Notes under the pieces: generated by a model
What the model saw: the letters and a program-made list of their open reading frames with translations, nothing else
Databases searched by the model: none
What the model was told of the DNA's origin: nothing
In this document: one piece after another, positions 1 to 64,000 of the stretch
How the letters are laid out: every line of letters begins with the position of its first letter
How positions within the stretch are numbered: position 1 is the stretch's first letter
NCBI GenBank assembly: GCA_945875865.1
Contig: CAMCMF010000003.1
Span: 8,418 to 72,417, forward strand
Length of the DNA: 64,000 nucleotides
Origin: Rhizobium sp. Q54
GTDB lineage: Bacteria > Pseudomonadota > Alphaproteobacteria > Rickettsiales > UBA1997
Direction: 5' to 3'
Translations under genes and position numbers: made by a program

Positions 1-1
1 T

Positions 2-709
2 AGAAATGAATTTACTGATGAAATTCCTTATAAATTTGAGAAGTCTATAAGAAAAAAGCAGGCACAGTATGACTTTATATTGATCGATACTTCTCCAAGC
101 GCCAGCAGTATAGTTAATGCTTTATTAATGATGATTACTGATTACTTTATTACCCCGGTTTCTCCGTCATTCTTTTCCTTGCAGGCTATAGATAACCTCA
201 GTCAAATTTTTGCGAATTGGATGAAATTGCTCAATCCTTATCAAACAACTAGAAGTTTCAAAGGTTTAAGTTTTCAGCCAAAGTTTTTGGGCCTAGTTGT
301 ACAGATGGCCAAAAGATTTAATGCTGGCACCGGAAAAACATCTTTTTCTAAATCTACCGAAAAATGGGTCAAAGATGTGAATGTTAGTGTAAAAAAATTT
401 CATAAATTTTCTACTAACCACGGTATGGCGATTTCAGAAGTTGAATTTGAGAAAATTTTTGGGAAGTGTGTTGCTGTTGACGATCCCTCTCCTTTTGTTA
501 TTCAAAAGTGCTGTGATTTTACCCTTCATCTTAGATCGATAGCAGAAAAAGCTGGCGTGCCTGTAATTCATTTAACACAAAAGATTTGTGATAAATATAA
601 AGATTCTAACGCGGTAGATCTTAGAAAAAAAGATGGTCAATATGCTCGCGCTCTTGCAAGCATAACTCAATCTTACGGCAAAATAGCGGACGGCCTAGTT
701 CGTTTGTAA
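2..709 (+). CDS. ParA/MinD-like P-loop ATPase, C-terminal part (5' end lies left of the window)
   Basis: Frame is open from nt 2 (...RKKQAQYDFILIDTSPSASS...). The hhhhDTxPS motif is typical of ParA/MinD-type ATPases. The TTG at 80 is only the first in-window start. Confidence 0.5.
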   Translation, partial: RNEFTDEIPYKFEKSIRKKQAQYDFILIDTSPSASSIVNALLMMITDYFITPVSPSFFSLQAIDNLSQIFANWMKLLNPYQTTRSFKGLSFQPKFLGLVVQMAKRFNAGTGKTSFSKSTEKWVKDVNVSVKKFHKFSTNHGMAISEVEFEKIFGKCVAVDDPSPFVIQKCCDFTLHLRSIAEKAGVPVIHLTQKICDKYKDSNAVDLRKKDGQYARALASITQSYGKIADGLVRL

Positions 710-730
710 AATATCAAATAAATAAATTAT

Positions 731-1282
731 ATGCTTAACGAATTTGCAGATAAAGCGCGCAAAAAAATGGATGACACCATGAATTCCTTGAAGCGCGATC
801 TTGATTCAATTTCAACTGGCCGCGCCAATCCGGCTTTGCTCGACACAATTCGCGTTGAAGTTTACGGCGCTTTGATGCCGATCTCACAAGTGGGCAGCGT
901 TTCAGTTCCTGAAGCTACAATTCTAACTATTCAAGTTTGGGATCGTGAAAATGTAAGGGCGGTTGAGAAGGCAATCACCAACGCCAATCTTGGTTTTAAT
1001 CCAAGAGTTGATGGTATGACGATGCATATTTCCATTCCAAAATTAAGTGAAGAACGCCGCCGCGATTTAGTAAAATTAGCGAAAAAATATGGCGAAGATA
1101 AAAAAGTTGCAGCGCGCAATGTTCGTCGCGATGCTTTAGATGATTTTAAAAAAAGAGAAAAGGAATTTGGCAAAGATCAAATCCACTCTTTCAATGAAAT
1201 TGTGCAAAAAATCACCGATGAATTTGTCAAAAAAATTGATGATGCGGTTCTAGTAAAAGAAAAAGATTTAATGAAGGTTTAA
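731..1282 (+). CDS. frr: ribosome recycling factor
   Basis: 183 aa; ...LDSISTGRANPALLDTIRVEVYG...VRRDALDDFKK... is typical of Frr; conserved frr-uppS-cdsA neighbourhood. Confidence 0.9.
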   Translation: MLNEFADKARKKMDDTMNSLKRDLDSISTGRANPALLDTIRVEVYGALMPISQVGSVSVPEATILTIQVWDRENVRAVEKAITNANLGFNPRVDGMTMHISIPKLSEERRRDLVKLAKKYGEDKKVAARNVRRDALDDFKKREKEFGKDQIHSFNEIVQKITDEFVKKIDDAVLVKEKDLMKV

Positions 1283-1283
1283 T

Positions 1284-1850
1284 ATGCCCGCACCAAAAGA
1301 ATCACCAGCAATATCTACTTTAAGGTCACAAATCGATGGACTTATGTCTTTGAAGGCTGAAAAGGTGGCTGATCAAGGTAAAGTTACTACTAACTCAGAA
1401 AGCCCAGGCACAGATAATAAAAGTCCTTTCGAGAAGTTGATGAAGGGAGATGTTCTCGGAGCTGCGACGGGAGTTGCAGAGAATATGATTAACTCTGTCA
1501 TAAAACTGTTTTCAAAACTTATTGATAGCTTGTTCGGCGGCAAGGAATATGCTGCTATCAAAGAGAAATATGCGGATGCATCCATTGGGGATATAGAGGG
1601 TCAAATAGCCGACCTAGAAAGTCAAATAAAAGTAGAGAAAGATAAGGAAGGCGAAAATCAAAAAGGAGATGGCAGTAAATCTAAAGATAAATATAGCATG
1701 AGTAATGCTGAATCTGGCATGGATAATGCCAAAAGTGAAGCGAGAGTTGTGATAGAAGGTTTAGAAGGAGAAACCTCAACTGATCCGGAGTCAGCAGAGA
1801 AACTACCACCAAATAATGAAAAGCAAGACACAAAAGCATCGCGGTGTTAA
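1284..1850 (+). CDS. hypothetical acidic/Lys-rich, low-complexity protein
   Basis: 188-aa ORF starting 2 nt after the frr stop; no recognisable motif; predicted disordered C-terminal half. Confidence 0.4.
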   Translation: MPAPKESPAISTLRSQIDGLMSLKAEKVADQGKVTTNSESPGTDNKSPFEKLMKGDVLGAATGVAENMINSVIKLFSKLIDSLFGGKEYAAIKEKYADASIGDIEGQIADLESQIKVEKDKEGENQKGDGSKSKDKYSMSNAESGMDNAKSEARVVIEGLEGETSTDPESAEKLPPNNEKQDTKASRC

Positions 1851-2590
1851 TGATTTTTTTCAGAAAAAAAAATATCCCCAATATTTCTGATCTAAAAATC
1901 CCCAACCATGTTGCGATCATCATGGATGGCAATGCTAGATGGGCTAAGGCAAAAAATCTTCCGCTAAAAATTGGTCACAAAACCGGCGCAGAAAATTTAC
2001 GAAAATGTGCCGAAAATTGCATCGAACTCGGTATAAAATTTCTTACAGTTTACGCTTTTTCTTCCGAAAATTGGAATCGTCCAGCTGAGGAAGTTAGTTA
2101 TTTGATGGATCTGCTCGATGATTATTTGGAAAAGGAATCCAAGCCTTTGATGGAAAAAAATATCAAAATTGTAATTTCTGGAAATCTCGAAAAAATTCGT
2201 CAAACTACTAAAGAAAAAATCACCGCCGTTCAAAAACTTACCGAAAATAATTCCGCTCTAACATTAAACGTCGCCTTCTCTTACGGCTCTAGACAAGAGA
2301 TTGTTGATGCAGCCAAGAAGCTAGCTATTGCAACTAGTGAAGGCAAAATTAGCTTCGATCAAATCGATGAAAAATTATTTTCTGCCAATCTTTATCGCAG
2401 TGAAATTCCCGATCCTGATTTATTAATTCGCACCGCCGGAGATCTACGCGTCAGTAATTTTTTACTCTGGCAAATTGCTTACACTGAATTTTATTTTACC
2501 AAAAGTTACTGGCCGGATTTTGGTAAAAAAGAACTACTTGCGGCCGTTGAGAGTTTTAATCAAAGAGAGAGAAAATATGGTAAAAGATAA
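1844..2590 (+). CDS. uppS: undecaprenyl-diphosphate synthase
   Basis: HVAIIMDGNARWA and RTAGDLRVSNFLLWQ motifs. Confidence 0.9.
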   Translation: MLMIFFRKKNIPNISDLKIPNHVAIIMDGNARWAKAKNLPLKIGHKTGAENLRKCAENCIELGIKFLTVYAFSSENWNRPAEEVSYLMDLLDDYLEKESKPLMEKNIKIVISGNLEKIRQTTKEKITAVQKLTENNSALTLNVAFSYGSRQEIVDAAKKLAIATSEGKISFDQIDEKLFSANLYRSEIPDPDLLIRTAGDLRVSNFLLWQIAYTEFYFTKSYWPDFGKKELLAAVESFNQRERKYGKR

Positions 2591-3329
2591 AATGAATAAA
2601 CTGCTGGGAATCTTTCAAAAATTATATTTTTTTGTGATTTCCATTTTCAATAAAATCACTGCTCAAGTTCATTTTTTAGATCCGCGCGAAAACACCAAAC
2701 AGCGCATCATCTCTGCCTTGGTGATGATTCCATTTGCGCTTTACGCAATTTTTTATTCGAAAAATTTGTTCCTACTTTTAGCTATTTCAATGGCAATGTT
2801 GATGACGGTCGAATGGCTCGATATTATTAAAAATATGCCCAATCAAAAAAAGTGGCGCATCATCGGATTTTTCTACATTCTTATCCCAATTTACGCCGTG
2901 ATCAAAATTCGTTTCTACGACGTTGACGTTTTATTTTGGATGTTCGCCGTGATTTGGGCGACGGATATTTTTGCATTTTTTGCTGGAAAAATGTTAGGCG
3001 GCGCCAAACTCGCGCCCTCGATTAGTCCCAACAAAACTTGGTCAGGATTAGCCGGAGGCGTTGCAGCTAGCGCTTTGATTGGCTTACTAAGTTCATTCAT
3101 GTTTGCCGGTGGTTTAGTATTTTTCGTTTTCATCAGCATTTGCCTTTCACTAATCGAGCAAGCCAGCGATTTACTGGAATCAAAATTTAAAAGAATTTTC
3201 GGCGTAAAAGATTCGGGAGATATAATTCCGGGACATGGCGGAGTGCTTGATCGTCTTGACGGCTTGATGCTTGTCGCGCCATTCGTGCTCTTTTTGATTA
3301 CAGTTTTCTCTAGCAAATTCGGTGGATAA
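2577..3329 (+). CDS. cdsA: phosphatidate cytidylyltransferase
   Basis: Multi-TM protein with the C-terminal KRxxxxKDxGxxIPGHGGxLDRxD signature ([24 protein letters not shown]); start chosen at ATG 2577 (MVKDK), upstream extension overlaps uppS. Confidence 0.8.
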
Positions 3330-3331
3330 AA

Positions 3332-4108
3332 ATGTCTGACTTTTTTGAAATAGCCGGTCGCAAATTCACCTCACGTCTTTTGGTTGGAACTGGTAAATAT
3401 AAAGATTTTCAAGAAACCGCGGCGGCTATTGATGCTTCTGGTGCCGAGATAGTTACCGTTGCGGTTCGTCGCGTCAATATCGAGAAAAAAGGTGAACCGA
3501 TGTTGCAGGATTTTCTCGATCCCAAAAAATATACTTATCTCCCCAATACCGCAGGATGTTTTACTGCTGAAGATGCCGTTCGCACTTTGCGTTTAGCGCG
3601 CGCCGCAGGTGGATGGAATTTAGTGAAGCTCGAAGTTTTAGCTGATGAAAGAACGCTTTATCCAAAGGTGATCGAAACCATCAAAGCCGCAGAAATGCTA
3701 ATCAAAGAAGGTTTTGATGTGATGGTTTACACTTCCGACGATCCAATCGTTGCCAAAGAATTAGAAGATATCGGCTGCTGTGCCATCATGCCACTCGCGG
3801 CTCCAATTGGTTCCGGACTTGGAATTCAAAATCCCCTCAATATCGAATTTATCATCCAGCAATCAAAAGTTCCGGTGTTAGTTGACGCCGGAGTTGGCAC
3901 TGCTTCTGACGCGGCAATCGCCATGGAACTCGGCTGCGATGGCGTATTAATGAACACTGCAATCGCCAAAGCCAGAAATCCAATTCTCATGGCACATGCT
4001 ATGAAACTCGCCATCGAAGCCGGTCGCGCCGCATATCTTGCAGGCCGCATGGAAAAGAAAAAATTCGCCTCACCTTCATCTCCGATAATTGGAAAAATTA
4101 ACAACTAA
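3332..4108 (+). CDS. thiG: thiazole synthase
   Basis: 258 aa; ...[12 protein letters not shown]...LPNTAGC...VKLEVL...[12 protein letters not shown]... is typical of ThiG. Confidence 0.85.
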
Positions 4109-4109
4109 A

Positions 4110-5540
4110 ATGCAGCACAAATTCCATTCCTCAATCCTGCGCGCTTACGACATTCGCGGCATTTATAACGAAACGCTTTTTGATAATGATGCGTTTTTTG
4201 TTGGCAAAAGTTTTGGAACTTTTTTGCATAATCATCACAAGAAAAAAGTTTCGGTTGCTTGCGATGGACGTCTGAGTTCGGCAGCTTTAAAAGAGAGATT
4301 GATTCAAGGTTTGCGAGATAGTGGCATCGATGTGATTGATGTTGGTTTGGGGCCAACTCCAATGCTTTATTTTTCAGTTTATCATCTGGCTTGTGATGCT
4401 GGAGTGATGGTCACGGGTTCACATAATCCGGGGCATCACAATGGTTTCAAAATGCTTTTAAAAGAGCGTCCATTTTTTGGTGAGGATATTATTAACTTAG
4501 GAAAAATCGTGCAAAGTGGCCATTTTGTTGGTGGCAAAGGTGAGTTGAGCGAAGAAGATGTGCAAGAGGATTACATAAATCGTCTGCTTTCCGATTGCGA
4601 TATTGCTGAAAGTGAAAGCCCCTTGCTTGATGAACTTGATGAATTTGTACCGAAGAAAAAATTAAAAATTGCTTGGGATGCCGGCAATGGCGCGGGTGGA
4701 GAGATTATGAAAAAATTATCGGAAAGAATTGCCGCGGAGCATATTTTGCTTTTCGATGATATTGATGGGAGTTTTCCTAATCATCATCCTGATCCGACAG
4801 TGCCAGAAAATTTGAAAGATTTAATTAAAGTTGTACGCGACGAAGGTTGCGATTTGGGAATCGCTTTCGATGGCGATGCCGACCGCATCGGAGTAGTAGA
4901 CAATGAAGGTGAAATTTTGTGGGGCGATCAATTAATGGTGTTTTATGCGCAAGAAGTTTTACAAGAAAATAAAGGCGCAACCATCATCGCTGATGTAAAA
5001 GCCAGCCAAGTTTTATTCGATAAAATTGCTGAATTTGGTGGCAAGCCTTTGATGTGGAAAACCGGTCATTCATTCATAAAATCTAAAATGAAAGAAACCA
5101 AAGCAGCAGTGGCTGGCGAGATGTCAGGCCATATTTTTTTCGCCGATAAATATTATGGTTTTGACGACGGGCTTTATGCAGCAATTCGTTTGATAAATAT
5201 TGTAGAAAAATCCAAATTTTCTTTGGCGCATATGAGAAAATCTTTGCCGCAAACTTTTGCTACTCCAGAAATTCGCATCGATTGTTCTGAAGAAAAAAAG
5301 TTTAAAATTGTTAATGATCTCAAAGAAAATCTAAAAAAATCAGGAATAAAATTTAATGATATTGATGGCATCAGAGCCACTACAGAAATAGGCTGGTGGC
5401 TGCTTCGCGCTTCTAACACCCAATCAGTTTTAGTTGCGAGATGCGAAGCAAATTCCAAAGAAAATCTCAAAATATTAAAAGATGGTTTGCGCAAAAATCT
5501 CGAATTTTGCCAAGTTGAAATTCCGAAGGAATTGAAATGA
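4110..5540 (+). CDS. phosphomannomutase/phosphoglucomutase
   Basis: Active-site TGSHNPGHHNGFK, metal loop FDGDADR, GEMSGH; start at ATG 4110 (MQHKF) directly after the thiG stop. Confidence 0.85.
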   Translation: MQHKFHSSILRAYDIRGIYNETLFDNDAFFVGKSFGTFLHNHHKKKVSVACDGRLSSAALKERLIQGLRDSGIDVIDVGLGPTPMLYFSVYHLACDAGVMVTGSHNPGHHNGFKMLLKERPFFGEDIINLGKIVQSGHFVGGKGELSEEDVQEDYINRLLSDCDIAESESPLLDELDEFVPKKKLKIAWDAGNGAGGEIMKKLSERIAAEHILLFDDIDGSFPNHHPDPTVPENLKDLIKVVRDEGCDLGIAFDGDADRIGVVDNEGEILWGDQLMVFYAQEVLQENKGATIIADVKASQVLFDKIAEFGGKPLMWKTGHSFIKSKMKETKAAVAGEMSGHIFFADKYYGFDDGLYAAIRLINIVEKSKFSLAHMRKSLPQTFATPEIRIDCSEEKKFKIVNDLKENLKKSGIKFNDIDGIRATTEIGWWLLRASNTQSVLVARCEANSKENLKILKDGLRKNLEFCQVEIPKELK

Positions 5541-6151
5541 AAATTATCGGTCTAACTGGCGGAATTGCTTCGGGAAAAAATTTCATCGCCGAAATTTTTG
5601 CCCAAAATGGCGCCGCTATTTTTGATGCTGATGCAGAAGTTCATGGCTTGATTGATCTAGATAAATCAACGATCGCAGAAATTAAAAAACATTTTCCTGA
5701 AAGTTTTGTCGATAAAAAAATCGAGCGCAAAATTTTAGGAAAAATTGTTTTTTCTGATGAGAAGAAGCTAAAAATTCTGGAGAAAATTATTCATCCTAGG
5801 GTTAGAAAAATTTATCAGAAATTTTTATCAAATGCCAAAAAGCAGCGTGCAAAATTTGTAGTTCTAAACATCCCCCTTCTCCTAGAAAGCAAAGCCTATA
5901 AGTGCGATTATATTGTGGCGATAATTCCATCAAAAAAAATCCAAAAAGAGCGTTTTTTAGCGCGTGAAAAACAAAAACATCCAACTGCAACAGTCGCAGA
6001 ATTAACTACAAAATTTGAGCAAATTAGAAAAAAACAACTCAGCAATTTGCATCGTAAAAAATACGCAGATTTTGTGATTAAAAATGATGGCTTAAAAACT
6101 CATGCAGCGGCAGTGGTGAAGAAAATTTTAGAATCTATTCTTCATCAATAA
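5537..6151 (+). CDS. coaE: dephospho-CoA kinase
   Basis: N-terminal P-loop IGLTGGIASGKN; about 200 aa; ATGA overlap with the preceding gene. Confidence 0.85.
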   Translation: MKIIGLTGGIASGKNFIAEIFAQNGAAIFDADAEVHGLIDLDKSTIAEIKKHFPESFVDKKIERKILGKIVFSDEKKLKILEKIIHPRVRKIYQKFLSNAKKQRAKFVVLNIPLLLESKAYKCDYIVAIIPSKKIQKERFLAREKQKHPTATVAELTTKFEQIRKKQLSNLHRKKYADFVIKNDGLKTHAAAVVKKILESILHQ

Positions 6152-6263
6152 CCTTATCAAACTTTGGTTGTTTGCGATCTCCTTCGTAAGTGAGCGGTCC
6201 CTTGCGGCCACAAGATGCGAGCAAGATTGATGAAAGTAAAATCAGTAAAAAAACTCTTCTCAT
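6135..6263 (-). CDS. small lipoprotein, LptM/YifL-like (42 aa, below the ORF-track cutoff)
   Basis: Hand translation: MRRVFLLILLSSILLASCGRKGPLTYEGDRKQPKFDKVIDEE*. It has a lipobox (LLASC) followed by GxKGPL, as in YifL/LptM-type lipoproteins. Its ATG overlaps the argH stop (ATGA). Confidence 0.5.
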   Translation of the reverse strand: MRRVFLLILLSSILLASCGRKGPLTYEGDRKQPKFDKVIDEE

Positions 6264-7657
6264 AATTTTCCTAAAAATAATTTCGCTGCTTTGATTTGTT
6301 CTTTAACTTGAACTGGCGAAGTACCGCCAAATGAGGTGCGGCTGGCTGTTGAATTTTCTACGCTCAAAACTTCGAAAATTTTATTAGTAATTTTTTTCTC
6401 GATTTTTTGCATTTCAGCAAGCTTCAATTGATGTAGCTCCAAACCTTTAGTTTCAGCCATTTTCACGATTGAACCAGTGACATGATGCGCATCACGAAAA
6501 GGAATTTTCAGATTTTTTACCAACCAATCCGCAATGTCAGTAGCGCAAGAATAATCGGCGGAAGCCATGGCGTGCATTTTATCTTTATTCACTTTCATAT
6601 CGGCAATCATTCCCGACATAGCGCGCAGACAAAGCTTGGAATTTTGCGTCGCATCAAAAACCGGCTCCTTATCTTCCTGCATATCTTTGGAGTAGGTGAG
6701 AGTAAGGCCCTTCATTGTTGTTAAAAGTGAAAAAAGTGCGCCAAAAATTCTGCCAGATTTTCCACGAATTAATTCTGCGGCATCGGGATTTTTTTTCTGC
6801 GGCATGATTGAAGAGCCAGAAGTGAAGGCGTCGGACAAGTTGATAAATTTAAAACCTTTGCTCATCCAAATCACAATTTCTTCAGCAAAACGCGAAAGGT
6901 GAGTGGCGATTAGTGACAGACAAAAAAGATATTCGATGGCGAAATCACGATCAGAAGTTGAGTCCATCGAATTGTTGGTTGGGCGAGTGAAGCCAAGTTC
7001 TTTCGCTACCATTTCACGATCAATTGGAAATGAAGTTCCAGCCAATGCGCAAGCGCCGAGAGGACATTCATTCATTCTTTTTCTTAAATCCTGTAGGCGA
7101 GAAATATCGCGTTTGAACATTTCAAAATATGCCAATAAATGATGAGAAAAAAGTACTGGTTGAGCAATTTGCAAATGAGTGAATCCGGGCATGATTACGC
7201 CAAGATTTTCTTCAGATTTTTTAAGCAGATTTTTTTGTAAATCTAAAACCAAGGCCATCACTTCATCAACTTCATCGCGTACAAAAAGACGAAAATCCAC
7301 AGCAACTTGATCATTTCTTGAGCGAGCGGTGTGAAGCTTTCCCGCCACATCGCCGATAATTTCTTTTAAGCGCGATTCAATATTCATGTGAATATCTTCG
7401 AGCTCGATTTTGAAATTAAAATTTCCGCCTTCGATCTCGCCGAGAATTTTTTCTAGCCCTAAAATAATTTTTTTAGATTCAGCGTCAGAAATAATTCCAA
7501 CCTTCGCCAACATTTTTGCATGCGCTTTCGAACCACGAATATCCTGCTTGTAGAGCTTTTTATCAAAAGTGATCGACTGATTAATTTCTTGCATCAGCGA
7601 AGAAGGTTTTGAATCGAATCTGCCGCCCCACATTTTGTTCGAAGATTTTTTTTGCAT
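6260..7657 (-). CDS. argH: argininosuccinate lyase
   Basis: MWGGRF...SRNDQV...GSSIMPQKKNPD signature; start moved to ATG 7657 (or 7633) because the listed N-terminal extension reads through a palindromic repeat. Confidence 0.9.
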   Translation of the reverse strand: MQKKSSNKMWGGRFDSKPSSLMQEINQSITFDKKLYKQDIRGSKAHAKMLAKVGIISDAESKKIILGLEKILGEIEGGNFNFKIELEDIHMNIESRLKEIIGDVAGKLHTARSRNDQVAVDFRLFVRDEVDEVMALVLDLQKNLLKKSEENLGVIMPGFTHLQIAQPVLFSHHLLAYFEMFKRDISRLQDLRKRMNECPLGACALAGTSFPIDREMVAKELGFTRPTNNSMDSTSDRDFAIEYLFCLSLIATHLSRFAEEIVIWMSKGFKFINLSDAFTSGSSIMPQKKNPDAAELIRGKSGRIFGALFSLLTTMKGLTLTYSKDMQEDKEPVFDATQNSKLCLRAMSGMIADMKVNKDKMHAMASADYSCATDIADWLVKNLKIPFRDAHHVTGSIVKMAETKGLELHQLKLAEMQKIEKKITNKIFEVLSVENSTASRTSFGGTSPVQVKEQIKAAKLFLGKL

Positions 7658-7699
7658 AAGAAAAAATTGGTTGATTATTCCTAAGATAGATAAATTAAA

Positions 7700-7785
7700 G
7701 ATGGACCCCGTCGGGCAAAGGGGTGACAAACTAGAGGTAATTTGCACCCCATGAGTTGTCACCCCGTCGCATGACGGGGTCCATC
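7700..7785. repeat. palindromic hairpin-doublet repeat, family B (GATGGACCCCGTC...GGGGTGAC / GTCACCCCGTCGCATGACGGGGTCCATC)
   Basis: 86-bp inverted-repeat element; related copies at 21980, 25031, 41034 and 57113. Confidence 0.85.
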
Positions 7786-7871
7786 TGAACTGTTGCTTGT
7801 GAAATTAGAAGTGCGCAATTTAAATAAAACATATTTCACAAACTTGAATCACTTCCGAACTTAATAAAATC

Positions 7872-9035
7872 ATGGATAGCTGGGACATTAAATCGAATAA
7901 TGTTTTTGATCGCCGTTATTTAAATGCGATCAAAAAATGGTGGATCGATATTGACAAAATCAACTTTGTGATTGTGCTGGGCATAATTATTTTTGGCTTA
8001 ATGATGACCGCCAGCTCTGGCTCGGCGATTGCTAAGCGCATCAATGTTGATAAGTTTTTCTTCCTAAAAAAGCAGATGTTTTTTGCGATGATCGCTTTGT
8101 GTTTATTGGTAATAATTTCGTTTCTTGACGGAGAAAAAATCAAAATTTTTTCGCTGATTGGTTTGGGAGGTTCGATAATATTTTTGCTGTTGGTTTTACT
8201 TTTTGGATCAGAGGCAAAAGGTGCAAGAAGATGGATTTCTTTAGGTGGTTTTACCTTACAGCCTTCTGAGTTTACTAAAACATTCTTTGTGGTGTTTAAT
8301 GCCTTTCTTTTGCAAAAATTTTATCATGAAAAAGCGCATATAAAATACGGCGTTTCTGCAGGATTATATTTTGTCATTGTCGCGCTGCTAATCTTGCAGC
8401 CTGACTTCGGCATGACTTTGATTTTTACCGCTTTGTGGGCGGTACAACTTTTCCTTTCTGGCTTGCCACTATTTTCAATCTCACTGCTTGGTGTTATTGC
8501 CGCTGTAGGTGGAATAGGTGCTTATCTAGTTTTCCCTCACATACGAGACCGTATTTCTAAATTTACTGATTCGGGAGAAAAAAATTATCAAGTTGAGCGC
8601 TCGCTTGATGCCTTCGTCAATGGTTCATTTTTTGGTGAAGGTCCGGGAAATGGTGTGGTGAAAAAATTCATTCCCGATGCTCATACTGATTTTGTTTTTG
8701 CGGTTGTTGGCGAAGAATATGGAATTTTTTCTTGCGCCATGATCATCATAGTTTTTGCCTATCTAATCACGCGAATAGTCAAGCGGGCGCTGGAAGAAGA
8801 GGATCTGTTCACTTATCTGGCTTTATGTGGCTTGATGATGCAATTCACCATGCAAGTGATCGTGAATGTCGGAGTTAGTTTGCGACTTTTTCCAACCAAA
8901 GGAATGACTTTACCATTCATCAGCTATGGCGGTTCATCAATGATGTCGATGGCGATTTGCTTTGGATTAATTTTGGCTTTTACGAAGAGAAAATATCACA
9001 AGGATGTTGATTACGGGAATATAAAATTGATGTAA
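7872..9035 (+). CDS. ftsW: SEDS-family peptidoglycan polymerase (FtsW/RodA)
   Basis: About 10 TM segments; LQPSEFTK, PDFGMT, THTDFVFA and LPFISYGGSS motifs. Confidence 0.8.
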   Translation: MDSWDIKSNNVFDRRYLNAIKKWWIDIDKINFVIVLGIIIFGLMMTASSGSAIAKRINVDKFFFLKKQMFFAMIALCLLVIISFLDGEKIKIFSLIGLGGSIIFLLLVLLFGSEAKGARRWISLGGFTLQPSEFTKTFFVVFNAFLLQKFYHEKAHIKYGVSAGLYFVIVALLILQPDFGMTLIFTALWAVQLFLSGLPLFSISLLGVIAAVGGIGAYLVFPHIRDRISKFTDSGEKNYQVERSLDAFVNGSFFGEGPGNGVVKKFIPDAHTDFVFAVVGEEYGIFSCAMIIIVFAYLITRIVKRALEEEDLFTYLALCGLMMQFTMQVIVNVGVSLRLFPTKGMTLPFISYGGSSMMSMAICFGLILAFTKRKYHKDVDYGNIKLM

Positions 9036-9115
9036 TTTTTTAAATCTAAATTATCAAACAGATGGGGAGATTAGAAACTTTTGATGTGCAACATCCAAAT
9101 ATAAAATAATAAAAA

Positions 9116-9757
9116 ATGGCCAGACCAATACGTCCCCAAGATAGTTTTCCAAATCTTAAATCCATTTCTTTCGATAAGTTAGATCCTAAAATGCAGGGCT
9201 ATTTAACGAGATTAAAAAAATTGTATGAAAAGCGCGTGCTAAAAGGCGCTGGTCCTGACGCTGATAAAATGGCTTTCGATGATCAGAGTAACGGAGGTCT
9301 TTATAATGAAAGCATGGATGCAATGTGGGAAAAATTAATTGCGCTGAAGAAAAAATTTCCTGAGAAGTTAAAGAATTGTGAGCTTTTTCATAATCTAGAA
9401 TCGCGGGGGTTAGAGAATTTTAAGAAAAAATTTCCGCAATTATTTATCGATAGATTTGGTTACAAAGATGATGTCCCCAATCCACAATATCAGTATAATC
9501 GTGCTGTTGATAGTGGTGGATATAATGCCATCGGCGCTGATTCATGTTATGCCGAAGGTTTTGCTTTAGCTTTTTTATTCATATTGGACTCTCTCGAAAA
9601 ACAATTTTCGACAGGTGCAGAATTTAGCGTAGAGCAATTTATGGATTTGCTTGGCGATCTAAACGCAATCTCAATTGTTAGCGCTCCTTTAGATTCAAAT
9701 CTTACCGGCAAAATCGAGGCATCTACCGGTTGCAACGCTACTTATGGGCATCTCTAA
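9116..9757 (+). CDS. hypothetical protein
   Basis: 213-aa ORF with no signal peptide or recognisable family; the last codons and stop lie inside the left terminal repeat of the family E element. Confidence 0.45.
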   Translation: MARPIRPQDSFPNLKSISFDKLDPKMQGYLTRLKKLYEKRVLKGAGPDADKMAFDDQSNGGLYNESMDAMWEKLIALKKKFPEKLKNCELFHNLESRGLENFKKKFPQLFIDRFGYKDDVPNPQYQYNRAVDSGGYNAIGADSCYAEGFALAFLFILDSLEKQFSTGAEFSVEQFMDLLGDLNAISIVSAPLDSNLTGKIEASTGCNATYGHL

Positions 9758-9888
9758 AAATTGTCTTTTCCGGCAATTTTGAGTTTTAACAAATTTGCTT
9801 GAGAGCGCGTATATCTAATACGCTTGCCTTCTCGCAAATTTGTTAAAACTCAAAATTCCTCGAAAAATCCTAATTTTTAGAGGCGCCC
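9747..9888. mobile_element. MITE-like element, family E (full length, about 142 bp)
   Basis: Terminal inverted repeats GGGCATCTCTAAAAATT / AATTTTTAGAGGCGCCC plus an internal 23-bp inverted repeat (ATTTTGAGTTTTAACAAATTTGC); short or partial copies at 21937, 52167, 52530 and 54613. Confidence 0.75.
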
Positions 9889-10163
9889 TTAATGCTGAGT
9901 CTGGTTTGAACAAAAAAAGTCTGACTATTTTGCTTTTCGCTTTAAGTGCATTTAATGAAAGAGATCGATCGGAATCAGATCAAAATATGTTTGGCCGTCT
10001 AGAAAAATATTATCGTCAAGTTTCTAAGGATGTGCATCAAAAAAAATTCTCGAAGATTTAATAAAAAAGTATGATCTAAAAGAGGTGGGTTTGAAAGTAG
10101 ACTTGCCGCCTACCGAAACTGGAACTACACAACTTGAAGTTGAAGCGGTGCAATTTTCAGCAG

Positions 10164-10604
10164 CTAAAGCGCCGACGAAATAAAAAATCTAACAACTGCC
10201 TTGCCATTTTCCTGTAGAAATTCGATTTCCAAATTTTCACGTTCACGTTTCAAAGCTATTTTTTCTTCAAGATTTTTTACAATTTGCCAGCCCATTTGTG
10301 GTAAAGTTTTTATGTAGAAATCACGCACTTCTTTTTGGTTCAAATTGCTGTTATAAGTTGATGAAACAATGCTGCCAGAATTAGAATCAAAACCAAGGCT
10401 ATCTTCAGAAATTTTTTCCATTCCAACCAATAAGGGCACATCTTCGCTGCCTTGTGCAAATTCTTCTGAGGCGATTATTTCACGATCTTTTTGTGAGATA
10501 GAATCAACGCTATTTTCAAAAGATTTTTTTAGTTTTTGTAGCGAAAAATCTTCACAAGAACAAGTGAAAATCGTGAGTAAAATTAGAGAAAGAATTTTTT
10601 TCAT
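10164..10604 (-). CDS. hypothetical lipoprotein
   Basis: MKKILSLILLTIFTCSCEDF: signal peptide with a lipobox-like Cys; start set at ATG 10604. Confidence 0.55.
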   Translation of the reverse strand: MKKILSLILLTIFTCSCEDFSLQKLKKSFENSVDSISQKDREIIASEEFAQGSEDVPLLVGMEKISEDSLGFDSNSGSIVSSTYNSNLNQKEVRDFYIKTLPQMGWQIVKNLEEKIALKRERENLEIEFLQENGKAVVRFFISSAL

Positions 10605-10605
10605 A

Positions 10606-11418
10606 TTACCTCTGACAAGTTGGACAGTAAAAGCTCGAGCGGCCATTTTGCACGATTCTTTGAATCAAATTTTTACAATGCAAACAGTTTTGCTTCTCTC
10701 TGCCATAAACCTTGAAGCTGTTTTGAAAATTTCCTAAATCGCCCTTGGCATTTACGTAATCTGAAATTGAAGAGCCGCCGAGATCAATGGCTTTTTTGAT
10801 GATTTTTTTAATTGAGGAGATGAGTTTTTTGATCTCGGAATCTTTTAGATCGCAAGCATTGCGAAGCGGCAAAATTCCTGAATCAAAGAGAGATTCATTA
10901 ATGTAAATATTCCCCACGCCAACTACAATTTCATTATCCATCATGGTGGTTTTGATATTCATTTTTTTGCGGTGTAATTTTTCTTGGAGATAGGAAAAAT
11001 AAAATTCATCGCTCAAAGGTTCCGGTCCAAGTTTGGACAGCATTTTATGAGTTTTTAAATTTTTAGTTTCGATTAAATCTACAAAACCAAAACGGCGCGT
11101 ATCATTGAAAATAAGCCAAGAGTCATCGGAAAATTCGCCAGCAAAATGATCATGTTTTAATTGTTTAAAATCATTGCCAATCGTGATTTTTCCACTCATT
11201 CCAAGATGAAGAATCAGACTTTTTTTATTGCTAAAATTAATGAAGAGATAGCGCGCTCTTCTGACAATTTCTAAAATCTTTGCACCTTCCAAGCCATATA
11301 AATCAAGACTCGATTCAATACGCATTTTTTTGTTGGAGCGGAAAATTTTTGTAATTTTTTTTCCAACTAAATTTTCAAGACCACGGCGGATCGTTTCTAC
11401 TTCTGGCAGTTCTGGCAT
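10606..11418 (-). CDS. mutM: formamidopyrimidine-DNA glycosylase
   Basis: Starts MPELPEVETIRRG (catalytic N-terminal Pro); C-terminal zinc finger CLHC...CPTCQ. Confidence 0.9.
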   Translation of the reverse strand: MPELPEVETIRRGLENLVGKKITKIFRSNKKMRIESSLDLYGLEGAKILEIVRRARYLFINFSNKKSLILHLGMSGKITIGNDFKQLKHDHFAGEFSDDSWLIFNDTRRFGFVDLIETKNLKTHKMLSKLGPEPLSDEFYFSYLQEKLHRKKMNIKTTMMDNEIVVGVGNIYINESLFDSGILPLRNACDLKDSEIKKLISSIKKIIKKAIDLGGSSISDYVNAKGDLGNFQNSFKVYGREKQNCLHCKNLIQRIVQNGRSSFYCPTCQR

Positions 11419-11499
11419 TTTTAAAAGAGTAAAATATTTTAAACCCAAATCCATCAACGGATCTGGGTTAAAAATTCATTCCTAATTCCACAAATTTTT

Positions 11500-12174
11500 A
11501 TGTCCATCAACGAACTAAAACTCCCAGCAGAAGCCACTGACAATCGCGTTTTAATGCATAGCTGCTGCGCGCCTTGTGCGGGCGATTTAATGGAGCGCAT
11601 GAAGGAATCAGGCATTGCGCTGACGATTCTTTTTTACAATCCCAATATTCATCCAAAAAAAGAATATGAGATTCGTAAAAATGAAAATATTCGCTTCGCT
11701 GAAAAAATGGAAATTCCATTTATTGATTTGGATTACGATGTGCAAAATTGGTTTGCGCGCGCTAAAGGTTTAGAAAATGCGCCAGAGCGAGGGGAGCGTT
11801 GTACAAAATGTTTTGACATGCGTTTTGAGCGCACGGCGCTTTATGCCGCAGAAAATAATTTTAAAATCATCACATCATCTCTCGGCATTTCGCGCTGGAA
11901 AGATATGGATCAAATTAATGATTGCGGAATTCGCGCCGCAAAAAATTACGCAGGAATTTCTTATTGGACTTTCAATTGGCGCAAAGAAGGCGGCGCAGCG
12001 CGGATGTATGAAATTGCTAAGCGCGAGGAGTTTTATAAGCAGGAATATTGTGGCTGTATTTTTTCTTTGAGGGATACGAATAATTGGCGGAAAAGTAAGG
12101 GACGCGAGGAAATAAAAATTGGTGAAGAATTTTATGCGGAGAAGATAGGGGTGAGTGAAGGTGAAGAGCTTTGA
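11500..12174 (+). CDS. queH: epoxyqueuosine reductase QueH (DUF208)
   Basis: HSCCAPCA...RCTKCFDMR...EYCGC cysteine pattern of the DUF208/QueH family. Confidence 0.75.
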
Positions 12175-12180
12175 TTTTTT

Positions 12181-12255
12181 TGGAGCGGGCGAAGGGATTC
12201 GAACCCTCGACATCCACCTTGGCAAGGTGGCACTCTACCGCTGAGCTACGCCCGC
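12181..12255 (-). tRNA. tRNA-Gly (anticodon GCC), CCA encoded
   Basis: The reverse complement folds by hand into a cloverleaf. Acceptor stem is GCGGGCG/CGCCCGC, anticodon stem CCACC/GGTGG with loop TTGCCAA, and T arm GAGGG-TTCGAAT-CCCTC. Length is 75 nt. Confidence 0.95.
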
Positions 12256-12376
12256 GCTTCCAAAAAGAAGGGCGCGCAACTTATGAAGCAAAAAATAATT
12301 TGCAATGTTGAATCCGGAACATAATTTTTGACTAGCTCTAAAACTCCCTCCCTCCTTTATTTTCAAGCCTTCTAAT

Positions 12377-12997
12377 ATGAAATTTTCTAAGAAACTTTTT
12401 ATTACCTTTTCCTTACTGCTTTTGATTTTTTCAACTTCTTGTGTTGAAACTATAGTGATTGGTTCAATCGCTGGTGGTGCTGTAGCTGTGCGTGAAAAGA
12501 GTTTGAATGATTCTAGAAAAGACATCGTGATTGGCTCTGTGCTTCTGATAGAGCTTGTTGCTAACGGTTTAAAAAATCCGGGAAATTCTATCGATTTTAC
12601 AATTAATGAAGGTCGAGTTTTATTAACCGGTATCGCACGCGACGTTGAAAAAGCTCAGCTTGCACAACTTCTCGCCTGGAAAGTTGATGGTGTGAAAGAA
12701 GTAATCGACGAAATTCAAATTCGTGAAGATGGAAAATTTTACGCTAAAGATATTTTTTCTGCGAGTTACGATTATCTAATTACAGCGCAGATTGAAACCA
12801 GAATATTATTCGCTCGCGATGTCACTTCAATGAACTTTAAAACCACTGCAATTGATGGCGTGGTTTATGTTTTAGGCGTCGCTGAAAATGAATTTGAGAT
12901 GCGTCGAGTTTTGGGTCTTGCAGCAAAAGTGCGCGGCGTTTCTAAAGTTGTTAATCATGTAGTTCTTAAAAATGACAGCCGCCGCAACAACAAATAA
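12377..12997 (+). CDS. BON-domain lipoprotein (OsmY-like)
   Basis: Signal peptide plus lipobox (LLIFSTSC); two BON-like repeats (...INEGRVLLTGIA..., ...AIDGVVYVLGVA...). Confidence 0.65.
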   Translation: MKFSKKLFITFSLLLLIFSTSCVETIVIGSIAGGAVAVREKSLNDSRKDIVIGSVLLIELVANGLKNPGNSIDFTINEGRVLLTGIARDVEKAQLAQLLAWKVDGVKEVIDEIQIREDGKFYAKDIFSASYDYLITAQIETRILFARDVTSMNFKTTAIDGVVYVLGVAENEFEMRRVLGLAAKVRGVSKVVNHVVLKNDSRRNNK

Positions 12998-14360
12998 TTC
13001 CACAGAAAATAAAGTTGTAACTTTTGGTTGTCGCTTAAATGCCTACGAGTCTGAGGCAATAAAAGAAGCTTTAAAAAATTCCGATCAAAAAAATCTTGTC
13101 GTCTTTAATTCTTGCGCCGTCACCTCAGAAGCTGAGCGTGATTTGCGCCAAGCAATTCGCCGTACCAAGCGCGAAAATCCTCACGCAAAAATTGTTGTAA
13201 CTGGCTGCGCTGCGCAAATTGATCCGCAAAAATATGCTCAGATGGAAGAGGTGGATTTGGTGTTGGGAAATGTTGAGAAGTCAAAATCTGCAAGCTACGA
13301 ATTTCAAAATCACACTGCAGAAATTTCCGAAAAATTATTAAATTCTGATTCCGATATCGCTCACAAAGACCGCATTTTTTTTGAAACAAAAAAAGCCGCC
13401 GCAAATTTTTTAACTCCCGACGAAACCGCTAAAATCAAGGTTAACGACATTATGTCGGTGCGCGATACTGCGCCGCAACTTGTCAGTTATTTTGAAAATA
13501 AAACCCGCGCTTTTTTAGAAATTCAAAATGGCTGCAATCACCGGTGCACTTTTTGTATTATCCCTTTTGGCCGCGGAAATAGCCGCTCGGTGGCATTTGG
13601 CGAAATTGTTTCGCAAACAAAAAAAATGGTCGCAGCGGGACATCGCGAAGTGGTTTTTACCGGCGTTGATATTTCTGGTTACGGTGAAGATTTAGTGGTG
13701 CCGATTACTTTATCACAAATGTTAAAACGTTTGCTGGCTTTGGTTCCCGAGCTTCCGCGTTTACGTTTATCTTCAATTGATGTTGCGGAAATTGATGAAG
13801 ATTTTTTTGAATTATTAAAAACCGAACCACGCTTAATGCCTTATTTGCATTTGAGTGTGCAATCAGGCGACGACATAATTTTGAAGCGCATGAAGCGTCG
13901 TCATAATCGTCAGCAAATTTTAGAATTCTGCGCCAAAGCCCGCCAAATCAGGCCTGATATGACTTTCGGTGCCGACATCATCGCTGGCTTTCCAACTGAA
14001 ACCGACGAGATGTTTGAAAATTCTCTGCGCTTAATTTCCGAAGTTGGAATTATTTTTAATCACATTTTTCCTTATTCAAAACGCGAAGGAACGCCAGCCG
14101 CAAAAATGCCGCAAGTGAATGGAAAAATAATTAAGCAGCGTGCGAAATTATTGCGTGCAGCTGGGCAAGCTGAGCTAGAAAAATTCTTAAAAAAACAGGT
14201 AGGAAAAAATATAAAAGTAATTGTCGAAAAAGATGGAATCGCCCGCGCAGAAAACTTTTTGGAAGTAAAAATTTTAGGTGATTCAAAAAAATTAAAATCC
14301 AGCGATCTCTTGGAAGTCAAGGCTTGTGGCGTTGAAGGAAATTTTTTAACCGCAGAATAA
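12972..14360 (+). CDS. mtaB: radical-SAM methylthiotransferase, MtaB-like
   Basis: N-terminal UPF0004 domain (VVTFGCRLNAYESE), radical-SAM CNHRCTFC, C-terminal TRAM-like region. Confidence 0.8.
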   Translation: MTAAATTNNSTENKVVTFGCRLNAYESEAIKEALKNSDQKNLVVFNSCAVTSEAERDLRQAIRRTKRENPHAKIVVTGCAAQIDPQKYAQMEEVDLVLGNVEKSKSASYEFQNHTAEISEKLLNSDSDIAHKDRIFFETKKAAANFLTPDETAKIKVNDIMSVRDTAPQLVSYFENKTRAFLEIQNGCNHRCTFCIIPFGRGNSRSVAFGEIVSQTKKMVAAGHREVVFTGVDISGYGEDLVVPITLSQMLKRLLALVPELPRLRLSSIDVAEIDEDFFELLKTEPRLMPYLHLSVQSGDDIILKRMKRRHNRQQILEFCAKARQIRPDMTFGADIIAGFPTETDEMFENSLRLISEVGIIFNHIFPYSKREGTPAAKMPQVNGKIIKQRAKLLRAAGQAELEKFLKKQVGKNIKVIVEKDGIARAENFLEVKILGDSKKLKSSDLLEVKACGVEGNFLTAE

Positions 14361-14365
14361 AACTA

Positions 14366-14434
14366 CTGGATCCCCGCCTGCGCGGGGATGACAAACTCTC
14401 TCTCCGTGTCATCCCCGCGAAGGCGGGGATCCAG
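14366..14434. repeat. palindromic hairpin-doublet repeat, family A (unit GTCATCCCCGCGAAGGCGGGGATCCAG)
   Basis: CTGGATCCCCGCCTGCGCGGGGATGAC - spacer - GTCATCCCCGCGAAGGCGGGGATCCAG. Confidence 0.9.
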
Positions 14435-14464
14435 GAGGGATAAACTAAAAACTCAAATCACCAT

Positions 14465-14530
14465 ATGAGTTACTGGACATACATCTTAAGTTCAAAAAAA
14501 ACGGCACGCTTTATATCCGGCGTCACTAAC
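14465..14530 (+). pseudogene. truncated 5' fragment of a GIY-YIG nuclease gene
   Basis: ATGAGTTACTGGACATACATC...A8...GGCACGCTTTATATC-C-GGCGTCACTAAC, then it abuts the second duplication unit. The last codons (GGC GTC ACT AAC) differ synonymously from the full copy (GGT GTT ACC AAC). Confidence 0.7.
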
Positions 14531-14552
14531 TTTTAACCGCAGAATAAAACTA

Positions 14553-14621
14553 CTGGATCCCCGCCTACGCGGGGATAACAAACTCTCTCTCCGTGTCATC
14601 CCCGCGAAGGCGGGGATCCAG
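14553..14621. repeat. palindromic hairpin-doublet repeat, family A
   Basis: Second copy inside the 187-bp duplication, 2 substitutions relative to 14366-14434. Confidence 0.9.
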
Positions 14622-14651
14622 GAGGGATAAACTAAAAACTCAAATCACCAC

Positions 14652-14932
14652 ATGAGTTACTGGACATACATCTTAAGTTCAAAAAAAACGGCACGCTTTA
14701 TATTGGTGTTACCAACGATTTATCGCGCAGAATTTTTGAACATAAAAACAAATCTAGCGAAGGTTTTACGAAAAAATATGGAGTGGATAAGTTGGTTTAT
14801 GCAGAGGAATTTACGAATATTAATGAGGCAATTTTTCGAGAGAAATCTTTAAAAAAATGGAATCGCAAGTGGAAGTTGAGATTGATAGAAAGTATTAATC
14901 CAACTTGGAGCGATCTTTACGAAACTTTATAA
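14652..14932 (+). pseudogene. small GIY-YIG nuclease (COG2827/UPF0213-like), frame interrupted in an A8 run and intact after a -1 shift
   Basis: Frame 0 gives MSYWTYILSSKK. The -1 frame from 14687 gives NGTLYIGVTNDLSRRIFEHKNKSSEGFTKKYGVDKLVYAEEF...EAIFREKSLKKWNRKWKLRLIE...*. Joined, this is a canonical GIY...YIG...R...E...N domain of about 93 aa. Confidence 0.75.
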
Positions 14933-14935
14933 ATC

Positions 14936-15001
14936 CTGGATCCCCGCCTACGTGGGGAAGGTGCCGAGAGGCTTGTCATCCCCGCGAAGGCGGGGATCCA
15001 G
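14936..15001. repeat. palindromic hairpin-doublet repeat, family A
   Basis: CTGGATCCCCGCCTACGTGGGGAAG...GTCATCCCCGCGAAGGCGGGGATCCAG, 3 nt after the GIY-YIG stop. Confidence 0.85.
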
Positions 15002-15025
15002 TAAGTTAAAACTTAAACAAAAATT

Positions 15026-16603
15026 ATGACCATTTCACAAAAATCTTACCTCGAATCGAAAGCTTGGCCGTTTGAAGAAGCGCGCAGAATTTTGGAAAAA
15101 GTTGGCGGAAAGACTCCAGCGAAAGGTTATGTTTTATTTGAAACCGGCTATGGCCCGTCTGGCTTGCCGCATATTGGAACTTTTGGTGAAGTGGTGCGAA
15201 CTTCTTTTGTGCGTCATGCTTTTTCGATGATTGCGCCCGAAATTCCGACGAAAATGTTTTGTGTTTCGGATGATATTGACGGACTTCGCAAAGTGCCGGA
15301 AAATTTACCGAATCAGGAAATGATCCGCGCGAATTTGGGTCGTCCACTCACTTCAGTTCCAGATCCTTATCAAACTCACGCATCTTTTGGTGATCACATG
15401 AATGCGCGTCTGCGTGGCTTTCTCGATGGTTTTGGTTTTGAATATGATTTTATTAGCGCCACAGAAAAATATAAATCCGGCGCCTTTGATTCAACAATGC
15501 TGCGCGTTTTAGAAAAATATGAAGAGTTGATGGAGCTAATGCTACCAACACTTGGCGGTGAGCGTCAGGAAACCTATTCACCTTTTATGCCGATTGATTC
15601 TGAGTCAGGAATCGTAATTGATAAAGGCGTGAAAGGTGTGAATAAGCAGCGTGGAACCGTGATCTATCTTGATCCAAATGGCGTTGAAAAAGAAGTTCCT
15701 GTAACTGGTGGCAATTGCAAATTGCAGTGGAAAATTGATTTCGGCGCGCGCTGGTATTCGCTCGATGTCGATTACGAAATTTATGGAAAAGATCACCAAC
15801 CCAATGAAAGAATTTATCGCCGCGTCTGCGAGATCTTGGGCGGCAAGCCTCCAGTGAATTTCACTTACGAAATGTTTTTATCCGACAATGGTGAAAAAAT
15901 TTCCAAATCGAAAGGAAATGGCATTTCAGTTGAGGATTGGTTGAAATATGCACCGGCGGAATCGATGGCGCTTTTCATGTATCAAAAACCAAAAACGGCG
16001 AAGCGTCTTTATTTCGACGTAATTCCGAAAGCGATGGATGAATATTTAACTTTTGCACAAAGTTTTGTCGGACAAGAAGAGGCTGCGAAGCTAGATAATC
16101 CGGCCTTCCACATTCATGCCGGAAAAATTCCGTCGATAAATTTTAATGTCAGCTATTCGCTTTTGTTGAATTTGGCTTCAGTCTGCAATCCAGAAAATGA
16201 TGCAGTTTTGTGGGGATTTATTTCGAAATATCAGCAAGGTTTGAGCGCCGAAACTTCACCGCTTTTGGCAAAAATGGTTCATTGCTCAATTGCTTATTAC
16301 AACGATTTCATCAAGAAAAATAAAAAATTCAGAACTGCTTTGGAAGCAGAAAAATCAGCGCTTCGTGAACTTTGTTTAATGTTAGAAAATTTTCCAAAAG
16401 AGCAAGCGCATGACGGCGCTTTATTACAAAATCAAGTTTTCCAAATCGGAAAAAATCACGGTTACGAAAGTAAAATGCGCGATTGGTTTTTAGCGCTTTA
16501 CCAAATTTTGCTCGGCCAAGATCAAGGCCCAAGAATGGGATCTTTTATCGCGCTATTCGGGATTGAGAATTTTGTAAAATTGGTGGAAGAGAAAATCAAA
16601 TAA
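15026..16603 (+). CDS. lysK: lysyl-tRNA synthetase, class I
   Basis: Class I signatures PHIGTFGEV (HIGH-like) and KISKSKGN (KMSKS); about 525 aa, as in class I LysRS. Confidence 0.9.
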
Positions 16604-17381
16604 TACTCTTCACTTCAGAAATTAAATTCAAAAAAACATCAGTTTCGTAATTATCATGCTTGCCTTGCATAATTGAGGTGATGCGTTCCAAGCCCATGCC
16701 GGTGTCGATGCAGGGTTTTGGAAGTGGAATCATTTTTCCATCCTTATGTTTTTCAAATTGCATAAAAACCAGATTCCAAATCTCAATAAAACGATCGCCA
16801 TTTTGATCTTTTGATCCCGGAACGTCGCCGAAAATTTTATCGCCATGATCGTAGAAAATTTCAGAGCAGGGGCCGCATGGACCAACTTCGCCCATCGACC
16901 AAAAATTATCGTCGGTGGAAATTTTTATAATTTTTTCATCGGAAAGTCCGGCGATTTTTTTCCATAAATTTTTTGCATCTTCGTCAGTGTGATAAACGGT
17001 CACTAAAAGTTTTTCTGCTGATACGCCAAGTTCTTTGGTCAAAAAATTCCACGCGTAAAAAATCGCTTCTTCTTTAAAATAATCGCCGAAAGAAAAATTT
17101 CCCAACATCTCAAAAAAAGTGTGATGACGTGCGGTGTAGCCGACATTGTCGAGATCATTATGCTTGCCGCCGGCGCGTACGCATTTTTGTGAAGTTGCAG
17201 CCCGTTTAAATTTTGGAACTTCAATGCCAGTGAAATAATTTTTGAACTGATTCATGCCGGCATTGGTGAACATCAATGTCGGATCATTATGCGGAATTAG
17301 TGGTGAAGATGGAATAATCTCGTGGCCATTTTTGGCGAAATAATCGAGAAATTTTGTGCGGATTTCGTTGGTTGAAAGCAT
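16596..17381 (-). CDS. alaS: alanyl-tRNA synthetase, N-terminal fragment (class II catalytic core, motifs 1-3)
   Basis: [20 protein letters not shown]...[10 protein letters not shown]...[19 protein letters not shown]...[15 protein letters not shown]...; ends ...[10 protein letters not shown]; the stop overlaps the convergent lysK by 8 nt; start taken at ATG 17381. Confidence 0.85.
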
Positions 17382-17407
17382 GGGGGCAATTAGCAATTAA
17401 GAGTTAG

Positions 17408-17465
17408 CAAGTAACAATTAGCAGTTTGTGGCAATTGTTAATTGCTACCTGCTAATTGTTACTTG
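17408..17465. promoter_or_regulatory. 17-bp-stem inverted repeat between rnpB and the alaS N-fragment
   Basis: CAAGTAACAATTAGCAG - 24 nt - CTGCTAATTGTTACTTG; the loop holds a second palindrome (GCAATTGTTAATTGC); no T-run follows on the minus strand. Confidence 0.4.
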
Positions 17466-17936
17466 AAATGTAAGACAAGAATAAGCCGGATCCTGTATCG
17501 CTTGCGCGGTGACGATCATTCATCTGGGATTAACATCGCTGTTAACCTCAAGCAACCTACCCGAATGACGATGCGGGAGAACATCTGATTCTCGAAGAAC
17601 CTAGCCATTCCTATTTGGTCTTGCTCTCGATAGGGTTTTTCAGGATGCATGTTACCATACAAACTCGTGAGCTCTTACCTCGCGTTTTCATCCTTACTGA
17701 TTACGCACCCCCATCGCCGCGCTAACGCGTCGACTCGGTCCCCCTAAAAGGGGGATCATGGGGCGCATAATCTAGCGGTATATTCTCTGTGACACTTTCC
17801 CTTGGAAGCCATATATATTCTGGCTCCGCCGCCAGCCGTTAGCTGGTATCGTTCTCCCGTAGAGTCCGGACTTTCCTCTAATTTTCAAACTGCTTGCGCA
17901 ATCAAAATCAGCGATCATCTACTTGCCTTACAAGAT
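17466..17936 (-). ncRNA. rnpB: RNase P RNA, bacterial type A
   Basis: The reverse complement contains GAGGAAAGTCCGGACTC, CCAGCTAACGGCTGG and AGATGAATGATCGTC...ACAGGATCCGGCTTAT (P4/J-region consensus). P1 pairs GTAAGGCAAG (17922-17931) with CTTGTCTTAC (17470-17479). Ends are good to about +/-15 nt. Confidence 0.9.
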
Positions 17937-17979
17937 CGCAAAAATAAAGTGCGCCGCCTTTCAAAGCAATGTAAGAATC

Positions 17980-18954
17980 ATGAAAACCGTTTTCTCAGGA
18001 ATACAACCAACCGGTAATCTACATTTAGGAAATTATCTGGGCGCGATTCGCAACTGGATTGATTTGCAAAATACTCACCGATGTATTTTCGGCGTAATGA
18101 ATCTGCACGCCATCACCTTGCCGCAAGATCCCAAAGAGTTGGAACAAAATGTTTTAGAAGCTGCTGCGACCTATATTGCTTGCGGACTTGATCCGAAAAA
18201 ATCGACGATTTTTGTGCAAAGTGAAGTGGCTGAGCATGTGGAATTGGCGTGGGTTCTTGGGACTTTGACCCCACTAGGTTGGCTTGATCGCATGACGCAA
18301 TTTAAAGATAAAAAAAACAGCAACGAGAATCTAGGACTTTACGCTTATCCAGCTTTAATGGCTGCCGATATTTTGCTTTATAAAAGTGATTTAGTACCAG
18401 TTGGTGAAGATCAAAAACAACATCTCGAATTAACTCGCGATATCGCCGGCTCTTTCAATCGTCGCTTTGATTGCGAATATTTTAAACTTCCGGAACCGAT
18501 GATTTTAAAAGAAGTAAAGCGCATTATGTCGCTACAAGATGGCACAAAAAAAATGAGCAAATCGGGGGAATCCGAAATTTCGCGCATCAACTTAATCGAT
18601 TCGCCAGAGCAAATTGTGAAAAAAATTAAGAAGGCAAAAACTGATTCTCTTGCTACATTAACTTACGACGAAGCTCGTCCAGAAATTTATAATCTATTGA
18701 ATATTTTTTCCGCCATTACCGAAAAAAATCCGCAAGAAATTGCCAAGGAATATGAAAATTCCGGTTACGGAAAATTTAAAAATGATTTGGCGGATGCTTT
18801 AGTTGCAAAGCTGGCGCCGATTCAAACAGAATTAACTCGTTTAAAAACAGATCAATTTTACTTAAAAAGAATTTTGAGTGAAGGGCGAGAAGCGGCGAGT
18901 GAAATTGCTAAAAAAACTAAGAAAGAAGTTTTTGAAATTGTTGGCTTAAGTTAA
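17980..18954 (+). CDS. trpS: tryptophanyl-tRNA synthetase
   Basis: FSGIQPTGNLHLGNY (HIGH region) and KMSKS; start set at ATG 17980 because the listed extension overlaps rnpB. Confidence 0.9.
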   Translation: MKTVFSGIQPTGNLHLGNYLGAIRNWIDLQNTHRCIFGVMNLHAITLPQDPKELEQNVLEAAATYIACGLDPKKSTIFVQSEVAEHVELAWVLGTLTPLGWLDRMTQFKDKKNSNENLGLYAYPALMAADILLYKSDLVPVGEDQKQHLELTRDIAGSFNRRFDCEYFKLPEPMILKEVKRIMSLQDGTKKMSKSGESEISRINLIDSPEQIVKKIKKAKTDSLATLTYDEARPEIYNLLNIFSAITEKNPQEIAKEYENSGYGKFKNDLADALVAKLAPIQTELTRLKTDQFYLKRILSEGREAASEIAKKTKKEVFEIVGLS

Positions 18955-18961
18955 AATTCAA

Positions 18962-19921
18962 ATGAACTACGTAATCCCTACAAATCTAGAACAAGAAATT
19001 CTCCGTTTAAAACGTGAGCAAAATGCTGTGATTTTGTCGCATTTTTATCAGGATCCTGAGCTGCAGGATATTGCAGATTTCGTTGGCGATTCTCTTGATC
19101 TCTCGCGCAATGCCGCTTCAACTAAAGCTGATGTGATTGTTTTTTGTGGCGTAAAATTCATGGCGGAAGTGGCGAAAATTTTATCGCCGAGTAAGAAAGT
19201 TTTAATCCCAGATTTTAAAGCCGGTTGTTCATTGGAAGATTCCTGCCAGCCAAAAGATTTTGCCGAATTCAAAAAAAAATATCCGCATGCTGTAGTTGTG
19301 ACTTACATCAATTGCTCCGCTGAAATCAAGGCTCTATCCGATGTAATCGTTACTTCAACTAATGCCAAAAAAATCATCGAACAAATTCCGGCGGATAAGG
19401 AAATTATTTTCGCTCCCGATAAGCATTTAGGTCGTTATTTAGAAAAAGTTACCGGCCGAAAAATGATTTTGTGGAATGGATCTTGTATCGTTCACGAACA
19501 ATTTTCTGAAAAGGAATTGGTGAAATTAATTACTAATCATCCGCAAGCAAAAGTGATTGCACATCCAGAATGTCCGGAAGCGCTTTTGAATTATGCTAAT
19601 CACGTTGGATCGACATCATCCTTGTTGAAATATACCGCAGAAAATCAAGGCGGAGAATTTATTGTTTTGACGGAGTTGAACATCATTCACCAAATGAAAC
19701 AAAAAAATCCGACCGGTAGATTTTACGATTGTCCTTTCATCGACAAAGCAGGTTGCAGCCTTTGCAACTCCTGTCCTTACATGAAATTAAACACTTTGGA
19801 AAAACTTTATCTGGTGATGAAATATGGGGACAAATCTTTTACGGGCGGCGAGTTGCAACTAGATGAAGAATTGCGCGTTAAAGCTGAAAAGCCACTGCGC
19901 AGAATGCTGGAAATGTCTTAA
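18962..19921 (+). CDS. nadA: quinolinate synthase
   Basis: About 319 aa; ...ILSHFYQ...FCGVKFMAE...HPECP...C..C.YMK typical of NadA. Confidence 0.9.
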   Translation: MNYVIPTNLEQEILRLKREQNAVILSHFYQDPELQDIADFVGDSLDLSRNAASTKADVIVFCGVKFMAEVAKILSPSKKVLIPDFKAGCSLEDSCQPKDFAEFKKKYPHAVVVTYINCSAEIKALSDVIVTSTNAKKIIEQIPADKEIIFAPDKHLGRYLEKVTGRKMILWNGSCIVHEQFSEKELVKLITNHPQAKVIAHPECPEALLNYANHVGSTSSLLKYTAENQGGEFIVLTELNIIHQMKQKNPTGRFYDCPFIDKAGCSLCNSCPYMKLNTLEKLYLVMKYGDKSFTGGELQLDEELRVKAEKPLRRMLEMS

Positions 19922-20030
19922 CCTCCTTTGAAAAAGGAGGTGGCCCGAAGGGTCGGAGGATTTTATCAAAAAGAAAATCCTCCGCCTTCGCTAAGAAGCT
20001 ACGGCGGACAAGCCCGTCATCGCTAACGCC
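19922..20030. repeat. composite palindromic repeat, family D
   Basis: CCTCCTTTGAAAAAGGAGGTGGC...GGAGGATTTT...AAAATCCTCCGCCTTCGCTAAGAAGCTACGGCGGACAAGC...; related copy at 42890-43013 and a fragment nested at about 24170-24200. Confidence 0.75.
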
Positions 20031-20033
20031 TTA

Positions 20034-21155
20034 CTACTCATCCCCAATCATCTCAAACTTCGCCATATTGTCGCAGGATTTTTTTAGCTCTTCGACATAT
20101 TTTTCTACCGCAACATTCGATTTTTGCTGACAAGAAGTCGCATAACTTTGGCGTAATTTTGTAAGTTCAAATTTACTATAAAGTTCGGACTTGGAATTTA
20201 TTTTTTTTATCCTCTCCTTTTTTTCCGCTGCTTTTTTTTCTTCAGCTTGAGCTTCTTTTTCTGCTTCCGCTGCAAATAAGGTTCCGTCAATGCCAATTGA
20301 GGCGAAATTGTAATTGTTGTAATAGTCTGTTTTACTATTATCGCGCGCTATTTCCGCCTGTTTTTCGCCATCAGTTTTTTTAATCATATCATCACTAAAG
20401 TGGGTGTAAGATTGTTTTTGGCAGGTGGTTTTTTCTATCCATTCTCTTTTAAATCTTTTGTGATCAATCTCTTTGAAGCATTGGCGCGTATTGTCCTGCG
20501 CCTTGATACATCTCTTAAAATTTTCGCTATATAAATTAAATCTGACGCAAAGCGGGTATTTTGCTTTTTCTTCATTATATTTTTTAATCGATTCTTCCAA
20601 TCGGCGATCAATGGCAAATCCGATGTTATATTCATCATTTGGATAATTGAGATAATCCGTGTTGTTGTAAGGTGGAATCAGTTGTTGATCTTCGATCAAA
20701 GCTTTGCGACAAGAAAAATATTCATCAATTTTTGCCTGATCTTCGGTATAAAATGCATAACCCATATCGAGACATTTTTGATGATGGCGATTATCGATTT
20801 TTTTATTTTCGCGCGATAAAAATGATTCCGAGGTTTGACCAATTTTAAGAGAAATTTTTGTGACAAGATCGCTGATTTCTAAGTCACGCTTCACTTGTTG
20901 TGGAGTTGGCTGTCCCGTGCTTATGCGATATTTAGCAAAAGTTAAACGACAGCGCCAATAATGGCTGCTATCAAAATTTTTTTCTTTATCGACGTTCAAT
21001 TTTAGCGAAGTACAAAGCTGATGATCTTGTTTTTCGAGCTGTCTAATATCAGTAATAAGCGACAGAATATAAGGGTCGGGAGAGTTAATATTTTTGCAGG
21101 CAAAAAGGATGGCAAAAAATAATAATATAGTTTTTTTAACGAAATTTTTTTGCAT
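20034..21155 (-). CDS. hypothetical Cys-rich lipoprotein
   Basis: MQKNFVKKTILLFFAILFAC (lipobox); many Cys residues; Lys/Glu-rich coiled-coil-like stretch (AEAEKEAQAEEKKAAEKKERIKK). Confidence 0.55.
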   Translation of the reverse strand: MQKNFVKKTILLFFAILFACKNINSPDPYILSLITDIRQLEKQDHQLCTSLKLNVDKEKNFDSSHYWRCRLTFAKYRISTGQPTPQQVKRDLEISDLVTKISLKIGQTSESFLSRENKKIDNRHHQKCLDMGYAFYTEDQAKIDEYFSCRKALIEDQQLIPPYNNTDYLNYPNDEYNIGFAIDRRLEESIKKYNEEKAKYPLCVRFNLYSENFKRCIKAQDNTRQCFKEIDHKRFKREWIEKTTCQKQSYTHFSDDMIKKTDGEKQAEIARDNSKTDYYNNYNFASIGIDGTLFAAEAEKEAQAEEKKAAEKKERIKKINSKSELYSKFELTKLRQSYATSCQQKSNVAVEKYVEELKKSCDNMAKFEMIGDE

Positions 21156-21196
21156 GAAAAATTTTTATGAAGAAAAAAGTGATTGTATAAAATGTA

Positions 21197-21336
21197 TATA
21201 CCAAATCAGCTTCAAGAAGCCGATTTAGTATATTGATTTTGTTTTTACGCAGGATGACCTGCGCCCCACATTGTGGGGAACCCCGTATACCGACTCTTTA
21301 TTTTTGAGTTCGGTAACTTGAATTGGTTTCGGTATA
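21197..21336 (+). mobile_element. MITE, family F (about 140 bp)
   Basis: Imperfect terminal inverted repeats TATACCAAATCAGCTTCAAGAAGCCGA / TCGGTAACTTGAATTGGTTTCGGTATA; internal hairpins GCAGGATGACCTGC and CCCCACATTGTGGGG; 4 more full copies in the window. Confidence 0.85.
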
Positions 21337-21375
21337 AGGCTTACAAAAATCTTATAAACTAACTCATTTTTCAAC

Positions 21376-21936
21376 ATGCATCTTTTAGTAGGACTCGGAA
21401 ATATCGGACGCGAATATGAAGCCACGCGGCACAATTTTGGCTTTTTGTTGTGTGATCAAATTATTGATGATTATCGATTCAGCAATCAGGGAAAAAAATT
21501 TCGTAGCGAAGTTTTTTCCGGAGAAATTCTTGGCCAAAAAATTCTCGCGCTTAAGCCGCAAACTTTTATGAATCTTTCCGGCGCTGCGGTTGCCGAAGCA
21601 GCGAATTTTTATAAAATTCCTAACCAGAAAATTTTAGTTTTGCATGATGATGTTGACGTAGAATTTGGTCGCATAAAAGTAAAAATTGGCGGAGGTCATG
21701 GCGGACATAATGGACTTCGCTCCATTGATGAAGCAATCGGAAAAGATTACATGCGCTTACGCTTGGGAGTAGGGCGTCCAATGAGTAAGGAATTTGATAC
21801 AGCAGATTATGTTTTAGGAAAATTCAGCAAAGAAGAAATGGCGGAAGTAGAAAAAATTAATGCAAAGATTTCGAAATTGTTGGGATGTCTTTTGGAGGGA
21901 AAGGGTGATGAGTTTTCGACGAAGTTTTATTTGTAA
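21376..21936 (+). CDS. pth: peptidyl-tRNA hydrolase
   Basis: LLVGLGNIGREYEATRHNFGF...GHGGHNGLRS motifs. Confidence 0.9.
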   Translation: MHLLVGLGNIGREYEATRHNFGFLLCDQIIDDYRFSNQGKKFRSEVFSGEILGQKILALKPQTFMNLSGAAVAEAANFYKIPNQKILVLHDDVDVEFGRIKVKIGGGHGGHNGLRSIDEAIGKDYMRLRLGVGRPMSKEFDTADYVLGKFSKEEMAEVEKINAKISKLLGCLLEGKGDEFSTKFYL

Positions 21937-21972
21937 GGGCGCCTCTAAAAATTAGGATTTTTAGAGATGTCC
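21937..21972. repeat. family E short form (terminal repeats only)
   Basis: GGGCGCCTCTAAAAATTAGGATTTTTAGAGATGTCC immediately after the pth stop. Confidence 0.7.
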
Positions 21973-21979
21973 ATAAGAA

Positions 21980-22068
21980 GATGGACCCCCGTTCATGCGA
22001 CGGGGTGACAAGTGTGGGAATAGCGCAAACCCTCTCTATTTGTCACCCCGTCGCATGACGGGGTCCAG
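21980..22068. repeat. palindromic hairpin-doublet repeat, family B
   Basis: GATGGACCCCCGTTCATGCGACGGGGTGAC...GTCACCCCGTCGCATGACGGGGTCCAG. Confidence 0.85.
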
Positions 22069-22076
22069 TATTAAAT

Positions 22077-22442
22077 TTAGCTTTCTTGTAAGAATTTTTT
22101 GTAACCAGCTTCATCCATTGCATCAGCTAAATCAGTGTCATTGCTCATTTTAACTTTAGCAATCCAGCCATCAACGTAAGAAGAATTATTAACTAATTCT
22201 GGTTGAGAATTTAGTAAATCATTCGAGGCAACAACTTCGCCAGCAACTGGAATATAAACGTCACTTGCTGATTTAGAAGATTCAACAACCGCGAAAGCGT
22301 CATGCTTGTTGTACTTATTTCCAACTTTTGGTAGCTCAACATAAACCAATTCGCCCAAGGCTTCAGCGGCATATTCGGTAATTCCGATTGTTGCAACATC
22401 GCCTTCAACTTTAATCCATTCGTGATCTTTAGTAAATTTCAT
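22077..22442 (-). CDS. gcvH: glycine cleavage system H protein
   Basis: MKFTKDHEWIKVEG...VVESSKSASDVY (lipoyl-Lys motif E-S-x-K); start at ATG 22442. Confidence 0.9.
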   Translation of the reverse strand: MKFTKDHEWIKVEGDVATIGITEYAAEALGELVYVELPKVGNKYNKHDAFAVVESSKSASDVYIPVAGEVVASNDLLNSQPELVNNSSYVDGWIAKVKMSNDTDLADAMDEAGYKKFLQES

Positions 22443-22551
22443 AACACTCCGTGTTAAATTCAAACTGCGTTTGAATTTAGTTAATATTGAATTGCTGCAC
22501 GCGAAATAAATTCGCGTATCCGCAATAGATTTTTTTAGTTTTTAGGTTTTA

Positions 22552-23655
22552 TCAAAGTTTTTTTATAGATTTAGTTTTTGCTTCAACGAAAACTGCTGAA
22601 GTCAAAACCGCAGAAATTTCGCGATCGCGAACTACTGCAAAAACTTGGTCGCCAACCTTTGCTACAGCTGGATCGAAATAGCCTTGGCCGATTGAAACTT
22701 TTAGATTTGGTGAAAAGCCGCCGCTCGACAGAACGCCGATTTTTTTGCCGTCTTTTCTGATTTCAGTGCCTTCGCGAGCGATGCCGCGATCAAGCAATTT
22801 CACGCCGATTCTTTTACGTTTTACGCCTTCAGTTTTTTCTTTTAAAACGCGCCCAGCGCCGATGAAGCCAGTATTTGATTTGCTAACAACCCAGCCGATT
22901 CCAGCCTCAACTGGTGAAGTTGTGTCATCTAAATCATGTCCATAAAGTGGGTAACCCATTTCCAAGCGAAGTGAATCGCGAGCGCCGAGACCGATTGGTT
23001 TTACTTCTGACATAGCAGATAGATCGATCCAAAATTGCGCTGCTGCGGAATCTTTGATGCTAACTTCAAAACCATCTTCGCCGGTGTAGCCGGTGCGACC
23101 AATAAAAACTTCTTCGCCATTTTTGAATTTGTAAGTACCAAGATTCATGTAAGGCAAATTGGCTAAATTTTCGGAAGCTAAAAATTTATTCATAACTTCT
23201 TGTGCTTTGCCGCCTTGAACCGCGATTAGAGAGCGATCAGCAAGTGCAGTAAATTTCAAATGAGCTGGTAAATTTTTACGAATCCAAGCTTCATCTTTTT
23301 CTTTGCAGCCGGCATTTAGCACGATGAAAAACTTTTCGTCGTTAATTTTTGTGATGATTAAATCATCAACAATTCCACCTTCGGGATTGGTTAGAACCGT
23401 GTATTTTGCTAGTGCCGGAGTGCTTAGAGTAAAATCAGTCGGAGTGATGTGCGACAAAAATTGTGCCACTTCATTTCCTTCGATGATATATTGTCCCATG
23501 TGCGAAACGTCGAAAATTCCGACATTGCCGGAACGCGTCCACTCATGTTCTTTCAACATTCCGTCTGGATATTGAACTGGCATATCATAGTCGGCAAATT
23601 CCACCATTTTTGCGCCTTGTGCGCGATGAGTTTCGTTAAGAGCTGTTTTTTTCAT
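22552..23655 (-). CDS. gcvT: glycine cleavage system aminomethyltransferase T
   Basis: 367 aa; ...EFADYDMPVQY...FDVSHMGQ...RTGYTGEDGFE... Confidence 0.9.
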   Translation of the reverse strand: MKKTALNETHRAQGAKMVEFADYDMPVQYPDGMLKEHEWTRSGNVGIFDVSHMGQYIIEGNEVAQFLSHITPTDFTLSTPALAKYTVLTNPEGGIVDDLIITKINDEKFFIVLNAGCKEKDEAWIRKNLPAHLKFTALADRSLIAVQGGKAQEVMNKFLASENLANLPYMNLGTYKFKNGEEVFIGRTGYTGEDGFEVSIKDSAAAQFWIDLSAMSEVKPIGLGARDSLRLEMGYPLYGHDLDDTTSPVEAGIGWVVSKSNTGFIGAGRVLKEKTEGVKRKRIGVKLLDRGIAREGTEIRKDGKKIGVLSSGGFSPNLKVSIGQGYFDPAVAKVGDQVFAVVRDREISAVLTSAVFVEAKTKSIKKL

Positions 23656-23671
23656 AAGTTTATTTAAGAAA

Positions 23672-24013
23672 TTATTTTACTGCAGGAACCGTTGGCGTCA
23701 CTGGCATCTCAGGATTTTGTGATTCTTGCTCTTGAATTACTTGTTCTAAATCACTTTTGATTTTTTTATTTGTGGCATTGGACATCGCAGCGAGAACTAA
23801 ACAATTAAGCATAAAAATTCCGATCAAAACCATAGTTGCTTTGCTCAAAATATTAGCAGTAGCTTTGCTGGAAATAGCCGAGCCTAAGCCGCCAGATCCC
23901 CCACCAATTCCGCTTAGCGAATCACCATCTGATTTTTGTAAGAGCACTAAGATAATCATGACAACGGCGATGATCACCTGTAAAATTAGCAGGAATAGTT
24001 GGAAATTTTCCAT
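23672..24013 (-). CDS. secG: preprotein translocase subunit SecG
   Basis: 113 aa; two TM segments separated by a Gly-rich loop (GGGSGGLGS); N-terminal ...LLQKSDGD... Confidence 0.8.
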   Translation of the reverse strand: MENFQLFLLILQVIIAVVMIILVLLQKSDGDSLSGIGGGSGGLGSAISSKATANILSKATMVLIGIFMLNCLVLAAMSNATNKKIKSDLEQVIQEQESQNPEMPVTPTVPAVK

Positions 24014-24137
24014 TTTTAAATTGAATTTGATTTGCGAAGCGCGGAGCCTCTGAGGAAGTAAAGCAAACTAAAAATCAATTTTTATCTCACAAGTTTTTTC
24101 ATGAAAAAACCTCTTAGCAATATTACAATCAGAGCGC

Positions 24138-24259
24138 CGTCATCCTTGAGCCATAGGCTCGAGGATCTTCCTCCTTCGTTAAAACTACGGCGGACAAGCG
24201 TGAGTTTTGGCTCCGGAGAAAAATTCATGAGATCTTCAATGTTGTGCATCAAGGATGAC
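24138..24259. repeat. palindromic repeat, family C, with a nested family D fragment
   Basis: GTCATCCTTGAGCCATAGGCTCGAGGATCT...[CCTCCTTCGTTAAAACTACGGCGGACAAGCG]...CATCAAGGATGAC; simple 80-bp copy at 39218-39297. Confidence 0.75.
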
Positions 24260-25408
24260 GATGGGTATAAAAAAATAATTTTTGTAACTGATCAAAAAAT
24301 ATGGAAAAATTGTGAGAGATTTTTTCCAAAAAACTTTGCTGAAAATTTCGATAAATTTTTGCTGTTAAAAGATCCGCAAGCTGATGAAAAAAATCTCAAA
24401 AAAATTGCCGAAAAAGTTAAAAGCTGTGATCTAATTTTGGTGTTGGGAAGTGGTGTGATCAACGATCTCTGCAAATTTACTTCCGCAGAAAAAAATATTC
24501 CTTACGCCATTTTTGCTTCAGCCGCTTCGATGAACGGCTATCTGTCAAAAAATGCTTCAATCGCAATTTCTGGTCACAAAAAAACTTTGCCCGCAACTTT
24601 GCCGATAAAAGTTTTTTGCAATTTAGAAATTTTAAAAGCTGCGCCGCTGAATCTTACAAAAGCGGGGATCGGAGATAGTTTATGTTTTTATTCTTGCTGG
24701 TTCGATTGGTATCTTTCGCATAAAATTTTGGGAACAAAATTTGACGAAAAACCTTTCGCGATGCTGAAAGAGAAAATGGATTTTCTACTAAAAAATTATC
24801 AGAAATTTTCTGCGAAAGATGAGAAGTTTTTACAGCTGTTGTTAGAAATTTTATTACTCTCCGGCGCTGGAATGACAATGGCTGGTGGCTCTTATCCGGC
24901 GAGTCAAAGTGAGCATATGATCGCTCATACCATTGAAATGAAATATCCAAAAATTGTCAAAAAACTTTTGCACGGACAAATGATTGCGGTGACGACTTTG
25001 ACTTCATCTAAAATTCAGAGCGAGTTGCTAGATCGACACCGCGACACGTGCGCGGTGATAACTTGTGGGGCGAGAATTACCTCCGACTTGTCACCCCGTC
25101 TTCATGACAGGGTCCAGAAAGAGTTAAAAAATTTCTTCGGAAAAAAAATCGCCGCCCAATGTCTCACAGAATATAAAGAAAAAATTTCGCTGCAAAAAAA
25201 CGCTAAAAAACTGGATCAAAAAACCATCAAAGAGCTACAAAAAATTCATCTATCCGCCGACCATCTAAAACAAATTTTTTCTCATTTTAAAATCAAAACT
25301 TCTTACACATCTCTTGGTCTATTCAGCCAAGAATATCAAGCTTGCATCTCTTTCGCAAAATTTACGCGCAACCGCTTCACTGCTCTCGATTTATCTAGCT
25401 GTAAATAA
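24227..25408 (+). CDS. DHQS-like / iron-containing alcohol dehydrogenase superfamily protein (glycerol-1-phosphate dehydrogenase-like)
   Basis: GSGVINDLCKF (nucleotide-binding loop), AGIGDS, SEHMIAH, LHGQMIAV. The start is uncertain (ATGs at 24101, 24227 and 24239). The candidates at 24227 and 24239 lie inside repeat C. An in-frame repeat B copy sits at 25031-25117. Confidence 0.55.
   Translation: MRSSMLCIKDDDGYKKIIFVTDQKIWKNCERFFPKNFAENFDKFLLLKDPQADEKNLKKIAEKVKSCDLILVLGSGVINDLCKFTSAEKNIPYAIFASAASMNGYLSKNASIAISGHKKTLPATLPIKVFCNLEILKAAPLNLTKAGIGDSLCFYSCWFDWYLSHKILGTKFDEKPFAMLKEKMDFLLKNYQKFSAKDEKFLQLLLEILLLSGAGMTMAGGSYPASQSEHMIAHTIEMKYPKIVKKLLHGQMIAVTTLTSSKIQSELLDRHRDTCAVITCGARITSDLSPRLHDRVQKELKNFFGKKIAAQCLTEYKEKISLQKNAKKLDQKTIKELQKIHLSADHLKQIFSHFKIKTSYTSLGLFSQEYQACISFAKFTRNRFTALDLSSCK
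25031..25117. repeat. family B repeat inserted in-frame within a CDS (87 bp = 29 codons)
   Basis: GATCGACACCGCGACACGTGCGCGGTGATAA...CTTGTCACCCCGTCTTCATGACAGGGTCCAG; translated as DRHRDTCAVITCGARITSDLSPRLHDRVQ without stops. Confidence 0.75.
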
Positions 25409-26066
25409 CATAACCCAAATTCCGCACCGTCTGTAGATAATGCGGCTGTTTTGGATTTACTTCGATCTTTTTTCTAAGCCGGGTAATTTGCACATCAATC
25501 GAACGATCATCAATCCCGCCACAAAGCGCAGAAAGTTTTTCGCGGCTTACAGGATTGCCTTTTTCTTTACACAAAATCGCTAGAATTTTTGCTTCGCCTT
25601 CTGTGATGTGAATAAATTCTTCACCGCGTTTTAATCTTGAATCCGTAAGGCTGAAAGTGAAGTCGCCGAAATTGCAAAAATTGTTTGAGCTCGAAGAATT
25701 TCCGCCGATTCTTTTTAAAATATTATTGATGCGTAAAAGTAATTCTTTTGGTTCAAATGGTTTTTGTAAATAGTCATCAGCGCCAGCTTCCAAGCCTTTG
25801 ATGCGGTCGTCAAATTCACCGCGAGCAGTTAGCATGATGATGGGAATTTTTGAATCTTTGCGTAGAGCAGTTGCAAAATCGACGCCATTTTCGCCCGGCA
25901 TCATAACATCGAGAATCAATAAATCGAAATTAGTTTGCTGCATTAATTGTCGAGCTTCCACCGTGTCTTTTGCCAGAGAAACGGTAAAATTATTTTCTTC
26001 GAGAAAGCGCCCCAGAAGTGTGCGAAGCCTGGTGTCGTCGTCGGTGACTAAAATGTTTTTTTTCAT
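25395..26066 (-). CDS. OmpR-family response regulator
   Basis: Receiver domain (ILVTDDD...LLILDVMMPG...KPF) plus a winged-helix C-terminus (...TVRNLGYVI); no sensor kinase adjacent. Confidence 0.85.
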   Translation of the reverse strand: MKKNILVTDDDTRLRTLLGRFLEENNFTVSLAKDTVEARQLMQQTNFDLLILDVMMPGENGVDFATALRKDSKIPIIMLTARGEFDDRIKGLEAGADDYLQKPFEPKELLLRINNILKRIGGNSSSSNNFCNFGDFTFSLTDSRLKRGEEFIHITEGEAKILAILCKEKGNPVSREKLSALCGGIDDRSIDVQITRLRKKIEVNPKQPHYLQTVRNLGYVIYS

Positions 26067-26074
26067 AAATTTGG

Positions 26075-26902
26075 TTATGAATTTTTAGTAATTTCGTCGA
26101 ATTTTTTCATCTTAGTTAAAAGCTTCTCAAGATTATCCAAGCGCACCATGCAAGGTCCATCTGATGGTGCGTTATCTGGATCCTGATGCGTTTCCATGAA
26201 GACCGCAGCAACTCCAACTGCAACTGCAGCTGTCGCTAAAGTTTCAACAAACTCACGTTGGCCGCCACTTGCGCCACCTAATCCACCAGGTTGCTGAACC
26301 GAGTGAGTTGCATCAAACACCACTGGGCAGCCGGTTTTAGCCATAATCGGTAAGCTTCTCATATCAGAAACTAAAGTGTTGTAACCAAAGCTGACGCCAC
26401 GCTCAGTCAACATTACATCTTTGCATCCAAAGTGATCCATTTTTTGCACGATATTTGCGGCATCCCACGGCGCTAAAAATTGTCCTTTTTTAATGTTGAT
26501 TACTTTTCCAGTTTTTGATGCCGCTTCAAGCAAGTCAGTTTGACGACAAAGAAAAGCTGGAATTTGTAAGACGTCAACTTCATCACGTCCCGTCAAAATT
26601 CTGCAATGCTCTTCATTGTGAATATCAGTTAAAATCGGGCAGTGAAATTCTTTTTTAATTGCAGCAAAAATTGGTAAAGTTTTTTCCAAACCAGCACCGC
26701 GAGCACCGCCAACACTAGAGCGATTAGCTTTGTCGAAAGATGCTTTATAGATGAATTGAATTCCTAATTTATCACAAATTCTTTTAATATTGCTCGCCAT
26801 CATTAAAGAGTGATCAAGTGATTCAGTTTGGCATGGACCAGCGATTAGAACGAAGGGGAGGTTATTAGAAATTTTTATATTTTTGATATTTATGATGCGC
26901 AT
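26075..26902 (-). CDS. kdsA: 2-dehydro-3-deoxyphosphooctonate aldolase
   Basis: ...[10 protein letters not shown]...[12 protein letters not shown]...[13 protein letters not shown]...DATHSVQ... Confidence 0.9.
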
Positions 26903-26991
26903 TTTTTTCGAGCTATAAAATTAAAATTGAAAGTTTCGTACTGCCTAACTAATTCCGCTGCATCGAAATTTCAAATTAAAAATCTTTCAAA

Positions 26992-28110
26992 ATGTTTGCC
27001 AAACCTCTCAGCCTTCTTTTAGTTTACATCGTCACAATTTTTAATATAGTTATTTTAGCCTCGCCAGTCCTTGCTGTAGCAGCTCCCTTCATGAGTTTTA
27101 AAAATTACACCATTGCCATGGATTACGGCACTTTTGACAAAATAAAATTCGCTTTTCTGCTGCTATTATTCGTTGTTAGCTTCTTGATGCTATGTTATTT
27201 GGTTTTGGATTTTCTTTTCGGATTCTCGTTGCGAGCTTCGCTAAAAAATTCTACCCGCTACGAAAAAATTAAAGATTATGATTTTTTAACCGACTTATTT
27301 GACCAAGTTAAAAATAAATTTGGCGAAAGATCGGTAAGACTTTATGTAAAAGATTCTGACGAAATAAATGCCTTTGCAGTTAGTAGTTTAGGGGGTCGCG
27401 CCATAGTTTTAACCAAAGGCCTAATCAATCATTACTTGGTTGAATGTCAGGATCCAAAAATGTTTTTATATGCTTTGCGCAGCGTTATTGGACATGAAAT
27501 GTCGCATCTAGTTAATAAGGATTTTCTGCCAACTTTTCTCATCATCACCAACCAAAAAATTACCAATTTTGTTTCTTCAACAATGCATGTGATTTTTTCC
27601 ATCGGTATAAGAATCATGAGCATGGTGCCATTTGGCGGTAGAACTAGCTCGCGCGTGATGTATGATACTTACAATGTATTGAATTTTGTTATCACTGCCT
27701 TCAATCGTTTTGTAGTTTACAACCTTTACGAATTCTTGCGCCGCTTCATTTCGCGCACTATTGAATATCGTTGTGATCGTCAATCAGCCAAAGCTTTTGG
27801 CGGACAAAATATGGCACTAGCCTTGTCGATGATGGGCGAGGGCGGTTATTTCACTTTATTTTCCACTCACCCAAAAACTAAATCGCGTATTAAAAAAGTT
27901 GAAAATGTCAAGATTCAAGACTCAATTGTGCGTCCAGGATTTTTCGATATTTTATCCAATTATTTTTCTCTGATGTTTTTAATTATTGGCTGTCTTTATT
28001 TCGCGAAGCAGGCTCACGTTGATTTGATGCTGCGGGAATATGTTAGAAATCATACTGCAATTAATCAAAAAGTTATGGGGACTTGGCAGATGATTTCACA
28101 TTTTTTTTAG
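26992..28110 (+). CDS. M48-family membrane metallopeptidase (HtpX-like)
   Basis: HEMSHL zinc motif flanked by TM segments. Confidence 0.7.
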   Translation: MFAKPLSLLLVYIVTIFNIVILASPVLAVAAPFMSFKNYTIAMDYGTFDKIKFAFLLLLFVVSFLMLCYLVLDFLFGFSLRASLKNSTRYEKIKDYDFLTDLFDQVKNKFGERSVRLYVKDSDEINAFAVSSLGGRAIVLTKGLINHYLVECQDPKMFLYALRSVIGHEMSHLVNKDFLPTFLIITNQKITNFVSSTMHVIFSIGIRIMSMVPFGGRTSSRVMYDTYNVLNFVITAFNRFVVYNLYEFLRRFISRTIEYRCDRQSAKAFGGQNMALALSMMGEGGYFTLFSTHPKTKSRIKKVENVKIQDSIVRPGFFDILSNYFSLMFLIIGCLYFAKQAHVDLMLREYVRNHTAINQKVMGTWQMISHFF

Positions 28111-29856
28111 ATGAAAAACTTCTCCACCATTTGTGAGTTGATATCTTTTCAAGCCTCTAATTTCAATAATTCGCGCGCTTTTAATTTTAAGGAAAATGGT
28201 GAATTAAAATCATTTTCTAATCAGGATTTTTTAGAAAAAACTTTTCACTTTGCTTGTGGGTTGCGTGAGTTGGGATTAAAACCGCAACAGACTCTAGCAA
28301 ATTATTCTTATCAAAATCCCATCTGGTTAATAGCTGATTTAGGCGCGATTTTAGCGGGCGCAGTGACGGTTCCAATTTTTCACGATATTTCGCAAGAAAA
28401 TTTATTTTACGAAATTTCTGATGCGGAAGTAAAATTTATTTTTACCGATAATCGCGAATTATTTAAATCGATCAAAGAAAAAAATCTTATTCTGCAAATC
28501 ATCACTTATGGATTTAGCTGCGATAATTCTATCCGTTTTGAAGATGTAATTTTATTGGGAAAAAAAGCGGCGGAAGAAAAAAAATATAATTTTGAAGATC
28601 TACAAAATTCTTGCTCACCGCAAGATTTAGCAACTATCATTTATACTTCGGGAAGCACGGGAGTGCCTAAGGGCGTTGAGTTGACGCATCTAAATTTAAT
28701 TTCACAAATCAAGGATACTCAAAAAGTTTTTCCGCTAAAATCGGATGATGTAGTTTTATCTTTTTTGCCTCTCGCCCATATTTTTGAACGCATGGTGATG
28801 ATGTTTTATATCACGCAGGGAGTTTCAATTTACTTCGCTGATGATGTAAAAAATGTTGGAAATACTTTACGTGAAGTTCATCCCAACCTCATGACCACAG
28901 TGCCGCGAGTTTTAGAAAAAGTTTTTGCGCGTATTTCTGAAGGTATCGAAAATGCTAATTTTTTTAAAAGAATGATCGGAAAATTAGCCTTGCGACGCGC
29001 TCTTAACAAAGATCCAAATGCTCCAAAAAATTTCTTCGATAAAATTTTCGATGCGCTGATTTACAAAAAGTTTCGTGAAGCTTTGGGTGGAAAAATGCGC
29101 ATGATCATTTGTGGTGGAGCTGCAACCTCAGAGGATTTAGAGCGTTTTTATAATAATGCCGGAATCAATCTTTTTTGTGGTTACGGTCTCACCGAAACTT
29201 CGCCGGTTTTGGCGGTAAATAATTTTGCCAATCATAAAATTGGCACGGTGGGCAAAGCTTTTCCTTCGGTGGAATTAAAAATTGAAGTCGATAAGGAATT
29301 GCTAGCGCGCGGGCCAAACGTGATGCGCGGCTATCACAAGCAATCAATAAAAACCGCGGAAGTGATGCAAGACGGTTGGTTTAAAACTGGCGATTTAGCT
29401 GAGATCGATGCTGAAGGTTTCGTCAAAATTATCGGACGCAAAAAAGAAATGTTCAAAAATGCCAATGGCAAATATGTAAGTCCGGTGCCGCTGGAGCAAA
29501 GGCTGATGCAGGAATTAGGATTTTTACTGGGCGCGATTGTAGTTGCGGAAGGAAAAAAATTTACCTCCGCTTTACTTTTTCCTGAATTTGAAACTTTAGA
29601 AAAATTCAAAAGAAAATTTAATTTTTCTGGCAGCGATAAGGAATTTTTATCTTCAGAAATTTTGCATAAATTCGTTGAAGAAAAACTCCAATCGCTAAAT
29701 GAAAAATTAAATCACTGGGAACAAATTCAGAAATTTTATATCGCCTTGGAGTCAATATCCATCGAGTCTGGCGAGATCACTCCTTCGATGAAACTGAAGA
29801 GAAATGTGTTGGAAGCAAAATATAAAAAGATCATCGACGAATTTTATTCTAGCTAA
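28111..29856 (+). CDS. long-chain acyl-CoA synthetase (AMP-forming)
   Basis: AMP-binding signature YTSGSTGVPKG, plus GYGLTETS and ...TGD...GR.K. Confidence 0.8.
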   Translation: MKNFSTICELISFQASNFNNSRAFNFKENGELKSFSNQDFLEKTFHFACGLRELGLKPQQTLANYSYQNPIWLIADLGAILAGAVTVPIFHDISQENLFYEISDAEVKFIFTDNRELFKSIKEKNLILQIITYGFSCDNSIRFEDVILLGKKAAEEKKYNFEDLQNSCSPQDLATIIYTSGSTGVPKGVELTHLNLISQIKDTQKVFPLKSDDVVLSFLPLAHIFERMVMMFYITQGVSIYFADDVKNVGNTLREVHPNLMTTVPRVLEKVFARISEGIENANFFKRMIGKLALRRALNKDPNAPKNFFDKIFDALIYKKFREALGGKMRMIICGGAATSEDLERFYNNAGINLFCGYGLTETSPVLAVNNFANHKIGTVGKAFPSVELKIEVDKELLARGPNVMRGYHKQSIKTAEVMQDGWFKTGDLAEIDAEGFVKIIGRKKEMFKNANGKYVSPVPLEQRLMQELGFLLGAIVVAEGKKFTSALLFPEFETLEKFKRKFNFSGSDKEFLSSEILHKFVEEKLQSLNEKLNHWEQIQKFYIALESISIESGEITPSMKLKRNVLEAKYKKIIDEFYSS

Positions 29857-30742
29857 TCTTAATTCCCCATTTTTGTCCGAGATATTTTTCAATTGATTGG
29901 CGTTGTTCAGTTTTTAATGCGCGATCAAAAATTATAATTTCACCAATATCGCCATCGAAAGAAGCGCCCACCGCGGCCGCCGCAATTGATCCTATGCCCA
30001 AAGAAGTATAGCCGGAATTGCCGTGACTTTCTGTAAAACTAGTAGCGGTTCCACCATTGAGATAGGCGTTAGAGCCGCTGCTGACGCTATTTTGAAGGAT
30101 CAAAGAAATTAGCGTGATATTGGCGCTGTTAATATTGGCGACGGTAGAGAATGCTGCTCCGTTAGAAACTCCACCACTGCCAGCAATAGCGCTATGTTTG
30201 GCGCAGATGAATCTGTCCCACGAGCCATTATCATGTCCAATAATACATTGATCTGCAGCCGATCCAATTCTTTTAAAGACGATAAAGAATGTCATGTTGG
30301 GGTTTACTGTATAATTGATATCAAGTGCGGCTGACAGATTGGTGGAGGCGGCATTAGTAAATCTAAGCGCAGGAAGTCCGTTGATGGAATTGGTAATATA
30401 GTTTGGTTGATTTGCTCCAGTTGCTTGAAGGGCATTAATTTTGGTGATAACTTGTGGATTGCCGTCATTCCATCTGCCGATGGCATCGTTATTATCAGGC
30501 TTGGGAACGTTAGTGTAAGTTCCGGCGGTTCCGGTAGCAAAAGAATTGTCTGAAGTTGCTTCCAGCCACAAAGCAAGATTATTAATGGAGGTCACCGGAG
30601 AGCTTTTGGTTAATTGCTGCGCAGTGACTAATCTCATTTCTGCAACTAGTCTAGAGCTTTGAGTAACGCCAGCTACAAGAATTCCGATAATGAGGATTAC
30701 GATCGAAAGTTCGATCAGTGAAAATGCGGAATTTTTTTTCAT
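29849..30742 (-). CDS. prepilin-type N-terminal domain protein with a LamG/ConA-like C-terminal domain (paralogue 1)
   Basis: MKKNSA/FSLIELSIVILIIGILVAGV (type IV pilin-like leader and hydrophobic helix); C-terminus ...FDGDIGEIIIFDRALKTEQRQSIEKYLGQKWGI is typical of LamG-type jelly-roll ends; ATGA overlap with the bioA stop. Confidence 0.6.
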   Translation of the reverse strand: MKKNSAFSLIELSIVILIIGILVAGVTQSSRLVAEMRLVTAQQLTKSSPVTSINNLALWLEATSDNSFATGTAGTYTNVPKPDNNDAIGRWNDGNPQVITKINALQATGANQPNYITNSINGLPALRFTNAASTNLSAALDINYTVNPNMTFFIVFKRIGSAADQCIIGHDNGSWDRFICAKHSAIAGSGGVSNGAAFSTVANINSANITLISLILQNSVSSGSNAYLNGGTATSFTESHGNSGYTSLGIGSIAAAAVGASFDGDIGEIIIFDRALKTEQRQSIEKYLGQKWGIKIS

Positions 30743-32019
30743 GATAAAATTTTGAAAATTGAATTAGTGATCTTTTTTAATTCTGATTTTTTGATGGTAA
30801 GAGCTGGCATGATGTAGATGCAATCGCCAAAAGGACGAAGAAAAATTCCTGCGGCAATGAATTTTTTTCTTAAGGAGATAATTTTTTTTCTATCCGCAGA
30901 AATTTCTACCACGCCAATTGCACCAAAGCTGCGCACATCTTTTACGCCTTTTAAATTTCGGCACTTCTCCAATTCTGTTTTTAGAATTTTTTCAATTTCT
31001 AAAGTTTTTTGTTCGTAATTTTCTTTTTCAAAAAGATCCAAAGAAGCGTTGGCGGCAGCACAAGCAAGAGCATTGCCCATAAAAGTTGGACCATGCATCA
31101 AAGCTAAATCAAGCGAATTCCCGGAAAATTTTTCAAAGATTTTTTTTGTTACCAAAGTGGCGGCGAGAGTCATGGTTCCGCCAGTCAGGGCTTTTCCTAA
31201 AACTAAAATATCCGGTTGGATTTTGGCGTGATTGAAGGCGAATTTTTTTCCGGTGCGATAAAATCCTACTGCACATTCATCGGCGATAAAAATCACTTGA
31301 TGTTTTTTTGCGATGGTAAAAATTTCATGTAAAATTTTTGCTTCATGAAAGCGCATGCCACCAGCGCATTGAACGAGAGGCTCAATAAAAATTCCGGCGA
31401 GAATTGTTTTATTTTTTACGATAAATTGTTCAAATTTTTTGAGATCATTTTTATTTTGTGGCAGCTGAAGAGAAAAATTTTTGAGCAAAAGTTTTTCAAA
31501 TTTTTGATGCATGCCATCCGACATATCAGCAAGAGACATCGCACCCGTAGTGTCGCCGTGATAAGAATTTTTAAATGAAATAAATTTGGTTTTATTTTTT
31601 TCGCCAGAATTTCCGGAATTTATGTGAAGTTGCCAAGCAATTTTCATCGCAACTTCAATTGCAGTCGAACCAGAATCAGAAAAAAATACCCGATCCATCG
31701 CCGAGAATTTGCACAAACGATGAGCTAGTTTGTAAGTCGTTTCATTCGCCATTCCCGCCAACATTACGTGCGGTAAAAGTTTAGCTTGTTTGATGATTTC
31801 AGAAATTATGTGAGGATGATTATAGCCATGAGCAACAGACCACCAAGAGGCAATTCCATCAATTAAAACGCTACCATCTTTTAGAAAAATTTTTGAACCC
31901 TTAGCGGTTTTTACCTCAAGTTGCGGCAAATGATTTTTCATTTGAGTGTAAGGCAGCCAAATGTGTTTTTCTCCAAGAAGGGGTCTGACCCCTTTATTTT
32001 TTTTTATTATTTTGCCCAC
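30739..32019 (-). CDS. bioA: adenosylmethionine-8-amino-7-oxononanoate aminotransferase
   Basis: ...HIWLPYTQMK...ASWWSVAHGYNHP...FIADECAVGFYRTGK... Confidence 0.85.
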   Translation of the reverse strand: MGKIIKKNKGVRPLLGEKHIWLPYTQMKNHLPQLEVKTAKGSKIFLKDGSVLIDGIASWWSVAHGYNHPHIISEIIKQAKLLPHVMLAGMANETTYKLAHRLCKFSAMDRVFFSDSGSTAIEVAMKIAWQLHINSGNSGEKNKTKFISFKNSYHGDTTGAMSLADMSDGMHQKFEKLLLKNFSLQLPQNKNDLKKFEQFIVKNKTILAGIFIEPLVQCAGGMRFHEAKILHEIFTIAKKHQVIFIADECAVGFYRTGKKFAFNHAKIQPDILVLGKALTGGTMTLAATLVTKKIFEKFSGNSLDLALMHGPTFMGNALACAAANASLDLFEKENYEQKTLEIEKILKTELEKCRNLKGVKDVRSFGAIGVVEISADRKKIISLRKKFIAAGIFLRPFGDCIYIMPALTIKKSELKKITNSIFKILS

Positions 32020-32705
32020 TCGCTGCCAGAAAATTTTGAAGTTAGATGTTGTTTGGCTTTTTCTGCTTCTGACTTCAAGCCGATTTTATCGTAAATTTCG
32101 CTAAGACGGAAATAGGCTTCGGCAACTTGATTTGTTTGACGATAGCGCGAGATCACTTCATTGAAACTGGCAATGGCTCCGACGTAATTTTTTATTTTCA
32201 TTTGATAGCGACCGACCGACATTTTTGCGCCAGCTAAATGTTCATCGATGAAGATGATTTTATCGCGGCAATCTGCGGCGTAATCACTGAAAGGAAAACG
32301 TGCGATTAATTCGCGAAAAGCAAAAGAAGCTTGCTGAGTATCATCTTGCGCACGTTGGATATTTGGGATGCGATTATAGTAGGAGAGGCCTTTCATGTAG
32401 AGGACGTAGGATGAATATTCGCTGGTGGAATTTAGGCGTAAAAAATCGTCAGAATTTTGTACCATCTTGTCGTAATTTTCATCCTTGTAGTAAGAATAAA
32501 TCACCATCACTTTTGACTTCACCGCCCATCTTGAAAAAGGAAATTCATCATCAATTTTTTCAAATTCCTTAGCTGCTTCGGAGTAATTTTTATCTTTTAA
32601 ATAATCCATCGCCTTGATGTAGGAAAATTCGGCGCCGATTTTTTCTTCTTTTTTAGCGCAAGAAAAAAGCAAGCTGGTGAGTAAAATTAAATAAATAATT
32701 TTCAT
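32007..32705 (-). CDS. bamD: outer-membrane protein assembly factor BamD
   Basis: Lipoprotein signal LLTSLLFSCAKK; TPR-like repeats; about 230 aa. Confidence 0.7.
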   Translation of the reverse strand: MKIIYLILLTSLLFSCAKKEEKIGAEFSYIKAMDYLKDKNYSEAAKEFEKIDDEFPFSRWAVKSKVMVIYSYYKDENYDKMVQNSDDFLRLNSTSEYSSYVLYMKGLSYYNRIPNIQRAQDDTQQASFAFRELIARFPFSDYAADCRDKIIFIDEHLAGAKMSVGRYQMKIKNYVGAIASFNEVISRYRQTNQVAEAYFRLSEIYDKIGLKSEAEKAKQHLTSKFSGSEWAK

Positions 32706-34009
32706 GATTTTCTGATGTCGATACTAAATTTATGAGCATCAAGACCTTCGCATGCAGCAAGAATTGACGTGGCTTTTGCCAATTTATCAAAAGATTTTTT
32801 ATCGCAGGAAATTAGTGAAATTCTTTTTAAAAAATCAAAAACCGAAAGGCCGCTGGAAAATTTTGCTGAGGCGGAAGTTGGTAGAGTGTGACTTGGTCCT
32901 GCAGTGTAATCGCCGATACTTTCCGGAGTATATTCGCCTAAAAAAACTGCGCCAGCATTCTGAATTTTTGGTAAAAATTTCTGTGCATTTTTGGCGATTA
33001 TTTGCAAATGTTCTGGGGCAATAAAATTAGATAAATGTGTGGCATCTTCGAGATTTTTAATCACAAAAATTGCCGAATTTTTTAGCGATTCATCAATAAT
33101 TTTTTCACGGGGCAATTGGGCTTTGAAATAAGAAATTGCTGCAGAAATTTTGATCGCTAATTCCTCACTATCTGTGATTATGAAGGCTTTGGAATCATGT
33201 CCATGTTCAAGCTGCGAAAGCGCGTCAGCGGCGATGAAGTCGGCATTGCTATTTTTTTCGGCAATGATTGTTACATCAGTTGGGCCAGCAATCATGTCAA
33301 TTCCCACATCGCCAAAAACCATTTTTTTTGCGGTGGCAACGAAGGCATTTCCGGGACCAAAAATTTTATCAACTTTTTTAACAGTTTTGGTGCCATATGT
33401 CAGAGCTGCAATTGCTTGAGCACCGCCGATTTTATAAATTGTTTTTACATCGCAAATTTTGGCAGCGAATAAAACTGCTGGATTGATTTTTCCGCCAGAT
33501 GTTGGAGCGCAAATCGAAATATTTTTTACACCAGAAACTAAAGCTGGCACCGCTGACATTAAAACTGAGCTTGGATAAGAAGCGGTTCCTCCCGGAACAT
33601 AAATTCCAACTGATTCAATGGCGCGCCAGTGATTGCCGAGTGTGACGCCAATTTTATCTTTGAAAGTAAAATCTTTAGGAAGTTGTTTTTGGTGATAAGT
33701 TTTGATGCGAGCAAATGAAAGCTTGAGTGCAGCTTTGATTTTTGGATCAAGCGACTTTTCGGCAGCGGCGATTTCTTTTTCACTCACCAAGAGATCAGCA
33801 GCTTTTTTGAAATTGGTTTTATCGAATTTATTGCAGTAAGAAATTAATGCCGCGTCATCTTTTTTTTGAACTGTCTTGATGATTTTGCTAACAGTTTTTT
33901 CGACATTTAAATCAGATTTTTGGGACTTGATTAAAAACTTGTAGAAGCCTGATTTTTCAAGTCCCAGCAGTTGCGACGAGATTTTTTTTTCGATTAAAAA
34001 AATTTGCAT
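32702..34009 (-). CDS. hisD: histidinol dehydrogenase
   Basis: ...VGIYVPGGTASYPSSVLM...AGPTDV...SQLEHG...GDY.AGPSHTLPT...; start taken at ATG 34009. Confidence 0.85.
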   Translation of the reverse strand: MQIFLIEKKISSQLLGLEKSGFYKFLIKSQKSDLNVEKTVSKIIKTVQKKDDAALISYCNKFDKTNFKKAADLLVSEKEIAAAEKSLDPKIKAALKLSFARIKTYHQKQLPKDFTFKDKIGVTLGNHWRAIESVGIYVPGGTASYPSSVLMSAVPALVSGVKNISICAPTSGGKINPAVLFAAKICDVKTIYKIGGAQAIAALTYGTKTVKKVDKIFGPGNAFVATAKKMVFGDVGIDMIAGPTDVTIIAEKNSNADFIAADALSQLEHGHDSKAFIITDSEELAIKISAAISYFKAQLPREKIIDESLKNSAIFVIKNLEDATHLSNFIAPEHLQIIAKNAQKFLPKIQNAGAVFLGEYTPESIGDYTAGPSHTLPTSASAKFSSGLSVFDFLKRISLISCDKKSFDKLAKATSILAACEGLDAHKFSIDIRKS

Positions 34010-34010
34010 T

Positions 34011-34517
34011 TTATTGGCGTAACATTCTAACTTTTTGTCCAACTTTAAGACCTAATTTTTTAGCTAATCCGGCATTAATTTCTAAAACTTTTACAACTTC
34101 TCTTTGTGAGGAAATGAGGTCGGGAGAATGTGGAGTAGTATCGCTTGCAACTGAAGAAATCTCATTATCAGAATCGATAAAAATCATATCGAGTGGAATG
34201 TTGGTATTTTTCATCCACATGTTCACCAATTGACTGTAGGGAAATATAAAAACCATGCCGTTATTTTGTGGTAAATAATCAAGATTCATCAAGCCATACA
34301 TTTTCTTTTTATCGGAGTCGGCAATGGCGACTTTGAAGCTTGCGATCTTGGCTTCATTCTCATCAAAAATATCGAGATTGACGTTGTAGTTTTTGAAGTC
34401 GCGATTAAATTTTGATAATTCTGTATCACTAATATCTCTAGGGATCTGTAGGGCTATGAAACCGACACCTAAGCAAATTAAAATAAAAATAGTGAAACGT
34501 TTTACATCAAATTTCAT
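34011..34517 (-). CDS. DUF192-family protein
   Basis: N-terminal TM anchor; ...GLMNLDYLPQNNGMVFIF...MWMKNTNIPLDMIFID... is typical of DUF192 (COG1430). Confidence 0.6.
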   Translation of the reverse strand: MKFDVKRFTIFILICLGVGFIALQIPRDISDTELSKFNRDFKNYNVNLDIFDENEAKIASFKVAIADSDKKKMYGLMNLDYLPQNNGMVFIFPYSQLVNMWMKNTNIPLDMIFIDSDNEISSVASDTTPHSPDLISSQREVVKVLEINAGLAKKLGLKVGQKVRMLRQ

Positions 34518-34530
34518 ATTGAATCTTTGC

Positions 34531-35073
34531 ATGGTTTTAAGCTGTGAAATTTTGTTTTGTGGCTTTGCAGAGGCTGCAACAAAATCGAAGTTGGAAACTT
34601 CGGAATCGCCTACCAGAATAAGGTCCGATATCATGGACATCAAGCGAAAATCTCAGGCAATAACTTTCACAAATAATGTGGTGGTAGAAAAAGATGATAG
34701 CTCACTTTTAGCGCAAAAAATGATCGTGCTTTATGATGACAAAAAAAAAGATGGTTCAGAATCTTCAATTCGCAGAATTGATGCCACGGATAATGTAAAA
34801 ATTTTCAGCGAGGAATTTGTTGCTAGCGGTGATTATGGATTTTATGAACCAGCTAAATCGATTTTTGTTTTAGAGAAAAATGTCATCGTCAATAACGGCA
34901 CTTCAATTGCCAGCGGCGATAAATTTGTCTATGATACTCAAACCAAAAGAGGCAACTTTGTCGGTAAGAAAAATGAAACATCTATTGCTGGCAATGGCGG
35001 CGATAAAAGGGTTATCATCGTAATTGGCAATGATCCTAATGATCCAAAAGATTCCAAGAAATCAAAAAAATAA
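34531..35073 (+). CDS. lptA: LPS export periplasmic protein LptA-like (OstA N-terminal fold)
   Basis: Signal peptide, beta-rich repeats (...[23 protein letters not shown]...), directly followed by lptB. Confidence 0.6.
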
Positions 35074-35074
35074 A

Positions 35075-35803
35075 ATGAACAAAAAGATTCTAAGCGCTAA
35101 AAATCTCAGCAAATCCTACGGCAAAAAAACTGTTATTCGCGATGTCAGTCTCGACATTTCACAAGGCGAGGTTGTTGGGCTTTTAGGTCCTAATGGTGCG
35201 GGGAAAACCACATCTTTTTACATGATTGTCGGACTTGTGGCAGTTGGTTCTGGCAATATTTTTATCGACTCTCTCGATATTACCAACATGCCGATGTATC
35301 AACGTGCGCGCCTCGGCATCGGCTATTTGCCGCAAGAAGCTTCAATTTTTCGCGGCATGAATGTTGAGGATAATATCTATTCAGTTTTGGAAATTGCTGA
35401 AGCAAATGAGATTAAGCGCAAAGAGCGTTTGGAACAATTGTTGGAAGAATTTTCCATCACTCATATCAGAAAATCTCACGCACTTTCGCTTTCCGGAGGT
35501 GAAAGAAGACGAGTTGAAATCGCTCGCGCTTTGGCGACAAACCCTTCATTCATTTTACTCGATGAACCCTTTGCTGGTATCGATCCAATCGCAGTTAATG
35601 ATATTCGTAAAATGGTGACACATCTCAAAGATCGTGGCATCGGTGTTTTAATTACTGATCACAATGTGCGCGAAACCCTCTCCATTGTTGATCGCGCTTA
35701 TATTGTTTATGATGGCATGATTCTTGCTTCTGGCTCGAAGGAAGAAATCGTTGATGATGAGAGAGTGCGTCGCGTCTATCTTGGAGAAGATTTTAAGATC
35801 TAA
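35075..35803 (+). CDS. lptB: LPS export ABC transporter ATP-binding protein
   Basis: Walker [10 protein letters not shown], signature [15 protein letters not shown], Walker [13 protein letters not shown]. Confidence 0.9.
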
Positions 35804-35821
35804 CAATCAACCATTTAAATC

Positions 35822-36994
35822 TTGCAAAAACTAATCAAAACATTTTTCAAATCAGAAGTGGCGGTGGGCATATCTTTAACGATAGCTGCCATTCTTGCTT
35901 TGATGATTTCCAATTCTACTAGCTACCAAATCTATCAGGATTTTTTTGCAATTAATCTGCCGTTGAGCCTTGATTTTATTGGCATCAGCAAAGAGATGAC
36001 TTTGCTTGATTGGATCAATGATTTTTTGATGGCGATATTTTTTCTCTTGGTTGGTTTGGAGTTAAAAAAAGAAATTTTGCTCGGTGAACTTTCAACAAAT
36101 ACTAAAAGATATCTGCCTTTTATCGCAGCTTGCGGTGGTGTAATTATGCCGATTTTAATCTTCTGTTTTTTCAATAAAGGAAATGCCGAAAATATGCGCG
36201 GCTTCGCTATTCCTTGCGCCACCGATATTGCTTTTGCTTACGGAGCAATCGCGCTTTTTGGTAAAAAAATTTCTAATTCGCTAAAAGTTTTTGTAGTGGC
36301 GCTGGCGGTGATTGATGATCTGATCGCAATTCTGATCATCGCTTTTTTCTATTCAGACAATATCGATTTAACCTATATTTTGCTAAGCTGCTTTGCTTTG
36401 TTGCTGTTGGCGATTTTAAATTTTTTCTCCGTCAAAAAAATTCTTCCTTATCTGCTTTGTGGAATATTTTTATGGCTAATGGTTCTAAAAACCGGAATTC
36501 ATGCCAGCTTGGCGGGCGTGCTTTTATCGATGTTTATTCCGATGAAAGTAAGTAACGAACCTCTGCTTCCGAAGCTAGCTCATCAAATTGCGCCGGCGGT
36601 AAATTTTTTAATTCTACCAATTTTTGCTTTTGCTAATGCCGGAGTGCGCATCGAGAATTTTTCTTACGATATTTTTTTACAGCCGGTGGTTTTGGGGATT
36701 GTTGCCGGACTATTTTTTGGCAAACAAATCGGCGTTATGCTATTCAGCTTCATTGCGATAAAATTAAAAATTTCTGCAATGCCGAGTGGTGCTAATTGGC
36801 TAGAGCTTTATATCGCAGCGATTTTCACTGCCATTGGTTTTACCATGAGTCTTTTCATCGCTGGGCTTTCTTTTGATACAAATCAGCAATTATTTGATGA
36901 GGCTAAAATTGGGATTTTATTTGGATCTTTATTGTCGGTTATTTTTGCCAGTTTGATAATTTTTATTATCAAACCAACCAATAATAAAAAATGA
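35822..36994 (+). CDS. nhaA: Na+/H+ antiporter NhaA
   Basis: About 390 aa, 12 TM; ...FFLLVGLELKKE...IPCATDIAFA...VIDDLIAILIIA... (NhaA DD motif); TTG start. Confidence 0.85.
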   Translation: MQKLIKTFFKSEVAVGISLTIAAILALMISNSTSYQIYQDFFAINLPLSLDFIGISKEMTLLDWINDFLMAIFFLLVGLELKKEILLGELSTNTKRYLPFIAACGGVIMPILIFCFFNKGNAENMRGFAIPCATDIAFAYGAIALFGKKISNSLKVFVVALAVIDDLIAILIIAFFYSDNIDLTYILLSCFALLLLAILNFFSVKKILPYLLCGIFLWLMVLKTGIHASLAGVLLSMFIPMKVSNEPLLPKLAHQIAPAVNFLILPIFAFANAGVRIENFSYDIFLQPVVLGIVAGLFFGKQIGVMLFSFIAIKLKISAMPSGANWLELYIAAIFTAIGFTMSLFIAGLSFDTNQQLFDEAKIGILFGSLLSVIFASLIIFIIKPTNNKK

Positions 36995-37848
36995 AACGAG
37001 CATTTTCTCTCATCGAACTTTCAGTCGTAATTCTAATCATCGGAATTTTGGTGGCAGGCGTGACGCAATCAAGTCGCTTGGTCAATCAGATGAGGCTTAA
37101 TTCAGCAAGAGCTCAAACACAAAGCTCGCCCGTTGCGGGTATTAAGGATTTGGTTTTATGGCTAGAGGCAACTAGCGAAAATAGTTTTATTACCACTGAA
37201 GCAGGAGGTGGTTCGCCACTCACGGCTTGGTATGATACTAATCCGCAAGCTGTAGTAAAAAATCATGCCACTCGCGTAACCAGTAACGCCAATGTCACTT
37301 ACGAAGATAATGCCATAAATTCTTTGCCGGGAGTTTACTTTAATGGAACTGCTGCGACTACAAGTAATCTGGCTGGAAATGTTATCACTTCACACAACAA
37401 TGCTTTTAGTTTTTTTCTAGTTTCGCGATTGACTGAAACCACTACGGGAAATTGGCGTGGCGCATTCTTCAATGGATCTTCTGGTGGTTGGGGCTATCAA
37501 AAAGACGGATTATCTCCATCGAAAAGAGATTTGGTTTTCCCCGGCGTAGTTGATTCTTACAGCACTACTAACATCACAACCAATGCAGAGTTAATTTCAG
37601 CAACTCATACCGGAACCACTACAGCTCTTTATTTAAATGGCGCTAATGAAGGCCCCTCTACAACCTCTGCCAGTATGAATTCTCCGGTATCGCAATATAT
37701 TGTTGGAAATCATGGAACAACCGGAGCAACACCTCCATGGATGGGCTATCTTTGTGAAATTATAGTTTTTGACCGCGCCTTAAAAACAGAAGAGCGCCGA
37801 GCAGTTGAAGCATATCTCGGCAAAAAATGGGGAATCAGAGTTATTTAA
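36991..37848 (+). CDS. prepilin-type N-terminal domain protein with a LamG/ConA-like C-terminal domain (paralogue 2)
   Basis: MKRA/FSLIELSVVILIIGILVAGVTQSSRLV...; C-terminus ...GYLCEIIVFDRALKTEERRAVEAYLGKKWGI; ATGA overlap with the nhaA stop. Confidence 0.6.
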   Translation: MKRAFSLIELSVVILIIGILVAGVTQSSRLVNQMRLNSARAQTQSSPVAGIKDLVLWLEATSENSFITTEAGGGSPLTAWYDTNPQAVVKNHATRVTSNANVTYEDNAINSLPGVYFNGTAATTSNLAGNVITSHNNAFSFFLVSRLTETTTGNWRGAFFNGSSGGWGYQKDGLSPSKRDLVFPGVVDSYSTTNITTNAELISATHTGTTTALYLNGANEGPSTTSASMNSPVSQYIVGNHGTTGATPPWMGYLCEIIVFDRALKTEERRAVEAYLGKKWGIRVI

Positions 37849-39190
37849 TTTTTGCAATAATTTCATCCGCAATTTTATTTATTTCTTCCAGCGATTTTCC
37901 TTCCACCATCACGCGAATTAAATTTTCAGTTCCTGATTTGCGAACTAAAATGCGTCCTTCATTTCCTAAAGTTTTTTCCTTTTCTGAGATAAATTCCTGT
38001 AGCGATTTTTCTTCAAGCGGATTTTTTTTGCCGTCAAATTTTATATTTTTTAAAACTTGCGGAAAGGCTTCGTAAAGATTCAAAACTTCGCTCACTGGTT
38101 TTTTCGATTCACAAACAACTGATAAAACTTGTAAAGCTGCTACAAGCCCGTCACCAGTGGTTGAATAGTTTGAAAGCACGATGTGACCAGATTGCTCGCC
38201 ACCAAAATTACAGCCGCTATTTTTCATTTCTTCGAGCACGTAACGATCGCCAACTTTAGTGCGAATTGTCGAAACGCCGATATAGCTCAAATAATTTTCT
38301 AAAGCGAGATTTGACATTTGCGTGATGACAACGGTGTCCTTTTTCAAATTGCCTTCGTTGTGAAGTTTTTCGGCAATTAGTGCGATGATTTTATCGCCGG
38401 AAACCGCGTGACCTTGTTCATTAACAATCAAAACACGATCTGCATCACCATCTAGTGCGATGCCAATATCAGCTTTGGTTTCGAGAACTTTATAGCAGAG
38501 AGTTTCTGGGTGAGTTGAACCACATTTTTCGTTGATGTTGAAGCCATTTGGCTCGGTTCCAATCTCAATTACTTCGGCGCCTAATTCGCGAAAAATTGTT
38601 GGTGCCATGGCGTAAGAAGAGCCGTTGGCGCAATCGACAACAATTTTCAAACCGCTGAGAGTTTTATCTTTTGGGAAGGAGTTTTTTACGAATTCAATGT
38701 AGCGACCGCGAGCATCTTCCAATCTTTTTACGCGACCAAGATTTTCTGATGTAGCCAAGTGAGCAGTGATGTCGCCATCAATCATTTTTTCGATTTCCAA
38801 TTCAACTTCATCAGAAAGTTTGTGACCTTCATTATCAAAAATTTTAATGCCATTATCGTAGTAAGGATTGTGTGAAGCGGAAATCATGATGCCGATATCA
38901 GCGCGAAGAGAGCGCGTCAGCATTGAAACTGCAGGAGTTGGAACGGGACCAACTAAAAACACATCCATGCCTACAGCCGCAAAACCAGCGGTGAGGGCGG
39001 GTTCAATTACGTAACCAGAAAGTCGAGTATCTTTTCCGATAACGACACGATGGCGATGATTGCCATTAGTGAATTGCGCCCCAAATTTTACGCCAACTGC
39101 CATGCCGATTTTAAGCGCGATTTCCGCAGTCATGGGAAATTTATTTACTGTGCCGCGAATACCGTCAGTGCCGAAATATTTTTTGTTCAT
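37841..39190 (-). CDS. glmM: phosphoglucosamine mutase
   Basis: YFGTDGIRG..., active site SASHNPYYDNGIK, LDGDADR. Confidence 0.9.
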   Translation of the reverse strand: MNKKYFGTDGIRGTVNKFPMTAEIALKIGMAVGVKFGAQFTNGNHRHRVVIGKDTRLSGYVIEPALTAGFAAVGMDVFLVGPVPTPAVSMLTRSLRADIGIMISASHNPYYDNGIKIFDNEGHKLSDEVELEIEKMIDGDITAHLATSENLGRVKRLEDARGRYIEFVKNSFPKDKTLSGLKIVVDCANGSSYAMAPTIFRELGAEVIEIGTEPNGFNINEKCGSTHPETLCYKVLETKADIGIALDGDADRVLIVNEQGHAVSGDKIIALIAEKLHNEGNLKKDTVVITQMSNLALENYLSYIGVSTIRTKVGDRYVLEEMKNSGCNFGGEQSGHIVLSNYSTTGDGLVAALQVLSVVCESKKPVSEVLNLYEAFPQVLKNIKFDGKKNPLEEKSLQEFISEKEKTLGNEGRILVRKSGTENLIRVMVEGKSLEEINKIADEIIAKIK

Positions 39191-39217
39191 TGTGGTCTGA
39201 TTATTTTATTCAAATTC

Positions 39218-39297
39218 GTCATCCTTGAAGACGGAGTCTTTGAGGATCTCGTGAAATAAAACTCCTGAGATCCTCGAGCCTTTGGCTCAAGGATGAC
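39218..39297. repeat. palindromic repeat, family C
   Basis: GTCATCCTTGAAGACGGAGTCTTTGAGGATCTC...GAGATCCTCGAGCCTTTGGCTCAAGGATGAC. Confidence 0.8.
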
Positions 39298-39311
39298 GAG
39301 TTTTGATTAAT

Positions 39312-41018
39312 TTACTTTATTAAATTCTTCAAAACTTCAATAGCCTGCGGAATCCCTTCTTTATTAACTCCGCCACCCATAGCGAAATCTTTTTTCCCGC
39401 CACCACCTTTGCCACCGATTTCAAGAATCATCGGCATAAGAAGTTTTGTGGCGTCAAATTTATCAAGCGATTTTGCAGCAACTGCCACGCAAATTGACAC
39501 CTTGTCATCTTTAGTTCCAAAGAGCGCAACCACGTCTGATTTTTTTATTAATTCATTGGCAATATCACGCAAAGCGCCGGCATCAACATCTTCAAAATGA
39601 TGAGCTAAAACTGCGCAGCCATTAATATCGCACGCTTGCAGCTTGTCTAAATTAGCCAGCAGAGTTTGTTTTTTCAGACGCTCAATTTCCTTGTCTTGCT
39701 TCTTCAAAGTTTCTTCGAGAAGTAATTTTTTTGATTCTTCCTCTTTTTTTACTAAATATTCTTTTACGGCAACCGAGCTTACAGCTGTGATTCTTCTGAT
39801 TCCAGAAGCGATGCTTTTTTCAGAAATGATTTTAAAAATTTCAATATCTGCAGTATTTTTAACGTGAGTTCCGCCGCAAAGTTCAACCGAATTTCCCATC
39901 TTTACGACACGAACTTCTGAATCATATTTTTCACCAAACAAAGCTTCTGCCCCAGTTTCACGAGCTTGATTTAAATCCATCAAATTAGTGCTCACGACTC
40001 CACTATTTTTGATTTGCGCATTCACCAAATCTTCAACTTTTTTGATTTCATCCGCAGTCATGGCGCGGTTAAAATTGAAGTCGAAAGTGAAGCCATCGAA
40101 ATCAACATTCGAACCTTTTTGTGAAATAGAATTTCCCAAAACTTCTTTCAAAGCTTTATGCATTAAATGCGTTGCAGAGTGATTGACAGCACGGCTTTGT
40201 CGGGTTTGAGGATTTACTTCTGCAGTAACTTCATCACCAACTTTCAAATCGCATTTTTGATCGCTAAAAAAATGTGCAAACAATCCACCAGCGAATTTTT
40301 TTGTTTCATAAATTTCAACATCAGCAATTTTTCCATCATCACCTTTTTGTCCGCCGGAAGTAGCATAAAACGGTGTTTGATCGAGAATTAAAAAATTTGA
40401 ATAAACCGCTAAAACTTTCGCTTCTGCACTCAAATTTTCGTAACCCAAAAATTTCGTTTCGCCAAATTTTTCTTTGAGATCAAAAAATATTTTATCATCA
40501 GAAACTTCGCCAGATCCTTTCCAATTGGCCTTCGCGCGTTCACGTTGCAATTCCATCTCGCGATTAAATTCTTCAACATCAACTTCGAGATTTTTTTCTT
40601 TTAGAATATCTTGCGTGAGATCAAGCGGAAAACCAAAAGTGTCATAAAGCTTGAAAGCAATAGCGCCGGAAAATTTTTCACCTTTTATTTTGGCCATTTC
40701 TTCTTCCAAAATTTTCAAACCCTTTTCCAAAGTTTCGCGGAATTTTTCTTCTTCGTTTTTTAATGTTTCGATAATCACGTCGCGCGCTCTTCCTAATTCC
40801 GGATAAGCGGCGCCCATTTCTCTAATCAAGCCATCAACTAATTTATACATTGAAGCGTCAGAAGCTCCTAACTTGTGAAGCTGGCGCATCGCTCGGCGCA
40901 TGATGCGGCGTAAAACATAACCTCTGCCTTCATTGCTTGGCAAAACACCATCGGCAACTAAAAAACAAGAAGAGCGCAAGTGATCGGCGATGATTTTTAA
41001 TTCTGGTTTTACTGACAT
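39312..41018 (-). CDS. alaS: alanyl-tRNA synthetase, C-terminal fragment (tRNA-recognition, editing and C-Ala/DHHA1 regions)
   Basis: MSVKPELKIIADHLRSSCFLVADGVLPSNEGRGYVLRRIMRRA..., editing HSATHLMH...CGGTHV, C-terminal GGGGKKDFAMGGG; start taken at ATG 41018 because the listed extension reads through repeat B. Confidence 0.85.
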   Translation of the reverse strand: MSVKPELKIIADHLRSSCFLVADGVLPSNEGRGYVLRRIMRRAMRQLHKLGASDASMYKLVDGLIREMGAAYPELGRARDVIIETLKNEEEKFRETLEKGLKILEEEMAKIKGEKFSGAIAFKLYDTFGFPLDLTQDILKEKNLEVDVEEFNREMELQRERAKANWKGSGEVSDDKIFFDLKEKFGETKFLGYENLSAEAKVLAVYSNFLILDQTPFYATSGGQKGDDGKIADVEIYETKKFAGGLFAHFFSDQKCDLKVGDEVTAEVNPQTRQSRAVNHSATHLMHKALKEVLGNSISQKGSNVDFDGFTFDFNFNRAMTADEIKKVEDLVNAQIKNSGVVSTNLMDLNQARETGAEALFGEKYDSEVRVVKMGNSVELCGGTHVKNTADIEIFKIISEKSIASGIRRITAVSSVAVKEYLVKKEEESKKLLLEETLKKQDKEIERLKKQTLLANLDKLQACDINGCAVLAHHFEDVDAGALRDIANELIKKSDVVALFGTKDDKVSICVAVAAKSLDKFDATKLLMPMILEIGGKGGGGKKDFAMGGGVNKEGIPQAIEVLKNLIK

Positions 41019-41033
41019 AGATTTTTTTAAAAA

Positions 41034-41120
41034 GATGGACCCCGTCATGAAGAAGGGGTGACAAATTGAGAAGGTAATTCGTGCCACGCAAGTTGTCACC
41101 CCGTCGCATGACGGGGCCAT
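41034..41120. repeat. palindromic hairpin-doublet repeat, family B
   Basis: GATGGACCCCGTCATGAAGAAGGGGTGAC...GTCACCCCGTCGCATGACGGGGCCAT, between the rnj stop and the alaS C-fragment start. Confidence 0.85.
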
Positions 41121-41127
41121 AAACTAA

Positions 41128-42873
41128 CTAACTTACTAAATTAATTGCTATTTCCATCGCTGGTCTTTTTCCCATCAAATCTTCAAAAATTTTCAGCATT
41201 TTTGAACGCAGAGCTTTTTCAACTTCACCAAGGATTTTTGTTTCGTTCAAATTCTTTTTCTTATTTTTCTTTTGCAAAAAGCGCATGCCAAATCCGCTGT
41301 TCAAATCAAGTTCTTTGGCCTTGTGTTTGAGGAACATTTGAATTTCTTTTTTGATCATGTCTTCTGCTTCGCGATCATTTTTTAGATCATAAGAACCGAT
41401 GCAAAATATGCGGATTTTTGAAAGTAGATTCAGGGAATCATTAACTGCGAAAGAGATGCTGACGATGCCGCTAAGTTGTAATTTTTTACGTTCGCGAATC
41501 ACTTCACCTTTAAAATCAAGTAGCTGTTTTCCATCAACTCCAAAATAGCCGACTTTTACAGAACCAACTTGTTGCGAATTCATCGGATTTTCTGCGTCGA
41601 TTTTCACCGCCATGCCATTTTCAATTTGGATGGTGCGTTGCACGCCACAGCTGGCTGCGAGCTCACAGTGAGTTTTGGTGTGAATGAATTCGCCGTGAAC
41701 TGGAATGGCGATTTTTGGTTGAGCTAACGCATACATTTCGCGAAGTTCATCTTGCGAAGGATGGCCAGAAACGTGAACGAAGTGATCTTTTTCGGTCATC
41801 ACATCAATTTGTTTTTTAGCTAATTCGTCAAAAAGTTCGAAGATTTTTTTCTCATTTCCGGGAATAATTTTTGAGGAGAAAATTACTAAATCACCTTTGG
41901 TAAAACGAATTGTTGGATGAATATCGGTAGCGATTTTGCGAGTTGCAGCATTGGGCTCGCCTTGGCAGCCAGTTGAGATTACAAGGATTTCGCTTTTTTT
42001 ATAAAACTTCATTTCGCGATCAGAAATGAACTCAAAATTTTCGGTGAAATATCCACTTTTTTTACCAACTTCGTGAAGGCGATGAAGTGAAAAACCGGCG
42101 AGAACAATTTTACGTCCGACCTCTTTTGCGATGCGGCAAATGGTGTGAACCCGCGCGATGTTTGAAGCGAAAGTTGTAACGCCGACTAAACCTTGTCGAC
42201 CAACAATTAGTTTTTTTAGTGATTCGTGAAGCTCGCCTTCTGATCTGGAATGGCCTTCGGATAGCGCGTTTGTTGAATCGCAGATTACTGCGGTAATTTC
42301 GCCTAGGTCGCCGTAAGCTTTAATTTTTTCTTTTTCCGAAACATTTCCGATGATTGGATCTGGATCGAATTTCCAATCTCCAGTGTGTAAAACATTTCCT
42401 TTTTCCGTGCGAATCATCAAAGCCTGCATTTCAGGAACCGAGTGGGTGAGGCCGATAAATTCGATTTTGAAAGGTTTTAAATCGAGCTCTTTTGAACCGT
42501 CGATGACGTGGATTGGAACTTTTTTATTGAGTTTATATTCCTCCAATTTGGTGCGCAAAAAATTGGCGCCAAAGTTGGTGGCATAAACCGGCGCGCCTAA
42601 TTCTTCCCACAAATATTGAATCGCACCCATGTGATCTTCGTGGATGTGAGTGAGGATAATTCCGACTAAATTGTGGCGATGGGCTTTGATGAAGGAAATA
42701 TCGGCTGTCATCATGTCGACGCCTGGAATGTCGTAAGCAAATCCGACACCGCAATCAACCATCAGCCATTTGCCGTTGAGTTGGTAGAGATTGACATTCA
42801 TCCCGATTTCATTGGCGCCGCCAAGGGGGAGAAAAAGGAGATCGTCGAAATGTTTTTTTAAGTTTAGTTCCAT
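41128..42873 (-). CDS. rnj: ribonuclease J
   Basis: Metallo-beta-lactamase motif THIHEDHMG, beta-CASP region, about 580 aa; start at ATG 42873 (MELNLKK). Confidence 0.85.
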   Translation of the reverse strand: MELNLKKHFDDLLFLPLGGANEIGMNVNLYQLNGKWLMVDCGVGFAYDIPGVDMMTADISFIKAHRHNLVGIILTHIHEDHMGAIQYLWEELGAPVYATNFGANFLRTKLEEYKLNKKVPIHVIDGSKELDLKPFKIEFIGLTHSVPEMQALMIRTEKGNVLHTGDWKFDPDPIIGNVSEKEKIKAYGDLGEITAVICDSTNALSEGHSRSEGELHESLKKLIVGRQGLVGVTTFASNIARVHTICRIAKEVGRKIVLAGFSLHRLHEVGKKSGYFTENFEFISDREMKFYKKSEILVISTGCQGEPNAATRKIATDIHPTIRFTKGDLVIFSSKIIPGNEKKIFELFDELAKKQIDVMTEKDHFVHVSGHPSQDELREMYALAQPKIAIPVHGEFIHTKTHCELAASCGVQRTIQIENGMAVKIDAENPMNSQQVGSVKVGYFGVDGKQLLDFKGEVIRERKKLQLSGIVSISFAVNDSLNLLSKIRIFCIGSYDLKNDREAEDMIKKEIQMFLKHKAKELDLNSGFGMRFLQKKNKKKNLNETKILGEVEKALRSKMLKIFEDLMGKRPAMEIAINLVS

Positions 42874-42889
42874 CTGTTTTTGTTTTTTA

Positions 42890-43013
42890 ACCCTCTTTGA
42901 AAAAGAGGGTGGCATCGCGTAAGCGATGACGGGTGATTTTGGTAAAACGAATTCTTAATTTAAGAAATCCTCCGACCTCGCTAACGCTCGGCCACCTCCT
43001 TTGTTAAAGGAGG
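42890..43013. repeat. composite palindromic repeat, family D
   Basis: CCCTCTTTGAAAAAGAGGGTGGC...AAATCCTCCGACCTCGCTAACGCTCGGCCACCTCCTTTGTTAAAGGAGG; overlaps the last codons of coaX. Confidence 0.75.
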
Positions 43014-43789
43014 TTTTCCTCATAAACCACTCTCAAGCCTGTAAGCGTAAGATTTGGTTCATGATGTTGAATTGAATTTTTTAGAGCATCTTTAAAAATT
43101 TCTGCCAATCCGCCTGTAATGATGCAGGTAGTTTTATGTCCAAGTTCGGCTTCGATTTTAGAAATCATTCCTTCAACAAGCGAGATATATCCGAAGTAAA
43201 CTCCAGAATTCATCGCTTCAGCGGTGCTTTTTCCGATAACATTTTTTTGTTGTTTGATGGTGATGCGTGGCAATTGCGCAGTCATGTCGTGCAGAGCTTT
43301 TAGCGATAAATTAATTCCCGGAGAAATTACGCCGCCAAGATATTCGCCATTTTTTCCAATCACATCGAAAGTAGTCGCAGTGCCAAAGTCGATGATGATG
43401 AGATCGCCACCAAATTTTTTATAACCGGCGATCGCGTTGATTAAGCGATCGTGACCAACTTCATTTTTATTTTTTAATTGAATTTCAATATTTAAACGGG
43501 TTTTTTTTTCGCCAACAATCATAATTTTTGTGGCGATATCTTCGTTTAAAAACTTTTTTACCGCTTCACTTATTCGGGTGGTAAGCATAGGAACTACTGA
43601 GGCGATGATGCATCCGTTAAATCGCAAACAATCTATTTTATCGGTGAGAAAAAGTTCGATAATATCGACCGCATAATCATCGACGGATTTTTTCATATCA
43701 CTAACCAAGCGCCATTGTTTGGTTAGTTTTTTTTCATCAAAAAGTCCGATGGTGATGTTGGTATTTCCGATGTCGAAAGTGAGAAGCAT
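43004..43789 (-). CDS. coaX: type III pantothenate kinase
   Basis: MLLTFDIGNTNITIGLF...IIDFGTATTFD... Confidence 0.85.
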   Translation of the reverse strand: MLLTFDIGNTNITIGLFDEKKLTKQWRLVSDMKKSVDDYAVDIIELFLTDKIDCLRFNGCIIASVVPMLTTRISEAVKKFLNEDIATKIMIVGEKKTRLNIEIQLKNKNEVGHDRLINAIAGYKKFGGDLIIIDFGTATTFDVIGKNGEYLGGVISPGINLSLKALHDMTAQLPRITIKQQKNVIGKSTAEAMNSGVYFGYISLVEGMISKIEAELGHKTTCIITGGLAEIFKDALKNSIQHHEPNLTLTGLRVVYEENLL

Positions 43790-43790
43790 C

Positions 43791-44993
43791 TTAGTTTAAT
43801 TTTGCGCAGGCATCAGCAATTCGCTGCATGGCATTTTTCAAAAATTCTTCGCTGGCAGTGTAGGAGATTCTAAAAAATCCTGGGGCGCCAAAAGCGATTC
43901 CTGGAACAACGGCGACTAAAGCTTCTTCTAATAAATAAGTAGCAAAATCGCTGTCATTTTCGATCACTTTTCCGGCAGGAGTTTTTTTGCCGTTAAGTCC
44001 AGAGCATGAAGGGAAAACATAAAAAGCGCCGTTAGGAATATTGCAGGAAATTCCGTCAATTGCATTGAGCATTCCGGCAACTAAATCGCGACGTTTTTGG
44101 AAAATTTCGGCATTCGGTTTGATGTAACTTTGTGTGCCAATCAATGCTTCAACTGATGCAGCTTGTGAAATTGAGCAAGGTGAAGAAGTGCTTTGTGATT
44201 GAATCATCGACATTGCTTTGATTAATTTTTCATCGCCGGCGCCGTAACCAATTCTCCAACCAGTCATTGAGTAAGCTTTGGAAACGCCGTTTATGATCAA
44301 AGTGCGACTTTTTAATTTTGGTTCAATTGCGGCGATAGTAGAAAATTTTAGGCCGTCAAAAATCAAATGTTCGTAAATATCGTCAGTCATGATATGAACT
44401 TGTGGATGGCGTAATAAAACTTCCGCCAAAGCTGCAAGATCCTTCTCGTTGTAGCATGATCCTGTTGGATTGCTTGGAGAATTTAAAATTAACCATTTGG
44501 TTTTTGGCGTGATTTTTTCTTCCAAAGATCTTGGTGTGATTTTGAAATTATTTTTTTCTGATGAATCAACGATTACTGGTTTTCCGCCAGCAAGCAAAAC
44601 CATGTCCGGATAAGAAACCCAGTAAGGTGCAGGAATAATAACTTCATCTAGTGGGTTAAGACTCGCAACGAGAGAATTGTAAATAACTTGCTTGGCGCCG
44701 CCAGAAACAACGATTTCTGAAGCTTTATATTCCAGAGAATTTTCGCGTTTGAATTTTTCGATGATGGCTTTTTTAAGTGCTGCAGTTCCGTCAACGGCGG
44801 TATATTTTGTATCACCTTTTTTAATCGCGGCAATCGCGGCGTCTTTAATATTTTCCGGAGTATCAAAATCTGGTTCGCCCATGCCGAGGGAAATTATATC
44901 CTTGCCAGAAGCTTTGAGCTCTGCGGCTTTCATCGATATTGCGATTGTTGGGGAAGGCTTGATGTTAGAAAGAGAATTTGCGAGAAAAGACAT
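43791..44993 (-). CDS. aspartate aminotransferase (class I)
   Basis: ...LGMGEPDFDTP...NPSNPTG...SKAYSMTGWRIGY (PLP-Lys motif). Confidence 0.85.
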   Translation of the reverse strand: MSFLANSLSNIKPSPTIAISMKAAELKASGKDIISLGMGEPDFDTPENIKDAAIAAIKKGDTKYTAVDGTAALKKAIIEKFKRENSLEYKASEIVVSGGAKQVIYNSLVASLNPLDEVIIPAPYWVSYPDMVLLAGGKPVIVDSSEKNNFKITPRSLEEKITPKTKWLILNSPSNPTGSCYNEKDLAALAEVLLRHPQVHIMTDDIYEHLIFDGLKFSTIAAIEPKLKSRTLIINGVSKAYSMTGWRIGYGAGDEKLIKAMSMIQSQSTSSPCSISQAASVEALIGTQSYIKPNAEIFQKRRDLVAGMLNAIDGISCNIPNGAFYVFPSCSGLNGKKTPAGKVIENDSDFATYLLEEALVAVVPGIAFGAPGFFRISYTASEEFLKNAMQRIADACAKLN

Positions 44994-45099
44994 AGAAATT
45001 ACGAATTAGGAGTTGGCAATTGAAGCGTTGACTTTTTTGGAGGGCCCGCGTTTTATGTGCGCTCTCCCACTTGTCAAACAAATACTCATTTTAAAAAAC

Positions 45100-45396
45100 A
45101 TGTCAGGTTCAATCGGCACCGATTCGCTATTTCTAGGTCTAACGCGTCCCCCAATGTTGCTTGGTGTGAGTTATACTTTTGCCGCGTTAAATGGCATCGT
45201 TTCGCTACTTGCTTTCGTGATCACTAGTAAATTTTTCTACCTTTTGATTTTGCTCCCCGGCTTACATTTAATGGGCTGGTTCATCTGTTTGAAAGAGCCG
45301 CGAGCGATTGAACTTTTTATCGCGCGGATGTCGAAATGTAATGTTTGTCGGAATAGATATTATCACAGCGGCACTAACTCGTACGACGTATACTAA
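45100..45396 (+). CDS. virB3: type IV secretion system protein VirB3-like
   Basis: 98 aa; ...DSLFLGLTRPPMLLGVSY... (the VirB3/TrbD LTRP motif), two TM helices, C-terminus ...RNRYYHSGTNSYDVY; start at ATG 45100. Confidence 0.6.
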   Translation: MSGSIGTDSLFLGLTRPPMLLGVSYTFAALNGIVSLLAFVITSKFFYLLILLPGLHLMGWFICLKEPRAIELFIARMSKCNVCRNRYYHSGTNSYDVY

Positions 45397-45471
45397 TAAT
45401 TTCGAAGCGCTGGACCGTATCGCTGGAGGGGATTTGTAATCCCGTCCTGCAATTGAGAGATTTTAATTTTA

Positions 45472-45501
45472 AATCGGATGAATTTTCATCCGATTTTTTT
45501 A
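45472..45501 (+). terminator. rho-independent terminator after virB3
   Basis: AATCGGATGAATTTTCATCCGATT followed by a T7 run. Confidence 0.6.
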
Positions 45502-45516
45502 TTGGTTTTTTAGTTT

Positions 45517-45581
45517 GTCATCCCCGCGAAAGCGGGGATCCAGACTTTTAGAAACTGGATCCCCGCTTTCGCGGGGATGAC
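45517..45581. repeat. palindromic hairpin-doublet repeat, family A (outward arrangement)
   Basis: GTCATCCCCGCGAAAGCGGGGATCCAG - 17 nt - CTGGATCCCCGCTTTCGCGGGGATGAC. Confidence 0.9.
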
Positions 45582-45598
45582 AAACTGAAAATAATTTT

Positions 45599-47380
45599 AT
45601 GATTAAGAATAAATATCGCACACATCATTGTGCTGAACTAAACAAATCTCACGTCGGACAAACCGTAACGCTTTCCGGTTGGGTTCATTCCAAACGCGAT
45701 CATGGTTCGCTAATTTTTATTGATTTGCGCGATCATTTTGGTTTGACGCAACTAGTAATTGATCAGCAAAATACCAAATTAAATCTCGGTGAAGTCTCGG
45801 CAATCAAGCTTGAATCAGTAATCACAATTGTTGGCGAAGTTGCCGCCCGTGCAGCAGAAGTGGTAAATCCAAATATCAAAACTGGTGAAATTGAAGTTAG
45901 AATTGCCGAATTAATCATTGAATCTCTCGCCGAACAAATCCCCTTCCAAATCAACGACAACAACGAATATCCCGAAGAGCTCCGTTTAAAATATCGCTTC
46001 CTCGATCTTCGTCGCGAAAAAACTCACAAAAATATTGTGCTGCGTAGCCAAGTGATTTCTGAGATCAGAAGTGAAATGACCAAGCAAGGTTTTCTCGAAA
46101 TTCAAACTCCAATTCTAACTGCATCTTCGCCAGAAGGCGCGCGCGATTATTTGGTTCCTGCGCGTTTACATCCGGGAAAATTTTATGCTTTGCCGCAAGC
46201 GCCACAGCAGTTCAAGCAGCTTTTGATGGTTTCTGGTTTCAACCGCTATTTCCAAATCGCGCCATGTTTTCGTGACGAAGATTTGCGCGCAGATCGTGCG
46301 CCGGAATTTTATCAGCTCGATATGGAAATGAGTTTCGTCGAACAAGAAGATGTCTTTGCTGCAATCGAACCAGTTTTGAAACATATTTTCAAAAAATTCG
46401 GCGCTAAAAAAACTTCTGACGAAGAATTTGTGCACATCAAATATGATGATGCGATGTTGAAATACGGCATCGACAAGCCTGATTTGCGTAATCCAATTTT
46501 AATTTCTGACGCCACAGAAATTTTCCGCGGTTCGGAATTTTCTATTTTTGCAAAACAAATTGAAACTGGTGCAAAAATCCGCGCCATTCCAGCGCCAAAA
46601 TGTGCAGCGCAACCGCGTTCATTTTTTGACAAGATGATAGAATTCGCGCAACAAAACGGCGCCAAGGGTTTAGCCTACATCAACTTTGATGAAAATGGTG
46701 AAGCAAAAGGACCAATCGCGAAATTTTTATCGGCAGAAAAATTAGCTGAATTGAAAAAAATCGCCGGACTTGAAAATGGTGATGCAGTTTTCTTTTCATG
46801 CGGAAAAGAAAAAGAAGCGGCGAAAATCGCTGGTGTTGTTCGCATCAAACTTGGTCACGATTTAAAATTGATCGATGAATCGATTTATAAATTCTGCTGG
46901 ATCATCGATTTCCCGATGTACGAACTTTCTGATGAAGGAAAAGTTGAGTTTTCTCACAATCCTTTTTCCATGCCGCAAGGTGGTCTCGAAGCCTTGAATT
47001 CACAAGATCCAACTACGATCAAAGCTTTTCAATATGACATCGTTTGCAACGGCGTAGAATTATCTTCTGGTGCTATTCGTAACCACAAACCAGAAATCAT
47101 GTATCGTGCTTTCGAGCTTGCTGGATATGGCCGAGAAGTGGTTGAACAACAATTTGGTGCAATGTTAAATGCTTTCAAATTCGGCGCTCCACCGCACGGC
47201 GGCTTAGCTCCGGGGATTGATCGCATCATCATGCTTTTAGCTAACGAACCAAATATTCGCGAAGTAATTCCATTCCCGATGAATGGCAAAGCGCAGGATT
47301 TAATGATGAATGCACCAGCCGATGCACCAGCAAAACATCTGCGTGAACTTCATATCGAATTGAAAAAGAAAGCCTCGTAA
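45599..47380 (+). CDS. aspS: aspartyl-tRNA synthetase
   Basis: 593 aa; class II motifs ...[16 protein letters not shown]..., ...[13 protein letters not shown]...; OB-fold N-terminus. Confidence 0.95.
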
Positions 47381-47385
47381 TTTTT

Positions 47386-48570
47386 ATGAAAGATAAATTT
47401 TATCTAACCGAAAAACTGCCACCTTACATTTTTGCTTCAATCTATCAATTCAAGTCTGAAGCCTCTGCAAATGGTATCGAGGTTTTGGATTTTGGCATGG
47501 GAAATCCAGATTCTGCGCCACCAAAACATGTCATGTCGCGTCTTTCCGAGTTAGCAAATGATCCAAAAGTTTTCGGCTATTCTACAGTTGGTGGAATTGA
47601 AATTTTAAAAAAATCGATCTGCGAATATTATAAACGTCGCTTCAATGTTGATATTGATTATAAGTCAGAAGCCCTTGTCACTATTGGAGCGAAAGAAGGT
47701 ATTGCATCTTTGGCCACCGCAATTTCTGACGAACAAAGTTACATCTGCGTTCCATCGCCTTCTTATCCAATTCACAATTTTGCCTTCATAATTTCGAAGT
47801 CGAATATCCACCAAATTCCCGCAATAAATTCGCGCAGTTTTTTGGATGAATTTAAAAAACATGTGATTGGCGCATCCCAGAAGCCACAAGCTGTAATCGT
47901 TTCTTATCCTTGTAATCCAACTACGGAAATTGTCGGTTTAGATTTTTATTCTGAGTTGGTGGATTTTTGCAAAGAGCATGAAATCTACATCATTTCTGAC
48001 ATCGCTTATTGCGAACTTTATTTTGACGAAAAAGACAAACCGCATTCAATCTTAGAAATTCCAGGCGCCAAAGATATTGCGATTGAATTTTCTTCCGTTT
48101 CAAAAAGCTATTCTATGGCTGGTTGTCGCGTTGGTTTTGCGGTTGGAAATAAAAATTTAATTAACGCGCTTTATAAAATTAAATCCTATCTCGACTACGG
48201 ATCATTCTCGCCGTTGCAAATGATTGCAGTTGATGCGCTATCAGAAAAAAGCGACGAATATCTAAAAAATTTATGCAAAACTTACGATGATCGCGGTAAA
48301 TTTTTGATCGAATTATTTCAAAAAGAACTTGGTTGGGAAATTGCAAAACCAAAAGCCAGCATGTTCTTATGGGCGAAGTTACCAAAAGAATTTGCCCATC
48401 TTTCTTCCTTCGATTTTTGTAAAAAAATGATTCTTGAAGCTGGAGTTGCAATGTCACCGGGAAGTGCATTTGGCGCGAGTGGAGAAGGATTTGTAAGATT
48501 TTCGCTAATTCATGATGAAGAAAATATGAAGAAAGCTGCTGCGAGATTGAAGAAGATATTTAGTGAATAA
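47386..48570 (+). CDS. class I/II PLP-dependent aminotransferase (AlaC/LL-DAP-aminotransferase-like)
   Basis: ...LPPYIFA...DFGMGNPD...YPCNPT...SVSKSYSMAGCRVGF... Confidence 0.75.
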   Translation: MKDKFYLTEKLPPYIFASIYQFKSEASANGIEVLDFGMGNPDSAPPKHVMSRLSELANDPKVFGYSTVGGIEILKKSICEYYKRRFNVDIDYKSEALVTIGAKEGIASLATAISDEQSYICVPSPSYPIHNFAFIISKSNIHQIPAINSRSFLDEFKKHVIGASQKPQAVIVSYPCNPTTEIVGLDFYSELVDFCKEHEIYIISDIAYCELYFDEKDKPHSILEIPGAKDIAIEFSSVSKSYSMAGCRVGFAVGNKNLINALYKIKSYLDYGSFSPLQMIAVDALSEKSDEYLKNLCKTYDDRGKFLIELFQKELGWEIAKPKASMFLWAKLPKEFAHLSSFDFCKKMILEAGVAMSPGSAFGASGEGFVRFSLIHDEENMKKAAARLKKIFSE

Positions 48571-48584
48571 ATTTGTCGCTCTCT

Positions 48585-48653
48585 GTCATCCCCGCGAAAG
48601 CAGGGATCCAGAATGTTTTTAAAGAGCTGGATCCCTGCTTTCGCGGGGATGAC
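48585..48653. repeat. palindromic hairpin-doublet repeat, family A (outward arrangement)
   Basis: GTCATCCCCGCGAAAGCAGGGATCCAG - 21 nt - CTGGATCCCTGCTTTCGCGGGGATGAC (compensatory G>A / C>T changes keep the pairing). Confidence 0.9.
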
Positions 48654-48672
48654 AGAGAATAAATATTAATTT

Positions 48673-49390
48673 GTGATAAATTTCAAAATCCTCACCATTT
48701 TCCCCGAACTATTTCCCGGAGCGCTAGCTGCTTCAATCACCGGCTCCGCTTTAACAAAAAACCTCTGGTCTTTGCAAGTAATTAATATTCGTGATTATGC
48801 CAAAGATAAGCACGCAACAGTTGATGATACACCTTATGGCGGTGGGGCGGGGATGCTGTTTAAAGTTGATGTTGTCGCTGAGGCAATTGAGCAAAATCTT
48901 TCAGAAAAAAAAATCAAAAATAATTTATCTCTCGCCGCGCGGAAAAGTTTTTAATCAAAAAATTGCGCAGGAATTAGCCAAAGAAAAAGAAATCATGATC
49001 CTGTGTGGACGCTACGAAGGCGTGGATCAACGCGTTTTGGATGAATTCGCCATCGAAGAAATTTCTATTGGTGATTATGTTTTATCGGGCGGAGAAGTTG
49101 CGGCATTTCCATTTATCGATGCGATTTTGCGCAATGTTGAAGGGGTTTTAGGCGCTGATGAATCTTTAGCAGAAGAATCTTTCGGCTCAGAAAAAAATTC
49201 TGATTTTGAAAATTTATTGGAATATCCGCATTACACCAGACCAGCAAAATGGCGGGGTCACGACGTGCCGGAAATTCTGACTCAAGGACATCACAAAAAA
49301 ATTAATGAGTGGCGCAAAGAGCAAGCAATCGCAGTAACAAAAAAAAATCGCCCCGATCTTTATCGAAAATTTTTGGATATTTTTAATTAG
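48673..49390 (+). CDS. trmD: tRNA (guanine37-N1)-methyltransferase TrmD, reading frame broken in an A9 run (48905-48913)
   Basis: The N-part frame (48673-48954) gives ...[14 protein letters not shown]...[11 protein letters not shown]. The C-part frame (to 49390) gives ...[14 protein letters not shown]...[11 protein letters not shown]...[11 protein letters not shown]. With A8 the two join as ...[14 protein letters not shown]... Confidence 0.8.
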
Positions 49391-49581
49391 GTTGCGAAAG
49401 ATAAGAGTCTGTTTCACAATGCTCGCAGCTTTTAGATGTCTCGCTGATCATTTACGCAACAAATAATCAATTCAACGATAGTGACGGCCCATGTTAAACA
49501 TTGGCAATCGTCTGATTTTTCAGACCTTTAAAAGATGCATCGATTTTTCAATCGATGATTCAATAACTTAATTTTTTACTA

Positions 49582-51240
49582 ATGACAACTTTCGAAAACC
49601 TAAACTTAAATCCAAAAATCCTTTCTGCTTTAGCGAAAAAGGGCTATACCATTCCTACTCCAATCCAAGCCGGCGCTATTCCTGATATTTTAGCCGGAAA
49701 AGATTTTTTAGGAATTGCGCAAACTGGAACTGGTAAAACTGCCGCTTTTGCTTTGCCAATTATTCAAAATCTTTCGGCCTCAGAAACTCCAGTTCGACCT
49801 AATCACGTTAAATGTTTGATCCTTACTCCCACCCGCGAATTAGCCTCACAAATTGCAGAAAATATCGAGCTTTATGGCGTTCATTCGCACTTAAAACATG
49901 CGGTAATTTTTGGTGGTGTTGGTGAAAATCCGCAAATCAAAAATCTGCAAAAGGGCTTGGATATTGTGATTGCAACTCCTGGCCGTCTTCTTGATTTGAT
50001 GAATCAAGGTCACGTGCGTTTCATGGATTTGGAAATTTTTGTGCTTGATGAAGCTGACCGTATGCTTGATATGGGCTTCATTATGGACATCAAAAAAATC
50101 ATCGCAAAATTGCCGGCAAAGCGCCAAACGCTTTTCTTCTCGGCAACTATGCCTTCAACAATTTCACAATTGGCTCATTCAATTTTGAAAAATCCAACCA
50201 AGGTTGAAATTACGCCGCCAGCAACAACTGTTGAGCGTATCTCGCAAAAAGTTTATTTCGTTGAGCGTTCAAACAAACCGCTACTTCTGAAAGATGTTTT
50301 ATTGCAAGATCAAGTTCACAGCACTTTGGTTTTTATCCGCACCAAACACAGCGCCAATCGCATCATCGATTTTTTAGCGAAACATGGAATTAAAGCTGAC
50401 ACAATTCATGGCGATCGCTCACAAAGCGCGCGCGAGTTGGCTTTGGCAAATTTTCGTAACGGAAAAACTAAAGTTCTAATTGCCACTGATATCGCTGCTC
50501 GCGGTATCGACGTTCCAGGAATTAGCCACGTAATTAATTACGATATTCCGATGGATCCAGAAAGTTATGTACATCGTATCGGTCGTACAGCTCGTGCTGG
50601 TAAAGATGGAATCGCAATTTCATTTTGTGATCCAACTGAAAGATTGATGCTGAAGTCGGTTGAAAGAACCATTCGCTATCAAATTCCAGTTGATGATTCA
50701 CACGCTTTTCACGGAGTTTCTGGAGTTAGTGGAGTTCGTAAACTTGCGTCAGGTGCCAGAAGACCTCTCAATGATGGCTTGCCGGAAAGACCAGCAAGAC
50801 CTGCAGCGGGACGTCATTTGAGCAGAGGAAATGTTGCTGCTCCAAGCGATTCCAGAAGAAGTGAATCTGGTGAAAGACGTGAAAGACCAGAAAGATCAGA
50901 AAGGCCACAAAGATCTGATCGCCCAGAAAGAAGTGACAGAAGATCTGATTCACAAGCTCGTCCTCCTCAAAGAGGTTTTGAACGTGATGGTGAAAAACGC
51001 GAAGGAAGCAAACCTTTCGGTGATAGACCTCATCATGGTAAAAAATCTCAAGGCGGCTTTAAAGTAGTGGCAGAAAAGTTGGGAAATTTTTTCGGTTACA
51101 AAAAATCTGGTAACAAGGAATCATCATCTTCTACTCGCGATACTTTAGTTGATCGCGATAAAGCAAGTCGCAGTTACGCTAAAAAAAGACCTTTTGGTAG
51201 CAGACAAGGTTCAAAATTTAGCGGTAATAAGCCGAGGTAG
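49582..51240 (+). CDS. rhlE: DEAD-box ATP-dependent RNA helicase (RhlE-like) with an Arg/Ser/Glu-rich C-terminal tail
   Basis: Q-motif, AQTGTGKT, PTRELA, DEAD, SAT, HRIGRTARAG; the tail is ...RRSESGERRERPERSERPQRSDRPERSDRRSD... Confidence 0.9.
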   Translation: MTTFENLNLNPKILSALAKKGYTIPTPIQAGAIPDILAGKDFLGIAQTGTGKTAAFALPIIQNLSASETPVRPNHVKCLILTPTRELASQIAENIELYGVHSHLKHAVIFGGVGENPQIKNLQKGLDIVIATPGRLLDLMNQGHVRFMDLEIFVLDEADRMLDMGFIMDIKKIIAKLPAKRQTLFFSATMPSTISQLAHSILKNPTKVEITPPATTVERISQKVYFVERSNKPLLLKDVLLQDQVHSTLVFIRTKHSANRIIDFLAKHGIKADTIHGDRSQSARELALANFRNGKTKVLIATDIAARGIDVPGISHVINYDIPMDPESYVHRIGRTARAGKDGIAISFCDPTERLMLKSVERTIRYQIPVDDSHAFHGVSGVSGVRKLASGARRPLNDGLPERPARPAAGRHLSRGNVAAPSDSRRSESGERRERPERSERPQRSDRPERSDRRSDSQARPPQRGFERDGEKREGSKPFGDRPHHGKKSQGGFKVVAEKLGNFFGYKKSGNKESSSSTRDTLVDRDKASRSYAKKRPFGSRQGSKFSGNKPR

Positions 51241-51246
51241 TAAAAA

Positions 51247-52140
51247 TTACTTTCTAGAAAAACTAATCACTCTGTTGGCAATCATCACACCAACTAAAAT
51301 CATCATCGAGCCAATATAACTGTTCCACGTAAGGGCTTCGTCTAGTACAATCATTCCTAAAATTACCCCAAAAACTGGAATAATATAATTAGATGAAGCG
51401 GTGTAAGTGGCGCTAGTTAGTGAAATTAATTTGTAATAAACTACGAAAGCGCAAGCACTTCCTAACACTGCCAAAGCAAGAACCGAAAGGATCGCCGCTG
51501 TTGATACAAATTCAATTTCATAAGGTCGCTCAATAATCAGAGAAAGTGGTATAAGGATTATTGAAGCTATTAAAAGCTGCGAGGTTGGCACTACTAGTGG
51601 TTTGAAGCCATGAATATGTTTTTTAGCATAAACAAATCCGATGCCGTAAGAAACGGAGGCAATGAGTGCTGCAAGAATTCCCCAGATGGTTGCTTTAGCA
51701 TCGAAGAGCGAAGGAAAAACCAATAAAAATAATCCAGAAAATCCCACCATAGATCCCAAAATTTTTGCTTTAGTTAAGCGATCATTATCGGTGCAATAAT
51801 GTGCGATCATCAAAGTAAAAAGCGGAGTAGTGCCGTTGATAATTGCGGCGAGAGAGCTGTCGATATATTGCTCACCAACGCCAAAAAGCGTGAATGGTAA
51901 TCCGCAGCTAAAAATCGCCATCACCAAAAAATGCTTCCAACATTTGCCGAATTTTGGTAAATCAGTTTTGTTAATTTTTAGCATTAAATAGAGCAACGCT
52001 CCGCCGATAATCATGCGAATCGCCGTGATGGTGATCGGTGGAACATATTCAACAGCGATCTTGATGAAAAGAAAAGATGGGCCCCAACAACAAGCAAGAA
52101 GCATCAAAAAGAAAAGATTTTTGGCCGGATTATTTTTCAT
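51247..52140 (-). CDS. EamA/DMT-superfamily transporter
   Basis: About 10 TM segments in two homologous halves; 297 aa. Confidence 0.7.
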   Translation of the reverse strand: MKNNPAKNLFFLMLLACCWGPSFLFIKIAVEYVPPITITAIRMIIGGALLYLMLKINKTDLPKFGKCWKHFLVMAIFSCGLPFTLFGVGEQYIDSSLAAIINGTTPLFTLMIAHYCTDNDRLTKAKILGSMVGFSGLFLLVFPSLFDAKATIWGILAALIASVSYGIGFVYAKKHIHGFKPLVVPTSQLLIASIILIPLSLIIERPYEIEFVSTAAILSVLALAVLGSACAFVVYYKLISLTSATYTASSNYIIPVFGVILGMIVLDEALTWNSYIGSMMILVGVMIANRVISFSRK

Positions 52141-52166
52141 TATTTTACGTTATTTAAACAGGCTCT

Positions 52167-52196
52167 AAGGGCATTTCTAAAAATTGTCTTTTCCGG
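52167..52196. repeat. family E element, left end (separated from its right end by family F insertions)
   Basis: AAGGGCATTTCTAAAAATTGTCTTTTCCGG matches the left end of the 9747 copy. Confidence 0.65.
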
Positions 52197-52243
52197 ATTC
52201 GACTTCTTGAAACCGATTTGGCGTGTCCAATACTCTTGCCTTC

Positions 52244-52384
52244 TATACCAAATCAGCTTCAAAAAGCCGATTAGGTATATTGATTTTGTTTTTACGCAGG
52301 ATGACCTGCGCCCCACAGTCGTGGGGAACCCCATATACCGACTCTTTATTTTTTAGTTCGGTTTCTTGAATTGGTTTCGGTATA
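52244..52384 (+). mobile_element. MITE, family F
   Basis: Full copy; shares its terminal TA (52383-52384) with the next copy. Confidence 0.85.
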
Positions 52385-52523
52385 TACCAAATCAGCTTCA
52401 AGAAGCCGATTTAGTATATTGATTTTGTTTTTACGCAGGATGGCCTGCGCCCCACAGTCGTGGGGAACCCCCTATACCGACTCTTTATTTTTTAGTTCGG
52501 TATCTTGAATTGGTTTCGGTATA
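52383..52523 (+). mobile_element. MITE, family F
   Basis: Full copy, head-to-tail with the previous one. Confidence 0.85.
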
Positions 52524-52529
52524 AAACCC

Positions 52530-52567
52530 AAAATTCCTCGAAAAATCCTAATTTTTAGAGGTGTCCT
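52530..52567. repeat. family E element, right end
   Basis: AAAATTCCTCGAAAAATCCTAATTTTTAGAGGTGTCC matches the right end of the 9747 copy. Confidence 0.7.
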
Positions 52568-52734
52568 GAAATGATTGATGTGGTAATATTTCTGCGGGAT
52601 TATCCGAGTCAATTCAGAAAATTATAAATTGGGTTGTTGCAAATCAGAATCTGATTAGAACTTTTGATTAGCAATCAGTCCCGCCAAGTAAACCATAAAT
52701 TTAGAAATATTTTTTATTTTTCTCGTCGCACTAG

Positions 52735-52811
52735 CCACGCCCCACATTGTGGGGAACCCCATATACCGATTCTTTATTTTTGAGTTCGGTTTCTTGAATC
52801 AGTTTTGGTAC
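52735..52811 (+). mobile_element. MITE family F, right half only
   Basis: GCCACGCCCCACATTGTGGGGAACCCCATATACCGATTCTTTATTTTTGAGTTCGGTTTCTTGAATCAGTTTTGGTA; ends 7 nt before the permease ATG. Confidence 0.7.
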
Positions 52812-52818
52812 ACACGCC

Positions 52819-54360
52819 ATGTCAATAAATAACAAATTAACCACTTTGCAATTAATGCTAATCTCCACCGGCGGAATGATCGGGGCAGGTTGGCTATTTT
52901 CACCTTATTACGGATTTGAAGCAGCAGGAGTCGGCGTTTTACTTTCTTGGCTGATCATCGCAATTTTAACTTTAATTATCGGCATCACTTTTGCTGAGGT
53001 CGTAACTATTGCACCAATTGTTGGGGGGCTTTCGCGATTTATCGGCATCACTCACAATCGCGCAGTTTCGTTTATTTTTCTAACTTTAGGATGGTTGAGT
53101 TATATAGTTTATTTGCCGCTTGAGGCGCAATCGGCAATTCAATATTTAAGTTTTTGGCATAAGGATTTAGTAGTTCAAAATATTGGAGGAACTACTCTAA
53201 GTAAGAGTGGTCTCTATTTAGCTTTTTTGATCATCGCGCTTTTGACCTGGTTTAATAGTTTTCTTTTGAAGAATGTGGCGCGAGCAAATTCTTTGGTCAG
53301 CATTTGGAAAATCTTAGTACCAATTGGCATCGCATGGTTTTTGATTATTTTATTTGGCAATTGGGAAAATGTTCAATTGGCCAAAGTCGCGCATAAATTT
53401 TCTTTGGAGAGTGTGTTATTAGCAATCACCGGAAGCGGCATGGTATTTGCTTTCGCCGGTTTTCAAAATGGCTTGATTTTAGCCAATAGCGCAAAAGATC
53501 CGCACAAGGCTTTGCCGGCTTCGTTATTTGCGCCAATCATCATCGGATTTATTTTATACAGCTCACTCTCTTTGATTTATATCACTTGTCTGGGCGATAA
53601 GCGGCTAGAGCTTGGTAGTGCCGCGCCGCTACTGGGAATAGTTTCTCTCTTTGGAATACACATCATCATCAATGCTTTATTCATCGATGCAGTCATTGCT
53701 CCGCTTGGCACCGCCAATGTTTATACCGCAGCTACTTCGCGAATTTTATATGCTTTCGCCAAGGATTTTTTTCCGAAAACTTTGCTCAATAAAGTGAATA
53801 AATTTTCTTCTCCAGTTTATTGTTTATGGCTCAATGCCTTACTCGGTGCTTGCTTTCTAATGCCATTTCCAACTTGGCAGCAATTAGTCGACTTCCTGTC
53901 TTCGACTGTAATTTTTTCTTATCTTTCTGGACCGTTGGTGCTAATAATTTTACGTCAAGATTTTCCGGATTTAGCGCGGCCTTTCAAAGTTTTGAATTAC
54001 AAATTAGTTGGCTATGTCGGATTTATCTGCTGCACTTTACTGATCTATTGGTCAAATATTTATAACCTGATTTATCTAGCGGCTCTAAGTGCGATAATCA
54101 TCGTGGTTTACAATATTTTTGTCGAAAAAAAACCAGCTAATTTTTTTACAACTTTCAAAAATAACTTCTTCATCATTGGCTATTTGTTGCTGTTGGTTGC
54201 GATAAAATATTCCCATCAAATAAAGTTAATTTCCTTCCCCTTTGATAATTTATTGATCATCATTTTTTCTTGCATCGCTTGCAAAATATTCATCGCAAAA
54301 AAAATTAGCAAAAATGAGATTAGCGATAATTTGAAAAGAGTGGCTGCTGAAAATTTGTAG
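52819..54360 (+). CDS. APC-superfamily amino acid permease
   Basis: 513 aa, about 12 or more TM; N-terminal ...MLISTGGMIGAGWLF... is typical of amino-acid permeases. Confidence 0.75.
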   Translation: MSINNKLTTLQLMLISTGGMIGAGWLFSPYYGFEAAGVGVLLSWLIIAILTLIIGITFAEVVTIAPIVGGLSRFIGITHNRAVSFIFLTLGWLSYIVYLPLEAQSAIQYLSFWHKDLVVQNIGGTTLSKSGLYLAFLIIALLTWFNSFLLKNVARANSLVSIWKILVPIGIAWFLIILFGNWENVQLAKVAHKFSLESVLLAITGSGMVFAFAGFQNGLILANSAKDPHKALPASLFAPIIIGFILYSSLSLIYITCLGDKRLELGSAAPLLGIVSLFGIHIIINALFIDAVIAPLGTANVYTAATSRILYAFAKDFFPKTLLNKVNKFSSPVYCLWLNALLGACFLMPFPTWQQLVDFLSSTVIFSYLSGPLVLIILRQDFPDLARPFKVLNYKLVGYVGFICCTLLIYWSNIYNLIYLAALSAIIIVVYNIFVEKKPANFFTTFKNNFFIIGYLLLLVAIKYSHQIKLISFPFDNLLIIIFSCIACKIFIAKKISKNEISDNLKRVAAENL

Positions 54361-54370
54361 AAATAAAACA

Positions 54371-54407
54371 AAAAAAGCCGACCTCTAAAAAGAAGTCGGC
54401 TTTTTTT
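54371..54407. terminator. bidirectional rho-independent terminator
   Basis: A6-GCCGAC-12 nt-GTCGGC-T7, between the convergent permease and the DUF1328 ORF. Confidence 0.65.
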
Positions 54408-54411
54408 ATGA

Positions 54412-54588
54412 TTAAATTTTTTCCGTAGGATTTTTTTCTCTGATGAGATTAGCAAAAATTGTCGCTAAGAATAAGATCAAAAATATAACAAATAAGATTC
54501 TAGTAATCACCGCTGCAGTGAGGTTGGCAAAGCCGAACAGGCCCGTTACCATCGTGATGATAAAAAATACAATTGTCCAATTTAACAT
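54412..54588 (-). CDS. UPF0391/DUF1328-like small membrane protein (58 aa, below the ORF-track cutoff)
   Basis: Hand translation: MLNWTIVFFIITMVTGLFGFANLTAAVITRILFVIFLILFLATIFANLIREKNPTEKI*; two TM helices with the ...GFxxxAxxxAxIAKILFxIFLxLF... pattern of the DUF1328 family. Confidence 0.6.
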   Translation of the reverse strand: MLNWTIVFFIITMVTGLFGFANLTAAVITRILFVIFLILFLATIFANLIREKNPTEKI

Positions 54589-54612
54589 AAAAACCCTCTT
54601 AGTTTTAGTTAA

Positions 54613-54647
54613 GGGCGCCTCTAAAAATTAGGATTTTTCGAGAAGCC
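54613..54647. repeat. family E short form
   Basis: GGGCGCCTCTAAAAATTAGGATTTTTCGAGAAGCC. Confidence 0.7.
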
Positions 54648-54648
54648 A

Positions 54649-55074
54649 TTAAGATTTATTAAGGTCGATGAGGGTTAATTTTGTTAAATATGCCATCGCT
54701 AAAATAGCGATGATATTTATCGGTGTTTCGGGGATGTAAAATGGGATCAAGGGATTGAATAAAATCACTAAAGCTAAAGAGATCACAAAAACTTTATCAC
54801 GTTTTTTTGGTAAGCGATATTCAAAAAATAATACGTAGCTCATGCAGCAGAAAATAACCAATTTAACAATCTGCAAAACCCATGCTGCCATTGGAATAAA
54901 GGCTATTAAAATCATGATGATCGGTAGGATGAAAATCAGAAAATTATATTGTTTCGGACGTTGGAACATGTCGCTCAGGCTATTGCTTCCTTCCCGAATT
55001 TTATTGTTTAAATCTTTCATATCTTTGACAGGATTTTTGATCGGGTTATTGAATTTATTTTTGAAATTTAGCAT
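54649..55074 (-). CDS. hypothetical membrane protein
   Basis: 141-aa ORF with 3-4 predicted TM helices after a hydrophilic N-terminus; no recognised family. Confidence 0.45.
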   Translation of the reverse strand: MLNFKNKFNNPIKNPVKDMKDLNNKIREGSNSLSDMFQRPKQYNFLIFILPIIMILIAFIPMAAWVLQIVKLVIFCCMSYVLFFEYRLPKKRDKVFVISLALVILFNPLIPFYIPETPINIIAILAMAYLTKLTLIDLNKS

Positions 55075-55122
55075 CGTGAATCTGATTAAATTTTATTGAA
55101 AATACCCGCTGTGAATATGATC

Positions 55123-55263
55123 TATACCGAAACCAATTCAAGAAACCGAACTCAAAAATAAAGAGTCGGTATATGGGGTTCCCCACGACCGTGGGGCGCA
55201 GGCCATCCTGCGTAAAAATAAAATCAATATACCCATTCGGCTTCTTGAAGCTGATTTGGTATA
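55123..55263 (-). mobile_element. MITE, family F (inverted relative to the copies at 52244 and 52383)
   Basis: Full copy; shares its terminal TA (55262-55263) with the next copy. Confidence 0.85.
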
Positions 55264-55401
55264 TAGCGAAACCAATTCAAGAAACCGAACTCAAAAATAA
55301 AGAGTCGGTATATGGGGTTCCCCACAATGTGGGGCGCAGGCCATCCTGCGTAAAAATAAAATCAATATACTAAATCGGCTTCTTGAAGCTGATTTGGTAT
55401 A
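55262..55401 (-). mobile_element. MITE, family F
   Basis: Full copy, followed by a 19-nt partial terminal repeat (TATACCGAATCTGAATCAA). Confidence 0.85.
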
Positions 55402-55419
55402 TACCGAATCTGAATCAAA

Positions 55420-56133
55420 CTACAGTAAAATTTCTTGTTGTTTCAGGATGGTACTTTTTCTTATCGCCAAAAAATTAACATATTCTTGTAAGTGTGATTT
55501 TATTTTTTTCGGCAGAGTTTTTGCTTGAGATAATCTTGCTTGAGCTATGTCTGACGCGCTTAGGCCAGCATCATAAAAAATCGATTCAGCTGATTCAAAA
55601 TATTTAGTTTTGTAAGCTTCTGTGGTGGTTAATTCTATTTGAGAATCATCGTAGCGAGTAGAAAAAGCGCGAACGGCATGCAAGCGTCCAACCATAGCGC
55701 AAGCAGCATGAAGTGGCGTCCAGCCGCTGGAATTTTGCACAAAAATCTTCATGCCTTTTTTAATTCCATCATCAAGTTGCTTTTCAATTTCATCCTCATT
55801 CGACCATTTGGCGATATATTGTGCGAGGGTTGAATTGTGACTTCCCGATTGTTCATTGATTTTTTTTGTACCGAGATTTTTCAGCGCTAAATCCAGCCAA
55901 TGATTTGTCATCAAACGTCCTATAACTGGTGATGATGCTGCGGCGATGTTGAATGCAGTTTCGCCTTCTTGATTGGCTTGATGAATATCTGCGCCAGCTT
56001 CTAGTAGCTTGGTTACTAGAGTTTCAATTTCAGTTGGAGATATTTTTTTCTTCGCTTCTTGTTGAGCAATTTTATGAAGCGGCGTCCAACCATTTTCATC
56101 AATTACATCATTAGCTTTTTTAGAAATTTTCAT
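55420..56133 (-). CDS. ankyrin-repeat protein
   Basis: Repeats with GWTPLHKIAQ..., GETAFNIAAA..., GWTPLHAACAMVGRLHAVRAF... Confidence 0.7.
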   Translation of the reverse strand: MKISKKANDVIDENGWTPLHKIAQQEAKKKISPTEIETLVTKLLEAGADIHQANQEGETAFNIAAASSPVIGRLMTNHWLDLALKNLGTKKINEQSGSHNSTLAQYIAKWSNEDEIEKQLDDGIKKGMKIFVQNSSGWTPLHAACAMVGRLHAVRAFSTRYDDSQIELTTTEAYKTKYFESAESIFYDAGLSASDIAQARLSQAKTLPKKIKSHLQEYVNFLAIRKSTILKQQEILL

Positions 56134-56139
56134 TTTCGT

Positions 56140-57003
56140 TTAAAATATCATTGATGATCTCGAGTTGTTTTGTGGCGGGCGGATTTTTTTATCTGAAATT
56201 TTTTCTAACTCGAGGCTGGCTTTCCATAAAGCCCAAGCGCGGGCGCGATTCCATGTTTCGTGATCTAGTTGCAAATTTTCTTTAAAAATTTTCCGACTTT
56301 TATTTTTAAAAAATGTCCAGGCGATTACCAAATCGCAAGCGGGATCACCAATTGCCATGCCGCCAAAATCAATCACGGCAGTGAGTTGATCATTTTTGAT
56401 CAAAATATTTCCGCTGCTTAAATCGCCGTGAATCCAAATTGGATTTTTTTTCCATTCTGAGTTTAGAGATTTTTCCCAAAGCGAAATTGCTGCACCAAAA
56501 TCGATAAAATTTTCCAATTTTTTAATCGCTGATCTTGCTTCAGAATCATAAAATTTTGGATGAGCGCCGCGAAAAAAATTATGTGCTCCAGGCATGGGAG
56601 AGTCAGTGATATCTACTTTGTGCAATTCATTTAAAAAGGCGGCGAGTTGCGAGGCGATTTTTTGCAAAGTTAAATCATCAATCATCAAGTTATTGGCGCT
56701 GTCACCTTCGATCCAGCGATAGATTGACCAAGGATAAGGATAGTCTGTTGTGGGTTTTCCAAGCGCTACAGGCTGTGGAATTTTTAGCGATAAATGCGGA
56801 GCTAATTGCGGCAACCATTTTTGTTCGATCGCAACTTTTGCGGCGTAAATTTCAGCGCTGGGAAGTCTGATTAACATTTCATCGCCCAAGCGAAAAGTGC
56901 GATTATCATGTCCGCTAAATTCCACAGAATTTATTTTGAGATCAACCCACTGAGAAAATTGTGAGCTGATTAATTTTTTGGCGAGAGTGGTGTTGATGTG
57001 CAT
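56140..57003 (-). CDS. APH-family phosphotransferase (aminoglycoside/choline kinase-like fold)
   Basis: Catalytic loop HGDLSSGNILI and VIDFGGMAIGDPACDL; the substrate cannot be inferred. Confidence 0.75.
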   Translation of the reverse strand: MHINTTLAKKLISSQFSQWVDLKINSVEFSGHDNRTFRLGDEMLIRLPSAEIYAAKVAIEQKWLPQLAPHLSLKIPQPVALGKPTTDYPYPWSIYRWIEGDSANNLMIDDLTLQKIASQLAAFLNELHKVDITDSPMPGAHNFFRGAHPKFYDSEARSAIKKLENFIDFGAAISLWEKSLNSEWKKNPIWIHGDLSSGNILIKNDQLTAVIDFGGMAIGDPACDLVIAWTFFKNKSRKIFKENLQLDHETWNRARAWALWKASLELEKISDKKIRPPQNNSRSSMIF

Positions 57004-57112
57004 TTTTTTTGTAGGTGTCCCCAATAACTCTTTAACAAACCAAACTCACCTTGCTCTCAAAACATTCCATCAAAATTAGTAATTCTTAATTTTGTCTAAA
57101 TTTTTTTAGTTT

Positions 57113-57215
57113 GTCACCCCGTCTTTATGATGGGGCCTATCTTGCCGCGACTGTTGAGATCAATTTAATTTCCGAATATTTGACGAAATGGACCCCGTCA
57201 TAAAGACGGGGTGAC
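57113..57215. repeat. palindromic hairpin-doublet repeat, family B (outward arrangement, long spacer)
   Basis: GTCACCCCGTCTTTATGATGGGGCC...TGGACCCCGTCATAAAGACGGGGTGAC. Confidence 0.8.
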
Positions 57216-57318
57216 AATAATGGGAAATGAGCTAGAACAAGTATGGTTAATACTTAATTTCTTAAGCGTTGGGTTGGGTGTAATGTGTTTCTCGGGGATG
57301 ACACCGAGGGGGGCTAAA

Positions 57319-58122
57319 TTACAGCGTTGTGATTAATTCCATCTCCTCATCCAAAAGCTCAAAATCAAAAATATTTAAATCAGCTTTCATGTGATTTTCA
57401 TCGCTGGTTCCGGTGAGTGGAATGATTCCGATTTGATGAGAAAAGCGGAAAATAATTTGTTCGGCTGCTGTTTTATATTTTATGGCGAGCGAAGTAACCA
57501 CGCGGCTTTGCACGATTTGTGGATTGGCAGTGAGCAATGAAAAACCTTGATAGTGAATATTATTTTTTAAACAAAATTCGCGCACTTCTTTGTCCCAACC
57601 TCGATTAGCGTAACATCTATTTTGTACGAACATTGGTTTGATTTTTGCGCTCTCAAATAACATTTCCATTTGCTTTAAATTCACATTGCTAATGCCGATC
57701 ATTTTCGCCGCGCCACTTAGATAAATTTTTTCTAAAGCCTGCCACACTTCAAAATCCTCAGAGCCGAGAAGTGGATGATTGTAAGGGCCGTGGAGTAAGT
57801 AAGAATCTAGATAATCGGTGTGAAGATGTTGCAGTGAGCTGGCGAAAGATTGTGCAACTTGAGTCGCAATATCCGCTTTTGGATCGTAAGGCAGGCGATG
57901 ATCTTGACCATCAATTGAGGTGAATTTTGACTGCAACCAAATTTCTTCGCGCTTAATTTTGCTGCGTTGCAAAGTCTCTCCCACCAAGGCTTCGCTGTAA
58001 TGTTTGGCTTGATTGGCAGTGTCGATTGCGCGGAATCCTGATTGCAAAGCGAGCTCAACTAAATCGGTTGTGGCTTCTTTTTTCCAGGCCGTTCCGTAGA
58101 TGAAGTTGGGGATTTTTTTCAT
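57319..58122 (-). CDS. aldo/keto reductase
   Basis: ...YGTAWK...FRAIDTANQAKHYSE...LDSYLLHGP... Confidence 0.8.
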   Translation of the reverse strand: MKKIPNFIYGTAWKKEATTDLVELALQSGFRAIDTANQAKHYSEALVGETLQRSKIKREEIWLQSKFTSIDGQDHRLPYDPKADIATQVAQSFASSLQHLHTDYLDSYLLHGPYNHPLLGSEDFEVWQALEKIYLSGAAKMIGISNVNLKQMEMLFESAKIKPMFVQNRCYANRGWDKEVREFCLKNNIHYQGFSLLTANPQIVQSRVVTSLAIKYKTAAEQIIFRFSHQIGIIPLTGTSDENHMKADLNIFDFELLDEEMELITTL

Positions 58123-58144
58123 ATCGGGTTGTTCAGTTTTTTAT

Positions 58145-58214
58145 GTCATCCCCGCGAAAGCGGGGATCCAGTTTGTTTCAAGATTCTCTGGATCCCCGCT
58201 TTCGCGGGGATGAC
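58145..58214. repeat. palindromic hairpin-doublet repeat, family A (outward arrangement)
   Basis: GTCATCCCCGCGAAAGCGGGGATCCAG - 16 nt - CTGGATCCCCGCTTTCGCGGGGATGAC; a half-unit remnant lies at about 57294-57312. Confidence 0.9.
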
Positions 58215-58227
58215 ACCGAGGGTTTTG

Positions 58228-59454
58228 TTACGCAGCAGCCGATTTTAATTTTACCTTCAACTTCATGCTGAAGATGAAATAAACAAAAATTGTCACGATG
58301 CAAAATCCGCTGTAGTAGGAATGTTTGAGCAGCGATAAAATATCAACTTTGCAAATGCTGCTCGCCAAGATTAGTTGCGGCGCATAGTAAACTAGAGAGT
58401 GCACGTAGCATGACGACATATCGATGAAGGTCGCCATTTTATTGCGATCCAACTTTAATTTTTCCGCCAAACCCTTCGCGATATCGCCGCACATGATGAT
58501 AGAAATTGTGTTGTTGGCGGTGATGAGATTGGCGATGATTACGAAGAAAAATAATACGCCGTAAGATGCACCTTTACCGAATTTCTGCGAAGTTTTTTTC
58601 AGAGTATTTTCGAGGTGATCCATCCAGCCGTGATATTTTATCGCCGAGTTAATTACCGAAGCCAAAACCACGAAAGATGAAATCTCGAACATGCTGCTCA
58701 TGCCGCTAACCATGGCCTTTATCAGTGCAATCATTGAAATATCGATCACTGCGCCGATGGTAAAAGAAATCAAAATGCTCAGCATCAAAACGAATAAAAC
58801 GTGAAAGCGCATGCAGCCTAAAATGATGACTAAAATGTAGGGCGTGATGATTAGAAAATCTTTCAGACTTGGGACGTAATCGCTGGCGATAGCTTCGATT
58901 TGGAATTCGGAAATTGCATAAGTGATGCAAGTTAAAATTATTGCTGGTGCGATGAGTTTTAAATTGAGGAAAAACTTTTTGTCATTTTGTGCATCTTGTG
59001 TTTTTATTGCAGCGATTGTGGTGTCAGAAATCATCGATAAATTATCACCCAAATAAGCGCCGGCAATTGCGGCAGAGGCGGCGAGTGCGGCGTTGGTAGA
59101 ATTATCGCCAGAGATCGCCAAGCAAATTGGCGCCATGGTTGCGATGGTTCCAACTGAAGTTCCAATTGCTGTCGCGATCAAACCAGAAACAATAAAAATT
59201 CCCGGCAAAATAAAACTTTGCGGAATGGCATAATAGATCAGCGATTTCAAAACCTCGATTGAGCCCATTCCAGCCAAGGTGTTAGCAAAAGCGCCAGCAA
59301 GAATAAAAATAATAATCATCTGCGTGATGCCGCTGTTTAACGAATTTTCGATGATGTGATCGATGCGATTTGTGAGGGTGACTTGCTTTTTTCTGATCAG
59401 AAATAAAGCGAAGATGATGGGGATGGTGTAGAAAATAATTGGGATCGAAGTCAT
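58228..59454 (-). CDS. NhaC-family Na+/H+ antiporter-like transporter
   Basis: Polytopic membrane protein with ...GAYLGDNLSMISDTTIAA... (NhaC GDxxSPISDTT-like motif); start uncertain (ATG 59454 or TTG 59541). Confidence 0.65.
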   Translation of the reverse strand: MTSIPIIFYTIPIIFALFLIRKKQVTLTNRIDHIIENSLNSGITQMIIIFILAGAFANTLAGMGSIEVLKSLIYYAIPQSFILPGIFIVSGLIATAIGTSVGTIATMAPICLAISGDNSTNAALAASAAIAGAYLGDNLSMISDTTIAAIKTQDAQNDKKFFLNLKLIAPAIILTCITYAISEFQIEAIASDYVPSLKDFLIITPYILVIILGCMRFHVLFVLMLSILISFTIGAVIDISMIALIKAMVSGMSSMFEISSFVVLASVINSAIKYHGWMDHLENTLKKTSQKFGKGASYGVLFFFVIIANLITANNTISIIMCGDIAKGLAEKLKLDRNKMATFIDMSSCYVHSLVYYAPQLILASSICKVDILSLLKHSYYSGFCIVTIFVYFIFSMKLKVKLKSAAA

Positions 59455-59621
59455 AAAAATGCGAAATAAATTTATAAATCTAGTGGTCGTAAAATTGGAT
59501 GAAAAATATTCTCGATAGCTGATTTTACTGGTTAAAAGCAAGATTTTCTACGCGTGTAGAAAATTCATTTTAGAGAAGTTAATTTAATTTTTTTAAGCCG
59601 TAATAAGTTTACAACCAAATC

Positions 59622-60050
59622 TCAAAACTGAATCGACATTTCTTTGTGAGAAATCCCGGCGTCTAGATATTCTTCGCTACAAATTTTGAAGCCGAGTTTT
59701 TCATAAAAATTAATGGCATGGATTTGCGCGCCAAGAGTTGCTGTTTTGACTTTTTTGCTTTCAGAAATTTTTTGAATCAAAAATTCCATTAGCTTTTTTC
59801 CAAGTCCTTGTCCCTGAAATTCATCAAGAATCGCCACTCTTTCAATTTTTGCCTTATCTTTAAAATAGCGAATCCGTGCCGCGCCAGTTGGAATGCCATT
59901 TAGTAAAAGAAGGTAATGTTGCGCTTCATCATCATTTTCGATTTCAAGATCGAGCGGAACTTTTTGTCCCTCAACAAAAACTTTTTTTCTAATCGCCATG
60001 CAGATCGCGATTTCATTGGTGGCTGTGGCTTGTTTGATGTAGATGTTCAT
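59622..60050 (-). CDS. GNAT-family N-acetyltransferase
   Basis: 142 aa; acetyl-CoA motif A ...VAILDEFQGQGLGKKLMEF... Confidence 0.8.
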   Translation of the reverse strand: MNIYIKQATATNEIAICMAIRKKVFVEGQKVPLDLEIENDDEAQHYLLLLNGIPTGAARIRYFKDKAKIERVAILDEFQGQGLGKKLMEFLIQKISESKKVKTATLGAQIHAINFYEKLGFKICSEEYLDAGISHKEMSIQF

Positions 60051-60112
60051 TTGAAAAAAGAATTATTGAACTCGGTTAGCTTTTCTGATCTTAATGAATT
60101 TATCAGGCGTTA

Positions 60113-60163
60113 CAAAACAAAAAAGTCCGGCAGATCGCTTATTTCTAAGGTCTTGCCGGACTT
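60113..60163 (-). terminator. rho-independent terminator of the hsdR-orf265 transcript
   Basis: Minus strand: AGTCCGGCA-21 nt-TGCCGGACT followed by TTTTTTGTTTTG. Confidence 0.55.
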
Positions 60164-60296
60164 TATTGGTTTTCTTCAAATTGTAGAACTGGCGGAGGGG
60201 TGAAGTCCACATTAAGCCATTTTAAGACTTACAAACAAAGGATTTATGTGAATGTAGAAATCAATTCTACCCCCATTTGTACCCCCAGAATTTATT

Positions 60297-61094
60297 TTAT
60301 CTTCCGCCTCTTTGAGCTTGAGATAAGCAAGATCGATATTCTCGAATTCTAGATTGAGTCTCATCATCAATAATTTGTTTTGAAGGATTTGTTTTGTCAT
60401 CTCTAAACCCCAAAACCTCTTTTATCTTTTCTCGATCGCATTCAACAAGCTCTGCCTTTTCTTCGTCCCAAGTGCAAAACTCAATTTTTTTGCCAGTAGT
60501 TGCCTCAAGAACTTTTGCAAAAGCATAGCCTTTTCTGAGGCTGTCTTCATTTCGATGAACTAAGATCGCATCAACGTCAGAAAATTTATGTCTGAATAAG
60601 CCTTCAGTCCAAGGAAGAGACGGGTCTTCTGGTTCGCTAAGCCCATCCTCTTCACATTCTAGTTTATATTTTGCGTGATCTCGTGAAAGCTTTTCCCATT
60701 GTCTTTTTACTACTCTTGAAGCTTCTCCCTCAGTGGTTCTAACAAAACTGTTATCTGTTAATTGAGCTTCAAATGCTTGCTCGGTTAGTGGTGATTTAAA
60801 GATACTGTCCGAAACCTCGCAACGCATAGAATTTCGAAACATCACATTTCTATCGGCCTTGGTTCTGTTGATTATGAGTCCAAAAGCAGTTTTATCACTT
60901 TCAAAGAAATGTTGCTTAACTCCGTTGGTAAAAAACTGAAACGCTGAAACGGGAGTAAAATTTATTTGTGCCGCATGTTCGCTTTTTTTAGGGCAACGAA
61001 ATTGTTGCGAGGCAAGCTGTTCGCTAGCCAATCTTTCTCTGATCGAGAGTGTTCTTAATTCGGTTTCAGGTTTAATGATTCTAATCCAAGGCAT
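60297..61094 (-). CDS. hypothetical protein (265 aa) co-oriented with and 12 nt downstream of hsdR
   Basis: Stop-free ORF; no signal peptide or TM segment; no motif I can assign. Confidence 0.5.
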   Translation of the reverse strand: MPWIRIIKPETELRTLSIRERLASEQLASQQFRCPKKSEHAAQINFTPVSAFQFFTNGVKQHFFESDKTAFGLIINRTKADRNVMFRNSMRCEVSDSIFKSPLTEQAFEAQLTDNSFVRTTEGEASRVVKRQWEKLSRDHAKYKLECEEDGLSEPEDPSLPWTEGLFRHKFSDVDAILVHRNEDSLRKGYAFAKVLEATTGKKIEFCTWDEEKAELVECDREKIKEVLGFRDDKTNPSKQIIDDETQSRIREYRSCLSQAQRGGR

Positions 61095-61106
61095 AGTCAG
61101 TCGGCG

Positions 61107-64000
61107 TTATATTATTTCCCTCAATTTCTCGGCCACCATCTTATCAATACATTTTGTGAGATAGGCTTTGAAGTCTTGATTGTCGTGATAGTTGTTAAAA
61201 AGCTCCAAGTGATTGTCCACATCCTCAACCATCTTCTCATCAAGAAGTTTTTGCAAAACTAGCAATCTGTTTGATTTGTCGGAATCTTGAAGAGAGTGAG
61301 TAATTCTTTTGTCAGCAACGATGTCATCAGACAGATCAACCAACATTCTTTTAAGCTTGTCCTCGCCAGTAAAATTTGTTCCGAATCTCTCGTTAAAGTC
61401 TTTTACAATATTGCTTAAAATATCTTTTTGGTCTTCATTTCCAGAGCCAACCACGGTTGTTGGCATTGGCTCAATTTCATCTGCTTGAGCCAAGTTAATC
61501 CGTGCATTTGAAGTGATTTTCTGGTTTCGGTAAGAATCAAAATCAACTGAGTCCAAAACATCTTGCGCAATAATGCTTTCTTTCGAGCCAAGGTGAGCGA
61601 TCTTCTTATTCAGAATTTTCAAAAATTGATAAAGCTCTTCAAACTCAGCAATTTCGTAAGGTAAAATTTGAGCGATAAAGCCATAAAACCTCACATAGGA
61701 TTTAGTTTTATCCTTAAAATCATCAATCTGATCAAGAGGCAGCTGCTTCACATTTAACACAACCGCATCAAGAATCGCATGTAAAGATTCAACTGATTTG
61801 CCGCTCAAAATCTCTGTCGCAAATTTATTCACCACAAACTTGCTATAAACCTCAAAGGCATCAATCGCATCTTTCAAGTCATTAAGTTTATTTGGATCAG
61901 AGGCGCTGGATAAAATCGTGGTCTGGTAATAAGGCTCAAATGCTTGCTTTATGTCGTCTTCTTTGTTGTAAAAATCCAAAACAAATACCTCATCTTTCTG
62001 AGGACATGTACGATTTAGCCTAGAAAGAGTTTGTACCGCATTAACTCCGCCAAGCTTTTTATCAACATACATAGTTTGCAAAAGTGGTTGGTCAAAACCA
62101 GTCTGAAATTTATTGGCGCAAATTAAAATTTGATAAGAGCTGCTTTCAAACTCATCAGCTATCAAGCCAGAGCTAAAGCCGTTAAGTTTCGGCTCATTCC
62201 ATTCAATTCCATCAAGATCAACTTCTCCAGAAAAAGCCGTGATCACTGCCAATGGATAGTTGTTTTCACCAATGATCTTTTTGAAAGCGAAGTGATATTT
62301 AGCGGCATTTTTACGGCTTCCACAAACCACCATTGCCTTAGCTTTCCCACCAACCAAGCCTTTCAAATAAACTTGGTTGTAAAAGTGATCTAGCATGATT
62401 TCAGCCTTTCTCTCGATGGTAAAAGAGTCGCTTTCTACGAAGTTTTTAAGTTGTCGGTTAGCTTGTTTCTTACTGTATTCATCATCTTTGTCCTTGGTGA
62501 CAACTATTTTGTAATAGCTTTGATAAGTGGTGTAATTGCTCAAAACATCTTTGATAAAATTTTCTTCAATTGCCTGCTTCATTGTGTAGCTATGAAATGC
62601 TTTGAATTTTCCTTCAGCATTTTGCGTTCCAAAAATTTCTAAAGTTTTGTTTTTTGGCGTAGCGGTAAAAGCAAAATAGCTGGCATTTGCCAACATTTTT
62701 CTGCCTTTCAATGTTTCTAAAATAATATCTTCATCGGTCTTTTCTTCTCCATCCGCGTCATCTTCATTTGCAATTGCCTTGTTCATTTTAGCGACCATCT
62801 CGCCACTGGTGCTTGAATGGGCTTCGTCAATAATGACGGCAAATTTATTGCTGCTAAGTTCGCCAATGGTATCAACGATCACAGGAAATTTCTGAATTGT
62901 GGTGATGATAATTCTTTTTCCATTTTCTAAAGCTTCTCTCAATTCTTTGCCACTTTCAACTGCTGCAATAACTCCTTTTTGATGGTCAAAGCTGCTAACA
63001 TTTCCGCTTAATTGAGTGTCTAAAATTTTGCGGTCAGTAATTACCAAAATACTGTCAAAAACATTGGTCTTATCATCAAGTGCATAAAGACTTGAAAGCT
63101 GATGAGCCAGCCACGCAATTGAATTACTTTTTCCACTTCCAGCACTGTGTTGAATCAAATATTTTTGCCCAGTTCCTTTTTGCTTCGATTCTTCCAAAAG
63201 CTTACTCACAACATCAAGTTGATGATAGCGCGGGAAAATCAACTTTTTAACGCGCGTAATATTGCCAGTTTTTTTATCCTTCTTTTCCTCAACAATGCTT
63301 TGAACAAAGCCGCCAATTAATCTGCTTAAACAACTTTTGGTTAAAATCTCTTCCCACAAATAGCTTGTGGCAATACCACCTTGATTTGGTGGATTGCCAG
63401 CTCCGTCATTAAATCCTTTGTTAAAAGGCAAAAACCAAGTTTTCTCATCTTCTAACTTGGTTGCCATGTAAACCAAATCTGTATCAACGGCAAAATGCAC
63501 CAAGCATCTTTCAAATTTAAAGAGCTCTTCTTTTGAGCTGCGGTCTTTTTTATATTGCCAAACTGCATCCTTAACACTTTGGCCAGTCAGCAAGTTTTTA
63601 AGCTCCAAAGTGATGATTGGTAAGCCATTAACCAAAATCACCAAATCAAGTGAGTTATTGTTAGATTCAGAATAATAAAGCTGACGCGCACAGGCAAAAA
63701 TATTGCTTTGCCACAATTCTAAAGTTTCAGGATTTAGAGCGGAATTGGGCTCTAAATACATCAATTGAAAATGACAATTTAAGTCTTTCACGCCTTTGCG
63801 TAAAACCTGTAAAATGCCTTTTTCTTTAATCTCTTTTTGCAAGCGTGCCAAAAATTCTTTTTGATAATCAGCGCCGCGATTTTGCTTTAGTTTGGTAAGT
63901 TCTTTTGGTTGACTTTTTTCAAAAAATTCAAAAAGCAAACTGGCGTCAACGCAGTCTTTCTTGCTGTAAAAACCAGCATGTTCAGAGCTATAAAACCTTT
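61107..64000 (-). CDS. hsdR: type I restriction enzyme R subunit (HsdR), 5' end outside the window
   Basis: N-terminal nuclease region (...LDLVILVNGLPIITLELKN...), helicase motifs HSAGSGKS (I), IIDEAHSS (DEAH, II), FTATP and TLSRLNR. The frame stays open to nt 64000 (...GFYSSEHAGFYSKKDCVDAS-LLFEFF...), so the listed TTG at 63938 is not the true start. Confidence 0.85.
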   Translation of the reverse strand, partial: RFYSSEHAGFYSKKDCVDASLLFEFFEKSQPKELTKLKQNRGADYQKEFLARLQKEIKEKGILQVLRKGVKDLNCHFQLMYLEPNSALNPETLELWQSNIFACARQLYYSESNNNSLDLVILVNGLPIITLELKNLLTGQSVKDAVWQYKKDRSSKEELFKFERCLVHFAVDTDLVYMATKLEDEKTWFLPFNKGFNDGAGNPPNQGGIATSYLWEEILTKSCLSRLIGGFVQSIVEEKKDKKTGNITRVKKLIFPRYHQLDVVSKLLEESKQKGTGQKYLIQHSAGSGKSNSIAWLAHQLSSLYALDDKTNVFDSILVITDRKILDTQLSGNVSSFDHQKGVIAAVESGKELREALENGKRIIITTIQKFPVIVDTIGELSSNKFAVIIDEAHSSTSGEMVAKMNKAIANEDDADGEEKTDEDIILETLKGRKMLANASYFAFTATPKNKTLEIFGTQNAEGKFKAFHSYTMKQAIEENFIKDVLSNYTTYQSYYKIVVTKDKDDEYSKKQANRQLKNFVESDSFTIERKAEIMLDHFYNQVYLKGLVGGKAKAMVVCGSRKNAAKYHFAFKKIIGENNYPLAVITAFSGEVDLDGIEWNEPKLNGFSSGLIADEFESSSYQILICANKFQTGFDQPLLQTMYVDKKLGGVNAVQTLSRLNRTCPQKDEVFVLDFYNKEDDIKQAFEPYYQTTILSSASDPNKLNDLKDAIDAFEVYSKFVVNKFATEILSGKSVESLHAILDAVVLNVKQLPLDQIDDFKDKTKSYVRFYGFIAQILPYEIAEFEELYQFLKILNKKIAHLGSKESIIAQDVLDSVDFDSYRNQKITSNARINLAQADEIEPMPTTVVGSGNEDQKDILSNIVKDFNERFGTNFTGEDKLKRMLVDLSDDIVADKRITHSLQDSDKSNRLLVLQKLLDEKMVEDVDNHLELFNNYHDNQDFKAYLTKCIDKMVAEKLREII

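What the first reader, a model, noticed from the sequence alone, without database searches (positions are those of the whole stretch)
14344..15001. Small GIY-YIG nuclease gene bracketed by family A hairpin doublets: a possible REP/RAYT-like pairing
Seen in the sequence:
- The only protein-coding candidate in the 665-bp mtaB-lysK spacer is a roughly 93-aa GIY-YIG domain ORF (14652..14932).
- A family A element lies 30 nt upstream (14553-14621) and another 3 nt downstream (14936-15001), both in the same inward arrangement.
- The three family A copies elsewhere in the window (45517, 48585, 58145) have the opposite, outward arrangement and no adjacent gene of this kind.

Established knowledge: REP hairpins are mobilised by RAYT (Y1/HUH) transposases whose genes are characteristically flanked by REPs. 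GIY-YIG domains are structure- or sequence-specific nucleases used by homing endonucleases.

Inference: this stand-alone GIY-YIG protein could be the nuclease that nicks and spreads the GTCATCCCCGC-GAAA-GCGGGGATCCAG hairpins. As far as I know that pairing has not been described.
Basis: partly seen in the sequence, partly recalled or inferred. Interest (0 to 1): 0.75.

Follow-up and report, generated by a model that had tools for sequence, protein, structure and literature searches.

The report
Known Ssn nuclease with hairpin repeats
The small GIY-YIG gene flanked by hairpin repeats is real, but it is a new example of the Ssn nuclease and hairpin-motif system published in 2025, here with a frameshifted gene in an uncultured alphaproteobacterium, so the pairing is not new.

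Summary
The 665-bp mtaB-lysK spacer contains one frameshifted 93-codon GIY-YIG gene (14652-14932). Doublets of the hairpin GTCATCCCCGCGAAGGCGGGGATCCAG lie 30 nt upstream and 3 nt downstream. A third doublet comes from a 187-bp tandem duplication, and three more doublets lie elsewhere in the window (11 copies; 0 expected by chance).

The pairing is already described. Chenal et al. 2025 (Nat Commun 16:2388, PMC11893778) showed that 94-aa single-domain GIY-YIG proteins (SsnA, cd10448) bind the hairpin repeat CGTCATTCCCGCGMAVGCGGGAATCYRG (NTS/SRM). They bind it only as single-stranded DNA, on one strand, and cut a few nucleotides 5' of it. Their genes are typically flanked by these repeats.

The window protein is 55% identical, without gaps, to the Neisseria gonorrhoeae SsnA orthologue and keeps Y6, Y17 and E64. 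The published SRM pattern hits 8 window sites, against 0.05 in shuffles. Across 81 homologue loci from many phyla, SRM density is 44-fold higher next to the gene.

Specific to this window:
- The gene is out of frame (A8) in three of four population contigs and intact (A9) in one.
- The tandem duplication is polymorphic.
- The dispersed doublets are insertions absent from relatives.

Whether Ssn spreads the repeats is still untested. This is a new member of a known kind, of low to moderate interest.

The parts
14344..14530 (+). Copy 1 of a 187-bp tandem duplication. It holds the last 17 nt of mtaB, an R-F hairpin doublet and a 22-codon 5' fragment of ssn (ATG at 14465).
   Evidence: the repeat finder family D1: 14344-14516 versus 14531-14703, 98% identical. 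tblastn finds the fragment at 14465-14530. Illumina contig L005 is identical through both copies; L117, from another sample, has a single copy.
14366..14393 (-). SRM hairpin R1 (TGTCATCCCCGCGCAGGCGGGGATCCAG on the minus strand)
   Evidence: Matches the published SRM search pattern; 1 mismatch to the family consensus.
14407..14434 (+). SRM hairpin F1 (TGTCATCCCCGCGAAGGCGGGGATCCAG)
   Evidence: As ssDNA the single hairpin folds at -12.5 kcal/mol; the R1-F1 doublet folds as one long hairpin at -38.6 kcal/mol, z=-11.
14553..14580 (-). SRM hairpin R2, a degenerate copy with GTTAT in place of GTCAT. It fails the published pattern.
   Evidence: Contig L001 has the intact GTCAT version at this position.
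14594..14621 (+). SRM hairpin F2, the inner upstream repeat, ending 30 nt before the ssn start codon
   Evidence: F is the usual orientation upstream of ssn homologues: 46 F versus 9 R among 82 loci.
14652..14932 (+). ssn gene (single-domain GIY-YIG ssDNA endonuclease, 93 codons), out of frame at the A8 run 14681-14688
   Evidence: PF01541 at E=1.5e-17. The corrected protein is 100% identical to P0001, which is intact with A9 on contig L001. It is 55% identical without gaps to the N. gonorrhoeae SsnA orthologue, E=9e-34. Y6, Y17 and E64 are conserved.
14936..14962 (-). SRM hairpin R3, the inner downstream repeat, starting 3 nt after the stop codon. It is degenerate (stem CCCCGC/GTGGGG, GTCAT lost).
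   Evidence: 1 mismatch in the core; inverted repeats I1/I2. It does not match the published pattern.
14974..15001 (+). SRM hairpin F3, the outer downstream repeat, ending 24 nt before the lysK start
   Evidence: The whole downstream doublet (14934-15007) is an inverted copy of the upstream doublets, 82-83% over 77 nt.
45516..45582 (.). Gene-less F-R doublet between an intrinsic-terminator-like hairpin and aspS
   Evidence: It folds as one hairpin at -44.3 kcal/mol. It is absent at the orthologous site in L095; other hairpin families occupy that site in L091, L094 and L098.
48584..48654 (.). Gene-less F-R doublet (CAGGG variant) between an aminotransferase gene and trmD
   Evidence: It is absent at the orthologous site in the 10 relatives that keep trmD next to the aminotransferase gene, including one at 90% protein identity (L090).
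58144..58215 (.). Gene-less F-R doublet between two minus-strand genes

Best explanation
This is an Ssn/SRM locus. The 93-codon gene encodes a single-domain GIY-YIG endonuclease of the Ssn family, and the GTCATCCCCGCGAAGGCGGGGATCCAG hairpins are its cognate Ssn-related motifs (SRM).

Expected activity, by homology to the characterised enzymes: when the gene is in frame, the protein binds the hairpin only when the DNA is single-stranded. It binds only the strand that reads GTCAT...CCAG, and it nicks a few nucleotides 5' of the motif, in the variable flank.

Anatomy of the locus: the gene sits in the family's usual architecture, F-gene-R. Here each repeat has been extended to a roughly 70-nt doublet, and the two doublets form inverted terminal repeats. 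The three dispersed F-R doublets are gene-less copies of the same repeat pair and are further predicted targets.

State in this population: the gene is mostly out of frame (A8), with an intact A9 allele in one sample. Activity is therefore probably off, low, or variable between cells.

Basis of each step:
- Shown here: family membership, repeat identity, the association, the polymorphisms, and that the doublets are insertions.
- Inferred from the literature: ssDNA binding and cleavage.
- Unknown: the role in this organism. It could be restriction or modulation of recombination of ssDNA, as in Neisseria, and/or maintenance of the repeats.
For: Protein:
- Pfam GIY-YIG at E=1.5e-17, with no second domain.
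- 55% identical, gap-free and colinear with the 94-aa N. gonorrhoeae SsnA orthologue, E=9e-34 pairwise and 2e-13 by tblastn against 7.3 Gb. That orthologue sits among 9 exact NTS copies in 2.2 kb.
- Y6, Y17 and E64, the residues whose mutation abolishes SsnA cleavage, are invariant in the alignment.

Repeat:
- It differs from the Neisseria NTS consensus CGTCATTCCCGCGMAVGCGGGAATCYRG only at the first base and by one compensatory stem pair (T:A to C:G).
- The published SRM search pattern hits 8 window sites against 0.05 in 100 dinucleotide shuffles.

Association (81-82 loci: 80 found with a homologue alignment in named genomes of Alphaproteobacteria, Flavobacteriaceae, CPR, Ignavibacteria, Planctomycetes, Dehalococcoidia and others, plus L002 and, for the orientation counts, the window):
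- SRM density is 1.28/kb within 300 nt of the gene against 0.029/kb more than 1 kb away.
- The nearest oriented hairpin is F upstream in 46 loci (R in 9) and R downstream in 43 (F in 12).
- Upstream and downstream stems are identical in 22 of 42 loci, against 7.0 expected by permutation and a maximum of 14.
- 22 loci carry the exact 24-nt Neisseria NTS core.
- A 75%-identical homologue in a different context (queF-ssn-lgt) is also flanked by related doublets.

Biochemistry of four homologues, and the same statistical association, are in PMC11893778.
Against: - No biochemistry exists for this protein or this CCCC-stem variant of the motif.
- The gene is frameshifted in the window and in three same-population Illumina contigs (L005, L117, L118).
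- The inner downstream repeat has lost GTCAT, the region the paper found critical for cleavage. The upstream R2 copy has GTTAT.
- As ssDNA the doublets are predicted to fold into one long F:R hairpin (-29 to -44 kcal/mol) rather than two SRM hairpins of -12.5 kcal/mol each. That would present the motif as a duplex, a form SsnA does not bind.
- CDD cd10448 assignment could not be tested.
- The N. meningitidis protein itself was not available; I used the gonococcal orthologue, identified by length, residues and NTS context.
Confidence: 0.87

Rival explanations
1. Extension of the main reading, and not exclusive of it: Ssn is the mobilising nuclease of a selfish system analogous to REPIN/RAYT. 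F-ssn-R would be the autonomous element. The F-R doublets would be non-autonomous derivatives copied to new intergenic sites after Ssn nicks single-stranded DNA, with host replication or repair completing the step.
For: - The architecture resembles an insertion sequence, with roughly 75-nt inverted doublets at both ends.
- The dispersed doublets have the same F...R polarity as the gene's inner repeats.
- Doublets are presence/absence polymorphisms. The one at 48584-48654 is absent from the 10 relatives that keep trmD next to the aminotransferase gene, including one at 90% identity. The one at 45516-45582 is absent in L095 and replaced by other hairpin families in L091, L094 and L098.
- ssn is present or absent at the mtaB-lysK site among relatives with 88-93% LysK identity.
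- Homologues 60-77% identical occur in unrelated phyla and contexts, often on short, broken contigs.
- Upstream and downstream stems co-vary.
- The hypothesis is raised, but not tested, in PMC11893778.
Against: - GIY-YIG enzymes are hydrolytic nucleases with no known covalent intermediate or strand-transfer activity.
- I found no consistent target-site duplication at the three doublets.
- The predicted cuts lie on opposite strands outside F...R, which matches no known transposition chemistry.
- Orientation around the gene is not fixed: R-F/R-F here, F-R/R-F in L002, and R...F in N. gonorrhoeae.
- The only demonstrated function is ssDNA restriction during transformation.
- 19% of SRM-rich genomes lack ssn.
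Confidence: 0.3
2. Relic reading, also not exclusive: in this lineage the system is decaying. ssn is a fresh pseudogene, the proximal repeats are eroding, and the doublets are passive leftovers with no current activity.
For: - The A8 frameshift is present in the window and in contigs from two samples (L005/L118 and L117). Only L001 has A9.
- R2 has GTTAT and R3 is degenerate.
- A 5'-truncated ssn sits at the same site in relative L089.
Against: - Apart from the single-base slip, the reading frame has no stop codon and keeps every family-invariant residue.
- An intact allele exists in the population, identical at every other coding position (one further difference, in the upstream hairpin R2).
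- Eight window SRMs still match the strict published pattern, and several are perfect.
- Homopolymer length variation is reversible. It could act as an on/off switch or be partly rescued by transcriptional slippage; both are inference only.
Confidence: 0.3
3. The hairpins are ordinary REP elements moved by a Y1 (RAYT) transposase encoded elsewhere in the genome, and the GIY-YIG gene lies between them by coincidence.
For: The repeats look like REP/REPIN elements: intergenic, GC-rich, imperfect palindromes in inverted doublets. The rest of the genome could not be searched for a RAYT gene.
Against: - The same hairpin family flanks the same gene family in dozens of unrelated phyla, with 44-fold local enrichment and a preferred orientation.
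- Homologous proteins bind and cut the homologous hairpins directly.
- The only gene between the repeats here is GIY-YIG, not Y1/HUH.
Confidence: 0.03
4. The hairpins are only cis-regulatory elements of the local genes, such as terminators or mRNA stabilisers for mtaB, ssn and lysK.
For: They are stable GC-rich stems placed directly after stop codons and before start codons.
Against: - There is no T-run after the stems.
- The identical sequence is dispersed at unrelated loci in both orientations.
- SsnA does not bind RNA.
- No Rfam family matches.
Confidence: 0.05

Closest known systems
Ssn nuclease family with NTS/SRM hairpin repeats (SsnA, NMV_0044/NMB0047, cd10448; Chenal et al. 2025, Nat Commun 16:2388)
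   Same: - A single-domain GIY-YIG protein of 93-94 aa with Y6, Y17 and E64; 55% identical to the gonococcal orthologue.
- A hairpin motif that matches the published SRM pattern and differs from the NTS by one compensatory stem pair.
- The gene is flanked by its own motif on both sides.
- Further copies of the motif are dispersed in intergenic DNA.
   Different: - The stem variant is ATCCCC/GGGGAT, not ATTCCC/GGGAAT.
- The repeats occur as tight inverted doublets, not as NTS clusters around surface-protein genes.
- The gene is frameshifted at a poly-A run in most population contigs.
- Part of the locus is tandemly duplicated.
- The host is an uncultured alphaproteobacterium whose competence for transformation is unknown, so the Neisseria role may not apply.
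REP/REPIN elements and RAYT (Y1/HUH, IS200/IS605-like) transposases
   Same: - Short GC-rich palindromes in inverted doublets.
- A dedicated nuclease that recognises the hairpin on single-stranded DNA in a strand-specific way.
- A single-copy nuclease gene flanked by its own repeats.
   Different: - The enzyme is a hydrolytic GIY-YIG nuclease, not an HUH tyrosine transposase with a covalent intermediate.
- No strand transfer or mobilisation has been shown.
Neisseria dRS3 repeats and NIME arrays
   Same: The dRS3 core ATTCCC-N8-GGGAAT is the same palindrome family. About half of dRS3 copies are NTS.
   Different: dRS3 was defined only as a 20-bp palindrome, historically linked to phage integration and recombination. 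The window repeats carry the oriented GTCAT and CCAG flanks that define NTS/SRM.
UPF0213/YhbQ-type small GIY-YIG proteins (PDB 1zg2, 1ywl)
   Same: A stand-alone GIY-YIG domain of about 95-107 aa; these are the closest solved structures.
   Different: Similarity is only weak (E=7e-6 and 3.5e-4) and they belong to a different subfamily. No hairpin association is reported for them in the sources I read.
GIY-YIG homing endonucleases (I-TevI, Seg proteins)
   Same: The same catalytic fold, and selfish-element behaviour.
   Different: They carry separate DNA-binding domains, cut double-stranded DNA and are found in phages and introns. The NCBIfam group I intron endonuclease model scores 26 bits against a cutoff of 56. 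There was no match in 50,697 phage records.

Membership tests
Ssn family (site-specific ssDNA nucleases, cd10448) | Single-domain GIY-YIG protein of about 94 aa with no extra DNA-binding domain | tested here: met
   93 aa after frame correction. PF01541 covers residues 3-76 and nothing else matches. Homologues are 87-144 aa, mostly 93-100 aa.
Ssn family (site-specific ssDNA nucleases, cd10448) | Significant similarity to Neisseria SsnA (the paper's criterion is tblastn E<1e-10) | tested here: met
   tblastn E=2e-13 to the N. gonorrhoeae chromosome in a 7.3-Gb database. Pairwise BLASTP gives 55% identity over 86 residues without gaps, E=9e-34. The comparison used the gonococcal orthologue (94 aa, among 9 NTS copies), not the N. 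meningitidis protein itself.
Ssn family (site-specific ssDNA nucleases, cd10448) | Catalytic and cofactor residues Y6, Y17 and E64 | tested here: met
   All three are present at the same numbered positions and are invariant across 38 homologues. The mutant data are in PMC11893778.
Ssn family (site-specific ssDNA nucleases, cd10448) | Assignment to CDD model cd10448 (GIY-YIG_unchar_3) | not testable with these tools
   No CDD library is available here. Pfam and NCBIfam give only the generic GIY-YIG domain.
Ssn family (site-specific ssDNA nucleases, cd10448) | Gene flanked by SRM hairpins matching HGTCWYN(0-2)YYVSBRHN(0-5)WNVSBRGN(0-2)RNCYNB on both sides | tested here: met
   Pattern hits at 14366-14393(-), 14407-14434(+) and 14594-14621(+) upstream, and 14974-15001(+) downstream; 8 hits in the window against 0.05 in shuffles. 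The two copies nearest the gene on the R side (14553-14580 and 14936-14962) are degenerate and fail the pattern.
Ssn family (site-specific ssDNA nucleases, cd10448) | Many dispersed SRM copies in the same genome | tested here: inconclusive
   Three further doublets (6 hairpins) lie in the other 63 kb of the window. The rest of the genome is not available, so no genome-wide count was possible.
Ssn family (site-specific ssDNA nucleases, cd10448) | Strand-specific binding of the hairpin as ssDNA and cleavage a few nt 5' of it; no activity on dsDNA or RNA | not testable with these tools
   This needs biochemistry. It has been shown for the N. meningitidis, N. elongata, N. wadsworthii and Wolbachia pipientis enzymes.
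Ssn family (site-specific ssDNA nucleases, cd10448) | Intact open reading frame | tested here: not met
   The A8 run at 14681-14688 breaks the frame in the window and in contigs L005/L118 and L117. The A9 allele on L001 is intact. This concerns activity in this strain, not family membership.
REP/RAYT system | The nuclease gene flanked by the repeats encodes a Y1/HUH (IS200/IS605-type) transposase | tested here: not met
   The only gene between the repeats is GIY-YIG, PF01541. There is no other ORF with homology support in the spacer.
GIY-YIG homing endonucleases | A GIY-YIG domain joined to a DNA-binding domain, sited in an intron or phage | tested here: not met
   The protein has a single domain of 93 aa. 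TIGR01453 scores 26.3 bits against a cutoff of 56. There is no phage match.

The most novel reading that the evidence does not exclude
The most novel reading my evidence does not exclude is this. Ssn is not only a restriction-like ssDNA nuclease but also the engine of a second, GIY-YIG-based class of REPIN-like mobile repeats. F-ssn-R would be the autonomous unit and the F-R doublets its non-autonomous progeny. The poly-A tract in codons 10-13 would act as a slippage switch that turns the system on and off in the population.

The following are all compatible with it:
- the insertion polymorphisms of doublets among close relatives;
- the matching polarity of the gene-flanking and gene-less repeat pairs;
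- the co-variation of upstream and downstream stems;
- the A8/A9 alleles.

The mobilisation idea itself has already been voiced as a hypothesis in the 2025 paper.
Probability: 0.3. Interest if true: 0.6.

Novelty: new member of a known kind. Interest (0 to 1): 0.25.

Why it matters
The pairing is now textbook-adjacent rather than new, so the value of this locus is as material for a question the 2025 paper left open: do Ssn nucleases propagate their own hairpin repeats?

This population offers natural contrasts in one place:
- in-frame and out-of-frame alleles;
- presence and absence of a 187-bp duplication;
- intact and eroded repeats;
- recent doublet insertions that relatives lack.

It also adds a distinct enzyme/motif pair (CCCC stem) to the catalogue of possible site-specific ssDNA cutters, which is the applied interest of the family.

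For annotation, recognising SRMs explains spurious N- and C-terminal extensions of called proteins, and contig breaks at these loci.

Tried and rejected
- Rfam (E<=1) over 14000-15300 gave only sub-threshold microRNA and sRNA noise caused by the long palindromes.
- A PDB sequence search found only UPF0213 proteins and no Ssn structure.
- There was no match in phages.
- The first literature search, 'GIY-YIG' plus 'repetitive extragenic palindromic', found nothing. The Ssn paper surfaced only with 'hairpin / inverted repeats / mobile'. Follow-up searches for later work on SsnA, cd10448 and dRS3 returned only that paper. Its supplementary files are not held.
- I tried an empty-site test using the neighbours of homologue P0002 (queF, lgt, dnaA and others). 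None of them is present in the window.
- A look-up of the 66-aa frameshift product to count A8 alleles found it is not on record.
- I looked for target-site duplications at the three F-R doublets and at the ssn unit. Only short AT-rich repeats turned up (GAATAAAT at 48565/48657, TAAAACT at 14357/15007), with no consistent length or position. I treat them as chance. At 45516-45582 the comparison with L095 suggests insertion into TTT|AAA without duplication, but the intergenic alignment is too divergent to rely on.
- I considered a simple model in which a single F and a single R form the terminal inverted repeats. I rejected it as general because orientation varies: L002 is F-R/R-F and N. gonorrhoeae is R...F.
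- I considered the tandem duplication to be an assembly artefact. I rejected this because a k141 Illumina contig reads through the diverged junction. That contig is 100% identical to the window, however, so it is not an independent population.
- No RAYT search of the whole genome was possible.
Full report
**1. Observation**

The sequence is as described.
- mtaB ends at 14360 and lysK starts at 15026, a spacer of 665 bp.
- The only coding sequence there with homology support is a GIY-YIG gene at 14652-14932. It is split by a frameshift in an A8 run at 14681-14688.
- With one more A it reads as 93 aa: MSYWTYILSSKKNGTLYIGVTNDL...SDLYETL. That sequence matches Pfam PF01541 at E=1.5e-17 and has no second domain.
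- The hairpin GTCATCCCCGCGAAGGCGGGGATCCAG (called F; its reverse complement is R) has 11 matches in the window at <=3 mismatches, against 0 in 100 shuffles. A twelfth, degenerate copy was found with the core pattern.
- R-F doublets lie at 14366-14434, 14553-14621 and 14936-15001.
- F-R doublets lie at 45517-45581, 48585-48653 and 58145-58214.
- There is no other GIY-YIG gene in the window.

**2. Details the finding did not state**

- Tandem duplication. The segment 14344-14530 holds the last 17 nt of mtaB, a doublet and the first 22 codons of the gene. It is tandemly duplicated at 14531-14717, and 173 nt are 98% identical. This is why there are two upstream doublets.
- Inverted ends. The downstream doublet is an inverted copy of the upstream ones, 82-83% over 77 nt. 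The gene is therefore bracketed by inverted terminal repeats of about 75 nt.
- Eroded copies. Two gene-proximal hairpins are degenerate: 14553-14580 reads GTTAT, and 14936-14962 has lost GTCAT.
- Polarity. The inner hairpins bracket the gene as F...R, the same polarity as the dispersed F-R doublets.

**3. What it is**

Close homologues of the protein are very numerous: 1798 hits, the best 120 being 63-77% identical to it (bar the 100% match, P0001), with named ones in several phyla, many on short contigs. A 75%-identical homologue in a different context (queF-gene-lgt) is also flanked on both sides by related hairpin doublets.

I searched named genomes with an alignment of 38 homologues. At least 596 loci matched, and the best 80 were kept. 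They come from Alphaproteobacteria, Flavobacteriaceae, Saccharibacteria/Parcubacteria, Ignavibacteria, Planctomycetes, Dehalococcoidia, Omnitrophota and others.

A hairpin scan of the 220 nt on either side of each gene showed a recurring pattern in most loci: AT[TC]CC[CT]GC-NNNN-GC[GA]GG[AG]AT upstream, and its complement downstream.

Several database proteins have end extensions that are translations of the hairpin (MCHPRLDRGS..., MSFPRRRESR......GFPLSRE).

**4. Literature**

A full-text search found Chenal et al. 2025 (Nat Commun 16:2388, PMC11893778). The paper reports the following.
- It defines the Neisseria Transformation Sequence, CGTCATTCCCGCGMAVGCGGGAATCYRG, a subset of dRS3.
- It defines the broader Ssn-related motif (SRM).
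- 71% of homologues of a 94-aa single-domain GIY-YIG gene (ssnA, NMV_0044/NMB0047, cd10448) have at least one SRM nearby, and 42% have one on both sides.
- 81% of genomes with more than 200 SRMs encode a homologue.
- SsnA binds the motif only as single-stranded DNA, only on one strand, and cuts a few nucleotides 5' of it. It does not act on dsDNA or RNA.
- The mutants Y6A, Y17A and E64A still bind but do not cut.
- In N. meningitidis the system lowers transformation by DNA that carries the NTS.
[quoted passage not shown] Mobilisation was not tested.
- Rickettsia and Wolbachia are named among SRM-rich taxa.

**5. Membership tests run here**

- Pattern match. The published SRM pattern hits 8 sites in the window, against a mean of 0.05 and a maximum of 1 in 100 dinucleotide shuffles.
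- Difference from the NTS. The window motif differs from the NTS consensus only at the first base and by a compensatory T:A to C:G stem pair.
- Similarity to Neisseria SsnA. tblastn against PLSDB hit two N. gonorrhoeae chromosomes filed there as plasmids, at E=2e-13. The locus encodes a 94-aa protein with Y6, Y17 and E64, embedded among 9 exact NTS copies in 2.2 kb. The window protein is 55% identical to it over 86 residues without a gap, E=9e-34.
- Local enrichment. In 81 homologue loci, the published pattern occurs at 1.28/kb within 300 nt of the gene and 0.029/kb more than 1 kb away, a 44-fold difference. F[gene]R is the commonest architecture among loci with any match.
- Orientation. With a looser, orientation-aware hairpin scan of 82 loci, the nearest upstream hairpin is F in 46 and R in 9. 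The nearest downstream hairpin is R in 43 and F in 12.
- Stem matching. Upstream and downstream stems are identical in 22 of 42 loci, against 7.0 expected and a maximum of 14 in 2000 permutations.
- Exact NTS core. 22 loci carry the exact 24-nt Neisseria NTS core.
- Not testable. CDD assignment and the biochemistry could not be tested.
- Rfam and PDB. Rfam has no matching family. The PDB holds only distant UPF0213 proteins.

**6. Organism and population context**

LysK is 82-93% identical to proteins from uncultured Alphaproteobacteria and 'Rickettsiales bacterium' MAGs.

Same-population Illumina contigs:
- L005 and L118 (sample ERZ27280311) are 100% identical to the window. They break at the repeat, contain the duplication, and carry A8.
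- L117 (sample ERZ27280264) has three SNPs in mtaB, a single unduplicated copy, and A8.
- L001 (sample ERZ27280257) carries A9 and therefore the intact 93-aa gene. It also has an intact GTCAT in the upstream R hairpin.

The frameshift is thus a real population allele and the commoner one. The window itself has at least one other homopolymer discrepancy, in trmD (see section 10), so its homopolymer lengths should not be trusted alone.

Apart from the slip, the frame has no stop codon and keeps every family-invariant residue.

**7. Evidence bearing on mobility**

The mtaB-lysK spacer varies among relatives with 88-93% LysK identity:
- two acetyltransferase genes in L087;
- a YhcG nuclease gene in L088;
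- YhcG plus a 5'-truncated, 65%-identical ssn with one hairpin in L089;
- an acetyltransferase-like gene in L086.

None of these has family-A hairpins.

The F-R doublet at 48584-48654 is absent at the orthologous aminotransferase-trmD junction in the 10 relatives that keep trmD next to the aminotransferase gene, including one at 90% identity.

The doublet at 45516-45582 is absent in L095. In L091, L094 and L098 that site holds hairpins of other GTCA-type families.

The doublets therefore behave as lineage-specific insertions.

I found no consistent target-site duplication.

As single strands, the doublets are predicted to fold into one long F:R hairpin (-29 to -44 kcal/mol, z from -7.5 to -17), not two SRM hairpins of -12.5 kcal/mol each. 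This is inference only.

**8. Mechanism**

- Best-supported: when in frame, the protein recognises the GTCAT...CCAG hairpin on single-stranded DNA and nicks just 5' of it.
- For F-gene-R and F-R doublets, the predicted nicks fall outside the unit, on opposite strands.
- For R-F doublets, they fall inside the 13-15-nt central spacer.
- Whether the role here is restriction or modulation of ssDNA recombination, as in Neisseria, or propagation of the repeats, is open.
- GIY-YIG enzymes have no known strand-transfer chemistry, so any spreading would need host replication or repair.

**9. Verdict**

It was published in 2025, including the RAYT/REP analogy. The window adds a new family member with a variant motif and some informative polymorphisms. 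Novelty: a new member of a known kind. Interest: low to moderate.

**10. Seen in passing**

- trmD (48673-49390) is frameshifted in the window at an A9 run (48897-48905). It is intact, with A8, on the Illumina contig L120.
- A second GTCA-type hairpin family, GTCACCCCGTCGCATGACGGGGTCCA, occurs at 7761, 22045, 41099 and 57192, and also in relatives.
- A third hairpin family, ACCTCCTTTGAAAAAGGAGGT, occurs at 19921, 42890 and 42994.
- L087 has its own tandem duplication of the mtaB 3' end.
- The junction of the window's duplication differs from the parent gene at synonymous-type positions. I have no explanation for this.

Noticed in passing
window 48673-49390 (A-run 48897-48905): trmD, normally essential, is frameshifted in the window at an A9 run. 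The same-population Illumina contig L120 has A8 and an intact 238-aa TrmD. The window therefore carries at least one homopolymer discrepancy, either an assembly error or real variation.
   Followed up: partly
window 7761-7780, 22045-22064, 41099-41116, 57192-57212; also L086 1-25 and L091 294-410: A second GTCA-flanked hairpin family (GTCACCCCGTCGCATGACGGGGTCCA) occurs as single copies in the window. It resembles an SRM but fails the published pattern. It is shared with relatives, so it may be the motif of another Ssn paralogue encoded elsewhere in the genome.
   Followed up: partly
window 19921-19941, 42890-42910, 42994-43014: A third repeated hairpin, ACC(T/C)C(C/T)TTTG-AAA/TTA-AAAGGAGGGT type with a 9-bp stem and 3-nt loop, lies at gene ends. 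A similar copy occurs in relative L103.
   Followed up: no
L086-L089 (orthologous mtaB-lysK spacers); L087 1590-1900: The mtaB-lysK spacer is a hot spot for variable cargo in relatives: acetyltransferase genes, a YhcG/DUF1016 nuclease gene and a truncated ssn. L087 has its own tandem duplication of about 155 bp that includes the mtaB 3' end, although it has neither ssn nor SRMs there.
   Followed up: partly
window 14517-14545 versus 14704-14733: The end of duplication copy 1 (CCGGCGTCACTAAC) differs from the parent gene (TGGTGTTACCAACG) mainly at third-codon positions: GGC GTC ACT AAC versus GGT GTT ACC AAC. The preceding 173 nt are 98% identical. The junction lies where the mtaB 3' end (TTTAACCGCAGAAT) resembles ssn codons 24-29 (TTTATCGCGCAGAAT). 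The origin is unexplained; it could be unequal crossover followed by conversion from another ssn copy.
   Followed up: partly
P0012, P0021, P0035, P0076, P0088 (alignment A1); LysK homologues of 547-548 aa: The N- and C-terminal extensions of these five Ssn homologues (MCHPRLDRGS..., MSFPRRRESR......GFPLSRE) are translations of SRM hairpins, so they are gene-calling artefacts. The longer LysK homologues of 547-548 aa may have the same cause; I did not check them.
   Followed up: partly
L122 (NZ_CP119140.1 1881287-1883544): A 2.17-Mb N. gonorrhoeae chromosome is filed as a plasmid in PLSDB. Around its ssnA the nearest hairpins are R upstream and F downstream, the reverse of the F-gene-R arrangement that dominates elsewhere.
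   Followed up: partly
window 16596-17396 (minus strand); L087, L088, L117, L118: A 261-266-aa gene carrying only the AlaRS catalytic-core domain (PF01411) lies next to lysK and is conserved in relatives. It is far shorter than a full AlaRS.
   Followed up: no

Follow-up and report, generated by a model that had tools for sequence, protein, structure and literature searches.

Can a bacterial alanyl-tRNA synthetase (AlaRS) exist as two separate gene products? AlaRS has been described as the synthetase that keeps a four-domain single-chain 'prototype' throughout biology, with Nanoarchaeum equitans cited as one exception (PMC10036535, PMC8887476). In the 64-kb stretch of bacterial DNA analysed here (the window), the modules of this enzyme do not lie on one polypeptide; they are distributed over two open reading frames that lie 21.9 kb from one another and have separate start and stop codons. 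The first-pass annotation left two options, namely a functional two-piece AlaRS or a gene killed by rearrangement while another copy does its work, and in the following we try to decide between them and further alternatives.

The two reading frames and their junction

The two frames are:

16596..17381, minus strand: alaS-N (alpha), 261 aa, the AlaRS class II catalytic core with motifs 1-3
39312..41018, minus strand: alaS-C (beta), 568 aa, the tRNA-recognition domain, the editing domain and C-Ala/DHHA1

As had been proposed from the sequence alone, these minus-strand frames rebuild one AlaRS, with Pfam, TIGR00344 and tblastn all giving non-overlapping and contiguous coverage. The alaS-N product matches positions 1-257 of 552 of Pfam tRNA-synt_2c (E=2e-122) and positions 1-247 of 847 of the NCBIfam model TIGR00344 (alaS; 398 bits), while the alaS-C product matches positions 263-550 of tRNA-synt_2c, then tRNA_SAD (E=2e-18) and DHHA1 (E=8e-13), and positions 268-847 of the same 847 in TIGR00344 (506 bits). 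In tblastn with the contiguous AlaRS of relatives, residues 1-259 fall on 17381-16605 and residues 273 to the end on 40997-39369, and no further AlaRS-like sequence was found by this search in the 64-kb window. Both frames are indeed free of internal stops, and their order on the common strand is permuted: reading in the direction of transcription, one meets the C-part first, 21.9 kb ahead of the N-part. The modules are those of the bacterial-type enzyme, that is a class II core, a recognition domain with its Asn and Asp, an editing domain and C-Ala/DHHA1; moreover, the bacterial model TIGR00344 outscores the archaeal TIGR03683 for the N-part (398 vs 88 bits) as well as for the C-part (506 vs 317 bits).

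The class II motifs 1-3 that had been read in the N-part are borne out by the Pfam match and by AlaRS catalytic fragments in the PDB (E about 1e-115), and motif 3 appears as DTGMGLER in the translation. The alpha core shares 67-73% identity with ordinary AlaRS of Alphaproteobacteria. Its TIGR00344 score lies under the NCBI cut-off for alaS (398 vs 457 bits), and this may explain the name 'hypothetical protein' that at least one database copy of alpha carries. The residues that read the G3:U70 pair, an Asn and an Asp (PMC11392972), are both conserved in beta: aligned to the A. fulgidus structure 3WQY, Asn359 corresponds to the Asn of PSN(EGRGY), in PSNEGRGY, and Asp450 to the Asp of LYD(TFG), in KLYDTFG. 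The editing zinc motifs are found in the beta translation as HSATH (HxxxH) and CGGTH (CxxxH), and the DHHA1 glycine motif is kept; across the two halves, every motif for catalysis, G3:U70 reading and editing is intact.

Alignment to PDB 3HXU places the end of alpha at about residue 270 of E. coli AlaRS and the start of beta at about residue 274, so that the breakpoint falls on the domain boundary between catalytic core and tRNA recognition. The stop codon of alpha lies 5 residues into the junction loop and the start Met of beta 7 residues ahead of IIADH; only ~3-8 loop residues are absent, in agreement with the earlier reading that almost nothing is missing between the pieces, and neither junction terminus carries extra sequence such as a docking sequence. 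The mechanically called frames are longer on the 5' side, namely 16596-17396 with a TTG start for alaS-N and 39312-41120 with an ATG start for alaS-C. Homologue N-termini favour the start at 17381 over the TTG at 17396 in the former, and the start at M41018 in the latter, where the 34 in-frame codons further 5' are not conserved and are a copy of a palindromic repeat.

Conservation, selection and gene neighbourhoods

Whether relatives share the split, a question that the first-pass annotation had raised, is answered by more than 200 database clusters with the same termini: the split belongs to a lineage as a whole and not to one genome. The best 120 N-part clusters are all of about 260 aa with 76-91% identity and end 12-16 residues past DNYETD, a few having tails up to ~30 residues longer; the best 120 C-part clusters are of 564-714 aa with 59-76% identity, and where the N-terminus is intact, nearly all of them begin with M-x(1-4)-[KP]-x-E-[LFY]-K-I-I-A-D-H. 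Another 87 C-part clusters from deeper groups have the same start position and none of them (0/87) has an N-domain, and the same-junction start is found in nearly all of the ~205 C-part clusters with an untruncated start. Representatives of the C-part down to 43% identity have the junction in common, and the split-type sequences form one clade in the neighbour-joining (NJ) tree. At the level of DNA, the split is seen in two genome loci, in six metagenome loci (one on a marine Tara scaffold) and in further contigs bearing homologues.

Purifying selection acts strongly on the two halves: dN/dS is 0.03-0.12 in the N-part and 0.13 in the C-part, at dS of 0.85 to >3, and the frames are intact, without frameshifts or stops, in more than 200 clusters. 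Outside the split lineage, alaS is contiguous in 78 of 78 other alphaproteobacterial genome loci (among 80 loci listed from at most 600 pattern matches), with recA just upstream in 63 of these 78, and the two split-bearing MAGs have one alaS-N locus each among the 80. No unsplit relative has lysK, trpS, rnj or glmM beside alaS, and neither half marks the old alaS site. The NCBI labels of the split lineage are inconsistent, for example Alphaproteobacteria, Rickettsiales, Pelagibacterales and 'Rhizobium sp.'; in the NJ tree of AlaRS the window groups with sequences from Holosporales and Rickettsiales, which is weak evidence for placement, and the paper on Mitibacteraceae offered no link. The habitats of the lineage are mostly freshwater and groundwater, and also marine.

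The surroundings of the two halves in the window are as follows:

15026..16603, plus strand: lysK, class I lysyl-tRNA synthetase (Pfam tRNA-synt_1f, E=4e-123), convergent with alaS-N
17408..17465, minus strand: long hairpin, an inverted repeat between the rnpB 3' end and the alaS-N start
17467..17930, minus strand: rnpB, RNase P RNA class A (Rfam RF00010, 246 bits)
37841..39190, minus strand: glmM, phosphoglucosamine mutase (Pfam PGM_PMM I-IV), downstream of alaS-C
41038..41118, minus strand: copy of a dispersed palindromic repeat (-46.6 kcal/mol, z = -6.1), filling the spacer between rnj and alaS-C
41128..42915, minus strand: rnj, RNase J (Pfam RNase_J_b_CASP, Lactamase_B, RMMBL), directly upstream of alaS-C

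The coordinates agree with the earlier description of the N-part, whose stop overlaps the convergent lysK by 8 nt and whose 5' side adjoins rnpB, the latter lying 85 nt upstream on the same strand. At four relatives' loci (L001, L086, L087 and L096) lysK likewise converges on alaS-N, lysK not being detected at L002, L081 and L082, and the rnpB-alaS-N linkage is repeated at L001, L002, L081, L086 and L096. Among relatives the neighbourhood reads nadA-trpS-rnpB-alaS-N, and the stable-RNA gene 5' of alaS-N is either rnpB or a tRNA. The hairpin at 17408..17465 has a 17-bp perfect stem and an inner stem (-29.1 kcal/mol, z = -6.0), with no U-tract after it, and may serve in processing or termination.

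Around the C-part the order coaX-rnj-alaS-C-glmM is conserved among relatives; rnj adjoins alaS-C at L085, L088-L090, L095, L176 and on the P0188 contig, with a gap of 3 nt in L088, and the two genes are probably one operon. The palindromic repeat in their spacer has other copies at 7699-7786, 21988-22063 and 57111-57217. A dedicated leader or attenuator 5' of alaS-C was considered and rejected, as the hairpin there is the dispersed repeat copy and conservation of the spacer does not extend to L085 and L088. The absence of a Shine-Dalgarno sequence was likewise dismissed as a special feature, only 3 of the 38 genes in the window having one. The 22-kb spacer between the halves is tiled by relatives' loci collinear with the window; both halves are seen on one contig in the window only, and in relatives their arrangement is deduced from this collinear tiling.

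A probable two-subunit enzyme and its alternatives

Of the two options left by the first-pass annotation, conservation, selection, motifs, synteny and independent assemblies favour the functional two-piece AlaRS over the killed gene, and from this sequence evidence the split AlaRS is very probably a natural two-subunit (alpha/beta) bacterial alanyl-tRNA synthetase. It also seems likely that in a deep-branching lineage of uncultured Alphaproteobacteria this two-subunit AlaRS is obligate and assembles in trans, with alpha usually co-transcribed with a stable RNA. Alpha, as a bare class II core, would bind ATP and alanine and make alanyl-adenylate, while in beta the helical recognition domain would read the G3:U70 pair, the editing domain would clear Ser- or Gly-tRNA(Ala), and C-Ala would serve for dimerisation and for binding of the tRNA elbow. 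The cut lies in a variable loop on the surface, which leads from the helix that follows motif 3 to the recognition domain's first helix, and therefore the two polypeptides should re-form the normal domain interface non-covalently; alpha and beta would then assemble, probably as alpha2-beta2 via C-Ala, and serve as the AlaRS of the cell. We know of no demonstration of trans complementation for an AlaRS cut at ~270. An N-terminal fragment of 368 residues from E. coli AlaRS is unable to charge tRNA (PMC11392972). As for the origin, the split presumably arose once, in the ancestor of this large and deeply diverged uncultured alphaproteobacterial lineage, where a genome rearrangement would have removed alaS from the ancestral recA-alaS site; at present the halves may be expressed from separate units, alpha behind rnpB or a tRNA gene and beta behind rnj.

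The halves could also be functional without jointly being an AlaRS, tRNA(Ala) being charged by a separate and possibly foreign intact enzyme; for instance, beta might be an AlaX-like editing or tRNA-binding factor and alpha an alanine-adenylating enzyme of another pathway. Free-standing AlaX editing proteins do exist; however, beta keeps a complete recognition domain and both G3:U70 readers, which AlaX proteins do not have, and its match to AlaXM stays under the threshold (NF040865, 104 bits against a cut-off of 300). The conservation of alpha across the clade, at 76-91%, is that of a housekeeping synthetase core. Moreover, no search had an intact alaS at >=76% identity in its best 120 hits, and the single alaS-N locus of each split-bearing MAG points in the same direction, although the search covered the window and the listed matches, so that a copy from a distant donor elsewhere would escape it. 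On balance, we hold separate roles to be improbable.

Genes that a rearrangement has cut usually decay, and the genome is seen here through a 64-kb window, so the halves might be thought of as decaying remnants with an intact alaS elsewhere. Such a reading is very improbable, however, in view of dN/dS values of 0.03-0.13 at saturating dS, of the complete lack of frameshifts and stops across more than 200 clusters, of identical termini in lineages with C-parts as far apart as 43% identity, and of catalytic and editing motifs that are all intact. Relaxed selection, disrupted frames and patchy conservation, as expected of pseudogenes, are not what is observed, and the selection and conservation data effectively refute decay.

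Two genes on the same strand might also yield a single-chain AlaRS if their products were rejoined by a split intein, as the DnaE halves of cyanobacteria are, or by RNA trans-splicing or programmed ribosomal bypass. We find this hardly credible: Pfam detects no intein or Hint domain, the termini match AlaRS homology within 5-7 residues, and the arrangement of an N-intein after the N-extein and a C-intein before the C-extein is not present; homologues start with Met at the junction, and the 34 codons 5' of M41018 are unconserved repeat sequence; a search of the window with Rfam gives no intron of group I or II; and the order is permuted, C before N. Finally, the chance that the real chromosome has a contiguous alaS and the split is an artefact of assembly or binning is negligible, even though MAG contigs can be chimeric and palindromic repeats break assemblies here (contig L091 ends in a repeat cluster near 14552), because independent assemblies reproduce the N-part locus (its exact form, with lysK overlap and rnpB upstream, is in three assemblies at 99.8-100% identity), and since the same termini come from dozens of unrelated assemblies as proper stop and start codons flanked by other conserved genes, not as contig ends.

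If the two-subunit enzyme is real, a catalytic core and a tRNA-recognition module would be able to work in vivo as separate proteins, with a cleaner cut than that of Nanoarchaeum, and the modular 'operational RNA code' view of how synthetases evolved could be tested on a case supplied by nature. It would also offer a natural system in which to study the coupling of acceptor-stem (G3:U70) recognition to catalysis and editing through an interface that is not covalent, and a naturally validated split site for engineering split synthetases. In practice, AlaRS (COG0013/PF01411) is used as a single-copy marker for phylogeny and completeness (PMC11740963), and therefore AlaRS may be counted as duplicated or truncated in genomes of this lineage; marker sets filtered by length or domain may miss alpha.

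Comparison with known systems

Compared with canonical bacterial AlaRS, such as that of E. coli and A. aeolicus (3HXU, 1RIQ), the pair described here has all four modules and their motifs, but its chain is cut where the catalytic core ends, its genes stand in permuted order and it has lost the ancestral recA-alaS linkage. Other synthetases are also naturally split, for example the alpha/beta LeuRS of Aquifex aeolicus and the ThrRS-cat/ThrRS-ed pair of Crenarchaeota, and as in these, two gene products divide catalysis from editing or tRNA handling; however, the enzymes, classes and breakpoints are different, and the ThrRS pieces are each free-standing functional enzymes, whereas alpha here is without any tRNA-recognition element. 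Stand-alone parts of AlaRS are known in nature as the AlaX/AlaXp editing proteins and the viral mini-AlaRS (PMC10036535). AlaX consists of the editing domain only, with or without C-Ala, while beta has ~300 residues of tRNA-synt_2c first; mini-AlaRS holds catalytic and recognition domains on one chain, while here the core is separate from the recognition domain.

The closest comparison is with Nanoarchaeota, where AlaRS-alpha and -beta are likewise encoded by two distant genes, the N-piece with the class II active site and the C-piece with editing domain and C-Ala, and where in N. equitans both pieces are required for full G3:U70-specific activity (PMC11392972, PMC10036535). It is also the only case that a full-text literature search returned, with no split bacterial AlaRS or alaS found, and as far as that search goes the present one would be the first in bacteria. 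Nanoarchaeum had been named as a known case by the first-pass annotation, which holds for the split itself but not for its position, since the cut there is near E. coli residue 368 (PMC11392972) against ~270/274 here. In both systems two subunits together cover AlaRS; in N. equitans, however, the chain is cut inside the recognition domain, with the Asn on alpha and the Asp position on beta, whereas here it is cut ahead of that domain, and because the cut is at ~270 and not at ~368, both G3:U70 readers are on beta. Moreover, the organism is a bacterium and the enzyme of bacterial type (TIGR00344, not TIGR03683). Unlike the split of that group of tiny-genome archaeal symbionts, the present one, a second and independent split, lies at the exact catalytic/recognition boundary and is fixed across a large and diverse lineage of Alphaproteobacteria.

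The two ORFs and the position of the cut

The first-pass annotation had proposed that two minus-strand ORFs, about 22 kb apart in the window, together make up one alanyl-tRNA synthetase (AlaRS), and this is confirmed by the coverage obtained with Pfam, with TIGR00344 and with tblastn.

The two parts of alaS in the window
16596-17381, minus strand: alaS-N (261 aa, the catalytic core); mechanical ORF 16596-17396, start most likely ATG 17381; tRNA-synt_2c positions 1-257 of 552, E=2e-122
39312-41018, minus strand: alaS-C (568 aa, the remaining AlaRS); mechanical ORF 39312-41120, real start ATG 41018; tRNA-synt_2c positions 263-550, then tRNA_SAD and DHHA1

The Pfam coverage is contiguous and non-overlapping, and of the 847 positions of the NCBI alaS model TIGR00344, 1-247 are covered by the N-part and 268-847 by the C-part. 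In tblastn, the contiguous AlaRS of the nearest relatives place residues 1-259 at 17381-16605 and residues 273 to the end at 40997-39369, and they reveal no further AlaRS-like sequence in the 64-kb window besides both ORFs. Moreover, the N-part matches solved AlaRS catalytic fragments with E about 1e-115. Before M41018 the frame stays open for another 34 codons; these are not conserved and lie in a copy of a palindromic repeat.

On the scale of E. coli AlaRS (3HXU) the N-part reaches to about residue 270 and the C-part takes over at about 274. In a multiple alignment with seven contiguous alphaproteobacterial AlaRS, the window pieces are separated at a variable loop that connects the helix following motif 3 to the one with which the tRNA-recognition domain opens; about 5-8 residues of this loop are missing and no sequence is added, which bears out the earlier claim that almost nothing was lost between the pieces. 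The class II motifs of the N-part are intact. The C-part carries an Asn (PSNEGRGY) and an Asp (LYDTFG) that are, by alignment to 3WQY, the equivalents of A. fulgidus Asn359 and Asp450, known as the readers of the G3:U70 pair (PMC11392972), as well as the HxxxH and CxxxH editing-site motifs and the C-Ala/DHHA1 domain.

Constraint on the two halves is strong: by the pairwise Nei-Gojobori method, dN/dS is 0.03-0.12 for the N-part (window and five relatives) and 0.13 for the C-part (window and two relatives), with dS from 0.85 to >3 in the same comparisons; these values of 0.03-0.13 show purifying selection, and not the relaxed selection on the fragments that the first-pass annotation had considered. 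That the split is an artefact was rejected, since the N-part locus recurs in three assemblies: the exact 261-aa protein, with rnpB upstream and lysK over its stop, is found on contigs that match the window's DNA at 99.8-100% identity, and from its coordinates one such contig, of 54.5 kb, should span the C-part too.

The split across the lineage and the ancestral site

Relatives do share the split, as the earlier annotation had asked, and it characterises a lineage rather than being an oddity of a single genome. Among 5.8 billion protein clusters searched, the best 120 matches to the N-part are 76-91% identical and all about 260 aa long; they start with M-L-[ST]-T-N-[EQ]-I-R and end 12-16 residues past DNYETD, except for a few whose tails exceed this by as much as about 30 residues. 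The best 120 matches to the C-part are 59-76% identical and 564-714 aa long, and nearly all with an intact N-terminus begin at a Met a few residues before K-I-I-A-D-H. A search of the representatives of 50%-identity clusters adds more junction-starting proteins, down to 43% identity, and in a neighbour-joining tree these group with the window's protein in a single clade, separate from all contiguous enzymes. When the search was started from P0252, the most basal of these proteins, the best 120 matches once more all consisted of the C-part alone; every one of the 87 new clusters begins at the same junction, and none of the 87 has the catalytic-core signature.

At the DNA level the split is visible in two species-representative genome loci (L001 and L002) and in six metagenome loci, one of them on a marine Tara Oceans scaffold, with an N-part of just 72% identity, while the other alphaproteobacterial loci (78/78, at most 73% identity) have a contiguous alaS. 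One or the other half is present on contigs of 0.88, 1.23 and 1.52 Mb. The NCBI labels of the members differ, namely 'Alphaproteobacteria bacterium RIFCSPLOWO2_01_FULL_40_26', 'Rickettsiales bacterium', 'Pelagibacterales bacterium' and 'Proteobacteria bacterium'.

Among unsplit relatives (listed as loci L004-L079), 63 of 78 alphaproteobacterial loci have recA as the immediate upstream neighbour of alaS, in the same orientation; the closest unsplit relative, L026 (59% overall identity), is one of them, and recA is found at no split locus. Judged from this gene order, the split is accompanied by loss of the ancestral recA-alaS arrangement, for which two inversions, or a duplication with subsequent reciprocal loss, would be example routes.

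Gene neighbourhoods, repeats and translation starts

The earlier statements that the alaS-N stop overlaps the convergent lysK by 8 nt and that rnpB (17467-17930, minus strand) lies upstream, at 85 nt, hold. The order nadA-trpS-rnpB-alaS-N is found in the window and in the relatives' loci L001, L002, L081, L086 and L096; convergent lysK follows the N-part in L001, L086, L087 and L096, and was not detected there in L002, L081 and L082. In L086 an ankyrin-repeat protein lies between alaS-N and lysK. In most lineages examined alaS-N is directly downstream of a stable-RNA gene, most commonly rnpB; in one other sub-lineage tRNA-Ile(GAT) takes its place, 21-35 nt upstream. The rpsM-rpoA-rplQ operon precedes the N-part on the marine scaffold.

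Spacers between the stable-RNA gene and alaS-N
Window: 17382-17466
L001: 7696-7716
L086: 7533-7580
L082: 9979-10001
L097: 2432-2468

The spacers to the start codon, down to 19-46 nt, suggest that alaS-N may be co-transcribed with, and then processed from, the RNase P RNA or tRNA precursor. The window's own spacer forms a strong hairpin that lacks a U-tract. Here three aminoacyl-tRNA synthetase genes, lysK (class I), alaS-N and trpS, are crowded together with rnpB into 4 kb (15026-18954), and the mechanical start of trpS (TTG 17923) overlaps rnpB at its 5' end, which makes a true start further downstream probable.

The C-part lies in the order coaX-rnj-alaS-C-glmM, with a gap to rnj of just 3 nt in one relative, and a deep group with C-parts of 671-680 aa still keeps rnj-(EamA)-alaS-C. 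The window's 22-kb spacer is tiled collinearly by separate loci, downstream of the C-part (L085, L088) and upstream of the N-part (L081, L091), so the spacing is probably common to close relatives. In L085 and on the contig of the homologous protein P0188, a small virB3-like gene (Pfam VirB3) stands alone between aspS and an aminotransferase, other type IV secretion genes being absent from the vicinity; the L085 copy (5445-5741) aligns to about 45028-45396 (plus strand) of the window.

Repeats in the window
14363-14437, 14550-14624, 14923-15014, 45507-45591, 48580-48658, 58144-58215: palindromic family 1, core TGTCATCCCCGCGAAAGCGGGGATCCAG, REP/MITE-like, intergenic, dispersed
7699-7786, 21988-22063, 41038-41118, 57111-57217: palindromic family 2, TTGTCACCCCGTC...GACGGGGTCCATCT
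21194-21337 (single), 52244-52524 and 55123-55404 (tandem pairs): intergenic repeat of about 143 bp, 92-96% identity

Family 1 forms a three-copy cluster just upstream of lysK, within which the contig of one independent assembly stops. The family 2 copy at 41038-41118 occupies the rnj/alaS-C spacer (fold -46.6 kcal/mol), and a short U-run comes next, directly before the alaS-C start codon. The 143-bp pair at 55.1-55.4 kb is in opposite orientation. Of the 38 ATG-start ORFs of the whole window, just 3 are preceded within 20 nt by a Shine-Dalgarno-like motif; translation initiation in this organism seems to proceed largely without such pairing.

A probable two-subunit enzyme and its comparison with Nanoarchaeum

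From these sequences, alaS-N and alaS-C most likely encode a two-subunit AlaRS. Of the two outcomes proposed by the first-pass annotation, the functional two-piece enzyme is the one favoured, and a dead gene is disfavoured by the purifying selection and the intact motifs. The N-part (alpha) would be the amino-acid-activation module and the C-part (beta) the entire tRNA-side machinery; the normal domain interface could be re-formed between two chains because the cut falls in a loop on the surface, where two domains meet, and dimerisation of beta by C-Ala would give an alpha2-beta2 enzyme. Having no tRNA-recognition element, alpha by itself is expected to be inactive in charging.

A rival reading is redundancy, namely a separate intact alaS elsewhere in the genome. 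Strong purifying selection on both halves over deep divergence argues against it. Moreover, no intact alaS of at least 76% identity is among the best 120 matches of each search, where a distant, horizontally acquired copy would escape, and among the 80 loci kept from the genome scan the two split-bearing MAGs have just one alaS-N locus each. To the extent that sequence can show it, inteins and RNA splicing are excluded as ways of rejoining the halves.

Alpha scores 398 bits against TIGR00344, under the cut-off of 457, and in the databases at least one copy goes by the name 'hypothetical protein', which may be the reason why the split stayed unnoticed. Naturally split synthetases, split AlaRS among them, are already known. 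For bacteria, full-text searching brought up no description of a split AlaRS; recent AlaRS papers name N. equitans as the case in which the otherwise conserved prototype is split. The N. equitans alpha corresponds to the E. coli fragment 368N and keeps the Asn reader, with beta as the rest, and alone it shows weak charging without G3:U70 specificity (PMC11392972, PMC10036535). The two systems differ in where they are divided: in Nanoarchaeum equitans the Asn reader is on alpha, whereas the alpha of the window holds no tRNA-recognition element.
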